From an uncultured Candidatus Rokubacteria bacterium (GTDB taxonomy: Bacteria > Methylomirabilota > Methylomirabilia > Rokubacteriales > DASRDR01), in NCBI GenBank assembly GCA_963805625.1, contig CAWDVE010000021.1, positions 192,001 to 256,000 of the forward strand: 64,000 bases of DNA. Direction: 5' to 3'. The translations under genes and the position numbers were made by a program. Under the pieces are notes generated by a model, which did no database searches, was not told the origin of the DNA, and saw only the letters and a program-made list of their open reading frames with translations. Below are positions 1-64,000 of this stretch, in pieces. The first letter of the stretch is position 1. Each line of letters begins with the position of its first letter.

Positions 1-169
1 GCGACACCACCACGGCACCGGCCACCCCCAGCACCCCGGTGGCCGCGAGAACACCCGGGCGGGCTCCCCGGGGCGTCGCGTCGAGGAGCAGGCAGGCGAA
101 GCACGCGACGGTCACGAGCAGGACCGGATAGAGGGCCGGCCAGTCGAGGGTCGGGAGTCCCGCCGTCAC
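1..169 (-). CDS. nuoN: NADH-quinone oxidoreductase subunit N, 5' part only (runs off window)
   Basis: GTG at 169 overlaps the nuoM TGA (GTGA); reads MTAGLPTLDWPALYPVLLVTVACFACLLLD..., hydrophobic; lies downstream of nuoL-nuoM. Confidence 0.75.
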   Translation of the reverse strand, partial: MTAGLPTLDWPALYPVLLVTVACFACLLLDATPRGARPGVLAATGVLGVAGAVVVS

Positions 170-1686
170 CGCGGCGCCGTTTCCCCGAGCGTGCGCCACG
201 CCGTCGACGCGGGCGCCCGCTTGTCGCGCACGACCTGGAGGAGCTCGGCCACCGCCGTCTCCGTCACGGCCGTGAAGGGCTTCGGGTAGATCCCGATCCA
301 CACGATCAGGACGAGGATCGGGACGAGCGTCCAGATCTCTCGCGCGTTGAGATCGGGCAGCCGCCGATTCTCCTCGTGACGCACCTCCCCGAAGACGACG
401 CGCTGGTACATCCAGAGGAGGTACACGGCGGCGAAGACGATCCCGACGGTCCCGAGGACTGCCGCCGGGGGACTCCACTGGAACGCCCCCACCAGGATCA
501 GGAATTCGCCCACGAAACCGTTGAGGCCCGGGAGCCCGATGGACGAGAACATCACCACCAAGAGGATGGCCGAGAACACGGGGACGACGGCCCAGAGCCC
601 CCCGAAGTCGGCGATCAGACGCGAATGCCGCCGCTCGTAGATCATGCCGATCAGGAGAAAGAGCGCGCCGGTCGAGAGCCCGTGGTTGACCATCTGGAGG
701 ATGCCGCCCACGAGCCCCTGGGGCGTGAAGGTGAAGAGCCCGAGCATCACGAAGCCGAGGTGGCTGACGGACGAGTAGGCGATGAGCTTCTTCATGTCGG
801 CCTGGACGGTCGACACCCACGCGCCGTAGAGAATGCCCGTCAGCGCCAGCACCACGATCACGGGCGCCAGGCGCACCGCCGCGTCGGGGAAGAGCGGCAG
901 GCCGAAGCGGAGGAATCCGTAGGTGCCCATTTTGAGGAGCACGCCCGCCAGGATCACGCTGCCCGCCGTGGGCGCCTCGACGTGGGCGTCGGGGAGCCAC
1001 GTGTGGAACGGGACCATGGGCACCTTGATCGCGAAGGCGAGCGCAAAGGCCAGGAAGAGCGGCACCTGGAGCCGCGGGTCGATGCGGAGCTGCATCACGG
1101 CGGCATAGTCGAACGACGCGGCGCGCGCGTCCTGCAGGAAGTAGAGCGCCAGGATGGCCAGGAGCATGAGCGCGGACCCGGCCATCGTGTAGAGGATGAA
1201 CTTCACCGCCGCGTAGACGCGGCGGGGTCCGCCCCAGACCCCGATGATCAGGTACATCGGGACCAGCATCGCTTCCCAGAAAACGAAGAAGAGGAAGAGG
1301 TCGAGCGCCACGAAGACGCCGAGCATCCCCGTCTCGAGGAGGCACATGGCGACCAGGAACTCCTTCACGCGCGTGGTGATCTGCGTCCAGGCGGATAGGA
1401 GGCAGAGCGGCGTGAGGAGGGTCGTCAAGAGCACGAGGAGCAGGCTGATGCCGTCCACCCCGAGGTGGTAGCTGATCCCGGCCCCGGGAATCCACGCGCG
1501 CTGCTCGACGAACTGCATGCCCGGCCGGACGCGGTCGAAGCCGATCCAGAGAAGGCCCGAGACCAGGAACGTGACCGTCGTGACGGCGAGCGCGACCTGC
1601 CGCAGCCGGCGGGTGTCCCGGCGATCCAGGAGGAGGAGGGCGGCCGCCCCCAGGGTCGGCAGCCAGACCAGCGTGCTCAGCAGCAC
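166..1686 (-). CDS. nuoM: NADH-quinone oxidoreductase subunit M
   Basis: Motifs FFVFWEAMLVPMY, KVPMVPFHTWLPDAHVEAPTAGSVILAGVLLKMGTYG, LIAYSSVSHLG; start moved to GTG 1686 behind an AGGA RBS. Confidence 0.95.
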   Translation of the reverse strand: MLLSTLVWLPTLGAAALLLLDRRDTRRLRQVALAVTTVTFLVSGLLWIGFDRVRPGMQFVEQRAWIPGAGISYHLGVDGISLLLVLLTTLLTPLCLLSAWTQITTRVKEFLVAMCLLETGMLGVFVALDLFLFFVFWEAMLVPMYLIIGVWGGPRRVYAAVKFILYTMAGSALMLLAILALYFLQDARAASFDYAAVMQLRIDPRLQVPLFLAFALAFAIKVPMVPFHTWLPDAHVEAPTAGSVILAGVLLKMGTYGFLRFGLPLFPDAAVRLAPVIVVLALTGILYGAWVSTVQADMKKLIAYSSVSHLGFVMLGLFTFTPQGLVGGILQMVNHGLSTGALFLLIGMIYERRHSRLIADFGGLWAVVPVFSAILLVVMFSSIGLPGLNGFVGEFLILVGAFQWSPPAAVLGTVGIVFAAVYLLWMYQRVVFGEVRHEENRRLPDLNAREIWTLVPILVLIVWIGIYPKPFTAVTETAVAELLQVVRDKRAPASTAWRTLGETAPR

Positions 1687-1696
1687 GGCGGTCCTG

Positions 1697-3580
1697 TCAT
1701 CGTGGCCAGAGGAACCACCCCAGGAGCGCCACGACGCCAACCAGCATCGAGAGCGCGTAGTTCATCACGAAGCCGGTCTGGTAGCGCCGGAGCCGTCCCG
1801 CCGCCCGCTCGACCACCGTCGCGACGCCGTTCACCGCGCCGTCGATCACGCCCACGTCGAACGCCTCGGCGCACCACCGCGAGAGCGCGAGGATCGGCCG
1901 GACGATCGTCCGGTCGTAGAGCTCGTCGACGTAGTACTTGTGGAGGAGGAGGTGATGGACCCCGTTCTGGGCCACGCCGACCTTCGCGAGATCCGCCCGC
2001 CCGCGGACGTACATCGCCCAGGCGACCACGAGGCCGGCCAGGGCGGCGGCGACCGATACCGCCATCAGCGCCCAGGCGGGACCGTGGTGGCCGCCCGCGC
2101 CCTCGTGGTCTCCGGCCAGCACGGGCGCGAGGAAGCGCCCGATCGCCGATCCGTGCTCTCCGGGCAAGCCCCACACGCCCGCCCCCGCGGCGAGCACCGC
2201 CAGGATGGCGAGGGGGATCGTCATGACCGGCGGCGACTCGTGCGCGTGGTGCGCCACGTCGTGGTCGACTCGGGACCGGCCCAGAAAGGCGAGGAAGACG
2301 AGCCGCCACATGTAGAAGGCCGTCAGCGCCGAGCCCACCAACCCGAGGGCGAAGATCGCGGGCTTCCCGGCGAAGAACGCGCCCGCAAGGATCTCGTCCT
2401 TCGAGAAGAAGCCCGAGAACGGCGGCAGCCCCGAGATCGCCACGGTGGCGATCAGCATGGTGTACCAGGTGACCGGGAGCGTCCGCGCGAGGCCGCCCAT
2501 CTTCCGGAGGTCCTGCTCGCCCGAGAGCGCGTGGATGACCGACCCGGCCCCGAGGAACAGGAGGGCCTTGAAGAACGCGTGAGTGACCAGATGGTAGACG
2601 CCCGCCGTGTACGCCCCCACGCCGACGCCGACGAACATGTAGCCCAGCTGGCTCACCGTCGAGTAGGCCAGCACGCGCTTGATGTCGGTCTGGACGAGCC
2701 CGATCGTGGCGGCGAAGACCGCGGTCAGCACGCCGACCCAGGCGACCACGTCGAGGGCGACGCCCGACCTCTCGAAGAGCGCGTGGGCGCGTGCCACGAG
2801 ATACACGCCGGCGGTCACCATGGTCGCCGCGTGGATCAGGGCTGAGACCGGCGTCGGGCCCTCCATCGCGTCCGGGAGCCAGGTGTGGAGCGGCAGCTGC
2901 GCCGACTTCCCGCAGGCCCCCAGGAAGAGGAGCAGGCTGATGGCGGTGGCGGTCCCGACGGCCAGGGTCGGCGCCTTCGCGAACACCTCTGCGTACTCGA
3001 GGGTCCCCACCGTCGTCCAGAGCAGCATGATGCCGAGGGCGAACCCGCAGTCGCCCACCCGGTTGACGATGAACGCCTTCTTCCCCGCGTTCGCGGCGGA
3101 CTCCCGGCGGTACCAGAACCCGATCAAGAGGTAGCTGCAGAGCCCGACCGCCTCCCAGAAGACGTAGAGGAGGAGGAAGTTCCCGGCCAGCACCAGCATG
3201 ATCATCGAGAAGACGAAGAGATTCAGATAGGTGAAGAAGCGCGGGTAGTCGGGGTCCTCGTGCATGTAACCGATCGAGTAGACGTGGATGAGGAACCCGA
3301 CGCCGGTCACGACCAGCAGCATCACGGCCGAGAGCTGGTCGAGCTGGAGCGTCACGGGGGCGCGGAAGGTCCCGGCGACAATCCAGTCGAAGAGTGTGCC
3401 CGTGAAGGTCTCGTGCCCCCGCCAGACCCGGAGGAAGGCGAGCAGCGCCACGCCGAAGGCCAGGCCGACGGCGGGAGCCGCCACCCAGTGTGCCCGGCGC
3501 CCGAGATGGCGTCCGAAGGCGAGGTTGAGGAGAGCGCCCGCGAGCGGCAGCGCGGGGATCGGCCAGACGAGGTGGATCAT
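1697..3580 (-). CDS. nuoL: NADH-quinone oxidoreductase subunit L
   Basis: GKSAQLPLHTWLPDAMEGPTPVSALIHAATMVTAGVYL, DIKRVLAYSTVSQLGYM, HAFFKALLFL. Confidence 0.96.
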   Translation of the reverse strand: MIHLVWPIPALPLAGALLNLAFGRHLGRRAHWVAAPAVGLAFGVALLAFLRVWRGHETFTGTLFDWIVAGTFRAPVTLQLDQLSAVMLLVVTGVGFLIHVYSIGYMHEDPDYPRFFTYLNLFVFSMIMLVLAGNFLLLYVFWEAVGLCSYLLIGFWYRRESAANAGKKAFIVNRVGDCGFALGIMLLWTTVGTLEYAEVFAKAPTLAVGTATAISLLLFLGACGKSAQLPLHTWLPDAMEGPTPVSALIHAATMVTAGVYLVARAHALFERSGVALDVVAWVGVLTAVFAATIGLVQTDIKRVLAYSTVSQLGYMFVGVGVGAYTAGVYHLVTHAFFKALLFLGAGSVIHALSGEQDLRKMGGLARTLPVTWYTMLIATVAISGLPPFSGFFSKDEILAGAFFAGKPAIFALGLVGSALTAFYMWRLVFLAFLGRSRVDHDVAHHAHESPPVMTIPLAILAVLAAGAGVWGLPGEHGSAIGRFLAPVLAGDHEGAGGHHGPAWALMAVSVAAALAGLVVAWAMYVRGRADLAKVGVAQNGVHHLLLHKYYVDELYDRTIVRPILALSRWCAEAFDVGVIDGAVNGVATVVERAAGRLRRYQTGFVMNYALSMLVGVVALLGWFLWPR

Positions 3581-3652
3581 CCGTGTGCGGCCATCGGGTG
3601 CAGACGCAGCGCGGCCCGGGGCGCGCCCCGGGCCGTCACGACGTGCGCCCTT

Positions 3653-3681
3653 ACCCTAACGGACCCCCCCGGGGGTGTCAA
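3653..3681 (-). promoter_or_regulatory. Sigma-70 promoter for nuoL-M-N
   Basis: TTGACA (3681-3676), 17-nt spacer, TAGGGT (3658-3653); the spacer lies within a near-palindrome GACACCCCCGGGGGGGTC. Confidence 0.6.
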
Positions 3682-3796
3682 GGCGCGTGGCCCAGAAAGG
3701 CTGCCGGAGACCACGGGGTGGCAGAATGCGTAGGCCATCGACCCGCCGGGAGGATACACCGGCCCGTGCCAGGGAGGGCAAGGTGGCCGCTTGACC

Positions 3797-3827
3797 TTGA
3801 CGTCGGCGGACGCGCCGGGCGTATAGT
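3797..3827 (+). promoter_or_regulatory. Putative sigma-70 promoter for the fluoride riboswitch/crcB unit
   Basis: TTGACG (3797-3802), 19-nt spacer, TATAGT (3822-3827), about 10 nt before the aptamer. Confidence 0.55.
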
Positions 3828-3836
3828 CGACGGTAC

Positions 3837-3893
3837 GGGCGATGGGGTTCGCCTCCTGAACCGCCGCCTCCCGAGGCGGCTGATGACTCCTAC
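3837..3893 (+). ncRNA. Fluoride (crcB) riboswitch aptamer
   Basis: GGCGATGGGGTTCGCC...AACCGCC...GGCTGATGACTCCTAC matches the crcB-motif pattern; lies upstream of a Fluc gene. Confidence 0.93.
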
Positions 3894-3918
3894 TGGGTGG
3901 TCCCGGTGGGAGTTTTTT
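3886..3918 (+). terminator. Riboswitch expression-platform intrinsic terminator
   Basis: ACTCCTACTGG pairs with CCGGTGGGAGT and is followed by a T-run; the 5' arm overlaps the aptamer 3' pseudoknot strand. Confidence 0.85.
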
Positions 3919-4130
3919 GTTCCCGGGGGTCGAAATGGGCAGCGTCCCGGGCGTGGCGGCCGGCGAGTCAGGCTCGGGGCGGGCGGGCCGTGGTCGGGCA
4001 CCCGTGGTGGCGGCGGCGCCCGGCGATCGCGTTCGCCACGCGCCCGGCTCCATGGACGACGGCGGGAGCGGCGCGTGGCCGGGCCGCTGGCCCCGTCCAC
4101 CGACCTCGCCCTGAAAGGAGATCCTGCGCC

Positions 4131-4520
4131 GTGCGACTGCTGCTCATCTGTGTGGGGGGCGCCCTTGGGACCGGGTTCCGCTACATCATCTCGGGTGCCA
4201 TGGTCCAGTGGCTTGGCCTGGGGTTCCCCTACGGCACCCTCGCCGTGAACCTGCTGGGGTCGTTCATCATCGGTCTCGTCCAGGAGGTGGGGACAACGAG
4301 CCTGCTGATTCCCGACACGACGCGGCTCTTCCTGACGGTCGGGATCATGGGCGGCCTGACGACGTATTCGACGTTCAGCTACGAGACGGTCCGCCTGATG
4401 GAGACCGCCGCCTGGCATCAGGCCTGGCTCAACGTAGTCATCACGCCGACGGTCTGCCTCACCGCCTGCGTGCTGGGCATCGCGGTGGGCCGCCTGCTGG
4501 TCGGGGTGAAGGGGGTGTGA
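4131..4520 (+). CDS. crcB: Fluoride channel Fluc/CrcB
   Basis: GGALGTGFRY, FPYGTLAVNLLGSFIIG, GIMGGLTTYSTFSYET; GTG 4131 preceded by AAAGGAG. Confidence 0.95.
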   Translation: MRLLLICVGGALGTGFRYIISGAMVQWLGLGFPYGTLAVNLLGSFIIGLVQEVGTTSLLIPDTTRLFLTVGIMGGLTTYSTFSYETVRLMETAAWHQAWLNVVITPTVCLTACVLGIAVGRLLVGVKGV

Positions 4521-4521
4521 C

Positions 4522-4863
4522 ATGCGCAAGCTCGAGGGCGAGCAGATCCTCATGCGGATCTTCATCGGCGAGTCCGACCAGTGGCAGCACCGGCCGCTCT
4601 ACATGGCCCTCATCGAGCTGTTCCGCCGGAACGGGCTCGCCGGCGCGACCGTTTTGAAGGGGGTCGCTGGCTTCGGCGCCCGCTCCCTCGTCCACACGGC
4701 GAGCCTTCTCCGACTGTCCGCCGACCTGCCGCTCGTCGTGGAGGTCGTGGACTCCCAGGCGCACCTCGACAAGGTCCTGCCCGAGATCGACGCCATGATG
4801 GGCGGTGGGCTGGTCACCATGGAGAAGGTCCGCGTCATCCGGTACGAAGCCACCCGCGCCTGA
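4522..4863 (+). CDS. DUF190 (PII-like, UPF0166) protein, copy 1
   Basis: MRIFIGESD...PLY...GLAGATVLKGVAGFG...HTA...LSADLPLVVEVVD; starts 1 nt after crcB. Confidence 0.9.
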   Translation: MRKLEGEQILMRIFIGESDQWQHRPLYMALIELFRRNGLAGATVLKGVAGFGARSLVHTASLLRLSADLPLVVEVVDSQAHLDKVLPEIDAMMGGGLVTMEKVRVIRYEATRA

Positions 4864-4952
4864 CGGCCGGAGCGGCTCGACGGCGACCGCACCGGTGCTA
4901 GAGTGAGCGTGTCGTCGGCCCTCCACCATTCGGCATGCGAAGGACAGCGGCC

Positions 4953-5291
4953 ATGCGCCAGATCGAAGGTGAGCAGGTCCTGGTCCGAATCTACCTCGGG
5001 GAGTGCAAGCGGGTGCACCACCGGCCGCTCTACCGCCAGCTGCTCGAGCTCCTCCGGGAGGAGGGCCTGGCCGGCGCGACGGTCCTCAAGGGGTGGGTCG
5101 GGTACGGACAGGATGGAGTGGTCCACACCGCGAACATCGAGTCCCTCGCCGCCGATCTCCCGGTCGTGATCGAGACGGTGGACACGCCGCAGCACGTCGA
5201 GCAGCTTCTCGGGAAGATCGACGCGCTGATGACCGGCGGGCTGGTGATGACCGAGCGGGCCCACGTGGTCCGCTACCGCCCAGGATCCTAG
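4953..5291 (+). CDS. DUF190 (PII-like) protein, copy 2
   Basis: Clear paralog of copy 1 (VRIYLGEC...PLY...GLAGATVLKGWVGYG...ADLPVVIETVD); ATG 4953 with AAGGA RBS. Confidence 0.88.
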   Translation: MRQIEGEQVLVRIYLGECKRVHHRPLYRQLLELLREEGLAGATVLKGWVGYGQDGVVHTANIESLAADLPVVIETVDTPQHVEQLLGKIDALMTGGLVMTERAHVVRYRPGS

Positions 5292-5358
5292 GGAAGGCCG
5301 GGCCGGCGGGCGACGCGGGACGACATGACTCGGACGATGCCACCCGCCCGGGTGCCCC

Positions 5359-6789
5359 TCAGGTGTCGGCGCCGCCGGTCGTGAGCCCGAGCTGCCGGAG
5401 CTTCTTGCGCAGCGTGTTGCGGTTGATCCCGAGCAGCGCGGCCGCGCGCAGCTGGTTTCCGCCCGTCTCGCGCAGCACCGCGCGCAGGAGCGGCCGCTCC
5501 ACGAGCCCGATCAGAAGGTCGTAGAGGTTCGCGGATTCGCGCCGCCCCAGCCCGTGCACGCACTCGGCGAGTTTCTGCTCGACCAGCTGCTCGAGGGTCC
5601 CGGCCGCGGCCGGGGGCGGCCCCGCGCCCGGGGCGATCGGCAGGTGCTCGGGCAGGATGACCCCGCCCCCCGCCATGACCATCGCGTGCTGGATCACGTT
5701 CTCCAGCTCGCGGACGTTTCCCGGCCAGCCATAGCCCACGAGGCGCTCGAGGGCCTCGGTGGCCACGGCGCGCTCGCCCAGCTCGGTCCCGTACTTCCCG
5801 AGGAAGTGATCCACCAGGAAGGGCACGTCCTCGATCCGCTCCCGGAGCGGGGGCAGGGTGAGCGTGACGACGTTCAGACGGTAGTAGAGGTCCTCGCGGA
5901 AGCGTCCCTCCCGGATGAGGGTCTCCAGATCGCGGTTCGTGGCGGCGACGACGCGGACGTCGACGGGGATGACCTCGCCGCCGCCGATGCGCTCGAGGTG
6001 CCGTTCCTGGAGCACCCGCAGGAGCTTGGGCTGGAGCTCCGGTCCCAGGTCGCCCACCTCATCGAGGTACATGGTGCCGCCGTGCGCCAGCTCGAACCGG
6101 CCGAGGCGGCGCTGGTGGGCATCCGTGAACGCGCCCCGCTCGTGCCCGAAGAGCTCGGACTCGAGAAGTGTCGCCGGGATCGCCGCGCAGGAGACCGCCA
6201 CGAAGGGCTTGCCAGCCCGCCGGCTGTAGTGATGGATCGCGCGCGCGACGACCTCTTTCCCCGTCCCCGACTCCCCGCGCAAGAGGACGGTCACGTCGGT
6301 GCCGGCGATCCGGCCGATGGTCTTGTAGACCTCCTGCATCCGGGCCGACTTGCCGACGAGCGCGCCGAACTCCCAGACCTCCTGGATCCCCGTCCGGAGC
6401 TCGACGACCTCGCGCGCGAGGGCTCGCGCCGAGAGCGCGCGCTCGGCCAGGAGCCGCACCTCGTCGTTGTCGAACGGCTTCGTGAGGTAGTCGTAGGCCC
6501 CGCGCTGCATCGCCTCGACCGCGGAGCGGACGCTTCCGTGGGCCGTCATCACGATCACGGCCGTGTCGGGCGCGGAGGTTCTGAGGCGCGAGAGCACCTC
6601 GAGCCCGTCGACGTCGGGCATCCGCACGTCGACGAACGCCAGGTCGTACGGCTCGGCGCCCGCCCGCGCGAGCGCGCCGGCGCCATCCTCTACGACGGTG
6701 ACCGAGTGGCCCGCCTGACTCAGCACCCGCTCGAGGAGCCACCGCATCGACGGCTCGTCGTCGGCGACGAGGATCCGGGCGGGACTCAT
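5359..6789 (-). CDS. ntrC: Sigma-54-dependent response regulator, NtrC family (REC-AAA+-Fis HTH)
   Basis: ILVADDE receiver, GESGTGKE, ESELFGHERGAFTDA, WPGNVRELEN, LGINRNTLRKK; ATG 6789 overlaps the kinase stop. Confidence 0.85.
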   Translation of the reverse strand: MSPARILVADDEPSMRWLLERVLSQAGHSVTVVEDGAGALARAGAEPYDLAFVDVRMPDVDGLEVLSRLRTSAPDTAVIVMTAHGSVRSAVEAMQRGAYDYLTKPFDNDEVRLLAERALSARALAREVVELRTGIQEVWEFGALVGKSARMQEVYKTIGRIAGTDVTVLLRGESGTGKEVVARAIHHYSRRAGKPFVAVSCAAIPATLLESELFGHERGAFTDAHQRRLGRFELAHGGTMYLDEVGDLGPELQPKLLRVLQERHLERIGGGEVIPVDVRVVAATNRDLETLIREGRFREDLYYRLNVVTLTLPPLRERIEDVPFLVDHFLGKYGTELGERAVATEALERLVGYGWPGNVRELENVIQHAMVMAGGGVILPEHLPIAPGAGPPPAAAGTLEQLVEQKLAECVHGLGRRESANLYDLLIGLVERPLLRAVLRETGGNQLRAAALLGINRNTLRKKLRQLGLTTGGADT

Positions 6790-7967
6790 CGCGGGGCCGC
6801 CGGCGGCTCGGGCCGGAGGGCGCCGCCGGCGGGAGGCCCCGCCGGCGGGCCCCCGCTCGCGGTCGGCGCGATCGGCAGGTAGGCGCTGAAGATCGTCCCC
6901 TTGCCCGGCGTGCTCGCGACGCGGAGGGCGCCGCGGTGCTCGTCGACGATGCGATGCGCCAGAGCCAGGCCGAGCCCGAGCCCCCGGGGCTTCGTGGTCA
7001 CGAATGGATCGAACACGCGATCGAGGAGCTCGGCGGGAATGCCCTCCCCCTCGTCCGTCACCTGGACCTCGACCAGGGGCCGCGGTCCAGCGCCCACGTC
7101 GACGCGCCCGCCGAACACGGTGTCGAGCGACAGGCGCGTCGTGAGGGTGAGCCGCCCGCCCCCGGGCATGGCTTCGATCCCGTTCTGGACCAGGTTCTGG
7201 AACACCTGGACGAGCCGGTCCGCGTCGGCCCACAGCGGCGGAAGGCTGGGGTCGTAGCGGCGCACGAGCTGGACCTCGTGGGCCCGGGCGGCGGGCTCGC
7301 CCAGGAGGGTCACGCGATCGAGCAGCTCGTGAAGATTCACGAACCCGAAAGTGAAGGTCAGCGGCCGCCCGAGATCCAAGAGAGCTTCCATCACGCGGTT
7401 GACACGGTCGATCTCGGCGAGCATGACGCTCACGTGCTCCCGGAATGGGCCGCTCCCCCCGAGCTCGTCCCCCAGAAGCTGGGCGACGCCCCGGATCGCC
7501 CCGAGCGGATTCCGGATCTCGTGCGCGAGGGCGAGCGCCATCTGCCCCAGCGCCGAGAGCCGCTCGCCGCGCCGGACCTCCGCCTCGAGGGCTCGGATCC
7601 GCGACAGATCGCGCAAGACGGCGACCGCGCCGCGAAGGCCGCCGCTCGGGCCGTGGATGGGCGCCGTCAGCACGCTCACCGGGATCGAGCGCCCGTCGAT
7701 CGTCGTGACCTCGGACTCCGGCTCGGCCCGCCCCTCGGCCAGCCGGACCGTCTCACTCAGATGGCGGATCAGCCGCGCCCCGGCGCCCAGGCACTCGGGT
7801 AGGAGCCGCTCGAGCGCGCGCGTCGCCGAGCGCCCGGTGAGCGCCTCGGCGGCACCGTTCCACAGGAAGACGGTGAGGTCGGGCCGCACGCCGATGACCG
7901 CGTCCGGCAGGCTCGCCAGGAGCCGGTCGACCTCGGACATGGGACCGCCGGTACCGCCGGTCGTCAT
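6786..7967 (-). CDS. ntrB: Cytoplasmic PAS sensor histidine kinase, NtrB-like
   Basis: N-terminal PAS-like region, LAHEIRNPLGAIRG H-box, YDPSLP, QVFQNLVQN, FVTTKPRGLGLGL; no transmembrane segment; alternative start at 7940. Confidence 0.8.
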   Translation of the reverse strand: MTTGGTGGPMSEVDRLLASLPDAVIGVRPDLTVFLWNGAAEALTGRSATRALERLLPECLGAGARLIRHLSETVRLAEGRAEPESEVTTIDGRSIPVSVLTAPIHGPSGGLRGAVAVLRDLSRIRALEAEVRRGERLSALGQMALALAHEIRNPLGAIRGVAQLLGDELGGSGPFREHVSVMLAEIDRVNRVMEALLDLGRPLTFTFGFVNLHELLDRVTLLGEPAARAHEVQLVRRYDPSLPPLWADADRLVQVFQNLVQNGIEAMPGGGRLTLTTRLSLDTVFGGRVDVGAGPRPLVEVQVTDEGEGIPAELLDRVFDPFVTTKPRGLGLGLALAHRIVDEHRGALRVASTPGKGTIFSAYLPIAPTASGGPPAGPPAGGALRPEPPAAPR

Positions 7968-7971
7968 GGCG

Positions 7972-8970
7972 TCACGCGAGTGGGAGGGTCGCGTGGGCGT
8001 TGAGCGCGAGGTCGGCCCGCTCGCCCGCGGCCAGGCGCGCGGCGCCGGCGGCGGCGATCATCGCCGCGTTGTCCGTGCAGAGCCGCGGGGGGGGCGCTGT
8101 CCAGCGGTAGCCGCGCTCGGCGCACTCGACCTCGAGGGCCTCGCGCAGGGCGCCATTGGCCGCGACCCCACCGGTGAGCAGAATGCGCCGGATCCCGAGC
8201 TCGCGGGCGGCGCGGATCGCTTTCCGGACGAGCATCTTGACGGCCGTCGCCTGGAACGAGGCGCACACGTCGGCGACGTCCCCGGGAGCCAGGGGCGCGT
8301 GCTGGCGGACGTACTGGCTCACGGCGGTCTTGAGCCCCGAGAACGAGAAGTCCGGCGCGCGGTCCTGGAACTGGGCGAGCGGGAACGCGATGGCCTTCGG
8401 GTCCCCCTCCCGCGCCGTGCGCTCCACCGCGGGGCCACCCGGATACCCCAGCCCGAGGAGCTTCGCGACCTTGTCGAAGGCCTCGCCCGCGGCATCGTCC
8501 CGTGTCTGTCCCACCAGACGGTAGCGGAGCGGGACCTCGCAGGCGTAGAGGGCCGTGTGCCCTCCGGACACGACCAGGGCCAGGAACGGTGGCTCGAGGG
8601 TCGGGTCCGCGAGGCGCCCGGCGAAGATGTGGCCTTCCAGGTGGTTGACCCCGACGAGCGGGAGCCGGTGCGCGTAGGCCAAGGCCTTGGCCACCGAGAG
8701 CCCGACGAGGAGCGAGCCCACCAGGCCGGGGCCGTGGGTCACGGCGATGCCGTCGAGATCCGGAAGCCGCATCCCCGCGTCATCGAGTGCCTGGGCCACG
8801 ACGGGCAGTACAACCTCGAGGTGCCGGCGTGAGGCCAGCTCGGGCACCACGCCCCCGTAGCGGACGTGGATCGGGTCCTGGGACTCGACGACGTTGGACC
8901 GCAGAGTCCCGTCGGCCAGGACGGCCGCGGCCGTCTCGTCACAGGAGCTTTCGATGCCGAGGACGACCAT
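7972..8970 (-). CDS. tsaD: tRNA N6-adenosine threonylcarbamoyltransferase
   Basis: VLGIESSCDET, GGVVPELASRRH, VNHLEGH, VSGGHT, TRDDAAGEAFDK, CTDNAAMI. Confidence 0.97.
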   Translation of the reverse strand: MVVLGIESSCDETAAAVLADGTLRSNVVESQDPIHVRYGGVVPELASRRHLEVVLPVVAQALDDAGMRLPDLDGIAVTHGPGLVGSLLVGLSVAKALAYAHRLPLVGVNHLEGHIFAGRLADPTLEPPFLALVVSGGHTALYACEVPLRYRLVGQTRDDAAGEAFDKVAKLLGLGYPGGPAVERTAREGDPKAIAFPLAQFQDRAPDFSFSGLKTAVSQYVRQHAPLAPGDVADVCASFQATAVKMLVRKAIRAARELGIRRILLTGGVAANGALREALEVECAERGYRWTAPPPRLCTDNAAMIAAAGAARLAAGERADLALNAHATLPLA

Positions 8971-9047
8971 GCGCGGGACGAGGACCGCCCGGCGGACCGG
9001 GGATCCGCGATCCCGGCCGGCGGCGCGCCCGGCCGGGATCCGTCGCT

Positions 9048-10295
9048 CTAGCCGGCCTTCGCGGTCGGCTTGGTCTTGTCGAGGATCCGGGACGCCTTCA
9101 GGATCTCGATCGCGCGCTGGAGCTGAACGTCCCGCTTCATCTGCTCCGCCTCGGACAGAGGCGGCGCGCCCGGCTTGGTCGCCGCGTCGTCCTTCGGCGG
9201 GTCGATGACGATGTCCGGCGTGATGCCCTTGCCGTGGATGGAGCGGCCCTTCGGCGTGAAGTAGCGCGCGGTGGTGAGCCGGAGCCCCGAGCCGTCCGCG
9301 AGCGGGATGATCGTCTGCACCGACCCCTTGCCGAAGGTCTGTTGCCCGATGACCACGCCGCGGCCATGATCCTGGATCGCCCCCGCCACGATCTCCGACG
9401 CCGATGCCGAACCCTGGTTGACGAGCACCACCAGCGGGACGTCCGTGATCGCGCGCTTCGCGTGGGCGGTGAAGCGCATGTTCTGGTTCCGCACCCGCCC
9501 CTCGGTGTAGACGATCAGCTTGCCGTCGCCGAGAAACTCCTCGGACACCTCGACAGCCGCCGAGAGCAGCCCGCCCGGGTTGTACCGCACGTCCACGATG
9601 AGACCGGCGAGCTTCCCGCCCTTGTCGAACTTCTCGACGGCCGCGACCAGATCCGGCGCCGTCCGCTCCTGGAACTGGCGGATGCGGACGTAGCCGATAC
9701 CGGGCTCGAGCTCCTGGGCCTTGATGCTCTGGACCTGGATGACCTCGCGCATGAGCCCGACCTCGAACGGCTCCCGGGTCCCGTCGCGCACGACCGTGAT
9801 CGTGACCTTCGTCCCCTTGGGCCCGCGCATCTTCTTGACCGCGTCGGCCAGGCTCATGTCCTTGGTCGCGAGTCCCTCGATCTTCACGATGCGGTCGCCC
9901 GGCTGGATCCCCGCCCGCCACGCCGGCGTGCCGTCGATCGGCGCCACGACGGTCAGCACGTCGTCGCGGACCGTGATCTCGATGCCGAGGCCACCGAAGC
10001 TCCCCGAGGTCTCGACCTGCATCTCGCGGTAGCTCTCCGGGTCCATGAACGAGGAGTGCGGATCGAGCGCCCGGAGCATCCCGCGGACGGCGCCGTAGAT
10101 GACCTCGCGCGGCTCGGTCTCATCGACGTACTGGTTCTGGATGATCGACAGCACGTCGGTGAAGAGCTTGAGCTGCTCGTAGGTGGCGCTGCGATCGACG
10201 CCCTTGGACGCGCTGGTGCCGCCTAGCGAGAGCGTCAGCACCGCCAGCACGGCTGCCGTCAGGAACACCTTGCCGACCGGCTTCCCCGCACGCAT
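9048..10295 (-). CDS. ctpA: Carboxy-terminal processing protease (S41, PDZ)
   Basis: LDPHS, FGGLGI PDZ, DVRYNPGGLL, SASASEIVAGA, TFGKGSVQ; ATG 10295 with AAGGAG RBS. Confidence 0.92.
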   Translation of the reverse strand: MRAGKPVGKVFLTAAVLAVLTLSLGGTSASKGVDRSATYEQLKLFTDVLSIIQNQYVDETEPREVIYGAVRGMLRALDPHSSFMDPESYREMQVETSGSFGGLGIEITVRDDVLTVVAPIDGTPAWRAGIQPGDRIVKIEGLATKDMSLADAVKKMRGPKGTKVTITVVRDGTREPFEVGLMREVIQVQSIKAQELEPGIGYVRIRQFQERTAPDLVAAVEKFDKGGKLAGLIVDVRYNPGGLLSAAVEVSEEFLGDGKLIVYTEGRVRNQNMRFTAHAKRAITDVPLVVLVNQGSASASEIVAGAIQDHGRGVVIGQQTFGKGSVQTIIPLADGSGLRLTTARYFTPKGRSIHGKGITPDIVIDPPKDDAATKPGAPPLSEAEQMKRDVQLQRAIEILKASRILDKTKPTAKAG

Positions 10296-10342
10296 GGCCG
10301 ACTCCTTCTCCGCGACGACCGAGTCGCGTCGATCCGGGTCGC

Positions 10343-11578
10343 TCATGGGCGACGCCGGAGCCAGAGCTGGGGGTCCTCCGCCCGGCTCTGGTAACGCACC
10401 TCGAAGTGCAGGCGCGGCCCCTCGACCGATCCGGTCTCGCCGACTCGGCCGATCAACTCGCCGCCCTTCACCTGGTCTCCCTCGTCGACCAGAAGCTGCG
10501 AGGCGTGGGCATAGAGGGTGTAGTAACCGTCCCCGTGATCCAGGACTAAGAGGTTACCATAACCCTTCAGCCAGCCGCGATACGCGACAGCCCCCGCCGC
10601 CACCGCGCGGATCGACGTCCCCTCGGGCGCCTCGATGTCGATGCCGGTGCGAAGGGTCTCGGTCCCGAAGCGCGGATGGGTCTCCCGGCCGAAGCCTGTC
10701 ACGACGCGACCTTCGGTCGGCCACGGGAGCTGGCCCCGCTCCCGCCCCAACCCGACCGCAGGGCTGGGAGTGGGCGCCGGGGTGGCGCGGGCGACCGCGC
10801 GCTGCGCGGGGGCGCGGCGCGCCAGGTTGCGCACCAGCGCCTCGAGCCGCCGCGCGGCGTCGGTCAGCTCCCCCGCCAGGCGCTCGTGCGTGGCGCGGTC
10901 CTCCCGGGTCTCGGAGAGCAGCGTGCGCCGTCGCTCCGCCTGCGCCGCGACCTGCGCCCGCTCCGTGTCCACGGCGCTCCGGAGCTCGACGAGCTCGCGA
11001 CGCGCCCGCGCCGCGGCTTCCTGGCGCGCGGTCAGGCGGTCGGCGGTGGCGTCGTAGCGCGTGAGCCGGTCCAGGTCATCGCGCGCGATTCCGGCCAGGT
11101 CGGCGACTGCGCGCTGACGCGCGAGCGTCGCCGCCCCCACGGCCCAGGGCGGCCCCGCGGGCGCCGTCGCGAGCCGAGCGAGCGTGTCGAGCCGCGCCGA
11201 GAGCGCGGCCTGCTGGCTCACGAGGTCCTCCACCACGCGATCTCGCCGGCCTTCGAGGGCGTCGAGCTCCGCCTCGACCTGGACGATGCGGCGATCGAGC
11301 TGCTGGAGCGCCCCACGCTTCTGGGTGAGGGACCGATCGATGCCCTCGAGCTCCGCGAGGAGCGAGATCTCTCGCCGCCGCGCCGCCGAGGCGCGCTCGC
11401 GAGCCTCGTCGAGTTGGCGGCGCACCTCGCCGAGCGCCTCCTGCTTGGCCTTGAGGTTCTGCCGGCCGGTCGGTGGCGGACCGGCGCGCGCGCTCGGGCC
11501 GGGGAGCTCGGCGCAAAGGCCGGCGAGCGCGAGCACGAGCAGGAGACTGGGAGGGACGCGTCGGCCGGACTGCCTCAC
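10343..11578 (-). CDS. envC: Murein hydrolase activator EnvC (coiled coil plus degenerate M23 domain)
   Basis: Signal peptide, long coiled coil, LPWPTEGRV...GYGNLLVLDHG...TLYAH; Zn ligands altered (RTGID, RLH) as in EnvC; follows ftsX; start approximate. Confidence 0.85.
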   Translation of the reverse strand: MRQSGRRVPPSLLLVLALAGLCAELPGPSARAGPPPTGRQNLKAKQEALGEVRRQLDEARERASAARRREISLLAELEGIDRSLTQKRGALQQLDRRIVQVEAELDALEGRRDRVVEDLVSQQAALSARLDTLARLATAPAGPPWAVGAATLARQRAVADLAGIARDDLDRLTRYDATADRLTARQEAAARARRELVELRSAVDTERAQVAAQAERRRTLLSETREDRATHERLAGELTDAARRLEALVRNLARRAPAQRAVARATPAPTPSPAVGLGRERGQLPWPTEGRVVTGFGRETHPRFGTETLRTGIDIEAPEGTSIRAVAAGAVAYRGWLKGYGNLLVLDHGDGYYTLYAHASQLLVDEGDQVKGGELIGRVGETGSVEGPRLHFEVRYQSRAEDPQLWLRRRP

Positions 11579-11589
11579 GTCCGCCCCGA

Positions 11590-12465
11590 TCAGGCGCGGC
11601 CGGCCGCGAGGGCGCCGACCAGCCCGAGCGCCGCCCCACCGCCGGTCAGGGTCGCCAGCCAGGAGGGCGGGAGGAGCGGGAGAGGATCGAGCCCCAGGAC
11701 CGCGCGGAGCCAGCTCCCGGTCCAGGGCGCGCCGGGCTCGGAGGCGAGGAGCAGCACCGCGAGCCCGAGGAGCGAGCCGAGCGCCGCCAGACCCACGCCC
11801 TGGAGCACGGGCGGCGCCGCCAGGCGGAGCTCCGGCACGCCGGCGAGGCGCAGAATGCTCACCTCCGCGGCACCCGCCCGCCGCGCGGCCAAGGTCGCTC
11901 CGGCGGCCCCGCTGAGCGCCGCGAGCCCGAGGACGGCGCCCAGGGCGAGGCCCCCGAGGCGAAACCCGCGCCGGAGCCGCTCGAGTGGCTCCACCCAACC
12001 GAGGGCCGCTTGCACCTCGGTCACCCCCGGCAGCCGATCGAGCGTCTCGACGAGCGCCTGGAGGTTATCGGCACCCATCGTCGTCGCCGGGGTGACCTCG
12101 AGCCGGGCGGGCAGCGGGTTCGACGGGAGGTGGTCCAGACCGTCCCCGCGCGGGCCGAGCAGGCGGCGGAGCTCGGCCAACGCCACTGCGGGCCCGACGT
12201 ATCGAACCTCCGCAACCCCCGGCAGGGCACGGGCTCGCGCGACGATACCGTCCGGCGCCTCCGGCCGAGTGCCCGCATCCCGCAGCACGACCACCAACTG
12301 GAGCTCTGCGCGCCACGCGGCCTCGGACAGGCCGAGCGCGAGATCTCCGGCCAGCGTTCCGCCCACCACGAGAACGGCAAGCGCGGAGAGCAGCACCGCG
12401 GCCGCGGCGGTCGCGCCGCCTCGCCGGCAGCCCCGGAGCGTCGCCCCGAGGAGGTAGCTAGACAG
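11590..12465 (-). CDS. ftsX: Cell division permease FtsX (start uncertain, possibly CTG)
   Basis: LPGVAEVRYV, NPLPARLEV, EVSILRLAG; four hydrophobic segments; between ftsE and envC. Confidence 0.8.
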   Translation of the reverse strand: MSSYLLGATLRGCRRGGATAAAAVLLSALAVLVVGGTLAGDLALGLSEAAWRAELQLVVVLRDAGTRPEAPDGIVARARALPGVAEVRYVGPAVALAELRRLLGPRGDGLDHLPSNPLPARLEVTPATTMGADNLQALVETLDRLPGVTEVQAALGWVEPLERLRRGFRLGGLALGAVLGLAALSGAAGATLAARRAGAAEVSILRLAGVPELRLAAPPVLQGVGLAALGSLLGLAVLLLASEPGAPWTGSWLRAVLGLDPLPLLPPSWLATLTGGGAALGLVGALAAGRA

Positions 12466-13138
12466 GATCGCCCTCGGGTCGGAGCCGCCCCGCTGCGAGC
12501 TGGAGCACCCGCCCGTCGAGCGCGCGGGCAAGCTCGATCGACTGGGTCGCGACCAGGCACGTGGTCCCTCGCAGCGGCAGACTCCGCAGGAGCATCCCCA
12601 CCATTGCGGACGCCGGCGCGTCGAGCATCGCCGTGGGCTCGTCGGCGAGCAAGAGCCGCGGCCGGGTCGCCAGGGCGCGGGCGAGCAGCACCCGCCGGCG
12701 TTCACCGACGGCGAGCTCGTGGGGGAGCGCGTTCCGCGCTGAGCCGAGCCCGACCTCGACCAAGGTGGCGAGGGCGCGTTCGCGCGCCTCCGCCCACCCC
12801 GTGCCGAGCGCGCGCAGGACGAAGGTCAGGTTGCCGAGCGCGGTCCGGTCCGGGAGGAGATGGCCGTCCTGGCAGACGACACCGAGGCTCCGGCGCAACC
12901 GGGCTAGGCCGCGCGCCCCGAGCGTTCCTACCTCCGTCCCGTCCACAAGCACGGTGCCTCGCGTCGGGCGCTCCTCACCGGTGACGAGGCGGAGCAGGGT
13001 CGACTTGCCAGCGCCAACCGGACCGACCAGGACGGCCAGCTCGGTCGGCTTGACCTCGAAGGAGAGGTCCGCCAGCGCCTCGACGCGCCCGCCCGCCGCG
13101 CGCCCGTAGACCTTGGAGACGCTACGGAGCTCCAGCAT
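12458..13138 (-). CDS. ftsE: FtsE-like ABC ATPase with degenerate motifs
   Basis: Walker A GPVGAGKST, LLLADEPT, LRRSLGVVCQD; upstream of ftsX-envC-ctpA; TATAAT at 13157-13152. Confidence 0.82.
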   Translation of the reverse strand: MLELRSVSKVYGRAAGGRVEALADLSFEVKPTELAVLVGPVGAGKSTLLRLVTGEERPTRGTVLVDGTEVGTLGARGLARLRRSLGVVCQDGHLLPDRTALGNLTFVLRALGTGWAEARERALATLVEVGLGSARNALPHELAVGERRRVLLARALATRPRLLLADEPTAMLDAPASAMVGMLLRSLPLRGTTCLVATQSIELARALDGRVLQLAAGRLRPEGDPV

Positions 13139-13241
13139 GGGGCCCACGGTCATTATAGGAACCGGGGTCCGCGGGCCCGCCGGCTTTTCTCGAGCCTGGT
13201 CCGACGGGGCCTCGCCGGAGGCGGGGTGGCGACGGCTCGGG

Positions 13242-14693
13242 TCAGCCGGCGCCAAGGCGCTCGGCGAGCAGCCGGTTGACGACCTGGGGATTGGCCTTCC
13301 CCTGGGTAGCCTTCATGACCTGGCCCACGAGGAAGCCCGCCGCCTGCTTCTTGCCCCGGCGGTAGTCGCCGACCACGCTCGGATGGGCGGCCACGACCTC
13401 GTCGATCACCCGGCCGATGGCGCCTTCGTCGGCGACCTGGCGGAGACCCTCCCGGCGCACGATCGCGTCAGGCTCCTCGCCGGTCCGGGCCATCCGCTCG
13501 AAGAGCTCCTTGGCCATCTTCCCGCTGATGGTCCCCTCGTCGACCAGCGCGATCAGCCGTGCGAGCGACGCGGGGCGCACGGGGAAGGTCACGACGGCTG
13601 CCGGGTCCCCCTTGAGCTCGCGCAGGAGCTCGGACCCGATCCAGTTCGCCAGGGCCTTCGGGTTCGCGTGGACGCGCACGGCCTCCTCGAAGTAGTCGGC
13701 GAGCGCCCGGTCGCCCGTCAGGAGCTCCGCGTCATGGAGCGGGAGACCGTACTCCCCCACGAGACGCTGGCGGCGCGCGCGGGGGAGCTCGGGCAGCTCG
13801 CGCTCGATCGCGGCGACCCAGGCCGCCTCGGGCTCCACGGGAACCAGGTCGGGGTCGGGGAAGTATCGGTAGTCATGCGCGTACTCCTTCGAGCGCATCG
13901 ACACGGTGACGTCCCGCTCCGGATTCCACAGACGCGTCTCCTGGACGACCCGCTCGCCCCGATTGAGCGCACGGGCCTGGCGCGCGGCCTCGTGCTCGAG
14001 GGCGTCCCGCACGTGGCGGAAGGAGTTCATGTTCTTGATCTCGACCTTCGTTCCGAGCTCGGTCGCCCCGTTCCGCCGGACCGACACGTTGGCGTCGCAG
14101 CGGAGCGAGCCCGCCTCCATGTTCCCGTCGCAGACCCCGAGATACCGGAGGATGGTCCGGAGGCTCCGCAGGTACTCGGCCGCCTCCACCGGGGACCGGA
14201 GATCCGGTCGCGAGACGATCTCCATGAGGGGGACTCCGGCTCGGTTGAAGTCGACCAGGCTCGCGCTCGCCGTCTCGAACACGCCGCCCTCGTGCGTGAG
14301 CTTGCCGACGTCCTCCTCCAGGTGCAGGCGCTCGATCCCGATGCGGCGCACCGCGCCGTCGAGCTCGATCTCCAGCCAGCCGTCCTCGGCCAGCGGCGCC
14401 TCGTACTGGCTGATCTGGTAGTTCTTCGGCATGTCGGGATAGAAGTAGTGCTTCCGGGCAAAGCGGCACACGCCGTTGATCCGGCAGTGGAGCGCGCGGG
14501 CGGTGCGGACGCCGAACTCGATGGCGCGGCGGTTGATGACCGGCAGGACGCCCGGCATGCCCTGGCAGACGGGGCACGTCTGGTGATTCGGCGGCGCGCC
14601 AAAGGCCGTGGCGCAGCCGCAGAACATCTTCGAGCGCGTCAGGAGCTGCGCGTGGACCTCGAGGCCAATCACCGTCTCCCAGGCGGAGCTCAT
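13242..14693 (-). CDS. gatB: Asp/Glu-tRNA amidotransferase subunit B
   Basis: [52 protein letters not shown]. Confidence 0.98.
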
Positions 14694-16180
14694 GTCGGGT
14701 GCGCACCGGGGACGGGCGCCAGCTCCGGCCGGCGCCGCTGCGCGCCCGAGGCCGCCTCGTAGGCGCCCGCCACACGGAAGAGCGTGGCCTCGTCGAAGGG
14801 CTTGGCGATGACCTGGAGCCCGATCGGGAGCCCGGCGAGCGAGAACCCGCACGGGACCGAAATCGCCGGCACGCCGGCCAGCGGCGCCGGGATCGTGAAC
14901 ACGTCGTTTAGGTACATCGCGATAGGGTTGTCGGTCTTCTCGCCGATCTTGAAGGCGGGCGTCGGCGCCGTCGGCGACACGATCGCATCAACCTCGGCAA
15001 AGGCCCGCTCGAAGTCTCGGCGGATCAGCGTGCGGACGCGCTGGGCCTTCGCGTAGTAGGCATCGTAGTAGCCGGCCGACAGCACGTAGGTGCCCAGCAT
15101 GATGCGGCGCCGCACCTCCGGGCCGAAGCCTGCCGCCCGCGTGCCCGCGGTCATGGAGACGAGGTCCCGACCGTCGGCCACCCGGAGCCCGTACTTGACC
15201 CCATCGTACCGGGCGAGGTTCGACGACGCCTCCGCCGGCGCCACGATGTAGTAGGTGGCTACCCCGGCGTTGGTGTGAGGGAGCGACACCCGGCGGGTCC
15301 GGGCGCCAGACCGCTCCAGGACCCGGATGGCGTCGCGCACCGCGTGCTCGACCTCCGGGTCGAGCCCGGCGACGAAGTACTCGTCCGGGATGCCGAGGGT
15401 GAGGCCCTCGACGCCCTGGCCCAGGGCGGCCTGATAGTCGCCGACCGGCTCGGCCGCCGCGGTCGAGTCCAGCGGGTCCGCCCCGGCGATGGTCTCGAGC
15501 AGGAGCGCGGCGTCGCGGACGTCCTTGGCGAGGGGCCCCACCTGGTCGAGCGACGAGGCGAACGCGATCAGCCCGTAGCGCGAGACCCGGCCGTAGGTCG
15601 GCTTGAGCCCCACGACCCCGCAGAGGGCGGCGGGCTGCCGCACCGAGCCGCCGGTATCGGTGCCGAGGCCGCCGGCCGCGAGGTCCGCCGCCACGGCCGC
15701 CGCGGACCCGCCCGACGAACCGCCCGGGACCCGGTCGAGACCCCAGGGGTTGCGGGTCACGTGGAAGCCGGAGTTCTCCGTCGAGGAGCCCATCGCGAAC
15801 TCGTCGCAGTTGGTCTTGCCGAGGACGATGGCGCCGTCGCCGGCCAGGCGCACGATGGCGGTCGCGTCGTACGGGGGAACGAAGCCCTCGAGGATGCGGG
15901 AACCGCAGGTAGTGCGGAGGCCGCGCGTGCAGAGCACGTCCTTGATCGCGAGCGGCACCCCCTCGAGAGGCCGCAGTGGGTCCCCGCGCCGGAGCCGCTC
16001 GTCCACCGCATCGGCCTGGGTCCGCGCCGGCCCCGCCGCAACCGTCAGGTACGCGCCCAGCGTCTCGTTCAGCCGCGCGATGCGCCCGAGGTAGGCGTCG
16101 ATCAGGGCCCGCGCCGTGACGCGCCCGTCCCGCAATGCCTTCACCGTCTCGTGGATGGTGAGCCCGGTCCAGTCGGTCAC
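14690..16180 (-). CDS. gatA: Asp/Glu-tRNA amidotransferase subunit A
   Basis: Amidase signature [37 protein letters not shown]. Confidence 0.98.
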
Positions 16181-16184
16181 CGGC

Positions 16185-16484
16185 TCACTCCTCGAGGATA
16201 CGCGGCACCCGGAACTGCCCGTCCTGCGCGTCGGGCGCGTTCGCGAGCATGGCGTCCGCCGGATACGAAGGCCGCACCTCGTCGTCCCGCATGACGTTCA
16301 CGAGCAGGAGGACGTGGGCGGTGGGCTCGACGCCCGCCGTGTCGACGCGGCGGAGCTGCTCGACGTAGCCAAGGATCGCGTCGAGCTGGCTCCGCATCCG
16401 ATCCTTCTCGTCGGCACCCAGGGCGAGCCGCGCGAGTCGCGCGACGTGCTCGACCTCGGCCAGCGTGATCTTCACGTCGCTCAT
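16185..16484 (-). CDS. gatC: Asp/Glu-tRNA amidotransferase subunit C
   Basis: [11 protein letters not shown]...VDTAGVEPT...MRDD...NAP...FRVPRI. Confidence 0.95.
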
Positions 16485-16616
16485 AGTCGCCCTCGTGGCG
16501 GACCGATCGATCGGGGTGACGCCGGATCGCCCGGTGCGGCCGACCCGGGTACGGGACCCGGCCCGGCACGGGCCGCCCGGAGGCGGCAGCACCCGCAGGC
16601 CGGGCGTGCCCCGAGT

Positions 16617-18836
16617 CTACACCTCTTCGAGCGGGGCGTACTTCAGGAGGAGCCGCTTTCGGCCGACCGAGGCGAAGTTCACGGTGACCACGACGTCCCC
16701 GCCGTCCTTCTGGATGCCGGTGAGGATCCCATCGCCCCAGCCCGCGTGCCGGACGCGCGCCCCGACGCGAAACGGATACTCGTCGGCCGGGTCGGGGCCA
16801 GGATCCGGCCCGGGCTCCGACACGCGTCCGGGCCACGCCGCCGGCCGACCGAGGCCGGCCTCCGCGCGCCGGCTGCCGATCGGTACGACGGCGTCGGCCG
16901 GCATCTCGAGAAGAAAGCGTGAGGGCTCGCGCAGGCCCGCGTAGCCGCCGAGGCGGCGCTCTCCCGCGTACGACAGGAAGAGCCGCTCCTTCGCACGGGT
17001 GAGGCCCACGTATGCCAGCCGGCGCTCCTCCTCGATCCCGTCCTCGTCGTCCAGGGCGCGGCCGTGAGGGAAGACTCCCTCCTCCAACCCGGTGAGGAAC
17101 ACCGCGGGAAACTCGAGCCCCTTGGCCGAGTGAAGCGTCATCAGCGTGGCGGTGGGGCGCGCTTCCTGAAGCTCGTCCACGTCCGCGATCAAGGTGACGG
17201 AGTCCAGGAACCCCGCGAGGCCGCCGCCTTCCGGACGCGCGGCGAACTCCTCGGCGGCGACGATCAGCTCGTCCAGGTTCTCGAGCCGGCTCTCGGCCTC
17301 GGCCGTGCTCTCCCGGCGGAGGGCCTCGCGGAGCCCGGTGCCGTCAACGATCGTCGCCACCCGCTCGCCGAGCGGCCCCGGCGCGGCCGCCGCCGCCGTG
17401 AGCTGTCCGACCAGGCGCACGAATTCCCCGAGCGCGCGGCCGGCCCGGCCCCCGATCTCCGCGGACGCGCGTGCCGCCGTGGCCAGAAGCGGCGCCCCGG
17501 CGGCCGCCGCGAGTTCCTCGAGGCGGCCGAGCGTGGTCCGCCCGATCCCGCGCGGCGGAGCACCCAGGGCGCGTCGGAAGGCGAGGTCGTCCGCGGGGTT
17601 CGTGACGAGCCGGAGGTACGCGAGGGCGTCCTTGATCTCCCGCCGCTCGTAGAAGCGGACGCTGCCCACGATGTGGTAGGGGAGGCCCGCCACCCGGAAG
17701 GCGTCCTCCAGCACGCGGGACTGGGCGTTCGTCCGGTAGAGCACCGCGACGCCGTCGAGCGGCTGGCCGTCCCCGCGCAACTCGGCCACGGTCCGCGCTA
17801 CCCACAGCGCCTCCTCGGTCTCGTCCCGGGCCCGGAAGAGCCGCGCCGCTTCACCGCGCACGTTCTCGGTCCAGAGGCTCTTCTCCTTCCGCGCCTGGTT
17901 GTGCGCGATCACGGCCGCGGCGATCTCGAGGATCCGGCCCGTCGAGCGGTAGTTCTGCTCAAGGCGGACGACGCGACACCCCGGAAAGTCCCGCTCGAAG
18001 TCCAGGATGTTCCGGAGGTCCGCACCCCGGAACCGGTAGATGGACTGGTCGGGATCGCCGACGACGCAGAGATTCCGGTGGACGGCGGTGAGCTGGCGCA
18101 GGATTCGATACTGGGCGGCGTTGGTGTCCTGGTACTCGTCGACGAGGACGTACCGCCAGAGGTCCCGGTAGTAGTCGAGGACGTCCGGGTGCCGCGTGAA
18201 GAGCTCGACCGTCAAGCCCAGGAGGTCGTCGAAGTCGACCGCGCCCAGGGCCCGGAGCCGGGCCGCGTACCGAGTGTAGAGCCGCGCCACGTCGGCCTCG
18301 CGCGGCCCCCGCACGGTCTCCTCGACCGCCTCGGGGCCGAGGAGCTGGTTCTTGGCGCGCGAGATCCGGGCGATCGCCGCCGCCGGGCCGAGCACCCGCT
18401 CGTCGAGCCCGAGCTCCTTGTAGCACTCCCGCACGAGCGCGAGCCGGTCGTCCTCGTCGTAGATCACGAACGACCGGGGATACCCCAAGTGGTGGATCTC
18501 GGCCCGGAGCACGCGCGCGCACGTGGCGTGGAAGGTGGCGACCAGCGGGGGACGCCCGCGGCCGGGACGGGCGGCGAGAATCGCCGCCACGCGCTGCGCC
18601 ATCTCGCCGGCGGCCTTGTTCGTGAACGTGACAGCCAGGATCTGCCGCGGGTCCACGCCGCGGGCCACCAGGTACGCGATCCGCTGCGCGATGACGCGGG
18701 TCTTGCCGCTGCCCGCCCCGGCCAGAACGAGCAGGGGCCCGTCCACATGGAGGACCGCTTCCTGCTGGACCGGGTTCATCCCGGCGAGCAGCGCCGCGAC
18801 ATCGGGCTGGTCGTGGAGGTCTCGCGGCTCGACCAT
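16617..18836 (-). CDS. pcrA: ATP-dependent DNA helicase PcrA/UvrD
   Basis: LAGAGSGKTRV, VDEYQDTN, VGDPDQSIY, LEQNYRST, HSAKGLEF, EERRLAYVGLTRA, C-terminal Tudor-like domain. Confidence 0.95.
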   Translation of the reverse strand: MVEPRDLHDQPDVAALLAGMNPVQQEAVLHVDGPLLVLAGAGSGKTRVIAQRIAYLVARGVDPRQILAVTFTNKAAGEMAQRVAAILAARPGRGRPPLVATFHATCARVLRAEIHHLGYPRSFVIYDEDDRLALVRECYKELGLDERVLGPAAAIARISRAKNQLLGPEAVEETVRGPREADVARLYTRYAARLRALGAVDFDDLLGLTVELFTRHPDVLDYYRDLWRYVLVDEYQDTNAAQYRILRQLTAVHRNLCVVGDPDQSIYRFRGADLRNILDFERDFPGCRVVRLEQNYRSTGRILEIAAAVIAHNQARKEKSLWTENVRGEAARLFRARDETEEALWVARTVAELRGDGQPLDGVAVLYRTNAQSRVLEDAFRVAGLPYHIVGSVRFYERREIKDALAYLRLVTNPADDLAFRRALGAPPRGIGRTTLGRLEELAAAAGAPLLATAARASAEIGGRAGRALGEFVRLVGQLTAAAAAPGPLGERVATIVDGTGLREALRRESTAEAESRLENLDELIVAAEEFAARPEGGGLAGFLDSVTLIADVDELQEARPTATLMTLHSAKGLEFPAVFLTGLEEGVFPHGRALDDEDGIEEERRLAYVGLTRAKERLFLSYAGERRLGGYAGLREPSRFLLEMPADAVVPIGSRRAEAGLGRPAAWPGRVSEPGPDPGPDPADEYPFRVGARVRHAGWGDGILTGIQKDGGDVVVTVNFASVGRKRLLLKYAPLEEV

Positions 18837-18971
18837 CAGGAGTGTTTCGCGACGGCCCGACGCCGGAGCGAGATGGGCGCGTCTCCCGAGCGGTCACCGG
18901 CCGACACACGAAGGCTCACGAGGAGCCAGAGTACACCGGAAGCGCAGGCGCCGAGCGGACGCGCGCGCCGG

Positions 18972-20810
<1,839 letters not shown>

Positions 20811-20862
20811 CGCGCCATCACCTCACTCGGAGTGTCTTACCGCTGCTGCATCGCCGAGGATA

Positions 20863-20878
20863 AGCAACCCGCGTGCCA
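20863..20878 (-). promoter_or_regulatory. Sigma-54 (-24/-12) promoter upstream of glmS
   Basis: Minus strand TGGCACG-CGGG-TTGCT fits TGGCACG-N4-TTGCW with GG-N10-GC spacing; predicted +1 near 20852; SD GAGGTG at 20824-20819. Confidence 0.75.
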
Positions 20879-20904
20879 GCCCGGGGACGATCACCCCGCT
20901 CGCC

Positions 20905-20999
20905 CGCCCGAGGTCTGCTGCTCGGCCACTTGGGTTCGGCGGCGCCGGGCTGTTGCTGTCACGCAACCTCGAACCCCATGCCGCGTTTCACCTCGGGCG
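20905..20999. repeat. Nested inverted repeats in the glmU-glmS spacer
   Basis: CGCCCGAGGT (20905-14)/ACCTCGGGCG (20990-99); GGGTTCG (20932-38)/CGAACCC (20970-76); GTTGC (20952-56)/GCAAC (20963-67). Confidence 0.7.
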
Positions 21000-21036
21000 C
21001 TCGGGCGCGCGCCGTCCAGCTGCCTCCCTGAACCGG

Positions 21037-22503
21037 TCAGGGCACCGGGTCGACCCGACTGTTCTCCACTCCGGGACGACCCCGGCGCCGCGCCGTCCAG
21101 CCCTCCTTGACGTCCTGCGGCGCCCGCTCGACCGCCAGGGCTCCGGGGGGCACGTCCCGGGTGATCACGGACCCCGCGCCCACGTACGCGTCGTCTCCGA
21201 TCGTGAGCGGAGCCACCAGGCTCGCGTTCGTCCCGACGAACGCGCGCGCGCCGATCCGCGTCTGGTGCTTCCGCATGCCGTCGTAGTTGCAAGTGACGGC
21301 GCCGGCGCCGATGTTGGCACCCTCGCCCACCGTGGCGTCGCCGATGTAGCCGACGTGGTGCGCCTTGACCCGGCGTCCGATCGTGGCTTGCTTGATCTCG
21401 AGGAAGTTGCCGATCTCGGCTCCGGGCCCGATCCGCGCGCCTCGGCGCAGGCGGGCAAACGGGCCCAAGGTCGCGTCGTCCTCCACCCGGGCTTCATCGA
21501 GCACGCAGTAGGGGCGGAGCGTGACGCGATCCCCGAGGGCCGTGTCGGTGAGCTGGGAGCCCGTCCCGATCACGCACTCTTCCCCGATCACCGTGCGCCC
21601 GGCGAGGCGTACGCCGGGATGGAGCACGGTGTCGCGGCCGACGGTCACGGCCGTGTCGACGTACGTCGCCGCCGGATCGACCACCGTGACCCCGGCGGCC
21701 ATGAGCGCGTCGAGGGTGCGCGAGCGCAGGAGCCCCTCGAGCGCCGCGAGCTGCCGGCGGTCGTTGACGCCAGCGACCTCGCGCGGGTCCGTCACGCGCA
21801 CGGCCTCGATCCGGCTCCCGCGCCGCGCCAGCTGGCCGATCACGTCCGTCAGGTACACCTCGCCCTGTACGTTGGCAGGCGCGGGCCGGGCGACGGCCTC
21901 GAGAGCCGGCCATAGTCGGCGCGGGTCGAAGCAGTAGATCCCCGAGTTGCACTCGCGGCCGCGCCGCTCGGCCGGCGTCGCGTCGCGCTCCTCGACGATG
22001 GCGCGGACACGGCCGTCCCGGCCTCGGCGGACGCGCCCGTAGCCGCTGGGATCGGTCGGCACGAACGTCAGGAGGGTGGCGGCCGCGCGCGCCGCCCGAT
22101 GGCGCGCGAGAAGCGCAGCGAGGGTCGCCCTGTCGAGAAGCGGCACGTCACCGTAGAGGAGCAGGAGCTCGGTGGCCGTGTCCGGCACCTCGGGCCGCGC
22201 CCGACGGAGGGCGTCTCCCGTGCCCCGGGGCTCCGGCTGCTCCACGAAGCGCGCCCCGAGGTCGGCGAGCGCCGCTCGTACGGTGTCGGCCCCGGGGGCC
22301 ACGACGACCACCGTCCCCGCCGTCCCGGCCTCCCGCACGAGCGCGACCGGATAGCGGACCAGCGGCTGTCCTCCCAGCAGATGGAGGATCTTGGGCCGAC
22401 CCGACCGCATGCGCTTGCCCTCGCCCGCGGCGAGGATCACGGCCCAGGTCTCGCGCGGGATGGGGCGGCTTCGGGAGCGGCCCATCCCGGCCGGCCTAGA
22501 CAC
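21037..22503 (-). CDS. glmU: Bifunctional UDP-GlcNAc pyrophosphorylase / GlcN-1-P acetyltransferase
   Basis: ILAAGEGKRMRS..PK, LYGDVPL, GEVYLTD, hexapeptide repeats, NIGAGAVTCNYDG; start may be 22485. Confidence 0.96.
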   Translation of the reverse strand: MSRPAGMGRSRSRPIPRETWAVILAAGEGKRMRSGRPKILHLLGGQPLVRYPVALVREAGTAGTVVVVAPGADTVRAALADLGARFVEQPEPRGTGDALRRARPEVPDTATELLLLYGDVPLLDRATLAALLARHRAARAAATLLTFVPTDPSGYGRVRRGRDGRVRAIVEERDATPAERRGRECNSGIYCFDPRRLWPALEAVARPAPANVQGEVYLTDVIGQLARRGSRIEAVRVTDPREVAGVNDRRQLAALEGLLRSRTLDALMAAGVTVVDPAATYVDTAVTVGRDTVLHPGVRLAGRTVIGEECVIGTGSQLTDTALGDRVTLRPYCVLDEARVEDDATLGPFARLRRGARIGPGAEIGNFLEIKQATIGRRVKAHHVGYIGDATVGEGANIGAGAVTCNYDGMRKHQTRIGARAFVGTNASLVAPLTIGDDAYVGAGSVITRDVPPGALAVERAPQDVKEGWTARRRGRPGVENSRVDPVP

Positions 22504-23512
22504 GGGCCGTCACCGGCCGCCGGGCGGGGCCGCCGCGCCGGATGAGCCGCGCGAGGACGCGGCCGAGCTTCTCAGGGTGGTGCCGCGCCAGCTCGGTGGG
22601 CCCCGCCACATCCGCCTCGGTGAGCCAGACCCCGAGGGCGCGCACACGCTCCCGATCGATCGTGAGGGGGCTCGCTCCCGCCCGCGCGTAGCGAGCCACC
22701 ACGTCCGGTGGAAACGGGCGCCCGTGCACCACGATGCCGTCGATGACCCCCCGCCCGCCGTGGGCGTACATCGCCTCCAGGTGATCCCCGAGCGACATCC
22801 GATCCGTCTCGCCGGGCTCCGTCATCAGGTTCGCCACGCAGATCTTGAGCGCCGCCGCCGCCCGCAGCGCGTCGGCGACCCCCCCGACCAGGAGGTTCGG
22901 GATCAGGCTCGTGTAGAGCGAGCCCGGCGCCAGGACCACCACGTGCGCGTGGGCGATGGCCTCGAACACCTCCGGCAGCGCCCTGACATCGCCGGGCTCG
23001 AGGAAAACGCGCTGGATGGGCACGCCCTGCCGCGTGATGTTCGACTCCCCCAGGACACGTGTGCCGTCGGCCAGCTCGGCCCCGAGCCGCACGGCGGTGA
23101 GCGTCGAGGGCAGGATGGTCCCGCGCACGGCCAGCACCTTGCCGGAGATGCGAATCGCGTGCAGGAAGTTGCCCGTGACCTGAGTGAGGGCGGCGAGGAA
23201 GAGGTTCCCGAAGCTGTGGCCGGCGAGCTGCCCCTCGCCCGGGAACCGGAACTGGAAGAGCTCCGCCATCAGGGGCTCGACCTCCGCCAGGGCGACGAGG
23301 CAGTTGCGGATGTCGCCCGGGGGAAGCACCTGGAGCTCCTCGCGCAGACGACCGGAGCTGCCCCCGTCGTCGGTCACGGTGACCACGGCCGTCAGGGCGG
23401 CGACGCGTCCGCCGAGGTAGCGCTTCAACGCCGTGAGGATCACCGGGAGGCCCGTGCCGCCGCCAATCGCGACGACCCGGCGCCCACCATTGTGTCGCCC
23501 GCGCGCAGCCAT
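22496..23512 (-). CDS. yvcK: YvcK/GlmR (UPF0052) UDP-GlcNAc-binding protein
   Basis: IGGGTGL, VTVTDDGGSSGRLR, PPGDIRNCL, HSFGNL, PGSLYTSLIPNLL. Confidence 0.93.
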   Translation of the reverse strand: MAARGRHNGGRRVVAIGGGTGLPVILTALKRYLGGRVAALTAVVTVTDDGGSSGRLREELQVLPPGDIRNCLVALAEVEPLMAELFQFRFPGEGQLAGHSFGNLFLAALTQVTGNFLHAIRISGKVLAVRGTILPSTLTAVRLGAELADGTRVLGESNITRQGVPIQRVFLEPGDVRALPEVFEAIAHAHVVVLAPGSLYTSLIPNLLVGGVADALRAAAALKICVANLMTEPGETDRMSLGDHLEAMYAHGGRGVIDGIVVHGRPFPPDVVARYARAGASPLTIDRERVRALGVWLTEADVAGPTELARHHPEKLGRVLARLIRRGGPARRPVTARV

Positions 23513-23521
23513 GTCTCGATC

Positions 23522-24568
23522 TTAGCGCACGCGGGTCCGCGGGCCCTCGGTCCACGGCAGCTCGCGAAGCCACGTCAGGAGTGCGGCGAATGCCGGCGGG
23601 GGCGGCGCCTCGAAGCGGAGCCACGCCCCGCTGGCGGGATGGGTGAACCCGAGGACTGCCGCGTGGAGCGCCTGGCCGCCGAGCCCGCCCACGTGCGCCG
23701 CAAGCTCGGGGTCGAGCGGCGCCGTCCCGCGCCGCCGATAGGTGCGGTCGCCGACGACGGGGGCTCCCAGATGGGCGAGGTGCACGCGGATCTGGTGTGT
23801 GCGCCCCGTCCCAAGGGTGGCCTCGACCAGCGTCAGCGGGGCCGGACGCACGAACCGGTCGACGACTCGATAGCGCGTGAGCGCCGGCCGGCCCGCCCCG
23901 GCCGGGCGCACGGCCATCCGGAGCCGGTCGCGTGGATCCCGTCCGATGGCGGTCTCGACCACGCCCGCCGCGTGCGGGAGCCGCCCGTGAACCAGCGCCA
24001 GGTAGCGCCGCTCGACAGTCCGCGCCTTGAGCTGGCGGGCGAGCGCCAGATGCGCGTGATCGTTCTTGGCGACCGCGAGGAGTCCGGAGGTGCCCCGGTC
24101 CAGCCGGTGGACGATGCCGGGGCGCCGCGCCCCCCCGATGCCGGAGAGCCCCGGGCCGCAATGGGCGAGCAGCGCGTGGACGAGGGTCCCCGTCCGATGT
24201 CCCGCGCCGGGGTGCACGACGAGCCCCACCGGCTTGTTTACCACCAGGAGGTCGGCGTCCTCGTAGACGACGGAGAGCGGGATGGGCTCGGGCGTGAGCG
24301 CCACGGGCTCGGGAGGCGGGACCTCGACGGTGACCCGCGCGCCCGCACGCAGCCGGTGACTTGCCTTGGCGTGGCCGTCGGTCACCAGAACCCGCCCGGT
24401 CGCGATCAGCGCCTGGAGGCGTGTGCGCGAGAGATCGGGCGCGCGCACCTGGAGAAAGTGATCGAGCCGGGTCCCTGCAGCCCCGGGCTCGACGACGAAG
24501 CTCCGGGGCGCCGGGGCGCCGGAAGCCGCGCCAGGCTCAGGCGTCGGGGGGGGTCCGCCGCGGGACAT
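23522..24568 (-). CDS. rluD: RluA-family pseudouridine synthase with S4 domain
   Basis: RLDHFL S4 domain, VVNKPVGLVVHP, GIVHRLDRGTSGL, TGRTHQIRVH; follows lspA. Confidence 0.92.
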   Translation of the reverse strand: MSRGGPPPTPEPGAASGAPAPRSFVVEPGAAGTRLDHFLQVRAPDLSRTRLQALIATGRVLVTDGHAKASHRLRAGARVTVEVPPPEPVALTPEPIPLSVVYEDADLLVVNKPVGLVVHPGAGHRTGTLVHALLAHCGPGLSGIGGARRPGIVHRLDRGTSGLLAVAKNDHAHLALARQLKARTVERRYLALVHGRLPHAAGVVETAIGRDPRDRLRMAVRPAGAGRPALTRYRVVDRFVRPAPLTLVEATLGTGRTHQIRVHLAHLGAPVVGDRTYRRRGTAPLDPELAAHVGGLGGQALHAAVLGFTHPASGAWLRFEAPPPPAFAALLTWLRELPWTEGPRTRVR

Positions 24569-25031
24569 CGTCCCGCCCGAACGCCAGCTCGGCGGCCAGG
24601 AGTGACACGCCCACGGTGATCGCCGAGTCGGCCACATTGAATGCCGGCCAGTGGTAGCTGCGCCAGAAGACGTCGAGGAAGTCCACTACCGCCCCGAACC
24701 GCCAGCGATCGAGAAGATTGCCGGCCGCGCCGCCGAACACGAGCCCGATGGCCAGGCGCGCCACGATGCTCCCGCGCGGCAGGATGCGGAACGCGAGGGA
24801 GCCAAGCAGTGCCAGCGCGGTCAGCGAGAACAAGCTGACGATCCAGCGCCACCCGGGCGGCACGCCCGCAAAGATGCCGAAGGCGACGCCCGGGTTCATG
24901 ACAAGCACGAGGTGGAAGAAGTCCGGAATGACCACGACCGGGTGGGTCGCGTCCAGGCGCGCGAGCGCCCACTTCTTGGTCAGCTGGTCCGCGACGAACA
25001 CCGCCGTCGCGATTCCCAGCACGAGCACCAT
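24537..25031 (-). CDS. lspA: Lipoprotein signal peptidase
   Basis: DQLTK, NPGVAFG, GAAGNLLDR, VVDFLD, WPAFNVADSAI; directly after ileS. Confidence 0.96.
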   Translation of the reverse strand: MVLVLGIATAVFVADQLTKKWALARLDATHPVVVIPDFFHLVLVMNPGVAFGIFAGVPPGWRWIVSLFSLTALALLGSLAFRILPRGSIVARLAIGLVFGGAAGNLLDRWRFGAVVDFLDVFWRSYHWPAFNVADSAITVGVSLLAAELAFGRDDVPRRTPPDA

Positions 25032-27889
25032 CAGACCGTGCCCGCGCGGATGATCGGCAGACAGCGCTCGCAGAGCGCCGGGTGCTCCGGGTTCTGGCCG
25101 ACGGCGGGACTCCACGTCCAGCAGCGGCCGCACTTCTTGCCGTCCGCGTGTCGAACCTCGACCGCGAGGCCCGGGAGCGCGGTCTCGCGCAGCACGACGC
25201 GATCCGGTCCCGTCGCGAGCCCGGCGGGCGGTCCGCCCCGGACGATTTCGAGCTGCGAGACAATGAACAGCTCCCGCAGGAGCCGAACGCCCGCCTGCTC
25301 CACGAGGGCCTGGAGGCCCGGGTCGCTGACGTAGAGGGTCACCTGGGCGTCGAGCGCCGCGCCGATCAGCTTCGTGGCGCGCGCGGGCTCGAGTGCCTTC
25401 GCCGCCTCGCCGCGGACTCGGAGCAAGACCTCCCACCCCTGTTCGACGCTCTCGTCGAGCCATGACCGATCGACGGCAGGGAAGTCGGTGAGGTGGACAC
25501 TCCGCGCCTTGTCGGCCACCCGGAAATGGTCCCAGACCTCCTCGGCCGTGAACGACAGGATCGGCGCCATCAGGCGAAGGAGCGCGTCCAGGATGCGGTA
25601 GCAGGCCGTCTGGGCCGCACGGCGCTCCGGGGCGTTCGCCGCCGAGGTGTAGAGCCGGTCCTTCAGGACGTCGAGATAGAGCGCCGAGAGGTCCACCGCA
25701 CAGAAGTTGTGGAGGCTCTGGAACGCGAGGTGGAACTCGTACGTCTCGTACGCCTTCCGTACCCGCTCGATCGTCCGGTGGAGCCGCAGCATGGCCCAGC
25801 CGTCCAGGCCCGTGAGCGCGGCATCCGGGACCGCGGCCGCCGAAGGGTCGAAGTCGGCGAGGTTCCCGAGGAGGAAACGGCAGGTATTGCGAACCCGCCG
25901 GTACGCCTCCCCCAGCTGGCCGAGGATTTCGTCGGACAGCCGGATGTCCGCGGTGTAGTCCTCGCCCGCCGCCCAGAGCCGCAGGACCTCCGCCCCGTGC
26001 TTCGCGATGACGTCGCCCGGCGCCACGGTGTTCCCGATGGACTTCGACATCTTGCGCCCGGCGCCGTCGACCACGAACCCGTGGGTGAGAACGGCGCGGT
26101 ACGGCGGACGCCCGCGGGTGCCCACGGCTTCGAGCAGGGAGGAGTGGAACCACCCGCGGTGCTGGTCCGAGCCCTCCAGGTACATGTCCGCCGGCCAGCG
26201 CAGCTGGGGGTGCTTTTCCAGGACGGCCGCATGGCTGCATCCGGAATCGAACCAGACGTCGAGGATGTCAGTCTCCTTCCGGAACGCACGGCCGCCGCAC
26301 TTCCCGCACGCGGTCCCGGCGGGGAGCAGCTCCGAGGCCGAGCGGAGGTACCACTCGTCGGCGCCCTCGCCAGCTTCCATCCGGGCGGCGACGTGCTCGA
26401 CGATCGGCTCCTCGAGGAGCGTCGTGCCGCAGGCCTCGCAGTAGAACGCCACGATCGGGACGCCCCACACGCGCTGGCGCGAGATCGTCCAGTCGGGTCG
26501 GTGGGCGATCATGTTCGTGATGCGCTCCTCGCCCCACGGCGGGATCCACTCGACGGTCGGGAGGGCGGCGAGCGCCTGCTCACGCAGGGTCCCAGCATCC
26601 CCTCCTCGCGGCACCTGGTCCAGCGTGATGAACCACTGCTCGGTGGCCCGGAAGAGCGTCGGGTTCTTGCAGCGCCAGCAGTGGGGATACGTGTGGGTGA
26701 GGGGCACCTCGGCGACCAGCGCCCCCCGTTCCTTCAGGAGCGCGATGATCCGCGGGTTCGCGTCCCAGACCGTGAGCCCGGCGAAGTGGGTGACCTCAGG
26801 GATGAAGCGCCCGTCGTCGTCGACCGGGTTGTAGATCGGCAGCCCGAGCGACCGTCCGAGCTCGTAATCCTCCTCGCCATGGCCCGGGGCGATGTGGACC
26901 AGGCCGGTCCCCGCGTCCATCGCAACGAACGAGGCCGCCGCGATCCGGCCGGTGCGCTCGATCCAGGGGTGCCGGTACTCGAGCCCCGCGAGCTCGGTCC
27001 CCTCGAAGGTCCGGAGGCGGCGCGCGGACGTGAGCCGAGCCACCCGGACGACCTGGTCGGCGAGGCCCGCGGCCACGATGAGGGTCTCGTCACCCGTGTC
27101 GAGGGCCACGTACTTCTCGCTCGGGTTCACCGCGACGGCCAGGTTGGCCGGAAGGGTCCAGGGGGTCGTCGTCCAGATCACGACCGACTGGCGCGGGGCG
27201 CCGGCGAGCCCGGGCGCGGGCGCCACGAGCGGGAACTTCACGTAGACCGACGGGGTCTCCTGCTCCTCGTACTCCACCTCCGCCTGGGCGAGCGCCGTCT
27301 TGCAGTGCATGCACCAGTTGACGGGCTTCAGCCCCTTGTAGACGAGACCCCGGCCGACGAAGCGTCCGAACTCGCGAACGATGGTCGCCTGGTACGCGGG
27401 CGCCATCGTCAGGTACGGGTGCGCCCAATCGCCGAAGATCCCGAGCCGCTGGAACTCCCCGCGCTGGATGTCGATGAACCGGAGCGCGTAGGCGCGGCAG
27501 CGCCGGCGCTTCTCGGCCGGATCCATGGCGCGGCGCACATCGCTGCCGGCCTTGTCGAGCCCGAGCTCCTTGTCGACCTGATGCTCGATGGGCAATCCGT
27601 GGCAATCCCACCCGGGCACGTAGACGGCATCGTGGCCGAGCATCGTCCGGGACTTGACCACGATGTCCTTGAGGACCTTGTTGAGCGCGGTCCCCATGTG
27701 GATGTGCCCGTTCGCGTAGGGCGGGCCATCGTGGAGAATCCAGCGCGGGCGGCCTCGCCCGCGGGCGCGAAGCTCCCCGTAGAGGTCGTCGGCGTCCCAG
27801 CGGCGGAGGAACTCCGGCTCCCGCTGGGGCAAGTTCGCCCGCATGGGGAAGTCGGTCCGGGGAAGGTGGAGGGTCGTCTTGTAGTCCAT
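25031..27889 (-). CDS. ileS: Isoleucine--tRNA ligase (type 1)
   Basis: [39 protein letters not shown]-terminal CGRCW...CERC zinc finger. Confidence 0.98.
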
Positions 27890-27934
27890 GAGAGTGAAAA
27901 CTGCGCGGCAGCCGCCCGCCGCGCAGTGGACGAA

Positions 27935-27963
27935 AGCGTAGCATCCACGCGTACTTGTGTCAA
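27935..27963 (-). promoter_or_regulatory. Sigma-70 promoter for the ileS operon
   Basis: TTGACA (27963-58), 17-nt spacer ending TGC, TACGCT (27940-35). Confidence 0.65.
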
Positions 27964-28025
27964 GGAATGCGCCGTCGAACGAGAGCGCGCGCGTGGTTCT
28001 CGGGGGCGCGGCCGACGGCCGCGGC

Positions 28026-29558
28026 TCAGCCGCCCAGAGCCGCCGAACAGGCCAGCGGGGCGGGCTGGCGGGCCCGGTGCCACGCGGTCTCGTACACCGC
28101 CATCGTGGCGGCGCCGGCGACCACGTTGTGGGCGAGGGTCACCCCCGTCACCGGCCGGAACAGGTCCGCCCGCGCCGCGAGTTCGGGAAACCAGGCCGGG
28201 AAGATGACGAGGTATTCCGGGCACCGCCGGCCGAGGTAGCGGAGCAGACTAGCCTCGCCCTGCCGGCGGTACGGCAGGATCTCGGGTGTGACCAGGCCCA
28301 CCAGGTCGATCACCCGACGCTCGCCGAAGTACGCGAGCGCCCCGACGTCGTTGAGCGCGATGAGCGTGTCCGGCGGCGTGTGGGCCGCGACCCAGCGGCC
28401 GAGCTCCACCTGCATGGCGTTGATGTTCTGCACTCCCCACGCGTAGGCGGTGGCCCCGGCCGGCAGCCGCGAGGCGAGGCCGAAGAGGAGCAGGACCAGG
28501 ACCGCGCCGCGCAGACGACGAACGGAGAGCCACCCGAGAACGCGTTCCAGACCAATGAGCGCCACCACCACGGCGAGCGGCAGCAAGTGGGAGGAGTAGC
28601 GCCCGCTCTGAAAGCCGGGCCCCCGGTACGGAGCGACCAGCGCCATCGCGACGGGGTGGAGGAGCAGCGCGGCCGCCAGCCAGGAAAGGCGGCACGCGCG
28701 CCCTGCGACGAGACCCACCACCACGAGCGCCGGGAGCGCGAGATGATCGCGCGCCAGAACCGCGCCCCACTCGACGAGGAACGCGGTCCCCTGGTGCATC
28801 GCTACCGCCCAGGCGTTCGCCAGGCCCTCGGCCTGCCCGAGGAGCCCGCCCTCGACCTTGGCGGCGGCAGGCGCCGGAATGAGCCGGCCTCCCACGATGA
28901 GGTTGAAGACGACCGCCGGGGCGACGATCGCGGCGGAGACCGCGACTCGGCGGAGCGCCTCCCGCCACCGGCCGGCGCCGAGCGCGTGAAGCCCGACCAG
29001 GAGGCCCGCCTCGGGACGAGCCAGCGTCGCGAGCCCGAGCCCCGCGGCGCCCAGCCCGGCCCGATCGGCCGCGACGGCCCAAGCACCGGCCGCCACGCAG
29101 AGCGCCGCGAGCGGCACCTCCATGCCCGAGAGGGCGCCCCACACGAGACGACTCAGCACGACGACGGCGAGGCCGGCGCCCCAGGCGAGACCGGGCGGGA
29201 GTCCGGCCGCCCCTGCGAGGCGGCGCGTGACAAGCCCCGTGGCCGCCCCGCAGGCAAGGCCCAGCGCCTTCGCGGCCGCCAGGCCCGGCACTCCGACCAT
29301 GAGGAGGCCCGCGAGCGTCACACTCCAGAGCGGGGCCGTCGACGCCGCGACCGGCTCGCCCCGGTTGATGCCGAACCCGCCACCCGTCGCCAGGTTCCGC
29401 GCGAGCCGGAGGTGGATCCATCCGTCGTCGAGCGGCAGGCCCGGGGCGCCTGCGATCCGGCTTTCCGCGACGAGGAAGACGGCGACGGCTAGCGCGCCGG
29501 CGGCGAGAAGCAGGAGGTCCCACCGGTCGAGGCCCGCGGGCGACGACCGCGCGGCCAT
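28026..29558 (-). CDS. Polytopic membrane protein, probable GT-C fold glycosyltransferase
   Basis: [13 protein letters not shown] in the first loop, STAPLW, SGMEVPL, RPEA, DVGA...DLVGL periplasmic tail. Confidence 0.65.
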
Positions 29559-29563
29559 GCTGC

Positions 29564-31228
29564 CTACCGGAGGCGAGCGACCGCCGTCACGGGGACCAGC
29601 TCATAGCCCGCATGGTCAACCGTGCCCCGACGGACCCGCAGCACGTAGAGCGAGCGGCCGTGCGGGAGCGGACGAGCCTCGAGCGCGCCCGGCCGGGGAA
29701 GACCCGGGTGCCACTCGTCGACAACCCAGACGAGCCGGCGAGTCGTCAGGGGGAGCGGCACGCGCCACTCCGCCACGGCCGCCATGCTGCTGAGCCCCCG
29801 CGAGGCCAGATAGCCGGGACGGGCCTCACCGAGCCTGAGATGGTACGTCGTGTACTCGGGCAGGTAGTACGTGACGTGGCGGAACCAGGGATACGAGCGC
29901 GGGTTGCCGAGCTCCGTCACGAGCACGGTGTCACGCGGGTCGAACTGACTCCGGATGGCCGCCACGTAGTCGCCGATTACCGCCTCGTGCTCGCGCAGCC
30001 CGGCAGCGGTGTGGCCCCAGAGCCGGAATCGGTAGAGCGCACGGAGCTCGGACGTCACGCGGGCCCGCCACGACATGGCGGCTGCGGGGTTCGGCGCGTC
30101 CACCGGGCCCGCGGTGGTGAAGAACGCGACATGCGCCCCGAGCGTCCCGGCCAAGGCCAGGCCCGCCAGCGCGCCGCGCCACGCGGCCGGCATGCGGACC
30201 TCCTGGAACCGCTGCCAGAGCGCCACGAGGGACCGACCGACCACGAGGTAACAGGCCGGCAGTACCGTCAGGAGGTAGCCGTGCTGGCCCAGGTGCACCA
30301 CGGTATAGACCACGAGGGCTGGCAGCGTCCAGAGAGCAAAGAAGACCGCGCGGTCACTGCCCTGGACGAGGCGGACCGGTCCCCGCCAAAGCCCCCACGC
30401 CAAGACGGGCAGGAAGACGCCGACCCCGATGAGGAATGCCTCGCCCAGGCCGCCGACGTTCCGGGTCCAGCCGCCCCCGAGGAGGGTGGTCGCGCGGACC
30501 GTTGACTCGTAGAGCTCGGCGGTGGCGGTCAGATAGCGATCGACGCCGGTGAGCCACAGCATCGGCCCGAGCCAGGCCGCCGTCGTGAGCAACACGAGGC
30601 CGAGGCCGGCAAGAACGGGCCCCGGCCGTCGGAACCCGCGCCACGCCATGCCGAGCCAGAGCGGGCTCAGGACCAACAGCATCGACTGGCGCACCCCGCC
30701 CGCCAGACCGAGCAGCACGGCCGAAGAAACGAGCGCCCCCATGCTCCCCTGTCGCATCGCCCACGCGCCGACCGCAATACCCGTGGCGAGCGCGGCCTCG
30801 GCGGTATAGGAGAGGCCGACCACGCCGTACGACCAGAACAGCGGGCTCACCACGAGCCCAAGCGCGGCCAGCGTGGCGACGCCGCGGCCATAGAGATGCC
30901 ACCCGAGCTGGTAGAGCAAGAGCACCGCGAAGGCACTCGCGACAATGGCCAGACCGCCGAGGGTCGCAGCGGGGTCTCCCAGCACCACGCGGGCGAGCCG
31001 GCCGAGCGCCACGTAGAGGATGTAGCCCGGCGGGTGCGGCTGATGCCGGACCACGTCGTACCGCTCGAGGGCGAGTGCGAACTGGATCGCGTCCCAGGTC
31101 GGCAGGAGGCGCACCCGGTAGGGCCAGCGGGTTGCCAGGGTCAGGCCCGCGATGGCCAAGGCGAGTGCCCAGTCCGCCCGCGGCATCGCGACGCGAGGCC
31201 CTGGCCCGAGCCCGAACGGCGGGGTCAT
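29564..31228 (-). CDS. Polytopic membrane protein, DUF2723/PMT-like GT-C glycosyltransferase
   Basis: WDAIQFALAL...HQPHPPGYILY in the first loop, about 11 hydrophobic segments, soluble C-terminal domain. Confidence 0.65.
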   Translation of the reverse strand: MTPPFGLGPGPRVAMPRADWALALAIAGLTLATRWPYRVRLLPTWDAIQFALALERYDVVRHQPHPPGYILYVALGRLARVVLGDPAATLGGLAIVASAFAVLLLYQLGWHLYGRGVATLAALGLVVSPLFWSYGVVGLSYTAEAALATGIAVGAWAMRQGSMGALVSSAVLLGLAGGVRQSMLLVLSPLWLGMAWRGFRRPGPVLAGLGLVLLTTAAWLGPMLWLTGVDRYLTATAELYESTVRATTLLGGGWTRNVGGLGEAFLIGVGVFLPVLAWGLWRGPVRLVQGSDRAVFFALWTLPALVVYTVVHLGQHGYLLTVLPACYLVVGRSLVALWQRFQEVRMPAAWRGALAGLALAGTLGAHVAFFTTAGPVDAPNPAAAMSWRARVTSELRALYRFRLWGHTAAGLREHEAVIGDYVAAIRSQFDPRDTVLVTELGNPRSYPWFRHVTYYLPEYTTYHLRLGEARPGYLASRGLSSMAAVAEWRVPLPLTTRRLVWVVDEWHPGLPRPGALEARPLPHGRSLYVLRVRRGTVDHAGYELVPVTAVARLR

Positions 31229-31297
31229 GCGGGTGACGGTCAGCGTGATAGCGGGACCGTGAAGCGGGAGGGACGGGACGGGCGCGTCAGGCGGAGC

Positions 31298-31480
31298 TCA
31301 GGCGCCCTTCTTCTCCTCGTGGGGCTTCTCGGCCTTGGCCTCGTCCTCGCTCTGCCCCTTCTTGAACTCAGACATGCTCTTCCCGAGACCCCGCGCCAGC
31401 TCGGGCAGCTTCTGCGCCCCGAACAGGAGCAGGACGATGACGAGGATGATCATCAGTTCCTGGTAACCCAGACCGAACAT
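31298..31480 (-). CDS. tatA: Twin-arginine translocase TatA/TatE
   Basis: [35 protein letters not shown]; GGAGG RBS; TTGACA-16-TAAGGT at 31536-31509. Confidence 0.95.
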
Positions 31481-31587
31481 GCGAGCCCTCCGCCGTGAAG
31501 TGTGCCATACCTTACGCCGTTTCAGCGGCCTGTCAATCAGCGCGGACCCCCACCGGCAGGATGACTCCCAGCAGGAGCCCGAAGCCG

Positions 31588-33500
31588 TCAGCCCGCGCCG
31601 GATGTCCCGTCCCGAAGGACCCGCTTGTCACCCACCCGGATGGTCAGCCGCTGGGTGTCGAGCCACTCGAGTAGCGGAATCGCGTACTTCCGGGAGATCC
31701 CGAGGAGGTCCTTGATCTCCTGCGGGGTGATGGCCTGATGCTCCCTCAGGAAGGCGAGGACCCGCCCGACGGCTTCCTGGAGGGGCTCGGCGTGGAAGTA
31801 GAGCCCCTCCCGGATCCGCACGAGCCGCCGACCCTCGACCAGGAGCTGGGCCATGGCCTGGGCCGCGGAGCCCGCGAGCCCGAGCTTCGCGAATGCCTCG
31901 TCCAGGGTGGGCGGCGCCACTCCGGCCTCTCGGAACTCGGTCTCGATCCGGTCGGACGCCGCCTGCTGGGCCGGCGTCAGGCGGACCGTGTGCCCGGCCC
32001 CCCGAACCTTGTCCTTGTCGACGACGAGAACCCCGGCCGCGGCAAAGCGCTCAAGGAGCGCGAGGAAGACACGCTCCTCGAGGCTCCCGAGCCGCGTGCG
32101 GAGCTCCTCCTTCGACATCCCCGGCTTGAGAGGCTCACGCGCGTGGAAGGCGGCGAGCGCCGCCTCGGCCTCCCGGCGGAGACGCTCCGCTGTCTCCGCG
32201 TGGACGTACCACTCCCGGTCGATGACGAAGACGCGCTCGCGCGCCACGAGATCCTGGAGGTACCCGCGGAGCGCTTCGGGGCCAAACGGCGTCCGCGCGC
32301 GGAGCTCCGCCGTCCGCACCCCGCCCCCGCCGACACGCTGGATATGGGCCTCGAGGACCGCTGCCGGCGGGCTCGTCTCGAGAGTCCGGAGACGCCCGGT
32401 GAGGGCCGGGCTCCGCCGCGCCTTGGGCGGGGCGACATCGAGGAGCTCACCGCCACCGATCGTCACCATCGGGGAATAGCTCCGGATGACGTAGCGGTCG
32501 CGGGGCAGCGCCACCACTGGCGTCTCGAGCCGGAGCTGGACGTAGCCGGTCTCGCCCGGCTCGATGGCGGTCTCCCCCAGGGGGTGCACGCGCGCCATGA
32601 CCTCGCTCGTCCCGATGTGGAAGCGCACGCGCTGGCGTGTCCGGAGGGGGGCGGGGGCGTCCTCCAAGAGCTCGCACGTGGCGTCGAGCATGTAGGTGGG
32701 CTGGAGGAGTCCCGGCAGCGAGAGCACGTCGCCACGCTCGATTGCCGCACGCTCGATTCCCTGGAGGTTCACAGCCGCACGCTGGCCGGCAACGGCCGTC
32801 GAGACGGGCTGCCCGTGGGTCTGGATGCCACGCACCTTGGCCTGGAGCCCGTGCGGGTACACCTCGACCCGCTCGTCCAGGGTGAGCTGGCCGGCCGCCA
32901 CCGTGCCGGTCACCACCGTGCCGAACCCCCGGATCGTGAAGACGCGGTCGATCGGCAGGCGGAAGGTGGCATCGGTCCCCCGGGGGGGACGGCCCGCGCG
33001 AGGGCGGCGAGCGCCTCGCGCAGCCCCGGCAGCCCCTCGCCCGTCTTGGCCGAGACGGGAAGGATCGGCGCACCGTCGAGGAACGTCCCGCCCAGGAAGC
33101 CCCGGACGTCCTCCTGGACCAGCTCCCGCCACTCGGGCTCGGCCAGATCCGCCTTGGTCAGCACGACGAGCCCGCTCTGGATGCGGAGCAGCTGGCAGAT
33201 CGCGAGATGCTCCCGAGTCTGCGGCATCACCCCCTCGTCCGCCGCGATGATCAGCATGACGAGGTCGATCCCGCCGACCCCCGCCAACATGTTCTTCACG
33301 AACCGCTCGTGCCCGGGGACGTCGACGATGCCAAGCGTCACGCCATCCCCGAGATCGAGGTGGGCGAAGCCGATGTCGATGGTGATGCCGCGCTCTTTCT
33401 CCTCCTTGAGGCGATCGGGATCGATCCCGGTCAGCGCCAGGACCAGGCTCGACTTGCCGTGGTCGATGTGCCCCGCGGTGCCGGCGACGACGTGGCGCAC
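31588..33500 (-). pseudogene. selB: Selenocysteine-specific elongation factor SelB, split by a 1-nt frameshift near 32985 (may be an assembly error)
   Basis: N-part [29 protein letters not shown]; C-part [21 protein letters not shown]...[10 protein letters not shown] in another frame; junction in a C7G5 run that needs C8 to restore the frame. Confidence 0.9.
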
Positions 33501-33510
33501 GGCGGATGGA

Positions 33511-34986
33511 CTAGACGAGCGCCGTCAGGGCGGCGGCGAGGAGTGGCACCTCGTCGTCCATGACGGTCCGGCAGTCCAGCAGCAGACGGTCGGCGGCGAT
33601 GCGGCCGATGACCGGCAGGCGACCCGCCCGGAGCCGCGCGTCCAGCGCCGCGGCCGGGTGTCCGGAGGTACCGAGCACGAGGGTGGCGGTCGGGAGCTCG
33701 GCCAGGGGAAGCGCGCCGCCGCCCACCTCGGACCGGCCGGCCACGACCGCCAGACCGAGGGCCGTGCGGGCAGCCCCCGGCACGCGGTGGAGCACGCGGA
33801 GCGCGCGGCGCCGGACGACGGCCGCCGAGTCACTCAGCATGCGGAGGGTCGGGATCTCGCGCGGCGCGGTCGTCGGGTCCTCGTACGCCCGCAGCGTCGC
33901 CTCGAGCGCCGCCAGAGTGAGCTTGTCGATCCGGAGCGCCCGGTTCAGCGGGTTCTGGCGCAAGCGCTCGATGAGCGCCTGGCGGCCCACGACGATCCCG
34001 GCCTGCGGGCCGCCGAGGAGCTTGTCGCCCGAGAAGGTGACCACGTCAGCGCCGGCGGCGACCGTCTCCGGCACCGTCGGCTCGCGCGGAAGACCCCACG
34101 GCCGGAGGTCGAGGAAGCAACCGGAGCCGAGATCCTCGAGCACCGGAACGCCACGCGCCCGGCCCAGCTCGGCGAGCTCCGCCGTGAGGACACTCTCCGT
34201 AAACCCCACCACCCGGTAGTTCGAGGGATGCACCTTGAGGAGGAGCGCGGTCTCGGGCGTGATTGCGCTCGCGTAGTCGGCGAGGCGCGTCCGGTTCGTC
34301 GTCCCGACCTCGACCAGGCGAGCCCCCGACCGGGCCATGATGTCCGGGATCCGAAAGGCGCCGCCGATCTCGATCAGCTCGCCCCGGGATACCACGACCT
34401 CGCGCCCTCGCGCGAGGGACTCGAGCGCGAGCAAGACGGCCGCGGCGTTGTTGTTGACCACCAGCGAGGCCTCGGCTCCGGAGAGGCGGCAGAGGAGACC
34501 GTCCACGTGCTCGTAGCGCGAGCCGCGCGCCTTCGTGCGAACGTCCAGCTCGAGATTCGAGTACCGGGCGGCGACGAGCGCGAGCCGCGCCAGCGCCGCC
34601 CGACCGAGGGGCGCCCGGCCGAGGTTCGTGTGCAGCACCACCCCGGTCGCGTTGACGACGTGGTCGAGCCCCCACGCCCCGGCCGCGTCGAGCGCGGCGC
34701 GCACGCGCGGCAGGAGCGCCGGGGTCTCGAGCGTGAGCGCGTCGAGCTCGGCCGGCGACGCCGCAGCCAGCACCGCCCGGCGCCGCTCCGCGAGGACCGT
34801 CCGCACGGCGTCGACCACACGCGTGCGTGACGCGGCCGGCCGGCCGTCGAGCGCCCGGACTACCTCGTCGACCGAAGGGAGCGCGCGGAGCCGGCCCCGC
34901 CGGCGGGCCGTGAACCCGTCCGGCCCGTCGGCGCCCGGCGTCGCGCCGGCCGCCGGACGCCGGGGCGCGGAGCGCGGGCCAGCCAT
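33511..34986 (-). CDS. selA: L-seryl-tRNA(Sec) selenium transferase
   Basis: [46 protein letters not shown] (PLP lysine). Confidence 0.97.
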
Positions 34987-34987
34987 G

Positions 34988-35476
34988 TCAGGGCCTGAGC
35001 AGCGTCCGCACGGTATCGAGCAGGTTCGCCTCCCAGCGACCGGTCGAGGCACACGGGAGCCCCGACCGGGGCCTGGGCGGCCCGCTGCCCCGGGTGTACG
35101 TGTCCGTCCGCATCCGCGTGTTCACCTGGACCGCGGTCTGCGCGGCCGACACAGCCTCTACGAAGATCGTGAACGCGACCTGCGCGTCGCCCTCGACGCG
35201 CTCGTCCCCGAAGCGACCGCAGTCCGCGTAGAGGCCGATGGTTGTCGGCACCGCCTCGGAGGCGATCACGCCCGAATCCCGCGCGATGGTCCGGATCTGC
35301 ACGTTCTCCCGCGCGAGCGCCCGGACGAGCGCCCGCCACACGGCGTCGTAGGGCGCCTCGATCTGCTCCGTGTACGCGGTCGGCAGGACCGGGGCCACGT
35401 AGGCGCGGCTACAGCCCGCGAGCGCCAGGAGCGCCATCGCCCCGATGAGCGTGCGCGCGTCGCCGCGTCGTCTCAT
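34988..35476 (-). CDS. Hypothetical lipoprotein
   Basis: Basic N-terminus, hydrophobic core and LAGC lipobox; two further Cys; stop is 1 nt from the selA ATG. Confidence 0.75.
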   Translation of the reverse strand: MRRRGDARTLIGAMALLALAGCSRAYVAPVLPTAYTEQIEAPYDAVWRALVRALARENVQIRTIARDSGVIASEAVPTTIGLYADCGRFGDERVEGDAQVAFTIFVEAVSAAQTAVQVNTRMRTDTYTRGSGPPRPRSGLPCASTGRWEANLLDTVRTLLRP

Positions 35477-35480
35477 CTCG

Positions 35481-36071
35481 TCAGCGCGGGTGGTGGTCGA
35501 TGCCGCGATACGCCTCGATGAAGCGCACCACCCGGCGCTCGTCCAGCTCGTCCAGCTTGTCGATGCGCGTCCACGCCGTCAGCGCGATGCAGCGATCGAG
35601 CGTCGGGTAGGGGGACAGGACCACGCGGTCCGGATAGCGATCCACGATCGCGCGGAGCCCGGCCTGGACCTGCTCCGCGCACTGGGGCTTGTAGCTCACC
35701 ACCACGCCGCCGTCCTCGAGGTTGTGCACCTGGAGCTCCTTGGCGATCGGCCGCGCGTGGACGCCCCAGGGGGCGATGTACGGCAGATGCGGCCCCGACG
35801 TCGGGGGGTCCGAATTGTAGGCGACGTGCGGGGTCTCGGACGTCGGGATGTGGTCGTTGCCGAGGCTCGGAACGAACTCCCCCGGAATCGGTCCGCGGGC
35901 ACGCGCGTACAGCCAGCCGCCCATGCCGACGACGACCAGGATCGCAACGGCCGCTGCCGCCCAGCCGAGCCGCCGGCGCTGGCGGCGCGTCAGCGCGAAG
36001 CGCGACGCCGGCGCCGGGCCGGCCGGCCGGCCCCCGACTCGCTTCGGTTGTCCCTTACGCGCTTTGGCCAT
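35481..36071 (-). CDS. DUF3105 domain membrane-anchored protein
   Basis: Single TM, then YNSDPPTSGPH...WG...VHNLEDGGVVVSY...IALTAW; ATG 36071 with GGGGAG RBS. Confidence 0.8.
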   Translation of the reverse strand: MAKARKGQPKRVGGRPAGPAPASRFALTRRQRRRLGWAAAAVAILVVVGMGGWLYARARGPIPGEFVPSLGNDHIPTSETPHVAYNSDPPTSGPHLPYIAPWGVHARPIAKELQVHNLEDGGVVVSYKPQCAEQVQAGLRAIVDRYPDRVVLSPYPTLDRCIALTAWTRIDKLDELDERRVVRFIEAYRGIDHHPR

Positions 36072-36126
36072 CTTCTCCCCGTCCCTCCGCGATCTGCGAC
36101 GCCCGCGCTCCCGCCCCGCCCGGCCA

Positions 36127-36224
36127 TGGCGGAAGCGCGTGGGAGTCGAACCCACCTCGAGCTTGTCTAGAACCCGACACCGGATTTGAAGTCCGGGAGG
36201 CCCACCGGGATCCTATGCGCTTCC
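36127..36224 (-). tRNA. selC: tRNA-Sec (anticodon UCA)
   Basis: 8-bp acceptor GGAAGCGC/GCGCTTCC, discriminator G, CCA; anticodon arm CCGGA-CTTCAAA-TCCGG; long variable arm; 5-bp T-stem; 98 nt. Confidence 0.96.
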
Positions 36225-36319
36225 GATCCGGGAAATCGAGTAAATCGAGTGTATCACCGCGGATGGCGCCGGGGCACGGGGCCCAGCCCTCGCCGGGCTT
36301 CCCAGGGGCGCCGTCCCGA

Positions 36320-36559
36320 CTAGCCGCCGGCGAGGGGCGGGAGGAGGTCCACGACGTCGCCGGGGCTGAGCCGCGCCGTGGATTCGACGTCGCGGCCGTT
36401 CACCAGGAGCAGGCGTGGGACCTCGTCGGGAATGCGGAGCCGGCGGAGAAGATCGCGGACGGTCGCGCCCTCCGGCAGCTCGACGCGGGCCGCGCCTCCG
36501 CGGGTGCCCGGCGGCCCGTAGTCGGCCAGATTCGCGAAGAGGTGGACCTCGACCTCCAC
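36320..36559 (-). CDS. MoaD/ThiS family ubiquitin-like sulfur carrier
   Basis: 79 aa; VHLFANL...GATVRDLL...LVNG...GDVVDLLPPLAGG with C-terminal GG. Confidence 0.85.
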   Translation of the reverse strand: MEVEVHLFANLADYGPPGTRGGAARVELPEGATVRDLLRRLRIPDEVPRLLLVNGRDVESTARLSPGDVVDLLPPLAGG

Positions 36560-36581
36560 GGGGCCGGAGCGCGCGGCGGCG

Positions 36582-37916
36582 TCAGGCGCCGTAGACCTTC
36601 CGCAACTCCGCCGCCGCCCACTTGACCGCGTCCTCCGGGGTCGCGCCCTGGAGGCTCCGCGCGAACATGTCGACGAGGATGAACTTCGACAGCGCTTCGG
36701 TCGCCTTCCGGCCCGCCGGCCCCGCGTACCCCACCTGCCGCGCCGACTGGAGCGTTTCGCGGAAGACGGTGGTTTTCGGATCCTTCGTCCAAAGTGGGTG
36801 GTCGAAGTAAGCCTTCGTTCCCGGGATGCCGAAGGTGTCCATCGTCTCGAAGTACTTGTCGTACTGGGCGCGGTCCATGTAGAAGCGGATGAAGTCCCTG
36901 GCGAGCGGCTGGTTCTTCGAGTACTTCATCACGCAGCTGTTCCAGGCCGGCAGCCAGTAGAAGCGCCCCGCCGGGCCCGGAGGGAAGTGGCCGTGGCTGG
37001 TACCCCGATAGACGTCGGGGGCCTGCTTCCGGGCGGCCACGTAGATGCTCGGCGCGTTGCCGGTCAGCGAGATGTCCGAGGCGAGGAACGCGCGGTTGTT
37101 GTTCGAGTCGTCCCACCCGAGGCCGCCCTCGTCGAAGACCTCTTTCCAGAGGACGTTGTTGAACTTGATCGCCTCGACGACGGCCTTCCCGTCGAGGATG
37201 ACCGTCTTCCCGTCCTTGTCGACCTCCATCCCGCCCCACATCCACACGAGGGGATAGCACCAGTTGTTCGGGTCGTTGATGCTGTGGCCGAACGCCTGGC
37301 CGAAGGGCCTGCCCTTCGCTTTCAGGGCCCGCCCCGCCGCCCGGAACTCGTCCCACGTGTCGGGGTACTTGAGGCCCTGTTCCTTGAACCAGTCCTCGCG
37401 GTATGTGATCGCCCACGAGATGATGAACTGCGGCACGCCGATCCAGCGCCCGCCCGCGACCGTGTTGACCTTAGCGTAGTCGTACCAGCCGCCCTGCCGC
37501 CGCCCGATCTCCTCGGCCACGTCGGACACGTCGGCCAGCGCGGCCTCGTAGAGGAGAGCGTGGTTGTTCGCGATGATGATGATGTCGGCCCCCGTCTGGG
37601 CCTGGACGGCCGCTGTGACGCGGGCCTGAATGTCGTTCTGGTTGATCCGTTCGACCTGGACCTGCACACCGGCCTGCTTCGCGAACTCGGCCGCCTGCTG
37701 GTCGAAGAGGACGTCCGCCGCCTGGACGAAGTGCGACCACTGGAGGAGGTGGAGCCGGGTGCCCCGGGGCGCAGCCGGAGCCTGAGCGTGGGCAAGGATG
37801 CCGGGGAGGCCGCTGGCCGCCACCGCGGCGCCGGTCGTCGCGACCGCACCGCCCAGCCAGGTGCGCCGGGTGATGGCTTGTGGGCTCGTCGGCTCCCGTC
37901 GGTCGTCGCGTGTCAT
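36582..37916 (-). CDS. Tat-exported ABC transporter solute-binding protein (family 1, sugar-type)
   Basis: TRRTWL twin-arginine signal, YREDWF...YPDTWDE, WDDSNNNRAF; no permease or ATPase adjacent; GAGGAGG RBS. Confidence 0.85.
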   Translation of the reverse strand: MTRDDRREPTSPQAITRRTWLGGAVATTGAAVAASGLPGILAHAQAPAAPRGTRLHLLQWSHFVQAADVLFDQQAAEFAKQAGVQVQVERINQNDIQARVTAAVQAQTGADIIIIANNHALLYEAALADVSDVAEEIGRRQGGWYDYAKVNTVAGGRWIGVPQFIISWAITYREDWFKEQGLKYPDTWDEFRAAGRALKAKGRPFGQAFGHSINDPNNWCYPLVWMWGGMEVDKDGKTVILDGKAVVEAIKFNNVLWKEVFDEGGLGWDDSNNNRAFLASDISLTGNAPSIYVAARKQAPDVYRGTSHGHFPPGPAGRFYWLPAWNSCVMKYSKNQPLARDFIRFYMDRAQYDKYFETMDTFGIPGTKAYFDHPLWTKDPKTTVFRETLQSARQVGYAGPAGRKATEALSKFILVDMFARSLQGATPEDAVKWAAAELRKVYGA

Positions 37917-38053
37917 GGCGGGCCCTCCTCGCGTGGTGAAGTGCCAAGCGGCCGAGCGCCGGGATCCCGGTCCGGCGCCGTGCCAAGTCATTGTGCGACA
38001 GAGCCTCCCCCGGGGGAAGCCGGGGGGCCAGACCGGCGCGAGCGCTGAGGGAG

Positions 38054-39550
38054 CTAGGGCGAGGTCAGCCGGAGCCGCGCGCCCACAGCCAGCGGATCAT
38101 CGAGGTCGATCCCGTTCAGCCGGGCCAGGGCTTGCGGCGTGACTCGATGGCGGGCGGCGATGGCCCAGAGCGTGTCCCCCCTGCGGACGACGACTTCGCG
38201 GGGGACGCCGGGCGCGGTCGCGGCGGAGGCCACGGCGACGGCGCTCGGCCCGGCAACCGCCGGCACGACTAGCTCCCGGATCCCTCGCAGCCGTTCTCCG
38301 GACAGGTGGTTGAGCTCGCTCAGGCGCTGGATCGTCACCCGATACAGCCGCGCGATCTCGGCAAGCGACTGGTTACGCCCGATCCGGTGCACGACCCACG
38401 TGGGGAGACTGGCCGGCGGCGCGGCCTGGAGCGCGGCGTCGAACCGGGGACCGGCGCCGGGCGGCAACCGGAGCGTGTAGCTCCCGAAGGGCGGCGTGAT
38501 CCGGGCGAGCAGGGCCGGATTCAGGTCGCGGATCTGCTCGACGGAAACACCCGCAAGCCCCGCGATCGTGTCGAAGTCGAGCGCGCGCCGGGTGGTGACC
38601 TCATCGTACGCGAGCGGAGCCTCGAGCGTGACGTCGAAGCCATAGCGCGTGGGAGCACGCGTGATCACCGCCGCGGCGAGAATCTGCGGGACGAAGAGCT
38701 TGGTCTCGTCAGGCAGATGCCGCGTCTGGGTCAGGGCCCAGAAGTCGCTCGTCCGGGCGCGCTGGATCGCCCGCCCCACGCGGGCCTCGCCCGCGTTGTA
38801 GCCCGCCTGGGCCAGGAACCAGTGACCGAACAGGCCGTAGAGATCACCGAGGTACTCGGCGGCCGCTATCGTGGACTTCACTGGATCGAGACGCTCGTCC
38901 AGCCAGCGGTCGATGACGAGACCGTAGCGCCGCCCCGTGGCCTCCATGAACTGCCACATCCCCTTGGCGCCGACCCGCGAGACCGCTCGGGGCGAGAATC
39001 CGGACTCGATCATCGCCGTGTATGCGAGCTCCTCCGGCAGCCCGCGGTCCCGGAAGATTCGCTGGATCATGGGCAGATAGCGGCCCGACCGTGAGATCCA
39101 CATGCCGAACCGCTCGCGGTCCTTGGCGACGAACTGGTCGATCAGCGCTTCCACCGGGGCATTGACCACCACCGGATAGGTGGGCACCGGCAGGCCGGGC
39201 GGCACCCGGACCGTCGTGTCGGCCCAGGGATCATTCGAGCGCTCGTCGGGGCCGGCTAGGGCCGGGAAGGCGGGGCGAATTTTCACACCGAGCCCACCAT
39301 CCGGCTCGCCCTCCGCCAGCTCTTCTTCCTCCGCCTCCTCCTGAACCCTGGGCGGCTCGGCTAGCGACTGGGTCGGGAGCCGCGGCGGGGCCGGGGGCTC
39401 TGGGACTGCGGCGAGCCGGTACCTATCGGGACCGGCTACATCCGGGGCGGCCTGGGCGAGCGCGCCGAACGCACAGGTTCCCCCTATCGCGGTGGCCAAG
39501 GCCACCCCGATAAGCCACGACCTGCTCCACCACCACAGTTGCACCCTCAT
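38054..39550 (-). CDS. mltD: Lytic murein transglycosylase with LysM domains
   Basis: MIESGF...SRVGAKGMWQFM, DERLDP, YNAGE, VVRRGDTLWAIA LysM; TTGACA-18-TAAAAA at 39619-39590. Confidence 0.88.
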   Translation of the reverse strand: MRVQLWWWSRSWLIGVALATAIGGTCAFGALAQAAPDVAGPDRYRLAAVPEPPAPPRLPTQSLAEPPRVQEEAEEEELAEGEPDGGLGVKIRPAFPALAGPDERSNDPWADTTVRVPPGLPVPTYPVVVNAPVEALIDQFVAKDRERFGMWISRSGRYLPMIQRIFRDRGLPEELAYTAMIESGFSPRAVSRVGAKGMWQFMEATGRRYGLVIDRWLDERLDPVKSTIAAAEYLGDLYGLFGHWFLAQAGYNAGEARVGRAIQRARTSDFWALTQTRHLPDETKLFVPQILAAAVITRAPTRYGFDVTLEAPLAYDEVTTRRALDFDTIAGLAGVSVEQIRDLNPALLARITPPFGSYTLRLPPGAGPRFDAALQAAPPASLPTWVVHRIGRNQSLAEIARLYRVTIQRLSELNHLSGERLRGIRELVVPAVAGPSAVAVASAATAPGVPREVVVRRGDTLWAIAARHRVTPQALARLNGIDLDDPLAVGARLRLTSP

Positions 39551-39704
39551 GTAATCGAGACGGAGAACGGCGGGACTACGAGTCGCGCCTTTTTAGCACG
39601 CGCTCCGGGCTGGTGTCAACCCTAAAACGCCAACTGCTCGATTCCTAAGTGACCGCCGCTAAAGGCGAACAGGTCGAAGCGCCCTCAATCGGCCGACGGG
39701 AGAT

Positions 39705-40526
39705 CTAGCGGAGCGGGCCCACGAGCCACCGGGCGCGGTCGGTCAGGTTCAGGCCCACGCGCTCCCCCGCCACCACCCGGACGCGCGTCACCCAGAGCTC
39801 CGCCTCCTTTGCGAGACTGGCCGTACGCGGGAGGAACTGCTGGGTGCGGCTGGTCTGCCGGGGTCTGGGCTCAGCCCGGAGTTTCTCCGCCGCGTACGGC
39901 GCGACGCGGATCGCGACAACCAGCCAGTCGCCCGACGGCACCGCGGCGAACGCGAACAGCCCGGCCGGGTCCGTCTTCTCACGCCAGGGGTGCGGGGGCT
40001 CCCCGGGCTCCTGGGGGCCGCCGCCCGGCACGGCCGTCCCCCCGGGACGCGCCGTGAGGCCACCCGGGCGGAAGAAGCCAGGCTCGGGGGGAACGGGTGG
40101 CTTGGCGACCCGCGGAGCCGCCACGAGGGGCGGCTCCGCGACCAGGCCTTGCCCCGGCGAAAGCGGCGGCGCCGTCTGGCGATCGATCCGACCCTGGTGG
40201 GCGGCGAGCGCCGTCCGAACCCGTACCACCGCGGACTCGTACTGGGCGGCGGATGTCCGCGCGCTCTGCCGGATCCGCTCGAGGTCCGTGATGAGGGCGG
40301 GCGTGGCCGGGTAGAGCGTGACCTCGACCCCGCCGAGCGGCGTCCAGGCCCCCACGGGGGATTCCTCTTCGGTGGCGAGGCGGCCCCACACCAGCCCCGG
40401 CGGCCCCAGGCTTCGGAGCGCCTCGGTCAGCTCGGCGGCCGGATCCTCGCCGACGGCCCCGGCTCCCCCGGGGGCTCCGGCCATCCCGAGCGCGAAGAGC
40501 ACCGCCCCGAGCGCCAGCGCGCCCAT
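39705..40526 (-). CDS. Hypothetical exported protein
   Basis: Signal-peptide-like start MGALALGAVLFALGMA; TDPAGLFAFAAVPSGDW resembles a beta-sandwich (carboxypeptidase-regulatory-like) motif; alternative GTG at 40544. Confidence 0.6.
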   Translation of the reverse strand: MGALALGAVLFALGMAGAPGGAGAVGEDPAAELTEALRSLGPPGLVWGRLATEEESPVGAWTPLGGVEVTLYPATPALITDLERIRQSARTSAAQYESAVVRVRTALAAHQGRIDRQTAPPLSPGQGLVAEPPLVAAPRVAKPPVPPEPGFFRPGGLTARPGGTAVPGGGPQEPGEPPHPWREKTDPAGLFAFAAVPSGDWLVVAIRVAPYAAEKLRAEPRPRQTSRTQQFLPRTASLAKEAELWVTRVRVVAGERVGLNLTDRARWLVGPLR

Positions 40527-40540
40527 CGGTCGGCGGCGGC

Positions 40541-41458
40541 TCACGCGGGCCGGCTCTTCCAGCGCCGGTGGACCCAGAACCACTGCTCGGGGTGGGCCAG
40601 GACGTGGCGTTCGATCGCCTCCGTGTAGCGCGCCGTGTTCACCTCGATATCGTGATCGAGGTCGCCCGTGATGGCCAGCGGAATCTCGGGATCGAGGACG
40701 AGCTCGTGGCCGCCGTCGGGGAGCCGGTGGATGAACGCCGGCACGACCGGCGCCCGGGTCTTGATGGCGAGCACCGCCAGGGCCCGGGACGTCGAGGCCG
40801 GATGACCGAGGAAGGGCACGAACACACCATCCCGACCGGCATCCTGGTCGAGCAGGATGCCGATGCACTCCCCGCGAGCGAGGGCCGCGCGGACGCCCTG
40901 CACCGCATCGCGCTTGGAGATGGCGCGGAGGCCGCTCCGCTCGCGGGCCCGCGCGATCAGGGCTTCGAGGTATGGGTTGTCGAGGGGCCGCACGACGACG
41001 CTCAGGCCGAAGCCCGCCTGCCCGTGCGTGGCGGCCAGGAGCTCCCAGTTGCCGAAGTGGCCGGTCAGGAAGAAGACGCCCCGCCCGTGGGCCATCGCCT
41101 GCCCGATGTACTCCATCCCGTGGCCACGCACCCGACCGAGCAGGCGCTCCGTGGGACCGAAGAAGAGCCGGCAGCACTCCATGGCCGTGATGCCGAGGTG
41201 CTCGAAGCACTGGCGCGCGAGCGTCGCCCGGGCCACCGGGGACAGGGTGTCGCCGTACACGAGCGTGATGTTGTCCAGCGCGACGCGGCGCCGGCCCCGC
41301 AAGACCCAGTACGCGACCCGACCGAGGCCGGCCCCGAGACCCTGCGCCAGCCCGAGCGGCAGGCGACCCACGAGCCCGCCGACCAGGCCGACCAGCGCTG
41401 CGACCAGACGCTGGCCGGCGCGGCGCCAGAGCGAGGCGGGTCGCCGGCGCCGTCCCAC
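40541..41458 (-). CDS. lpxL: Lipid A lauroyl/myristoyl acyltransferase (HtrB/MsbB family)
   Basis: TGHFGNWEL, RPLDNP, LLDQD, VFVPFLG, PEQWFWVHRRWK. Confidence 0.88.
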   Translation of the reverse strand: MGRRRRPASLWRRAGQRLVAALVGLVGGLVGRLPLGLAQGLGAGLGRVAYWVLRGRRRVALDNITLVYGDTLSPVARATLARQCFEHLGITAMECCRLFFGPTERLLGRVRGHGMEYIGQAMAHGRGVFFLTGHFGNWELLAATHGQAGFGLSVVVRPLDNPYLEALIARARERSGLRAISKRDAVQGVRAALARGECIGILLDQDAGRDGVFVPFLGHPASTSRALAVLAIKTRAPVVPAFIHRLPDGGHELVLDPEIPLAITGDLDHDIEVNTARYTEAIERHVLAHPEQWFWVHRRWKSRPA

Positions 41459-41462
41459 GGGC

Positions 41463-42458
41463 CTACCTCAGCCAGCCGAGGAGCGCCGAGCTCACCCCGG
41501 CGATCAGCGCCGCCGCCGGGATCGTGAGGACCCACGCCCAGACGATCCGCCCGGCGATGCCCCAGCGCACCGCAGAGAGGCGGGTCGTGGCTCCCACGCC
41601 CACGATGGCCCCGGTGATCGTGTGGGTCGTGCTGACCGGGATCCCGGCCACCGCGGTGCCGATGAGCATCAGCGACCCGGCGGCCTCCGCGCAGAAGCCA
41701 CCGACCGGCCGCAGCCGCGTGATCCCCATGCCCATGGTCTTGACGATCCGCCAGCCGCCGGCGAGCGTCCCCAGCCCGATCGCCGCGTGCGCCGACAGAA
41801 TGACCCACAGGGGGACGTAGAACTCCGATCCGAGGTGACCGGTCGCAAAAAGGAGCCCCGCGATGATCCCCATCGTCTTCTGCGCGTCGTTAGTACCGTG
41901 CCCCAGACTGTAGAAGGCGGCCGACACGAGCTGGAGCCGCCGGAAGAGCCGGTCGACCCGGCCGGGGGACGCGCGGTGGAAGATCCAGAGTACGGCGACC
42001 ATCAGCCCGAAGGCGAGCGCGAGACCGAGGAGCGGCGAGAGGACGATGAAGAGGGCCACCTTGGCCAGGCCGGCCGGGACGAGGCTGCCCACGCCGGCCC
42101 GGGCGACCGCCGCGCCGGCCAGCCCACCGATGAGCGCATGGGAGGAGCTGGACGGGATCCCGCCGTACCAGGTGATCAGGTTCCACGCGATCGCGCCGAT
42201 CAGCGCGGCCAGGATCACGAGCGCGTCCACACTCTCCGGCCGGACGATGCCCTTGCCGATCGTCCGCGCCACGCTCACGCCGAACCCAAACGCCGCGACG
42301 AAGTTGAAGAACGCGGCCCAGACCACGGCCTGGGTGGGGCTGAGCACCCGGGTGGACACGACGGTCGCGATCGAGTTGGCCGCATCGTGGAAGCCATTGA
42401 TGAAATCGAAGAGCAGCGCGACGACGATGATGAAGACGACGAGGGCGAGGGGCTCCAT
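41463..42458 (-). CDS. pit: Inorganic phosphate transporter, PiT family
   Basis: NGFHDAANSIAT, PSSSSHALIGG, HGTNDAQKTMG, PVSTTH. Confidence 0.95.
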   Translation of the reverse strand: MEPLALVVFIIVVALLFDFINGFHDAANSIATVVSTRVLSPTQAVVWAAFFNFVAAFGFGVSVARTIGKGIVRPESVDALVILAALIGAIAWNLITWYGGIPSSSSHALIGGLAGAAVARAGVGSLVPAGLAKVALFIVLSPLLGLALAFGLMVAVLWIFHRASPGRVDRLFRRLQLVSAAFYSLGHGTNDAQKTMGIIAGLLFATGHLGSEFYVPLWVILSAHAAIGLGTLAGGWRIVKTMGMGITRLRPVGGFCAEAAGSLMLIGTAVAGIPVSTTHTITGAIVGVGATTRLSAVRWGIAGRIVWAWVLTIPAAALIAGVSSALLGWLR

Positions 42459-42468
42459 GCGGGCGGGC

Positions 42469-43086
42469 CTAGCCCATCTTCAGCATGATGCCCTCGATCA
42501 CGTTCACGACGTCCTCACATCGGTCGGTGACCTCCTCGAGGGTCTCGTAGATCTCCTTCCACTTGATCACCTCGATCGGGTCGGTCACGTCCGCGAACAG
42601 CGCGGCGATGAGCTCCTTCAGGAGCCGGTCCGCTTCGTTTTCGAGCCGGTTCACCTCGACGCAGTGCTGGTGATACCCCTTGCTCGACGTCCGGAGGCAC
42701 TCCACGGCCGTCTTCACCGAGTCCGCCGTCTTCACGATCACGTCCGCGAAGGCCCGGGCGCCCGAGGTCGGCTCCTTGATCCGGTAGAGGACCAGCCGGT
42801 CCGCGGCCGCCTCGATGAGGTCCAGCACGTCATCGAGCCGCGAAGCCAGCGCGTACACGTCCTCCCGGTCGAAGGGGGTGACGAACGTCGTGTTGATCTT
42901 CCGGATGAGGTCGTGCGTCAGGACATCGCCGGCGTGCTCGAGCTCCTTGATGGCCATGGACTTCGCCGGCGCGTCCGCGAAGTCGAAGATCATCTCGCGG
43001 AGCCGCCCCGCCGCCGCGACGATGTTCCGCCCTTGCTCCTCGAAGAGGTCGAAGAAGCGCTCCTCCCGCGGGATCAGCTGGAACAC
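42469..43086 (-). CDS. DUF47 / PhoU-like Pit accessory protein
   Basis: LEHAGD...TFVTPFDREDV...LDDVLD...LENEAD...WKEIYE.LE..TDRCEDV. Confidence 0.92.
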   Translation of the reverse strand: MFQLIPREERFFDLFEEQGRNIVAAAGRLREMIFDFADAPAKSMAIKELEHAGDVLTHDLIRKINTTFVTPFDREDVYALASRLDDVLDLIEAAADRLVLYRIKEPTSGARAFADVIVKTADSVKTAVECLRTSSKGYHQHCVEVNRLENEADRLLKELIAALFADVTDPIEVIKWKEIYETLEEVTDRCEDVVNVIEGIMLKMG

Positions 43087-43091
43087 GGGCG

Positions 43092-43739
43092 CTATCGCGG
43101 CCGGGCCACGGCGTCACCGCCCCGGGCGCGGGCGCGCCACCATTCCACGCCGATCGGAATCACCGAGAGCACGATGACGATGCCGATCACGATGTGGATG
43201 TAGCGCCCGATGTCCGGAATCGTCCGGCCCAGGAGGTAGCCCGCCCAGGTCAGCCCGACGACCCACCCGATGCCGCCCAGGACGTTGTAGGCGAGGAAGC
43301 GCCGGTACTCCATCCGCCCCACGCCGGCGACGACCGGCGCGAACGTCCGGATGATCGGGATGAACCGGGCGAGGACGATGGTCTTCCCCCCGTGGCGCTC
43401 GTAGAACTCGCGCGTGCGCACCAGATGCGTGCGGCTGAACCACCGCGAATCCTCCCGCGTGAAGATGTGCGGCCCCGTCCGGTACCCGATCGCGTAGCCG
43501 ACGCTGTCCCCCGCGATCGCCGCCACGCTCAGGAGCCCGTTCAGCAGCCAGATGTCGAGGCCGCCTGCGGCGGCGACGAGGCCCGCCGTGATCAGGAGCG
43601 AATCGCCCGGCAGGAAGAAACCGATCAGGAGCCCGGTCTCCGTGAACACGATCGCGACGAGGGCAACGTACCCGCCCCAGCGCACCAGCTCGTAGAGTGC
43701 GCCTGGATCGGTGAGGACCTGGACGAGATATTCGACCAC
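43092..43739 (-). CDS. dedA: DedA family membrane protein
   Basis: FTETGLLIGFFLPGDSLL, GDSVGY, ARFIPIIRTFAP. Confidence 0.93.
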   Translation of the reverse strand: MVEYLVQVLTDPGALYELVRWGGYVALVAIVFTETGLLIGFFLPGDSLLITAGLVAAAGGLDIWLLNGLLSVAAIAGDSVGYAIGYRTGPHIFTREDSRWFSRTHLVRTREFYERHGGKTIVLARFIPIIRTFAPVVAGVGRMEYRRFLAYNVLGGIGWVVGLTWAGYLLGRTIPDIGRYIHIVIGIVIVLSVIPIGVEWWRARARGGDAVARPR

Positions 43740-43751
43740 GCCTCCGTCCCG

Positions 43752-46241
<2,490 letters not shown>

Positions 46242-46388
46242 GTAGAGGTCTCCTGAGGCGAAAGGATGGCGTACGGGTCGGCCGTAGACCGGCGAACAGT
46301 ATAGCAGAGCCGACTCCGCCCGAACCGGGAGCCGGGCAGGGCCGCACGGCCCTTGCCGGGTCGCGGGCGCCATGGCTACGATGAGGCC

Positions 46389-46601
46389 GTGACCGAGGCT
46401 CGCGAGCGGCCGGCCGGAGCGCGTTGCCCGACGTGTGACCGCGCCGTCTCGTGGCCGGGGAATCCCGCGCGGCCCTTCTGCTCGCTCTCCTGCCGGCTGA
46501 TCGACCTCGGAGGCTGGCTGGACGGGACCTTCCGGGTGCCGGGCGCGCCGGCCTCCCGTCCCGCGCCCACCGCGCCGGACGGGACACGCGCCGACGAATG
46601 A
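46389..46601 (+). CDS. yacG: DNA gyrase inhibitor YacG
   Basis: CPTC...RPFCSLSCRLIDLGGWL...FRVPG. Confidence 0.9.
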   Translation: MTEARERPAGARCPTCDRAVSWPGNPARPFCSLSCRLIDLGGWLDGTFRVPGAPASRPAPTAPDGTRADE

Positions 46602-47251
46602 TCGACGACCTCCTGCGCGACCCGGCGGGCGCCGTGCAGATGCTCCTCCTCATGGTCCCCGGGCTCCTCCTGGCCGTGACCGTCCACGAGGTCGCGCACG
46701 GCTGGGTGGCCGAGCGCCTGGGAGACTCGACGGCGCGTCTCGCGGGGCGGCTCACCCTGAACCCGCTTCCGCACATCGACCCGCTGGGCGCGCTCGCGTT
46801 CGTGCTCGCCGGCTTCGGGTGGGCGCGGCCTGTCCCGGTCAACGCGCGGAATCTCCGGCGGCCCGTGCGCGACATGGCATGTGTCGCCGCCGCCGGGCCG
46901 CTCTCGAACCTCGTCGTTGCCTTCCTCGGCCTGGTTCTCCTCGTCCTCACCAGCCGACTCGTGGACGCGCCGTTCGTCACCCGGCCGGTTGCGGGAATGC
47001 TCCGCTACGTGTACACGTTCAATCTCGGCCTTGCGATCTTCAACCTGATCCCGCTCCCGCCGCTCGACGGGGGGCACTTCCTCCCGTACTTCTTTCCCCG
47101 CCGGTCGTGGCCACTCCTGGCGCGGCTCGAGCAATACGGCCCGCTCATCCTGCTGCTGCTCGTCTTTTCCGGAGCGACCCGCTACATCGTCGGGCCCCTT
47201 TTCGGCCTGGTTAACGCGCTCTACCTCACGGTGCTGCGGGCGCTCCTCTAG
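46598..47251 (+). CDS. Site-2 protease, M50 family
   Basis: HEVAHG, GRLTLNPLPHIDPLG, AGPLSN, FNLIPLPPLDG; ATGA overlap with yacG. Confidence 0.92.
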   Translation: MIDDLLRDPAGAVQMLLLMVPGLLLAVTVHEVAHGWVAERLGDSTARLAGRLTLNPLPHIDPLGALAFVLAGFGWARPVPVNARNLRRPVRDMACVAAAGPLSNLVVAFLGLVLLVLTSRLVDAPFVTRPVAGMLRYVYTFNLGLAIFNLIPLPPLDGGHFLPYFFPRRSWPLLARLEQYGPLILLLLVFSGATRYIVGPLFGLVNALYLTVLRALL

Positions 47252-47285
47252 CCGGCCGGAGAGCGGCGGCCCCGGAACAGGTCCC

Positions 47286-47328
47286 GAAACAGACGAAGGG
47301 CCCGGATCTCGCGATCCGAGCCCTTCGT
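47286..47328 (-). terminator. rRNA operon terminator hairpin (possibly bidirectional)
   Basis: ACGAAGGGCTCGGATC/GATCCGGGCCCTTCGT stem followed by CTGTTT on the minus strand. Confidence 0.75.
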
Positions 47329-47335
47329 GGTAATA

Positions 47336-47453
<118 letters not shown>

Positions 47454-47523
47454 ATCGGCAAGCCTCACACGCGATCCTCGAGCGCCGTCACGTCGAATCA
47501 GGATTGGAAAGAAGCCAATCCGC

Positions 47524-50519
<2,996 letters not shown>

Positions 50520-50616
50520 ACGGACTAATTTCGAAGACGCTCTGGCTTCTCGAGGATCGCGTATGCGGTTGTCAAAGAGCCGAGGGACCCCTGAGGGCCC
50601 CAAACCTTCCGACACC

Positions 50617-50692
50617 TGGTGGAGATGACCGGAATCGAACCGGCGACCCCCTGCTTGCAAAGCAGGTGCTCTCCCAACTGAGCTACATCCCC
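50617..50692 (-). tRNA. tRNA-Ala (UGC)
   Basis: GGGGATGTAGCTCAG...CTTTGCAAG...TTCGATT...ACCA with G3:U70; in the ITS. Confidence 0.97.
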
Positions 50693-50696
50693 CAAG

Positions 50697-50773
50697 TGGT
50701 GGGCCTTCCTGGGATCGAACCAGGGACCTCGCGCTTATCAAGCGCGCGCTCTAACCAACTGAGCTAAAGGCCC
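50697..50773 (-). tRNA. tRNA-Ile (GAU)
   Basis: GGGCCTTTAGCTCAG...CGCGC-TTGATAA-GCGCG...ACCA; in the ITS. Confidence 0.97.
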
Positions 50774-50863
50774 GGGGAAAAAAATGCTACTGGCTCGACC
50801 GGCAGGTGTTCCGACCTAGTTGATCTGATCAGGAGCTCCTCGGTCGAGGCGCTCCCGATTCGA

Positions 50864-52430
<1,567 letters not shown>

Positions 52431-52526
52431 ATATCGAGCATATTACACAGCCCCGTCGTCGGCCTTGCGGCCTCGGACAGGGCAAGGGCATGCACACCAT
52501 ATCGGTGAGCCAGTAGCATATTCGGC

Positions 52527-52538
52527 TTTCAAAGAGCA
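52527..52538 (-). promoter_or_regulatory. rrn leader boxA antitermination site
   Basis: TGCTCTTTGAAA; a second boxA GCTCTTTGACAA at 50580-50569 precedes 23S. Confidence 0.8.
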
Positions 52539-52635
52539 GAGACAGCCGGGTCAAGAACGACGACCGGTGATGCGAGATCAGCCGGGCGGGTGTCTCAACC
52601 GAAGCCCAAGCCGAAGACGGCCTAGGCAAAGGCAA

Positions 52636-52664
52636 ATATTAAGACCTCAGGCGCTCCCTGTCAA
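52636..52664 (-). promoter_or_regulatory. Sigma-70 promoter of the rRNA operon
   Basis: TTGACA (52664-59), 17-nt spacer, TAATAT (52641-36). Confidence 0.8.
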
Positions 52665-53932
52665 GGGGTTTTCCCGGACGGGGAGGAGCCCGGTGCCGGG
52701 ACGCCCCGGAGCCGGGCAAAATCGCGACGCCCCCGTTGCACCAGGCGCGTCTCCCCGGGCCGGATCTCCACGGTTTGATAGGGATCTTCGACCCGGTCCC
52801 CATCGATCCGGATCCCGCCCTGCTGGACGAGCCGGCGGGCCTCACTGGCCGAGGAGGCGAGCCGGGTGGCGAGGACGACCTCGAAGACCCGCACCGGAGT
52901 CCCAGGTGGGGATACGGGGTAGGTGACCTCGCGCACTTCGTCGGGCACCTCCCGGGCCTGATACTGCCGGACGAAGCCGTCATCGGCGGCCTGCGCCGCC
53001 GCCGCCCCGTGGAAGCGGCTGACGACGAGTTGGGCCAGCCGTTTCTTCGCCTCCATGGGATGGAGCGAGCCGTCCTGGACGCCCGCCGTCACCGCCTCCA
53101 CCTCGGCGGGCCCGAGGCCGCTCACCAGCGGGTAGTACGCGAGCATGACGGCATCGGAGACGGACATGAGCTTGCCGTACATCTCGGCGGGCGGCTCGGT
53201 GATCCCGATGTAGTTCCCGAGGCTCTTCGACATCTTCTGGACGCCGTCGGTGCCCACCAGGATCGGCATCGTGATCGAGATCTGGGGCTCCTGACCGACC
53301 GCCCGCTGGAGGTCCCGTCCCACCAAGAGATTGAAGGTCTGATCGGTGCCGCCCATCTCGACGTCCGTCCCGAGCGCGACCGAATCCTGGGCCTGAAAGA
53401 GCGGGTACAGGAACTCGTGGAGGTGGATCGGGCGCTCGGCCTCGTAGCGCGTGGCAAAGTCCTCGCGGGAGAGGAGGCGTGCCACCGTGACGTGCGCGGT
53501 CATGCGGATCACGTCCTCCGCCCTCAGCGGGGCGAGCCACGCCGAGTTGAAGACCACGCGGGTCCGCTCGGGGTCGAGGATCTTGAATACCTGGTCGCGG
53601 TATGTCTGGGCGTTGGCCTCCACCTCGACCCGGGTGAGCGGCTTTCGCGTCTCGGACTTCCCCGTCGGGTCGCCGATCAGCCCGGTGAAATCGCCGATCA
53701 CGAAGTGGACCGTGTGCCCGAGATCCTGAAACTGCCGCATCTTCTGGATCACGACGGTATGCCCAAGATGCAGGTCCGGCGCGGTCGGGTCGAAGCCGAC
53801 CTTGACCCGGAGAGGCGCACCCGCACGCCGCGCGCGCTCAAGCTTCCCCCGCAGCTCGTCCTCGCTGACGATCGCGGCGGTCCCGAGGCGGATCCGCGCG
53901 AGCTGCTCGTCGACGGGCGGGGAGGAGGCCAT
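52661..53932 (-). CDS. tyrS: Tyrosine--tRNA ligase
   Basis: [27 protein letters not shown]-terminal S4 domain. Confidence 0.97.
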
Positions 53933-54042
53933 GGCGGGAGGGTTGTAGCACAGGCCCCGGGCCCTCGCAAGCAACGGAGGTCCAGGAGGGCCGAGGGTAT
54001 AATGGGCGAGTTTCCCAGGCTTCACGGGAGGTCCGCGCCATC

Positions 54043-56034
54043 GTGTCCGCACGCCGTCGCCGTCGCCCTTCGGTGCCCGGTCAGCGCGCTGCGTCCGGCA
54101 GCCGTCGCCGTCGCTGGCGCTTCGTCCCCCCGTGGCCCTCGTGGCGTGTTGTCCGATGGATCCTGCTGCCTCTGCTCCTCCTTGCGGTCCTCGCGGTCGC
54201 TGGCGTCGCCGTCGCCGCGTATGTGTACTGGCCGACCGACCTCCCGCCGGTGAAGGCCCTGGAGGAGTACACGCCGAGTGTCGGGAGTCGGGTCTACGCG
54301 GACGACGACGAGTTCCTCACCGAGTTCCAGGCGGAGAAGCGCATCTTCGTGCCGTTCCAGCAAATCCCGGTGGCTCTGCGCAACGCGATCATCGCCGTGG
54401 AGGACGCGCGCTTCTACTCGCACTTCGGGGTCGACGTCCGGGGCATCCTCCGCGCCGCCTATGCGAACTTCCGCCATGGCCGCGTCGTGGAGGGCGGCAG
54501 CACCATCACCCAGCAGCTCGCCAAGGTGCTGTTCCTCACGCCGGACCGGAGCTTCTCCCGCAAGGTCAAGGAAGCCCTGCTGGCGTTCGAGCTCGAGAAA
54601 CGGTACTCGAAGGACCGGCTCCTCGAGCTCTACCTCAACCAGGTCTACATGGGTCACGGCGCGTTCGGGGTCGAGGCGGCGGCCCGGATGTACTTCGGCA
54701 AGTCGGTCCAGGACCTCACGCTGCCCGAGGCCGCCATGCTCGCCGCGCTCCCGCGCTCGCCGGGCAACTACTCGCCCTTCGAACGTCCCGAGCTGGCCCA
54801 GCGGCGGCGGGCGATCGTGGTGGGCCGCCTGCTCGAGCACGGGTACATCAGCGAGGCCGAGGCCAAGGCGACCAACCGGGCGCCGCTCGGTCTCGTCTCC
54901 TCGGAGCGCCGCCGGGGCAGCGGCCAGTACTTCCTCGAGTACCTCCAGCAGAGCCTCGAGGCCAAGTACGGGAGCGACGTCCTCTACAAGAGCGGTCTCG
55001 CCATCTATACCACCCTCGACCCGGTCCTTCAGCGAGCGGCGGAACAGGCCCTCCGGGACGGACTCCAGTCCCTGGCCGGGCGGCAGGGCGCGCGCGCCGC
55101 TGCCCGGGGCAAGGGCAGCACGGCCCCCGTGGTGCCAGAGGGGGCGGTCGTGGTGATCGAGGCCGCCACCGGCTACGTCAAGGCTCTGATCGGAGGGGAC
55201 GACTTCGCCCGGACCGAGTTCAACCGCGCGCTCCACGCGCATCGCCAGCCGGGATCGGCCTTCAAGCCGTTCGTCTACCTGGCGGCGCTCGAGGCCGGCC
55301 ATGCCCCGACCGAGATCCTCGACGACAGCCCGATCCGATACGTATCCGCGGGCAAGGTCTGGGCGCCCGAGAACTACGACGGCAAGTTCCGCGGGCCGGT
55401 CACGCTCCAGCAAGCGCTGGAGGAGTCGATCAACGTGCCGACCATCCGGCTCCTCGAGCAGGTCGGCGTGAGTCCGGTCATCGAGGCAGCACGGCGGGCC
55501 GGCATCCAGAGCCCGCTCCCGCATGACCTCACCCTCGCGCTCGGCAGCGGTGACGTGACGCTCCTCGAGCTCACCGCAGCCTACGGCACCTTCGCCAACC
55601 AGGGCATCCGCATGGAGCCGCTCATGGTCCGGTACGTGACGGACGCCCAGGGCCGCCTCGTCGAGGAGAACATCCCGCAGGGGCGGGAGGCCATCGACCC
55701 CGGCATCGCCAACGGGCTGACCCAGATGCTCCGCGGCGTCGTCGAGCGAGGCAGCGGGGTGGGCGCGCGGGTCCTCGAGCGGCCCCTCGCGGGCAAGACG
55801 GGCACGACGAACGACTTCTCCAATGCCTGGTTCGTGGGCTACACGCCCTCGATCGTGGCCGGGGTCTGGGTCGGCCACGATCGCCCCCGGAGCCTCGGCC
55901 ACGACGAGACGGGCGCGCGCGCCGCGCTGCCGATCTGGGTCGCGGTGATGCGCACGGCGCTCAGGGGCCAGCCCGTCGAGGACTTTCCCGCCCCCCCGGC
56001 CCCGCCGGCTGGCGCCCAGGCGGCGCGGCCCTGA
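54043..56034 (+). CDS. mrcA: Class A penicillin-binding protein (PBP1A family)
   Basis: TG motifs [25 protein letters not shown]; TP motifs SAFK, SIN, KTG; TATAAT at 53998-54003. Confidence 0.93.
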
Positions 56035-56059
56035 CGGCCGCGCCCGGCGGCGGGCGCGC

Positions 56060-56818
56060 CTACCCTTTGGGGTGCGGGGCGCGGGTCCGGGCCAGGAAGC
56101 GCGGCGCCCGGAGCGGGGCGCCGATCAGCGCCGCGAGGTAGTCGTCGAGGACCGTGGCCGCCGCCTGCTCCACGGCGGGCGCGAGCCGGGCGCCGAGGCG
56201 CGCCTCCCACGACGCCGTCTGAAGCCCCCGGAGGGCCGCTGCCACCGCCGGGGCGAGGAACGGCCCGCCCGCGCGGCAATACCCGCAGACCATGCTGCCC
56301 TCGACCGCATCGAACGCGACCCCCTGCGTGCTGACCGGCCGGTCGCAGCGTCCACACCGATCGAGCCGGGGCCGGTGGCCGAGCAGGTCGAGGAGCCGGA
56401 GCGCGAAGGCGAGCTGGACGCGGGCCGGCGCCGCGCCCGCGTCCAGCGCGCGGAGCCCCCGGAGGAGGAGCGCGAAGCAGAGGGGCTGCGCATCGCGCTC
56501 GGCCGTGAGCCGCGACACCGCCTCGATCATCCGCGCCCCCTGCCCGAGGCATTCGAGATCGTCGCGGAGCCGCCGGAACGGCTGCCGGATGTCGAAGTGA
56601 TCGAGCTGCACCAGCGCGCGCCCCTCGCGCTCGAAGCCGACCGCATCGCCCCAGGTGAAGAGTTCCAGCGCTCCGGCGAAACGCGAGCGGAGCCGGCGCG
56701 CGCCCCGGGCGACGACCGCGAGCCGCCCGTGCTCCCGGGTGTAGAGCGTGACGAGCCGATCGTACTCCCCCAGATCCCAGGCCTGGAGGACGATCCCCTC
56801 GGTCCGGAGGAGCGGCAC
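56060..56818 (-). CDS. recO: DNA repair protein RecO
   Basis: TEGIVL...GEYDRLVTLYTREHG...ARGAR; CGRC...CGYC zinc finger; follows era. Confidence 0.92.
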   Translation of the reverse strand: MPLLRTEGIVLQAWDLGEYDRLVTLYTREHGRLAVVARGARRLRSRFAGALELFTWGDAVGFEREGRALVQLDHFDIRQPFRRLRDDLECLGQGARMIEAVSRLTAERDAQPLCFALLLRGLRALDAGAAPARVQLAFALRLLDLLGHRPRLDRCGRCDRPVSTQGVAFDAVEGSMVCGYCRAGGPFLAPAVAAALRGLQTASWEARLGARLAPAVEQAAATVLDDYLAALIGAPLRAPRFLARTRAPHPKG

Positions 56819-56830
56819 CGCGGCCGCGCC

Positions 56831-57763
56831 TCAGGACGTCCGCTGGAAGCCGAGCTCGCGCAGCGCCCGGTCGTCCTGCCGCCAGTCCCGCCGCACGCGG
56901 ACGCGGAGATCGAGAAAGACCCGCACTCCGAAGAACGCCTCGAGCTCCCGCCGCGCGGCCTGGCCAACCCGCTTGAGCATCGCCCCACCCTCGCCGATGA
57001 CGATGGCCTTCTGGGACGGGCGCTCGACGAAGATCTCCCCGCGAATGTAGAGCGGGGCATCCGGCCCCCGCTCGACGAGCTCCTCGACCCGGACGGCGCA
57101 GGCGTACGGCACCTCCTGCCGCATGGCCAGGAAGAGCTTCTCCCGGATCGTCTCGGCGACGAAGAACGTCTCCGGCTGGTCGGTCACCGTGTCGGCCGGG
57201 TAGAGCGCCGGGCCGATGGGAAGGAGCCCGAGCGCCACCGCCTCGAGCCGGTCCACGCCCGTCCCGTTCTTGGCCGAGATGGGCACGAGCGCTCGAAAGG
57301 GGTAGCGGGCGGCGTAGGTCTCGAGGCGCGGCAGGAGCTTGGTCTTGGCGGGCACGAGGTCGATCTTGTTCAGCGCCAGCACGACGGGCGCGGTGACGGA
57401 TCGGAGCGCCTGGAAGGCTTCCTCCGTGCTCGCATCCACGGGCGCCGTCGCGTCGGCGACGAGGATGACGACGTCGACCTCCTGCAGGGCCTGCGCCACG
57501 GTCGACGCCAGGAACCGCCCGAGCTTGCCGCGCGGGGGATGGAGGCCGGGCGTGTCCACGTAGATGATCTGGCCTTCCGGGCGCGTTCGGATCCCGCGGA
57601 TGCGGTTCCGTGTGGTCTGCGGCTTCGGGGTGACGATGGCCAGCTTCTGGCCGAGCAGGCGGTTGAACAGCGTCGACTTGCCGACGTTGGGCCGGCCGAT
57701 CAGGCTCGCGAAGCCGGCGCGATGATCAGGCGCCGACGTGGAGGGTTCGGGCGGGGCGCTCAT
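56831..57763 (-). CDS. era: GTPase Era
   Basis: GRPNVGKST, PQTTR, DTPG, NKID, KH domain IVIGEGG. Confidence 0.96.
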   Translation of the reverse strand: MSAPPEPSTSAPDHRAGFASLIGRPNVGKSTLFNRLLGQKLAIVTPKPQTTRNRIRGIRTRPEGQIIYVDTPGLHPPRGKLGRFLASTVAQALQEVDVVILVADATAPVDASTEEAFQALRSVTAPVVLALNKIDLVPAKTKLLPRLETYAARYPFRALVPISAKNGTGVDRLEAVALGLLPIGPALYPADTVTDQPETFFVAETIREKLFLAMRQEVPYACAVRVEELVERGPDAPLYIRGEIFVERPSQKAIVIGEGGAMLKRVGQAARRELEAFFGVRVFLDLRVRVRRDWRQDDRALRELGFQRTS

Positions 57764-58187
57764 AGAGCCGTCCAAGCAGGTCCATCTCGCGCGCGTGCAT
57801 CAGGCGCGCCTCCCGGGGCTCGCGGTCGTCATAGCCGATGAGGTGGAGACACGCGTGGCAGCACAGGAGGTCGAGCTCCTCGCGCAGGGAGTGTCCCAGC
57901 GCCCGCGCCTGGCGCCGCGCCGTTTCGACCGAGATGATCGCCTCTCCGACCACGGCGGCCGGTCCGGCCAGGGGGAACGCGAGGACATCGGTCCGCCGGC
58001 GCACACCGCGGTAGCGGGCGTTCAAGGCCCGGATCGTCCGATCGTCCACAAGCGTCAGGCTCAGCTCGTGGTCCCACACGCCCAGCGCCCGGAGCGCGGT
58101 CCGGACCGTACGGCGGATGCGCTGGAGGTCGACGGGCAGGGACTGCCGGTTGGCGACGACGATCACGTCTCGCGCCGCCGGCTCCAC
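57726..58187 (-). CDS. ybeY: rRNA maturation RNase YbeY
   Basis: LNARYRG...TDVLAFP...HACLHLIGYDD (third His of the usual HGxLHLxGYDH appears as Asp). Confidence 0.88.
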   Translation of the reverse strand: MEPAARDVIVVANRQSLPVDLQRIRRTVRTALRALGVWDHELSLTLVDDRTIRALNARYRGVRRRTDVLAFPLAGPAAVVGEAIISVETARRQARALGHSLREELDLLCCHACLHLIGYDDREPREARLMHAREMDLLGRLYERPARTLHVGA

Positions 58188-59134
58188 TCGTCGTAGGCGC
58201 GCACGATCTCGGAGACGAGCTCGTGCCGCACAACGTCCTTTTCGGTGAAGTAGACGAAGCGGATCCCCGCCACGGACTTGAGCACCGATTGAATCTCGAT
58301 CAGCCCGGACGCGCGCGTCGAGGGCAGGTCCACCTGCGTGATGTCCCCCGTGATCACCATGCGCGAGTTGAACCCAAGGCGCGTCAGGAACATCTTCATC
58401 TGCTCGGACGTCGTGTTCTGCGCCTCGTCGAGCACGATGAACGCGTCGTTCAGCGTGCGGCCGCGCATGTACGCGAGCGGCGCGATCTCGATGGCACCGC
58501 GCTCGGTCATGGTGGCGGCCTTCTCCGGCTCCATCATGTCGTAGAGCGCATCGTAGAGAGGCCGGAGATAGGGGTGCACCTTCTCGTACATGTCGCCGGG
58601 CAGGAAGCCGAGCCGCTCGCCCGCCTCGACCGCCGGCCGCGTCAGGATGATCCGCGCGACCTCGCGGCGCGTCAGGGCCGAGACCGCCATTGCCATCGCG
58701 AGATACGACTTCCCGGTCCCCGCGGGGCCGATCCCGACCACGACGTCGTGCCCGCGAATGGCCTCGACGTAGCGCTTCTGGTTGAGCGTCTTCGGGGTGA
58801 TCTGCTTCTTGCGAGAGGGCACCGGGATGGCATCGAGGAAGATGCTCTTGAGATCGGCGCTCGCATCGTCGGCCAGGACGCGCAGGGCGGCGCGAACGTC
58901 CGACGCCTGGACCGGCAGCCCAGCCCCGAGCCGAGCCAGGAGCTCCTCCACGATGCGGGCCCCACGCTCCACCTGCCGCTCGTCCCCCCGGAGGGTGATC
59001 TCGTTCCCACGGGCGACGATCCGGAGGGCAAGCTCCGCCTCCAGCAGGCGCAGGTTCTCGTCGTTCCGGCCCAGCAGGGCCCCGAGGTCGACCTCGGAGG
59101 CAAGCGTGAGACGCTGGGTGGTGGGCTCAGCCAC
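58163..59134 (-). CDS. phoH: PhoH/YbeZ family ATPase
   Basis: GPAGTGKSYLA, RPAVEAGERLGFLPGD, YMRGRTL, DEAQN, DVVRH. Confidence 0.95.
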   Translation of the reverse strand: MAEPTTQRLTLASEVDLGALLGRNDENLRLLEAELALRIVARGNEITLRGDERQVERGARIVEELLARLGAGLPVQASDVRAALRVLADDASADLKSIFLDAIPVPSRKKQITPKTLNQKRYVEAIRGHDVVVGIGPAGTGKSYLAMAMAVSALTRREVARIILTRPAVEAGERLGFLPGDMYEKVHPYLRPLYDALYDMMEPEKAATMTERGAIEIAPLAYMRGRTLNDAFIVLDEAQNTTSEQMKMFLTRLGFNSRMVITGDITQVDLPSTRASGLIEIQSVLKSVAGIRFVYFTEKDVVRHELVSEIVRAYDEWSRRRET

Positions 59135-59215
59135 GCGGCGGGCTCTCGACCTCCGTCACAACCCCTCGGGTATCACACGCGCCGGACCGTGTCAATTTCC
59201 CGGTGCTTCGCGGCG

Positions 59216-61033
59216 TCACTCGTCCACGGCGCGACCCGGCGGGGGCTCGGCCACGGAGCGGGGTACGGCGACCTCCAGGGCGAGCTCCTTGAGCTGCTCC
59301 GGGCTCACCGGCGTGGGGGCGTCCGTCAGGGGGCACGTGCCCTTCTGGGTCTTGGGGAACGCGATGACGTCCCGGATGGAATCGACGCCGGCCAGGATGG
59401 CGACGATCCGGTCCAGCCCGAACGCGATGCCGCCCATCGGCGGGGCGCCGTACTCGAGCGCCTCCAGGAGGAAGCCGAACTTGGCGCGCGCGTCCGTCTC
59501 CCCGATCCCGAGGATCTCGAAGACCCGCTGCTGGAGCGCCCGCGAGTGGATCCGGATCGAGCCGCCGCCGATCTCCTGACCGTTCAGGACGAGATCGTAG
59601 GCCTTCGCGCGCGCGGAGCCAGGATCCGCCAGGCCGGTCTCGGCGTCAGCGTCCTGGGGCGCCGTGAAGGGATGGTGCATCGCGTCCCACCGCCGCTCGT
59701 CCTCGTTCCACTCGACCAGCGGGAAATCGACGACCCACAAGAGGTCGTACGCCCCCCCGGGGATCAGCCCGAGGCGATGCGCGAGCTCGACGCGGAGCCG
59801 CCCCAGCACCGTCGCGGCGAGCGGCATCCGGTCGGCGACCAGCAGCACGAGATCGCCCGCCTTCGCCCCCGTCCGGGCGAGGAGCCCATCCCGGACCGCC
59901 TCCAGGTGGCGGGCGGCCGGGCTCTGGAGCGTGCCCTCGCCCACGCGGACCCAGACCAGCCCCTTCGCGCCCGCGCCCTTGGCGCGCTCCACCAAGTCGT
60001 CCAGGTCTTTGCGCGAGAACGCGCTCCCCGGCACCGTGAGGGCCTGCACGGCGCCGCCCTGGGCGACGGTCTGCGCGAAGACCTGGAACGCGCCGCCCCG
60101 GAACAGGTCGGAGCAGTCACTGAGCTCGAGGCCGAAACGCAGGTCGGGCTTGTCCGAGCCGTAGCGCCGGATCGCCTCGTCCCAGGTGAGCCGGCGGAAC
60201 GGGCGGGCCGGCTCCAGGCCCTTCGTGCGGCGGAAGATCTCCGCGACGAGGCCCTCGATCACGGGCAGGAAATCGTCCCGATCCAGGAAGGCGGTCTCGA
60301 TGTCGATCTGGGTGAACTCCGGCTGGCGATCCGCACGCAGATCCTCGTCCCGGAAGCAGCGCACGATCTGGAAGTAGCGCTCGAGCCCGCCGACCATCAG
60401 GATCTGCTTGAAGAGCTGGGGCGACTGGGGCAGAGCGTAGAAGGTCCCGGGGGTGAGGCGGCTCGGCACGAGGAAGTCCCGCGCGCCCTCCGGGGTCGAC
60501 CGCGTGAGCATCGGCGTCTCGACCTCGACGAAACCCTGGCCGTGGAGGTAGTCGCGCGTGGCGCGGCAGACCTGGTCCCGCAGGAGGAGGTGCCCCAGCA
60601 TCGCCGGCCGGCGGAGATCGAGGTACCGGTACTTGAGCCGCAATGATTCGACCGTCTCCTGGGACTCGTCGAGCGGGAAGGGCAGGGGCTTCGACTCGTT
60701 CAGGATGCGGAGTCGCCGGACCGACACCTCGATCTCACCCGTGGCGAGATGGGTGTTCACGGTGCCCGGCGGCCGCCGCTCGACCGTCCCCTCCACCGCC
60801 AGGACGAACTCCACCCGGATCCGCCCGGCCGCCTCGTGGGCGGCGGGGTCCAGCGCCGGGTTGAACACGAGCTGCGTCAGCCCCTCGCGGTCCCGGAGGT
60901 CCACGAAGATGAGACCGCCGTGATCGCGGCGCCGGGACGCCCATCCCATCAGGGTGACCGTCTGTCCGGCGTGCCCGGCGCGGAGCGCGCCGCACGAGTG
61001 GGTCCGGCGCATCCCCCCGAAGGACTCCGTCAT
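59216..61033 (-). CDS. aspS: Aspartate--tRNA ligase, probably non-discriminating
   Basis: RTHSCG, RRDHGG, TPEGARDF, LPQSPQLFKQ, RDEDLRADRQPEF, GIAFGLDR. Confidence 0.97.
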   Translation of the reverse strand: MTESFGGMRRTHSCGALRAGHAGQTVTLMGWASRRRDHGGLIFVDLRDREGLTQLVFNPALDPAAHEAAGRIRVEFVLAVEGTVERRPPGTVNTHLATGEIEVSVRRLRILNESKPLPFPLDESQETVESLRLKYRYLDLRRPAMLGHLLLRDQVCRATRDYLHGQGFVEVETPMLTRSTPEGARDFLVPSRLTPGTFYALPQSPQLFKQILMVGGLERYFQIVRCFRDEDLRADRQPEFTQIDIETAFLDRDDFLPVIEGLVAEIFRRTKGLEPARPFRRLTWDEAIRRYGSDKPDLRFGLELSDCSDLFRGGAFQVFAQTVAQGGAVQALTVPGSAFSRKDLDDLVERAKGAGAKGLVWVRVGEGTLQSPAARHLEAVRDGLLARTGAKAGDLVLLVADRMPLAATVLGRLRVELAHRLGLIPGGAYDLLWVVDFPLVEWNEDERRWDAMHHPFTAPQDADAETGLADPGSARAKAYDLVLNGQEIGGGSIRIHSRALQQRVFEILGIGETDARAKFGFLLEALEYGAPPMGGIAFGLDRIVAILAGVDSIRDVIAFPKTQKGTCPLTDAPTPVSPEQLKELALEVAVPRSVAEPPPGRAVDE

Positions 61034-62340
61034 GTCCGGCTCCCCGACTGGCGATGCGCGCGCTCGGCGAACCACTGCACGCTCGGCAGACCCTCGGCAC
61101 CGATCGTCGCGACGCCCTCGTATCCCTGCTTCTCCAGCGCGGCGCGCTGCGCGCCCGGATTCCGCGTCTGGCGCTCGAGCGCCACGAGATAGCCCTGGCC
61201 CCGGAGCGCCTGCGCCGCCCGCAGCACGCCAGCCATCTCCTGGGCCGCCTCGTCGAACAGGAGGGCGATCCGCCTGTCGTCGCGCACCGTCCGGCTTTCG
61301 ATCCGGCCGAGGATGTCCACGACGCGCTCGAAGCCAATGGAGAACCCCGTGGCGGGGACGTCGCGGCCCAGCATGCGCCCGATCATCCCGTCGTACCGCC
61401 CGCCCCCCGCGATCGATCCCGCCGCGAAGCTCGATGAGCGGATCTCGAAGATCGGCCCCGTGTAGTAGCCCATGCCCCGGACGAGCGTCGGATCGAAGTC
61501 GATGCGGAACCGGCCGCCGGCCGCCGCGCCCACGGCCTCGACGATGCGCGACAGCGCCGCGAAGGCGCCGTCCGCGCTCGGATCCCCCAGCCGGCCGTGC
61601 AGGCCCGCCAGGCTGTGCGAGGCGGCGGTCGTCGCATAGAGCTCCAGCATCCGGGCGATGGCGGCCCCTGGGTGGCCCGCCTGCTCCAGCTCCTGGCGGA
61701 TCTCGCTCGCCGGGAGCTTGTCCCACTTGTCGAGGGTGATGAAGACGCTCGCGTGGCGCGCGGGCGCGAAGCCGCACCAGCTGGCCATCGCGGCCAGGAG
61801 GCGGCGGTCGTTGATCCGCACCGTGAGGCCCTCGAGGCCGAGCGCGCCGAGCGCCTCCGTGGTGGCGAGGATCAGCTCGATCTCGGCGATCTCCGACGCG
61901 ACGCCGAGGATGTCGATATCGCACTGGGTGAACTGACGGTAGCGGCCGCGCTGCGGCCGCTCGGCGCGCCAGACCGGCCCGATCTGCACCGCCCGGAGGG
62001 GATGCGGCAGCTTCGCGAGATTGTGCGCGTAATAGCGGGCGAGCGGCACCGTCAGGTCGAAGCGGAGGCCCAGGTCGGCCAGATCGGCCTCGGTCGTGGC
62101 CGCGCCCAGGTCCAGCTTCTCCCCGCGCTTGAGCACCTTGAAGATGAGCTTCTCGTTCTCGCCGCCGCCCCCGCCAGTCAGAAGCTCGAGGCTCTCCAGC
62201 GCCGGTGTCTCGATGCGCCGAAACCCATACCGGCGGTACACGCCGAGGATTGTCCCCGCGGCGGCGTCGCGCAGCTCCGCCTCGGCGGGCAGGATGTCCC
62301 GCATACCCCGCGGCGGCTCGCTGGGCAGCCTAGATGCCAC
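61030..62340 (-). CDS. hisS: Histidine--tRNA ligase
   Basis: PRGMRD, LRFDLTVPLAR, WRAERPQRGRYRQF, RGMGYYTG, GGGRYDG. Confidence 0.96.
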   Translation of the reverse strand: MASRLPSEPPRGMRDILPAEAELRDAAAGTILGVYRRYGFRRIETPALESLELLTGGGGGENEKLIFKVLKRGEKLDLGAATTEADLADLGLRFDLTVPLARYYAHNLAKLPHPLRAVQIGPVWRAERPQRGRYRQFTQCDIDILGVASEIAEIELILATTEALGALGLEGLTVRINDRRLLAAMASWCGFAPARHASVFITLDKWDKLPASEIRQELEQAGHPGAAIARMLELYATTAASHSLAGLHGRLGDPSADGAFAALSRIVEAVGAAAGGRFRIDFDPTLVRGMGYYTGPIFEIRSSSFAAGSIAGGGRYDGMIGRMLGRDVPATGFSIGFERVVDILGRIESRTVRDDRRIALLFDEAAQEMAGVLRAAQALRGQGYLVALERQTRNPGAQRAALEKQGYEGVATIGAEGLPSVQWFAERAHRQSGSRT

Positions 62341-62839
62341 CGCGGTAGCGCTCCATCAGCTGCACGTAGTTGTTCGTCGGCCGGTGGATCAGCTCGAGAT
62401 CGGCGTCGGTCAGCGTCCGGCGAGGCTTGGCGGGGCTGCCCATCATGAGGGTCCGGCGGGGGATCCGCGTCCCGGGCGAGACGAGCGCCCCGGCGGCGAC
62501 GATGGACTCATCTTCCATCACGACCCCGTCCAGCACGATCGCCCCGATGGCAATCAGGCAGTGCGAGCCCACCCGGGCCCCGTGGAGCCGGACGGCATGG
62601 CCGAGGGTCACGTGGTCGCCGATCTCCACCGGGTCGGTCCGGTTGACGTGGATCACGGTGCCGTCCTGGACGTTGGTGTGGTGCCCGATGCGGATCCGGT
62701 TGACGTCGGCGCGGATGACGCACTGGAACCACACGCTCGAGTGCGCCCCGAGCTCGACGTCGCCGATGACGTGGGCAGTCTCTTCCACGAACGCCGTTTC
62801 GTGGATGCGCGGGGACTTGTCCTCGAACGCGCGGAGCAT
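62330..62839 (-). CDS. Gamma carbonic anhydrase family (YrdA/PaaY-like) protein
   Basis: VIGDV...IRADVN.I.IG..TNVQDGTVIH...GHAVRLHG; TTGCGA-17-TACCAT promoter at 62926-62898. Confidence 0.9.
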   Translation of the reverse strand: MLRAFEDKSPRIHETAFVEETAHVIGDVELGAHSSVWFQCVIRADVNRIRIGHHTNVQDGTVIHVNRTDPVEIGDHVTLGHAVRLHGARVGSHCLIAIGAIVLDGVVMEDESIVAAGALVSPGTRIPRRTLMMGSPAKPRRTLTDADLELIHRPTNNYVQLMERYRGGI

Positions 62840-63011
62840 CCTGTCCCTCCAGAGGACCCGTGGACAGCGAGTCGGAAAGGCCCAAGAACAAGGCGAAATG
62901 GTAACAGGGGGGGTGCACGCTCGCAAGAGACGCGGCGCCGCGCCTGGCAGCCGCTCGGAGCGAGTGCTATACTCCCCGATGCGACGGCCTCGGACGACGC
63001 CGTCGAGCCGC

Positions 63012-63038
63012 AGGGCGCGGAGGCGCGCCCTTTTTGTT
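63012..63038 (+). terminator. Terminator-like hairpin in the leader of the FmdB-like gene
   Basis: AGGGCGCG-GAGG-CGCGCCCT followed by TTTTGTT, immediately before the GGAGG RBS. Confidence 0.6.
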
Positions 63039-63051
63039 GGAGGGGGATGGA

Positions 63052-63424
63052 GTGCCCACCTACGACTACCGATGCGACCGGTGCGCGCGCACCTTCGAGG
63101 TCCGCCAGCGCATCTCGGACGAGCCGCTGACCGACGTGCGACCGCTGCGGCGGACCGATCCGCCGGCTCCTGTCCGCGGCGCCGTTCATCCTCAAGGGCG
63201 GCGGCTGGTACGTCACCGACTACCCCTCCGCGGGCCGGAAGAAGGGGATGGAGGCCGAGAAGAAGTCGAGCGGCGACGCGGCCCCGAGCTCGGCCCCGGC
63301 GACGACCGGGACGGACGCCGCTGCCTCGACCGGGGCGTCTTCGAAGAGCGAGAAGAAGAGCGACGGGACCTCGGGCGACGCGGCGCCGGCGAAGCCGAAG
63401 CCAACGCCGACGCCCTCCAGCTGA
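63052..63424 (+). pseudogene. FmdB family zinc-ribbon protein with a +1 frameshift near 63132 (may be an assembly error)
   Basis: MPTYDYRCDRC...[13 protein letters not shown] then, one base shifted, [14 protein letters not shown]...[12 protein letters not shown]; span is 373 nt (3n+1). Confidence 0.8.
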
Positions 63425-64000
63425 CGGGGGCGCCCGGGCCCAGCCCGAGCCGTCGGCGCGCGCTGCCTTCCCGCACGAACACCTCCACCCGGCCCGAGCT
63501 GTCGATCAGCGCCCCGAGCGCCCGCCGGGGCCGCTCGGCGTAGGTCCCCACGAGCCCACGGACGCGCGACCCGCCGATTCGCAGGACGCCCCGATCGGCC
63601 GGCCCCGGTAGCTCCCGCCCTCTGAGGTTCGTCAGGAGGTTCCCGAAGCGGTCGACCAGCAGGACCTCCCCGTCGACCCGGCCGCCGAGCCGCCGGGGCT
63701 CGGACCGGGACAGACGCACCGGGTGGCGGAGCGGCGGCCCGAAGGCCGCCAGCCGGACGCCGCGCGAGCAGTGGGCGGCCACGGGCGCGAAGATGTCGCG
63801 TCCATGGAATGTCCGGCTGACCGGCCGCCGATGGTACCGCGCGTCGGCCAGCACGACGCCCCGCGCGCCCGGCAGGTCGAAACAGAACCCGAGGAGCCCG
63901 TTGTCGGGTCCGACGAAGCAGTGGCCGCCCGCCTCGATGGCGATCGGCCGGCGGGAGCCGCCGACCCCCGGATCCACGATCGCCAGATGCACCGATCCGC
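63213..64000 (-). CDS. SAM hydroxide adenosyltransferase / chlorinase-fluorinase family (DUF62), 3' part
   Basis: [43 protein letters not shown]; 5' end is outside the window. Confidence 0.88.

Follow-up and report, generated by a model that had tools for sequence, protein, structure and literature searches.

What controls the transcription of glmS in Rokubacteriales, and with which other genes is this control shared? The question is raised by a stretch of 64,000 nucleotides from an uncultured Candidatus Rokubacteria bacterium (hereafter the window; G000:C21:192001-256000, in a genome of 7.27 Mb with 70% GC). Its minus strand carries the string ileS-lspA-rluD-yvcK-glmU-glmS-pcrA-gatCAB-ftsEX-envC-ctp-tsaD, followed by a kinase and an activator gene (gatC was named from its position), and the gap between glmU and glmS measures 226 nt (20811-21036), as a preliminary description had reported. 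That description placed a sigma-54 promoter and an upstream palindrome in the gap, proposed the NtrB/NtrC-like pair at the end of the string as the regulator and suggested that pcrA-gatCAB might follow the same control through the use of glutamine. Control at the GlmS step is known from the glmS ribozyme and from GlmR/YvcJ of Bacillus (accessible parts of PMC7525490 and PMC6171935). Enterobacteria use sigma-54 and GlrR at glmY/glmZ, through TGTC-N10-GACA sites (PMC3045617, in part). The glmS ribozyme (RF00234), GlmY, and GlmZ had no Rfam match in the window, and the GlmZ family (RF00083) was found in 0 of 21 genomes of the window's family. The features discussed below are collected in Table 1. 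The window also holds a fluoride riboswitch aptamer before three small genes (3829-3899, plus strand) and, on the minus strand (31588-36224), selA, tRNA-Sec, and a selB-like gene seemingly split in two ORFs (32910-33500 and 31588-32916), a split that may be an assembly frameshift.

Table 1. Features around glmS and lpxC (positions refer to the window unless a contig or locus is named)
Feature	Position	Strand	Basis
NtrB/NtrC-like pair (kinase 6786-7940, activator 5359-6789)	5359..7940	-	best family ntrC 522 bits, cut-off 558.6
Conserved GGTGTACTCT, -10-like element before pcrA	18928..18937	-	13/13 loci of genus g1, 0/6 of other genera
glmS, glutamine--fructose-6-phosphate transaminase, 612 aa	18972..20810	-	TIGR01135 809.9 bits, cut-off 418
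Shine-Dalgarno GAGGTG, 8 nt before the glmS ATG (20810)	20819..20824	-	sequence
Sigma-54 -24/-12 promoter TGGCACG-N4-TTGCT (CGGG spacer), predicted +1 near 20852	20863..20878	-	motif, shuffles, conservation
16-bp dyad GTTGC-N6-GCAAC (GTTGC-GTGACA-GCAAC), predicted proximal activator site	20952..20967	.	conservation; lpxC-trained matrix
TGAAAC, right half of predicted distal activator site	20985..20990	-	33 bp upstream of the dyad's right half
glmU	21037..22485	-	TIGR01173 above cut-off
yvcK/glmR-like, UDP-GlcNAc-binding protein gene	22496..23512	-	TIGR01826 350 bits, cut-off 196
Sigma-70-like TTGACA-N17-TACGCT 5' of ileS, from which basal read-through into glmS is predicted to start	27935..27963	-	sequence; below scan threshold
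lpxC-DUF4390-ntrY-ntrX cluster	G000:C17:301611-306941		
NtrX-like gene	G000:C17:305550-306941		
Distant sigma-54/glmS loci	L405, L407, L410, L413, L414, L417, L418, L421, L422, L424-L429, L431, L433, L434		

The promoter motif was found as described, with its GG (20877-20876) and GC (20865-20864) separated by 10 nt on the minus strand, and the Shine-Dalgarno sequence lies where it had been placed, which gives a predicted leader of about 42 nt. One copy of the strict sigma-54 motif is present in the window, and 100 shuffles gave none. In the whole genome, TGGCAY-N5-TTGCW was found 57 times; 55 of these occurrences are intergenic (the intergenic share is 19.5% by the gene calls of this analysis) and 48 have a same-strand gene within 350 nt. 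Controls with wrong spacers gave 8 (N3), 3 (N4), 0 (N6), and 2 (N7) occurrences. The N5 spacer is far commoner than the wrong spacings, and sigma-54 promoters are therefore under selection in this genome. The preliminary description had proposed to look for rpoN, and the gene is present, between genes which we take, from their translations, to be lptB and hpf, in the string lptB-rpoN-hpf-rapZ. The genome has 40 matches to sigma-54 activator domains. Eight RNA runs share 5-9% of the window's words, of which four were compared, all as assembled contigs of distant samples. One contig, from run X2, matches 20721-20979 except for 2 differences; it passes over the predicted start with no 5' end visible and may represent DNA or read-through. 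Within the predicted leader, a conserved ACTC/CTC directly 5' of the Shine-Dalgarno sequence pairs with it in many predicted folds of the genus (20836-20819, minus strand), which makes a weak anti-Shine-Dalgarno hairpin possible.

Comparison with relatives, another check proposed at the outset, showed that the GG-N10-GC spacing and the dyad are kept in the glmU-glmS spacers of the family. The motif TGGCAY-N5-TTGC lies 57-83 nt upstream of glmS in 18 of the 19 loci of the window's family that include the glmS start. None of 11 loci of other families has the promoter, and glmU and glmS nearly abut there. A survey of 251 genomes of the phylum located the promoter 5' of glmS in 18 of the 21 genomes of the family and in none of the 230 others (reversed control, 0), and it is kept in 6 of 7 genera. 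Three family genomes are without it. G007 gave no glmS match, and in G010 a contig end interrupts glmS. G020 has lost the spacer, and a FastTree phylogeny places it within the promoter-bearing genomes. TGGCA and TTGC are invariant in all 18 motif-bearing loci, and the 4-nt spacer between the two boxes takes 12 forms. When the glmU-glmS spacers are aligned, three conserved islands emerge (TGMAAC, then after 16-17 nt GTTGC-N6-GMAAC, then the promoter) and the rest is unalignable.

An exact-pattern scan of metagenomes added 31 sigma-54/glmS loci, 13 of the type of the window's family and 18 with a distant GlmS (44-57% identical in alignments longer than 80 residues; Table 1). The distant loci range in GC from 0.39 to 0.72 and have a consensus sigma-54 motif 51-75 nt 5' of glmS; a search for glmU within 1.5 kb gave no match, and the dyad is absent from them (best score 7.2 bits). 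Sigma-54 motifs before glmS thus recur in other lineages, where the activators are probably others. Could the motifs before glmS in the window be a chance occurrence or a non-functional relic? The dyad alone reaches the same count in 5 of 100 shuffles of the window, weaker evidence than that of the promoter motif, and G020 lives without the spacer. However, the motif positions are invariant in a variable spacer, the promoter is kept across genera, and the dyad is present in 13 of the 13 further metagenomic loci. Conservation largely refutes this reading, which we regard as extremely improbable. Conservation and the presence of rpoN both support the proposal of a sigma-54 promoter and an upstream enhancer directly 5' of glmS, and we consider the two elements almost certainly real.

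The enhancer has more parts than first reported. The palindrome GTTGC-N6-GCAAC was found exactly as reported, with its centre at about -107 from the predicted +1, and is conserved in the loci of the family. The exact GTTGC-N6-GCAAC form occurs a single time in the 7.27-Mb genome, and the general form in glmS loci is GTTDC-N6-GMAAC, a pattern fitted to these loci themselves. The preliminary description overlooked the conserved half-site TGAAAC further upstream. Its spacing to the dyad is kept at 32-34 bp across glmS loci, and the distal site is devoid of a conserved left half. The distance from the dyad to the GG of the promoter is 81-85 in 11 loci, 49-51 in 5, 73 in one, and 168 in one; in the 13 further metagenomic loci it is 48-51, 63, or 81-85. 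These distances are about whole helical turns apart, which would fit an activator reaching the promoter by looping. A site for the bending protein IHF between enhancer and promoter is common at sigma-54 promoters and is not obligatory; inspection of the alignment revealed no conserved block of this kind.

The activator first proposed was the neighbouring NtrB/NtrC-like pair, which would tie amino-sugar synthesis to nitrogen status. This pair is syntenic with glmS across the order, its best family is ntrC, and GlmS consumes glutamine. The sites of the nitrogen genes are nevertheless of another kind. glnA has a sigma-54 motif and 17-bp sites of the type TGCCY-N7-KKGCA in 17 of 17 family loci, and glnK has a similar 17-bp site, presumably the geometry of NtrC. 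The glmS spacer holds a 16-bp dyad and not a 17-bp site, and the 7 glnA promoters that were located score no higher than 2.5 bits for this dyad. Matches to the pair came from 38 of 41 genomes, among them 14 of the 17 sister-family genomes. The recognition helix of its activator reads GINRNTLRKKL in 30 of 30 loci, some with the glmS promoter and some without it, despite a dyad that varies from family to family. Activation of glmS by this pair is therefore very unlikely, and from the sites and helices compared here the pair is likely a nitrogen regulator outside the glmS circuit. In 29 of the 30 loci, which span two families, GAFTG is replaced by GAFTD in the activator of the pair.

The extension of sigma-54 control to pcrA-gatCAB was not supported either. 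A conserved -10-like element stands before pcrA (Table 1), and TACAAT is found at a like place in some loci of the sister family. Hence, pcrA-gatCAB need not depend on sigma-54 and likely have their own promoter, with some sigma-54 read-through into them possible. Beside this element, a GTG located 8 nt after it is in frame with pcrA in some relatives, and in other relatives and the window (18937-18836, minus strand) it begins a frame of 27 codons that ends in TGATG at the pcrA start, which suggests a leaderless start with translational coupling.

Another candidate target was first seen by reading upstream regions. In G000, lpxC has a sigma-54 promoter preceded by ATTAC-N6-GAAAC and, 34 bp on, GCTGT-N6-GCAAC, and it is followed by a DUF4390 gene, a kinase of NtrY_N-HAMP-PAS-HisKA build, and a REC-AAA-Fis regulator. 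The combination of sigma-54 promoter and tandem dyads 32-34 bp apart precedes lpxC throughout the order, and lpxC adjoins ntrYX in every class examined. The regulator has the build REC-AAA(GAFTGA)-HTH with GAFTGA intact and was matched in 211 of 251 genomes. It scores 523 bits on the curated NtrX family NF051870, still its best family; since this is below the cut-off of 600, we call it NtrX-like. Its score on GlrR is 359 bits, so that it is nearer NtrX than enterobacterial GlrR, and its first structure match is NtrX of Brucella (PDB 5m7n). In other classes of the phylum (L447-L450), lpxC lies upstream of an NtrX-like gene and has a TGGTA-type sigma-54 motif with GTTGC/GTCGC-N6 dyads, an arrangement which suggests that the lpxC circuit is phylum-wide.

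The lpxC sites lead back to glmS. A matrix trained on the lpxC sites of other genomes, which were chosen with a generic dyad seed, was applied to the 110 intergenic sigma-54 candidates of G000 and ranked lpxC first (21.5 bits) and glmS second (15.4 bits), the next candidate scoring 10.4 bits. The matrix trained on glmS alone gave no strong second target, with lpxC sixth of 153. A search for the strict dyad together with the sigma-54 motif in 21 whole genomes returned 35 hits, which comprise 18 at glmS (in 17 genomes, one being counted twice through a contig overlap), 16 at lpxC, and 1 other, with 0 in the reversed control. A third hit in G011, before a prepilin-like gene, was not counted; its ortholog in G000 is without the dyad. 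G197, where no promoter was located, was left out of the lpxC sets, and G147 was left out for its short contig. Since the tandem dyads of glmS match those of lpxC, it is likely that one envelope-sensing regulator raises precursor supply and outer-membrane synthesis together. From these sequence comparisons, we consider it probable that glmS and lpxC are both activated by the NtrX-like protein encoded beside lpxC.

Other sigma-54 promoters of G000 have features of their own. Three of them (C17:383442, C16:459722, and C10:350384, one before a pilin-like gene) have a common upstream TGACAAT and possibly form a PilR-type regulon. Dense clusters of sigma-54 promoters precede small stress-type genes at C19:313000-394000 and C17:612000-677000 (universal stress, CBS, and Hsp20-like by reading of the translations), and several of these promoters have GTGTC/GTCGC-N6-GCGAC-like dyads.

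The recognition helix of the NtrX-like protein varies together with the dyad. It reads GIGRVNLW in 19 genomes of the window's family and in the sister genome G023, and is of the GIERSHLY type in 39 others of the order. Position 3 of the half-site is T in all 80 lpxC halves of the GIGRVNLW group, versus 36 of 148 in the GIERSHLY-type group (G018, G034, and G035, whose NtrX was not retrieved, were grouped by family). It is also T in 52 of 54 glmS halves, a set in which one locus (L015) was scored at the wrong site. The change of helix and dyad corresponds to one branch, that of the window's family and G023 (FastTree, no clade test), and the match between helix and site thus counts once. G023 has the new helix without the glmS promoter, which suggests that the helix changed first. 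In G020 the lpxC-ntrYX locus, including an archease gene, is unassembled, and lpxA is present. The comparison of G000, G015, and G018 with G020 yielded no activator specific to the promoter-bearing genomes.

A real promoter could still be served by another conserved activator (e.g. G000 C17:895207, C19:330906, or C11:146754); lpxC would then be a target of that activator too. G000 encodes about 40 sigma-54 activator domains, several of them conserved in the family and three common to G000, G015, and G023. The dyad of the sister family, TGTCTC-N6-GAGACA, moreover fits the GlrR site TGTC-N10-GACA, in line with the accessible part of PMC3045617, so that unrelated activators can share a geometry. 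The constant neighbourhood of lpxC and ntrYX and the matching changes of helix and dyad argue against this alternative, as does the score of the NtrX-like protein on NtrX compared with GlrR. Among the named candidates, C11:146754 lacks a reciprocal match in G021 or G023 (the latter 84% complete). We consider the involvement of another activator unlikely, and NtrX-like control of both genes remains the preferred reading.

The sister family has a different arrangement. Its site was first met upstream of glmU in G033 by a looser scan. No more than 200 nt from glmU or yvcK, 38 of 78 sister-family loci bear a sigma-54-like motif (8 on the reverse strand, 0 in the coding control). Several others carry a -12 element of the variant form TCGC, and a GTCTC-type dyad of at least 8 bits accompanies the motif in 31 of the 38. 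In the window's family, none of 19 loci has a sigma-54-like motif or dyad before yvcK. The sister-family dyad falls within the final codons of rluD; TCT encodes Ser there in 52 of 59 cases, compared with 6 of 225 Ser codons at the starts of neighbouring genes. This excess of TCT points to selection on the DNA. The dyad also occurs where no sigma-54 motif was detected: 24 of 37 such glmU loci score at least 8, with TCT in 23 of 29, and these loci may represent variant promoters, relics, or a role other than with sigma-54. Thus, as predicted from sequence, glmS in either family appears to be served by a sigma-54 promoter whose dyad has the form matching that family's NtrX helix. The sister-family promoter before glmU-glmS makes it likely that the link is order-wide and moved to glmS alone in the window's family. 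The yvcK/glmR-like gene is present in relatives' loci both with and without the glmS promoter; it was rejected as a co-marker of the promoter, because it also lies 5' of glmU in the promoter-less G020, G023, and G024. In the rluD-glmU spacer of the sister family (L480-L490, L500-L566), an extended -10, TGCTAGAAT, stands just 5' of glmU; it overlaps the sigma-54 -12 element in some genomes and recalls the overlapping promoters of E. coli glmY.

Transcription entering from upstream bears on the sign of this control. A scan for intrinsic terminators from ileS to glmS, including the glmU-glmS gap, found none, and a sigma-70-like promoter precedes ileS (Table 1), so that basal read-through into glmS is likely. 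The spacer could then be mainly a negative element, in which bound holoenzyme or NtrX blocks read-through from glmU until activated, or NtrX represses an overlapping sigma-70 promoter. Such read-through would indeed cross the site, the extended -10 of the sister family adjoins the -12 element or overlaps with it, the dyad there is retained at loci where no sigma-54 motif was detected, and NtrYX lowers lpxC transcripts in Rhodobacter and Caulobacter, according to the available parts of PMC12444477 and PMC7240162. However, the activator keeps the GAFTGA that is absent from the Brucella NtrX chain, the helical phasing of enhancer and promoter fits activation by looping, and the rise of lpxC in a kinase mutant of D. 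alaskensis was read as the kinase lowering the activity of the activator (PMC4045070, in part). A mainly negative role is therefore quite improbable, and we retain activation by the NtrX-like protein.

Under this activation, NtrY and the DUF4390 protein would read an envelope signal and set the phosphorylation of NtrX. Two NtrX~P dimers would bind the sites 33 bp apart, loop to the sigma-54 holoenzyme, and open the glmS promoter. Basal glmS expression would come from read-through of the ileS-lspA-rluD-yvcK-glmU string, and sigma-54 would provide an inducible boost matching the supply of UDP-GlcNAc to the demand of lipid A. The fullest version of this account is a two-node regulon of Rokubacteriales in which one NtrX-like activator directly co-induces glmS, the gene of the entry reaction of UDP-GlcNAc synthesis, and lpxC, that of the committed lipid A reaction. 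It would be ancestral to the order, would have moved from before glmU (with the enhancer in the rluD end) to before glmS after the helix change, and would be a purely transcriptional counterpart of GlrR-GlmY/GlmZ with the same 18-bp site geometry. We regard the chances for and against this fullest version as evenly balanced.

Parts of this circuit have precedents, described here from the accessible parts of the cited reports. In Desulfovibrio, lpxC is the single target of DVU2934 (ntrX), which binds upstream of it (PMC3333781), lpxC of D. alaskensis has a sigma-54 site and rises upon loss of the kinase (PMC4045070), and lpxC is under the control of Dde_3000/Dde_3003 (PMC4045070, PMC4641369). 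Both DVU2931/DVU2934 and the Rokubacteria system combine an NtrX-type sigma-54 activator and a kinase with a sigma-54 promoter and dyads at lpxC, and both have a very small regulon. They differ in the number of targets, lpxC alone in Desulfovibrio and glmS (or glmU-glmS) as a predicted second one here, and in the site, a 15-bp GTGTG-N5-CACAC versus a 16-bp N6 dyad. The DNA-binding domain listed for the Desulfovibrio regulator also differs, and the precedent is thus a likeness, which may or may not reflect orthology.

The enterobacterial GlrK/GlrR-GlmY/GlmZ-RapZ circuit (PMC3045617) is alike in its two-component sigma-54 activator, its multiple 18-bp sites, and its effect on the level of GlmS. 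The sister-family dyad fits TGTC-N10-GACA, the window site reading GGTT-N10-AACA; the sigma-54 elements that overlap with sigma-70-like ones in the sister family and the position of rapZ behind rpoN add to the likeness. However, in enterobacteria the sigma-54 transcripts are small RNAs and the control of glmS is post-transcriptional, whereas here the promoter stands directly on glmS. With Bacillus, the genome shares yvcK/glmR-like and rapZ-like genes; unlike there, the window has no ribozyme, the leader is short, and control is predicted at initiation. In Rhodobacter, UDP-GlcNAc and lpxC transcripts rise when NtrYX is lost; the effect on lpxC was judged indirect, and no NtrX site was found at lpxC (PMC7240162). 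DUF4390 proteins modulate NtrY-type kinases (PMC13001219). The NtrYX and DUF4390-PlrP three-component systems of alphaproteobacteria thus resemble the present one in the NtrY_N kinase, the DUF4390 gene 5' of the kinase, and the envelope role (PMC7240162, PMC13001219). Yet the Rhodobacter NtrX motif is GCA-n9-TGC and the Brucella chain (5m7n) is without GAFTGA, whereas the activator described here keeps it and has sigma-54 targets.

Our literature search, mostly of open-access articles and with regulon databases outside it, found no sigma-54 promoter on glmS and no control of glmS by NtrX. There was no mention of glmS, glucosamine, or COG0449 in the accessible parts of the text of PMC3162934, of the text and supplements of PMC12316311, and of the supplements of PMC2725144 and PMC4641369. 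What is new here is therefore the predicted target, glmS (or glmU-glmS), the lpxC/NtrX circuit being already known in Desulfovibrio. How UDP-GlcNAc is shared between wall and LPS is an open question, to which the answers have mostly been proteolysis, protein contacts, riboswitches, and small RNAs (PMC12444477, in part). If our reading is true, Rokubacteriales would couple supply (GlmS) and demand (LpxC) directly at the level of transcription. NtrYX, whose signal and direct targets are debated, would gain a sharply defined two-gene regulon with readable sites, including a natural helix/site pair (RVNLW with GTT, RSHLY with GTC/GTG) that would be testable in vitro without culture.
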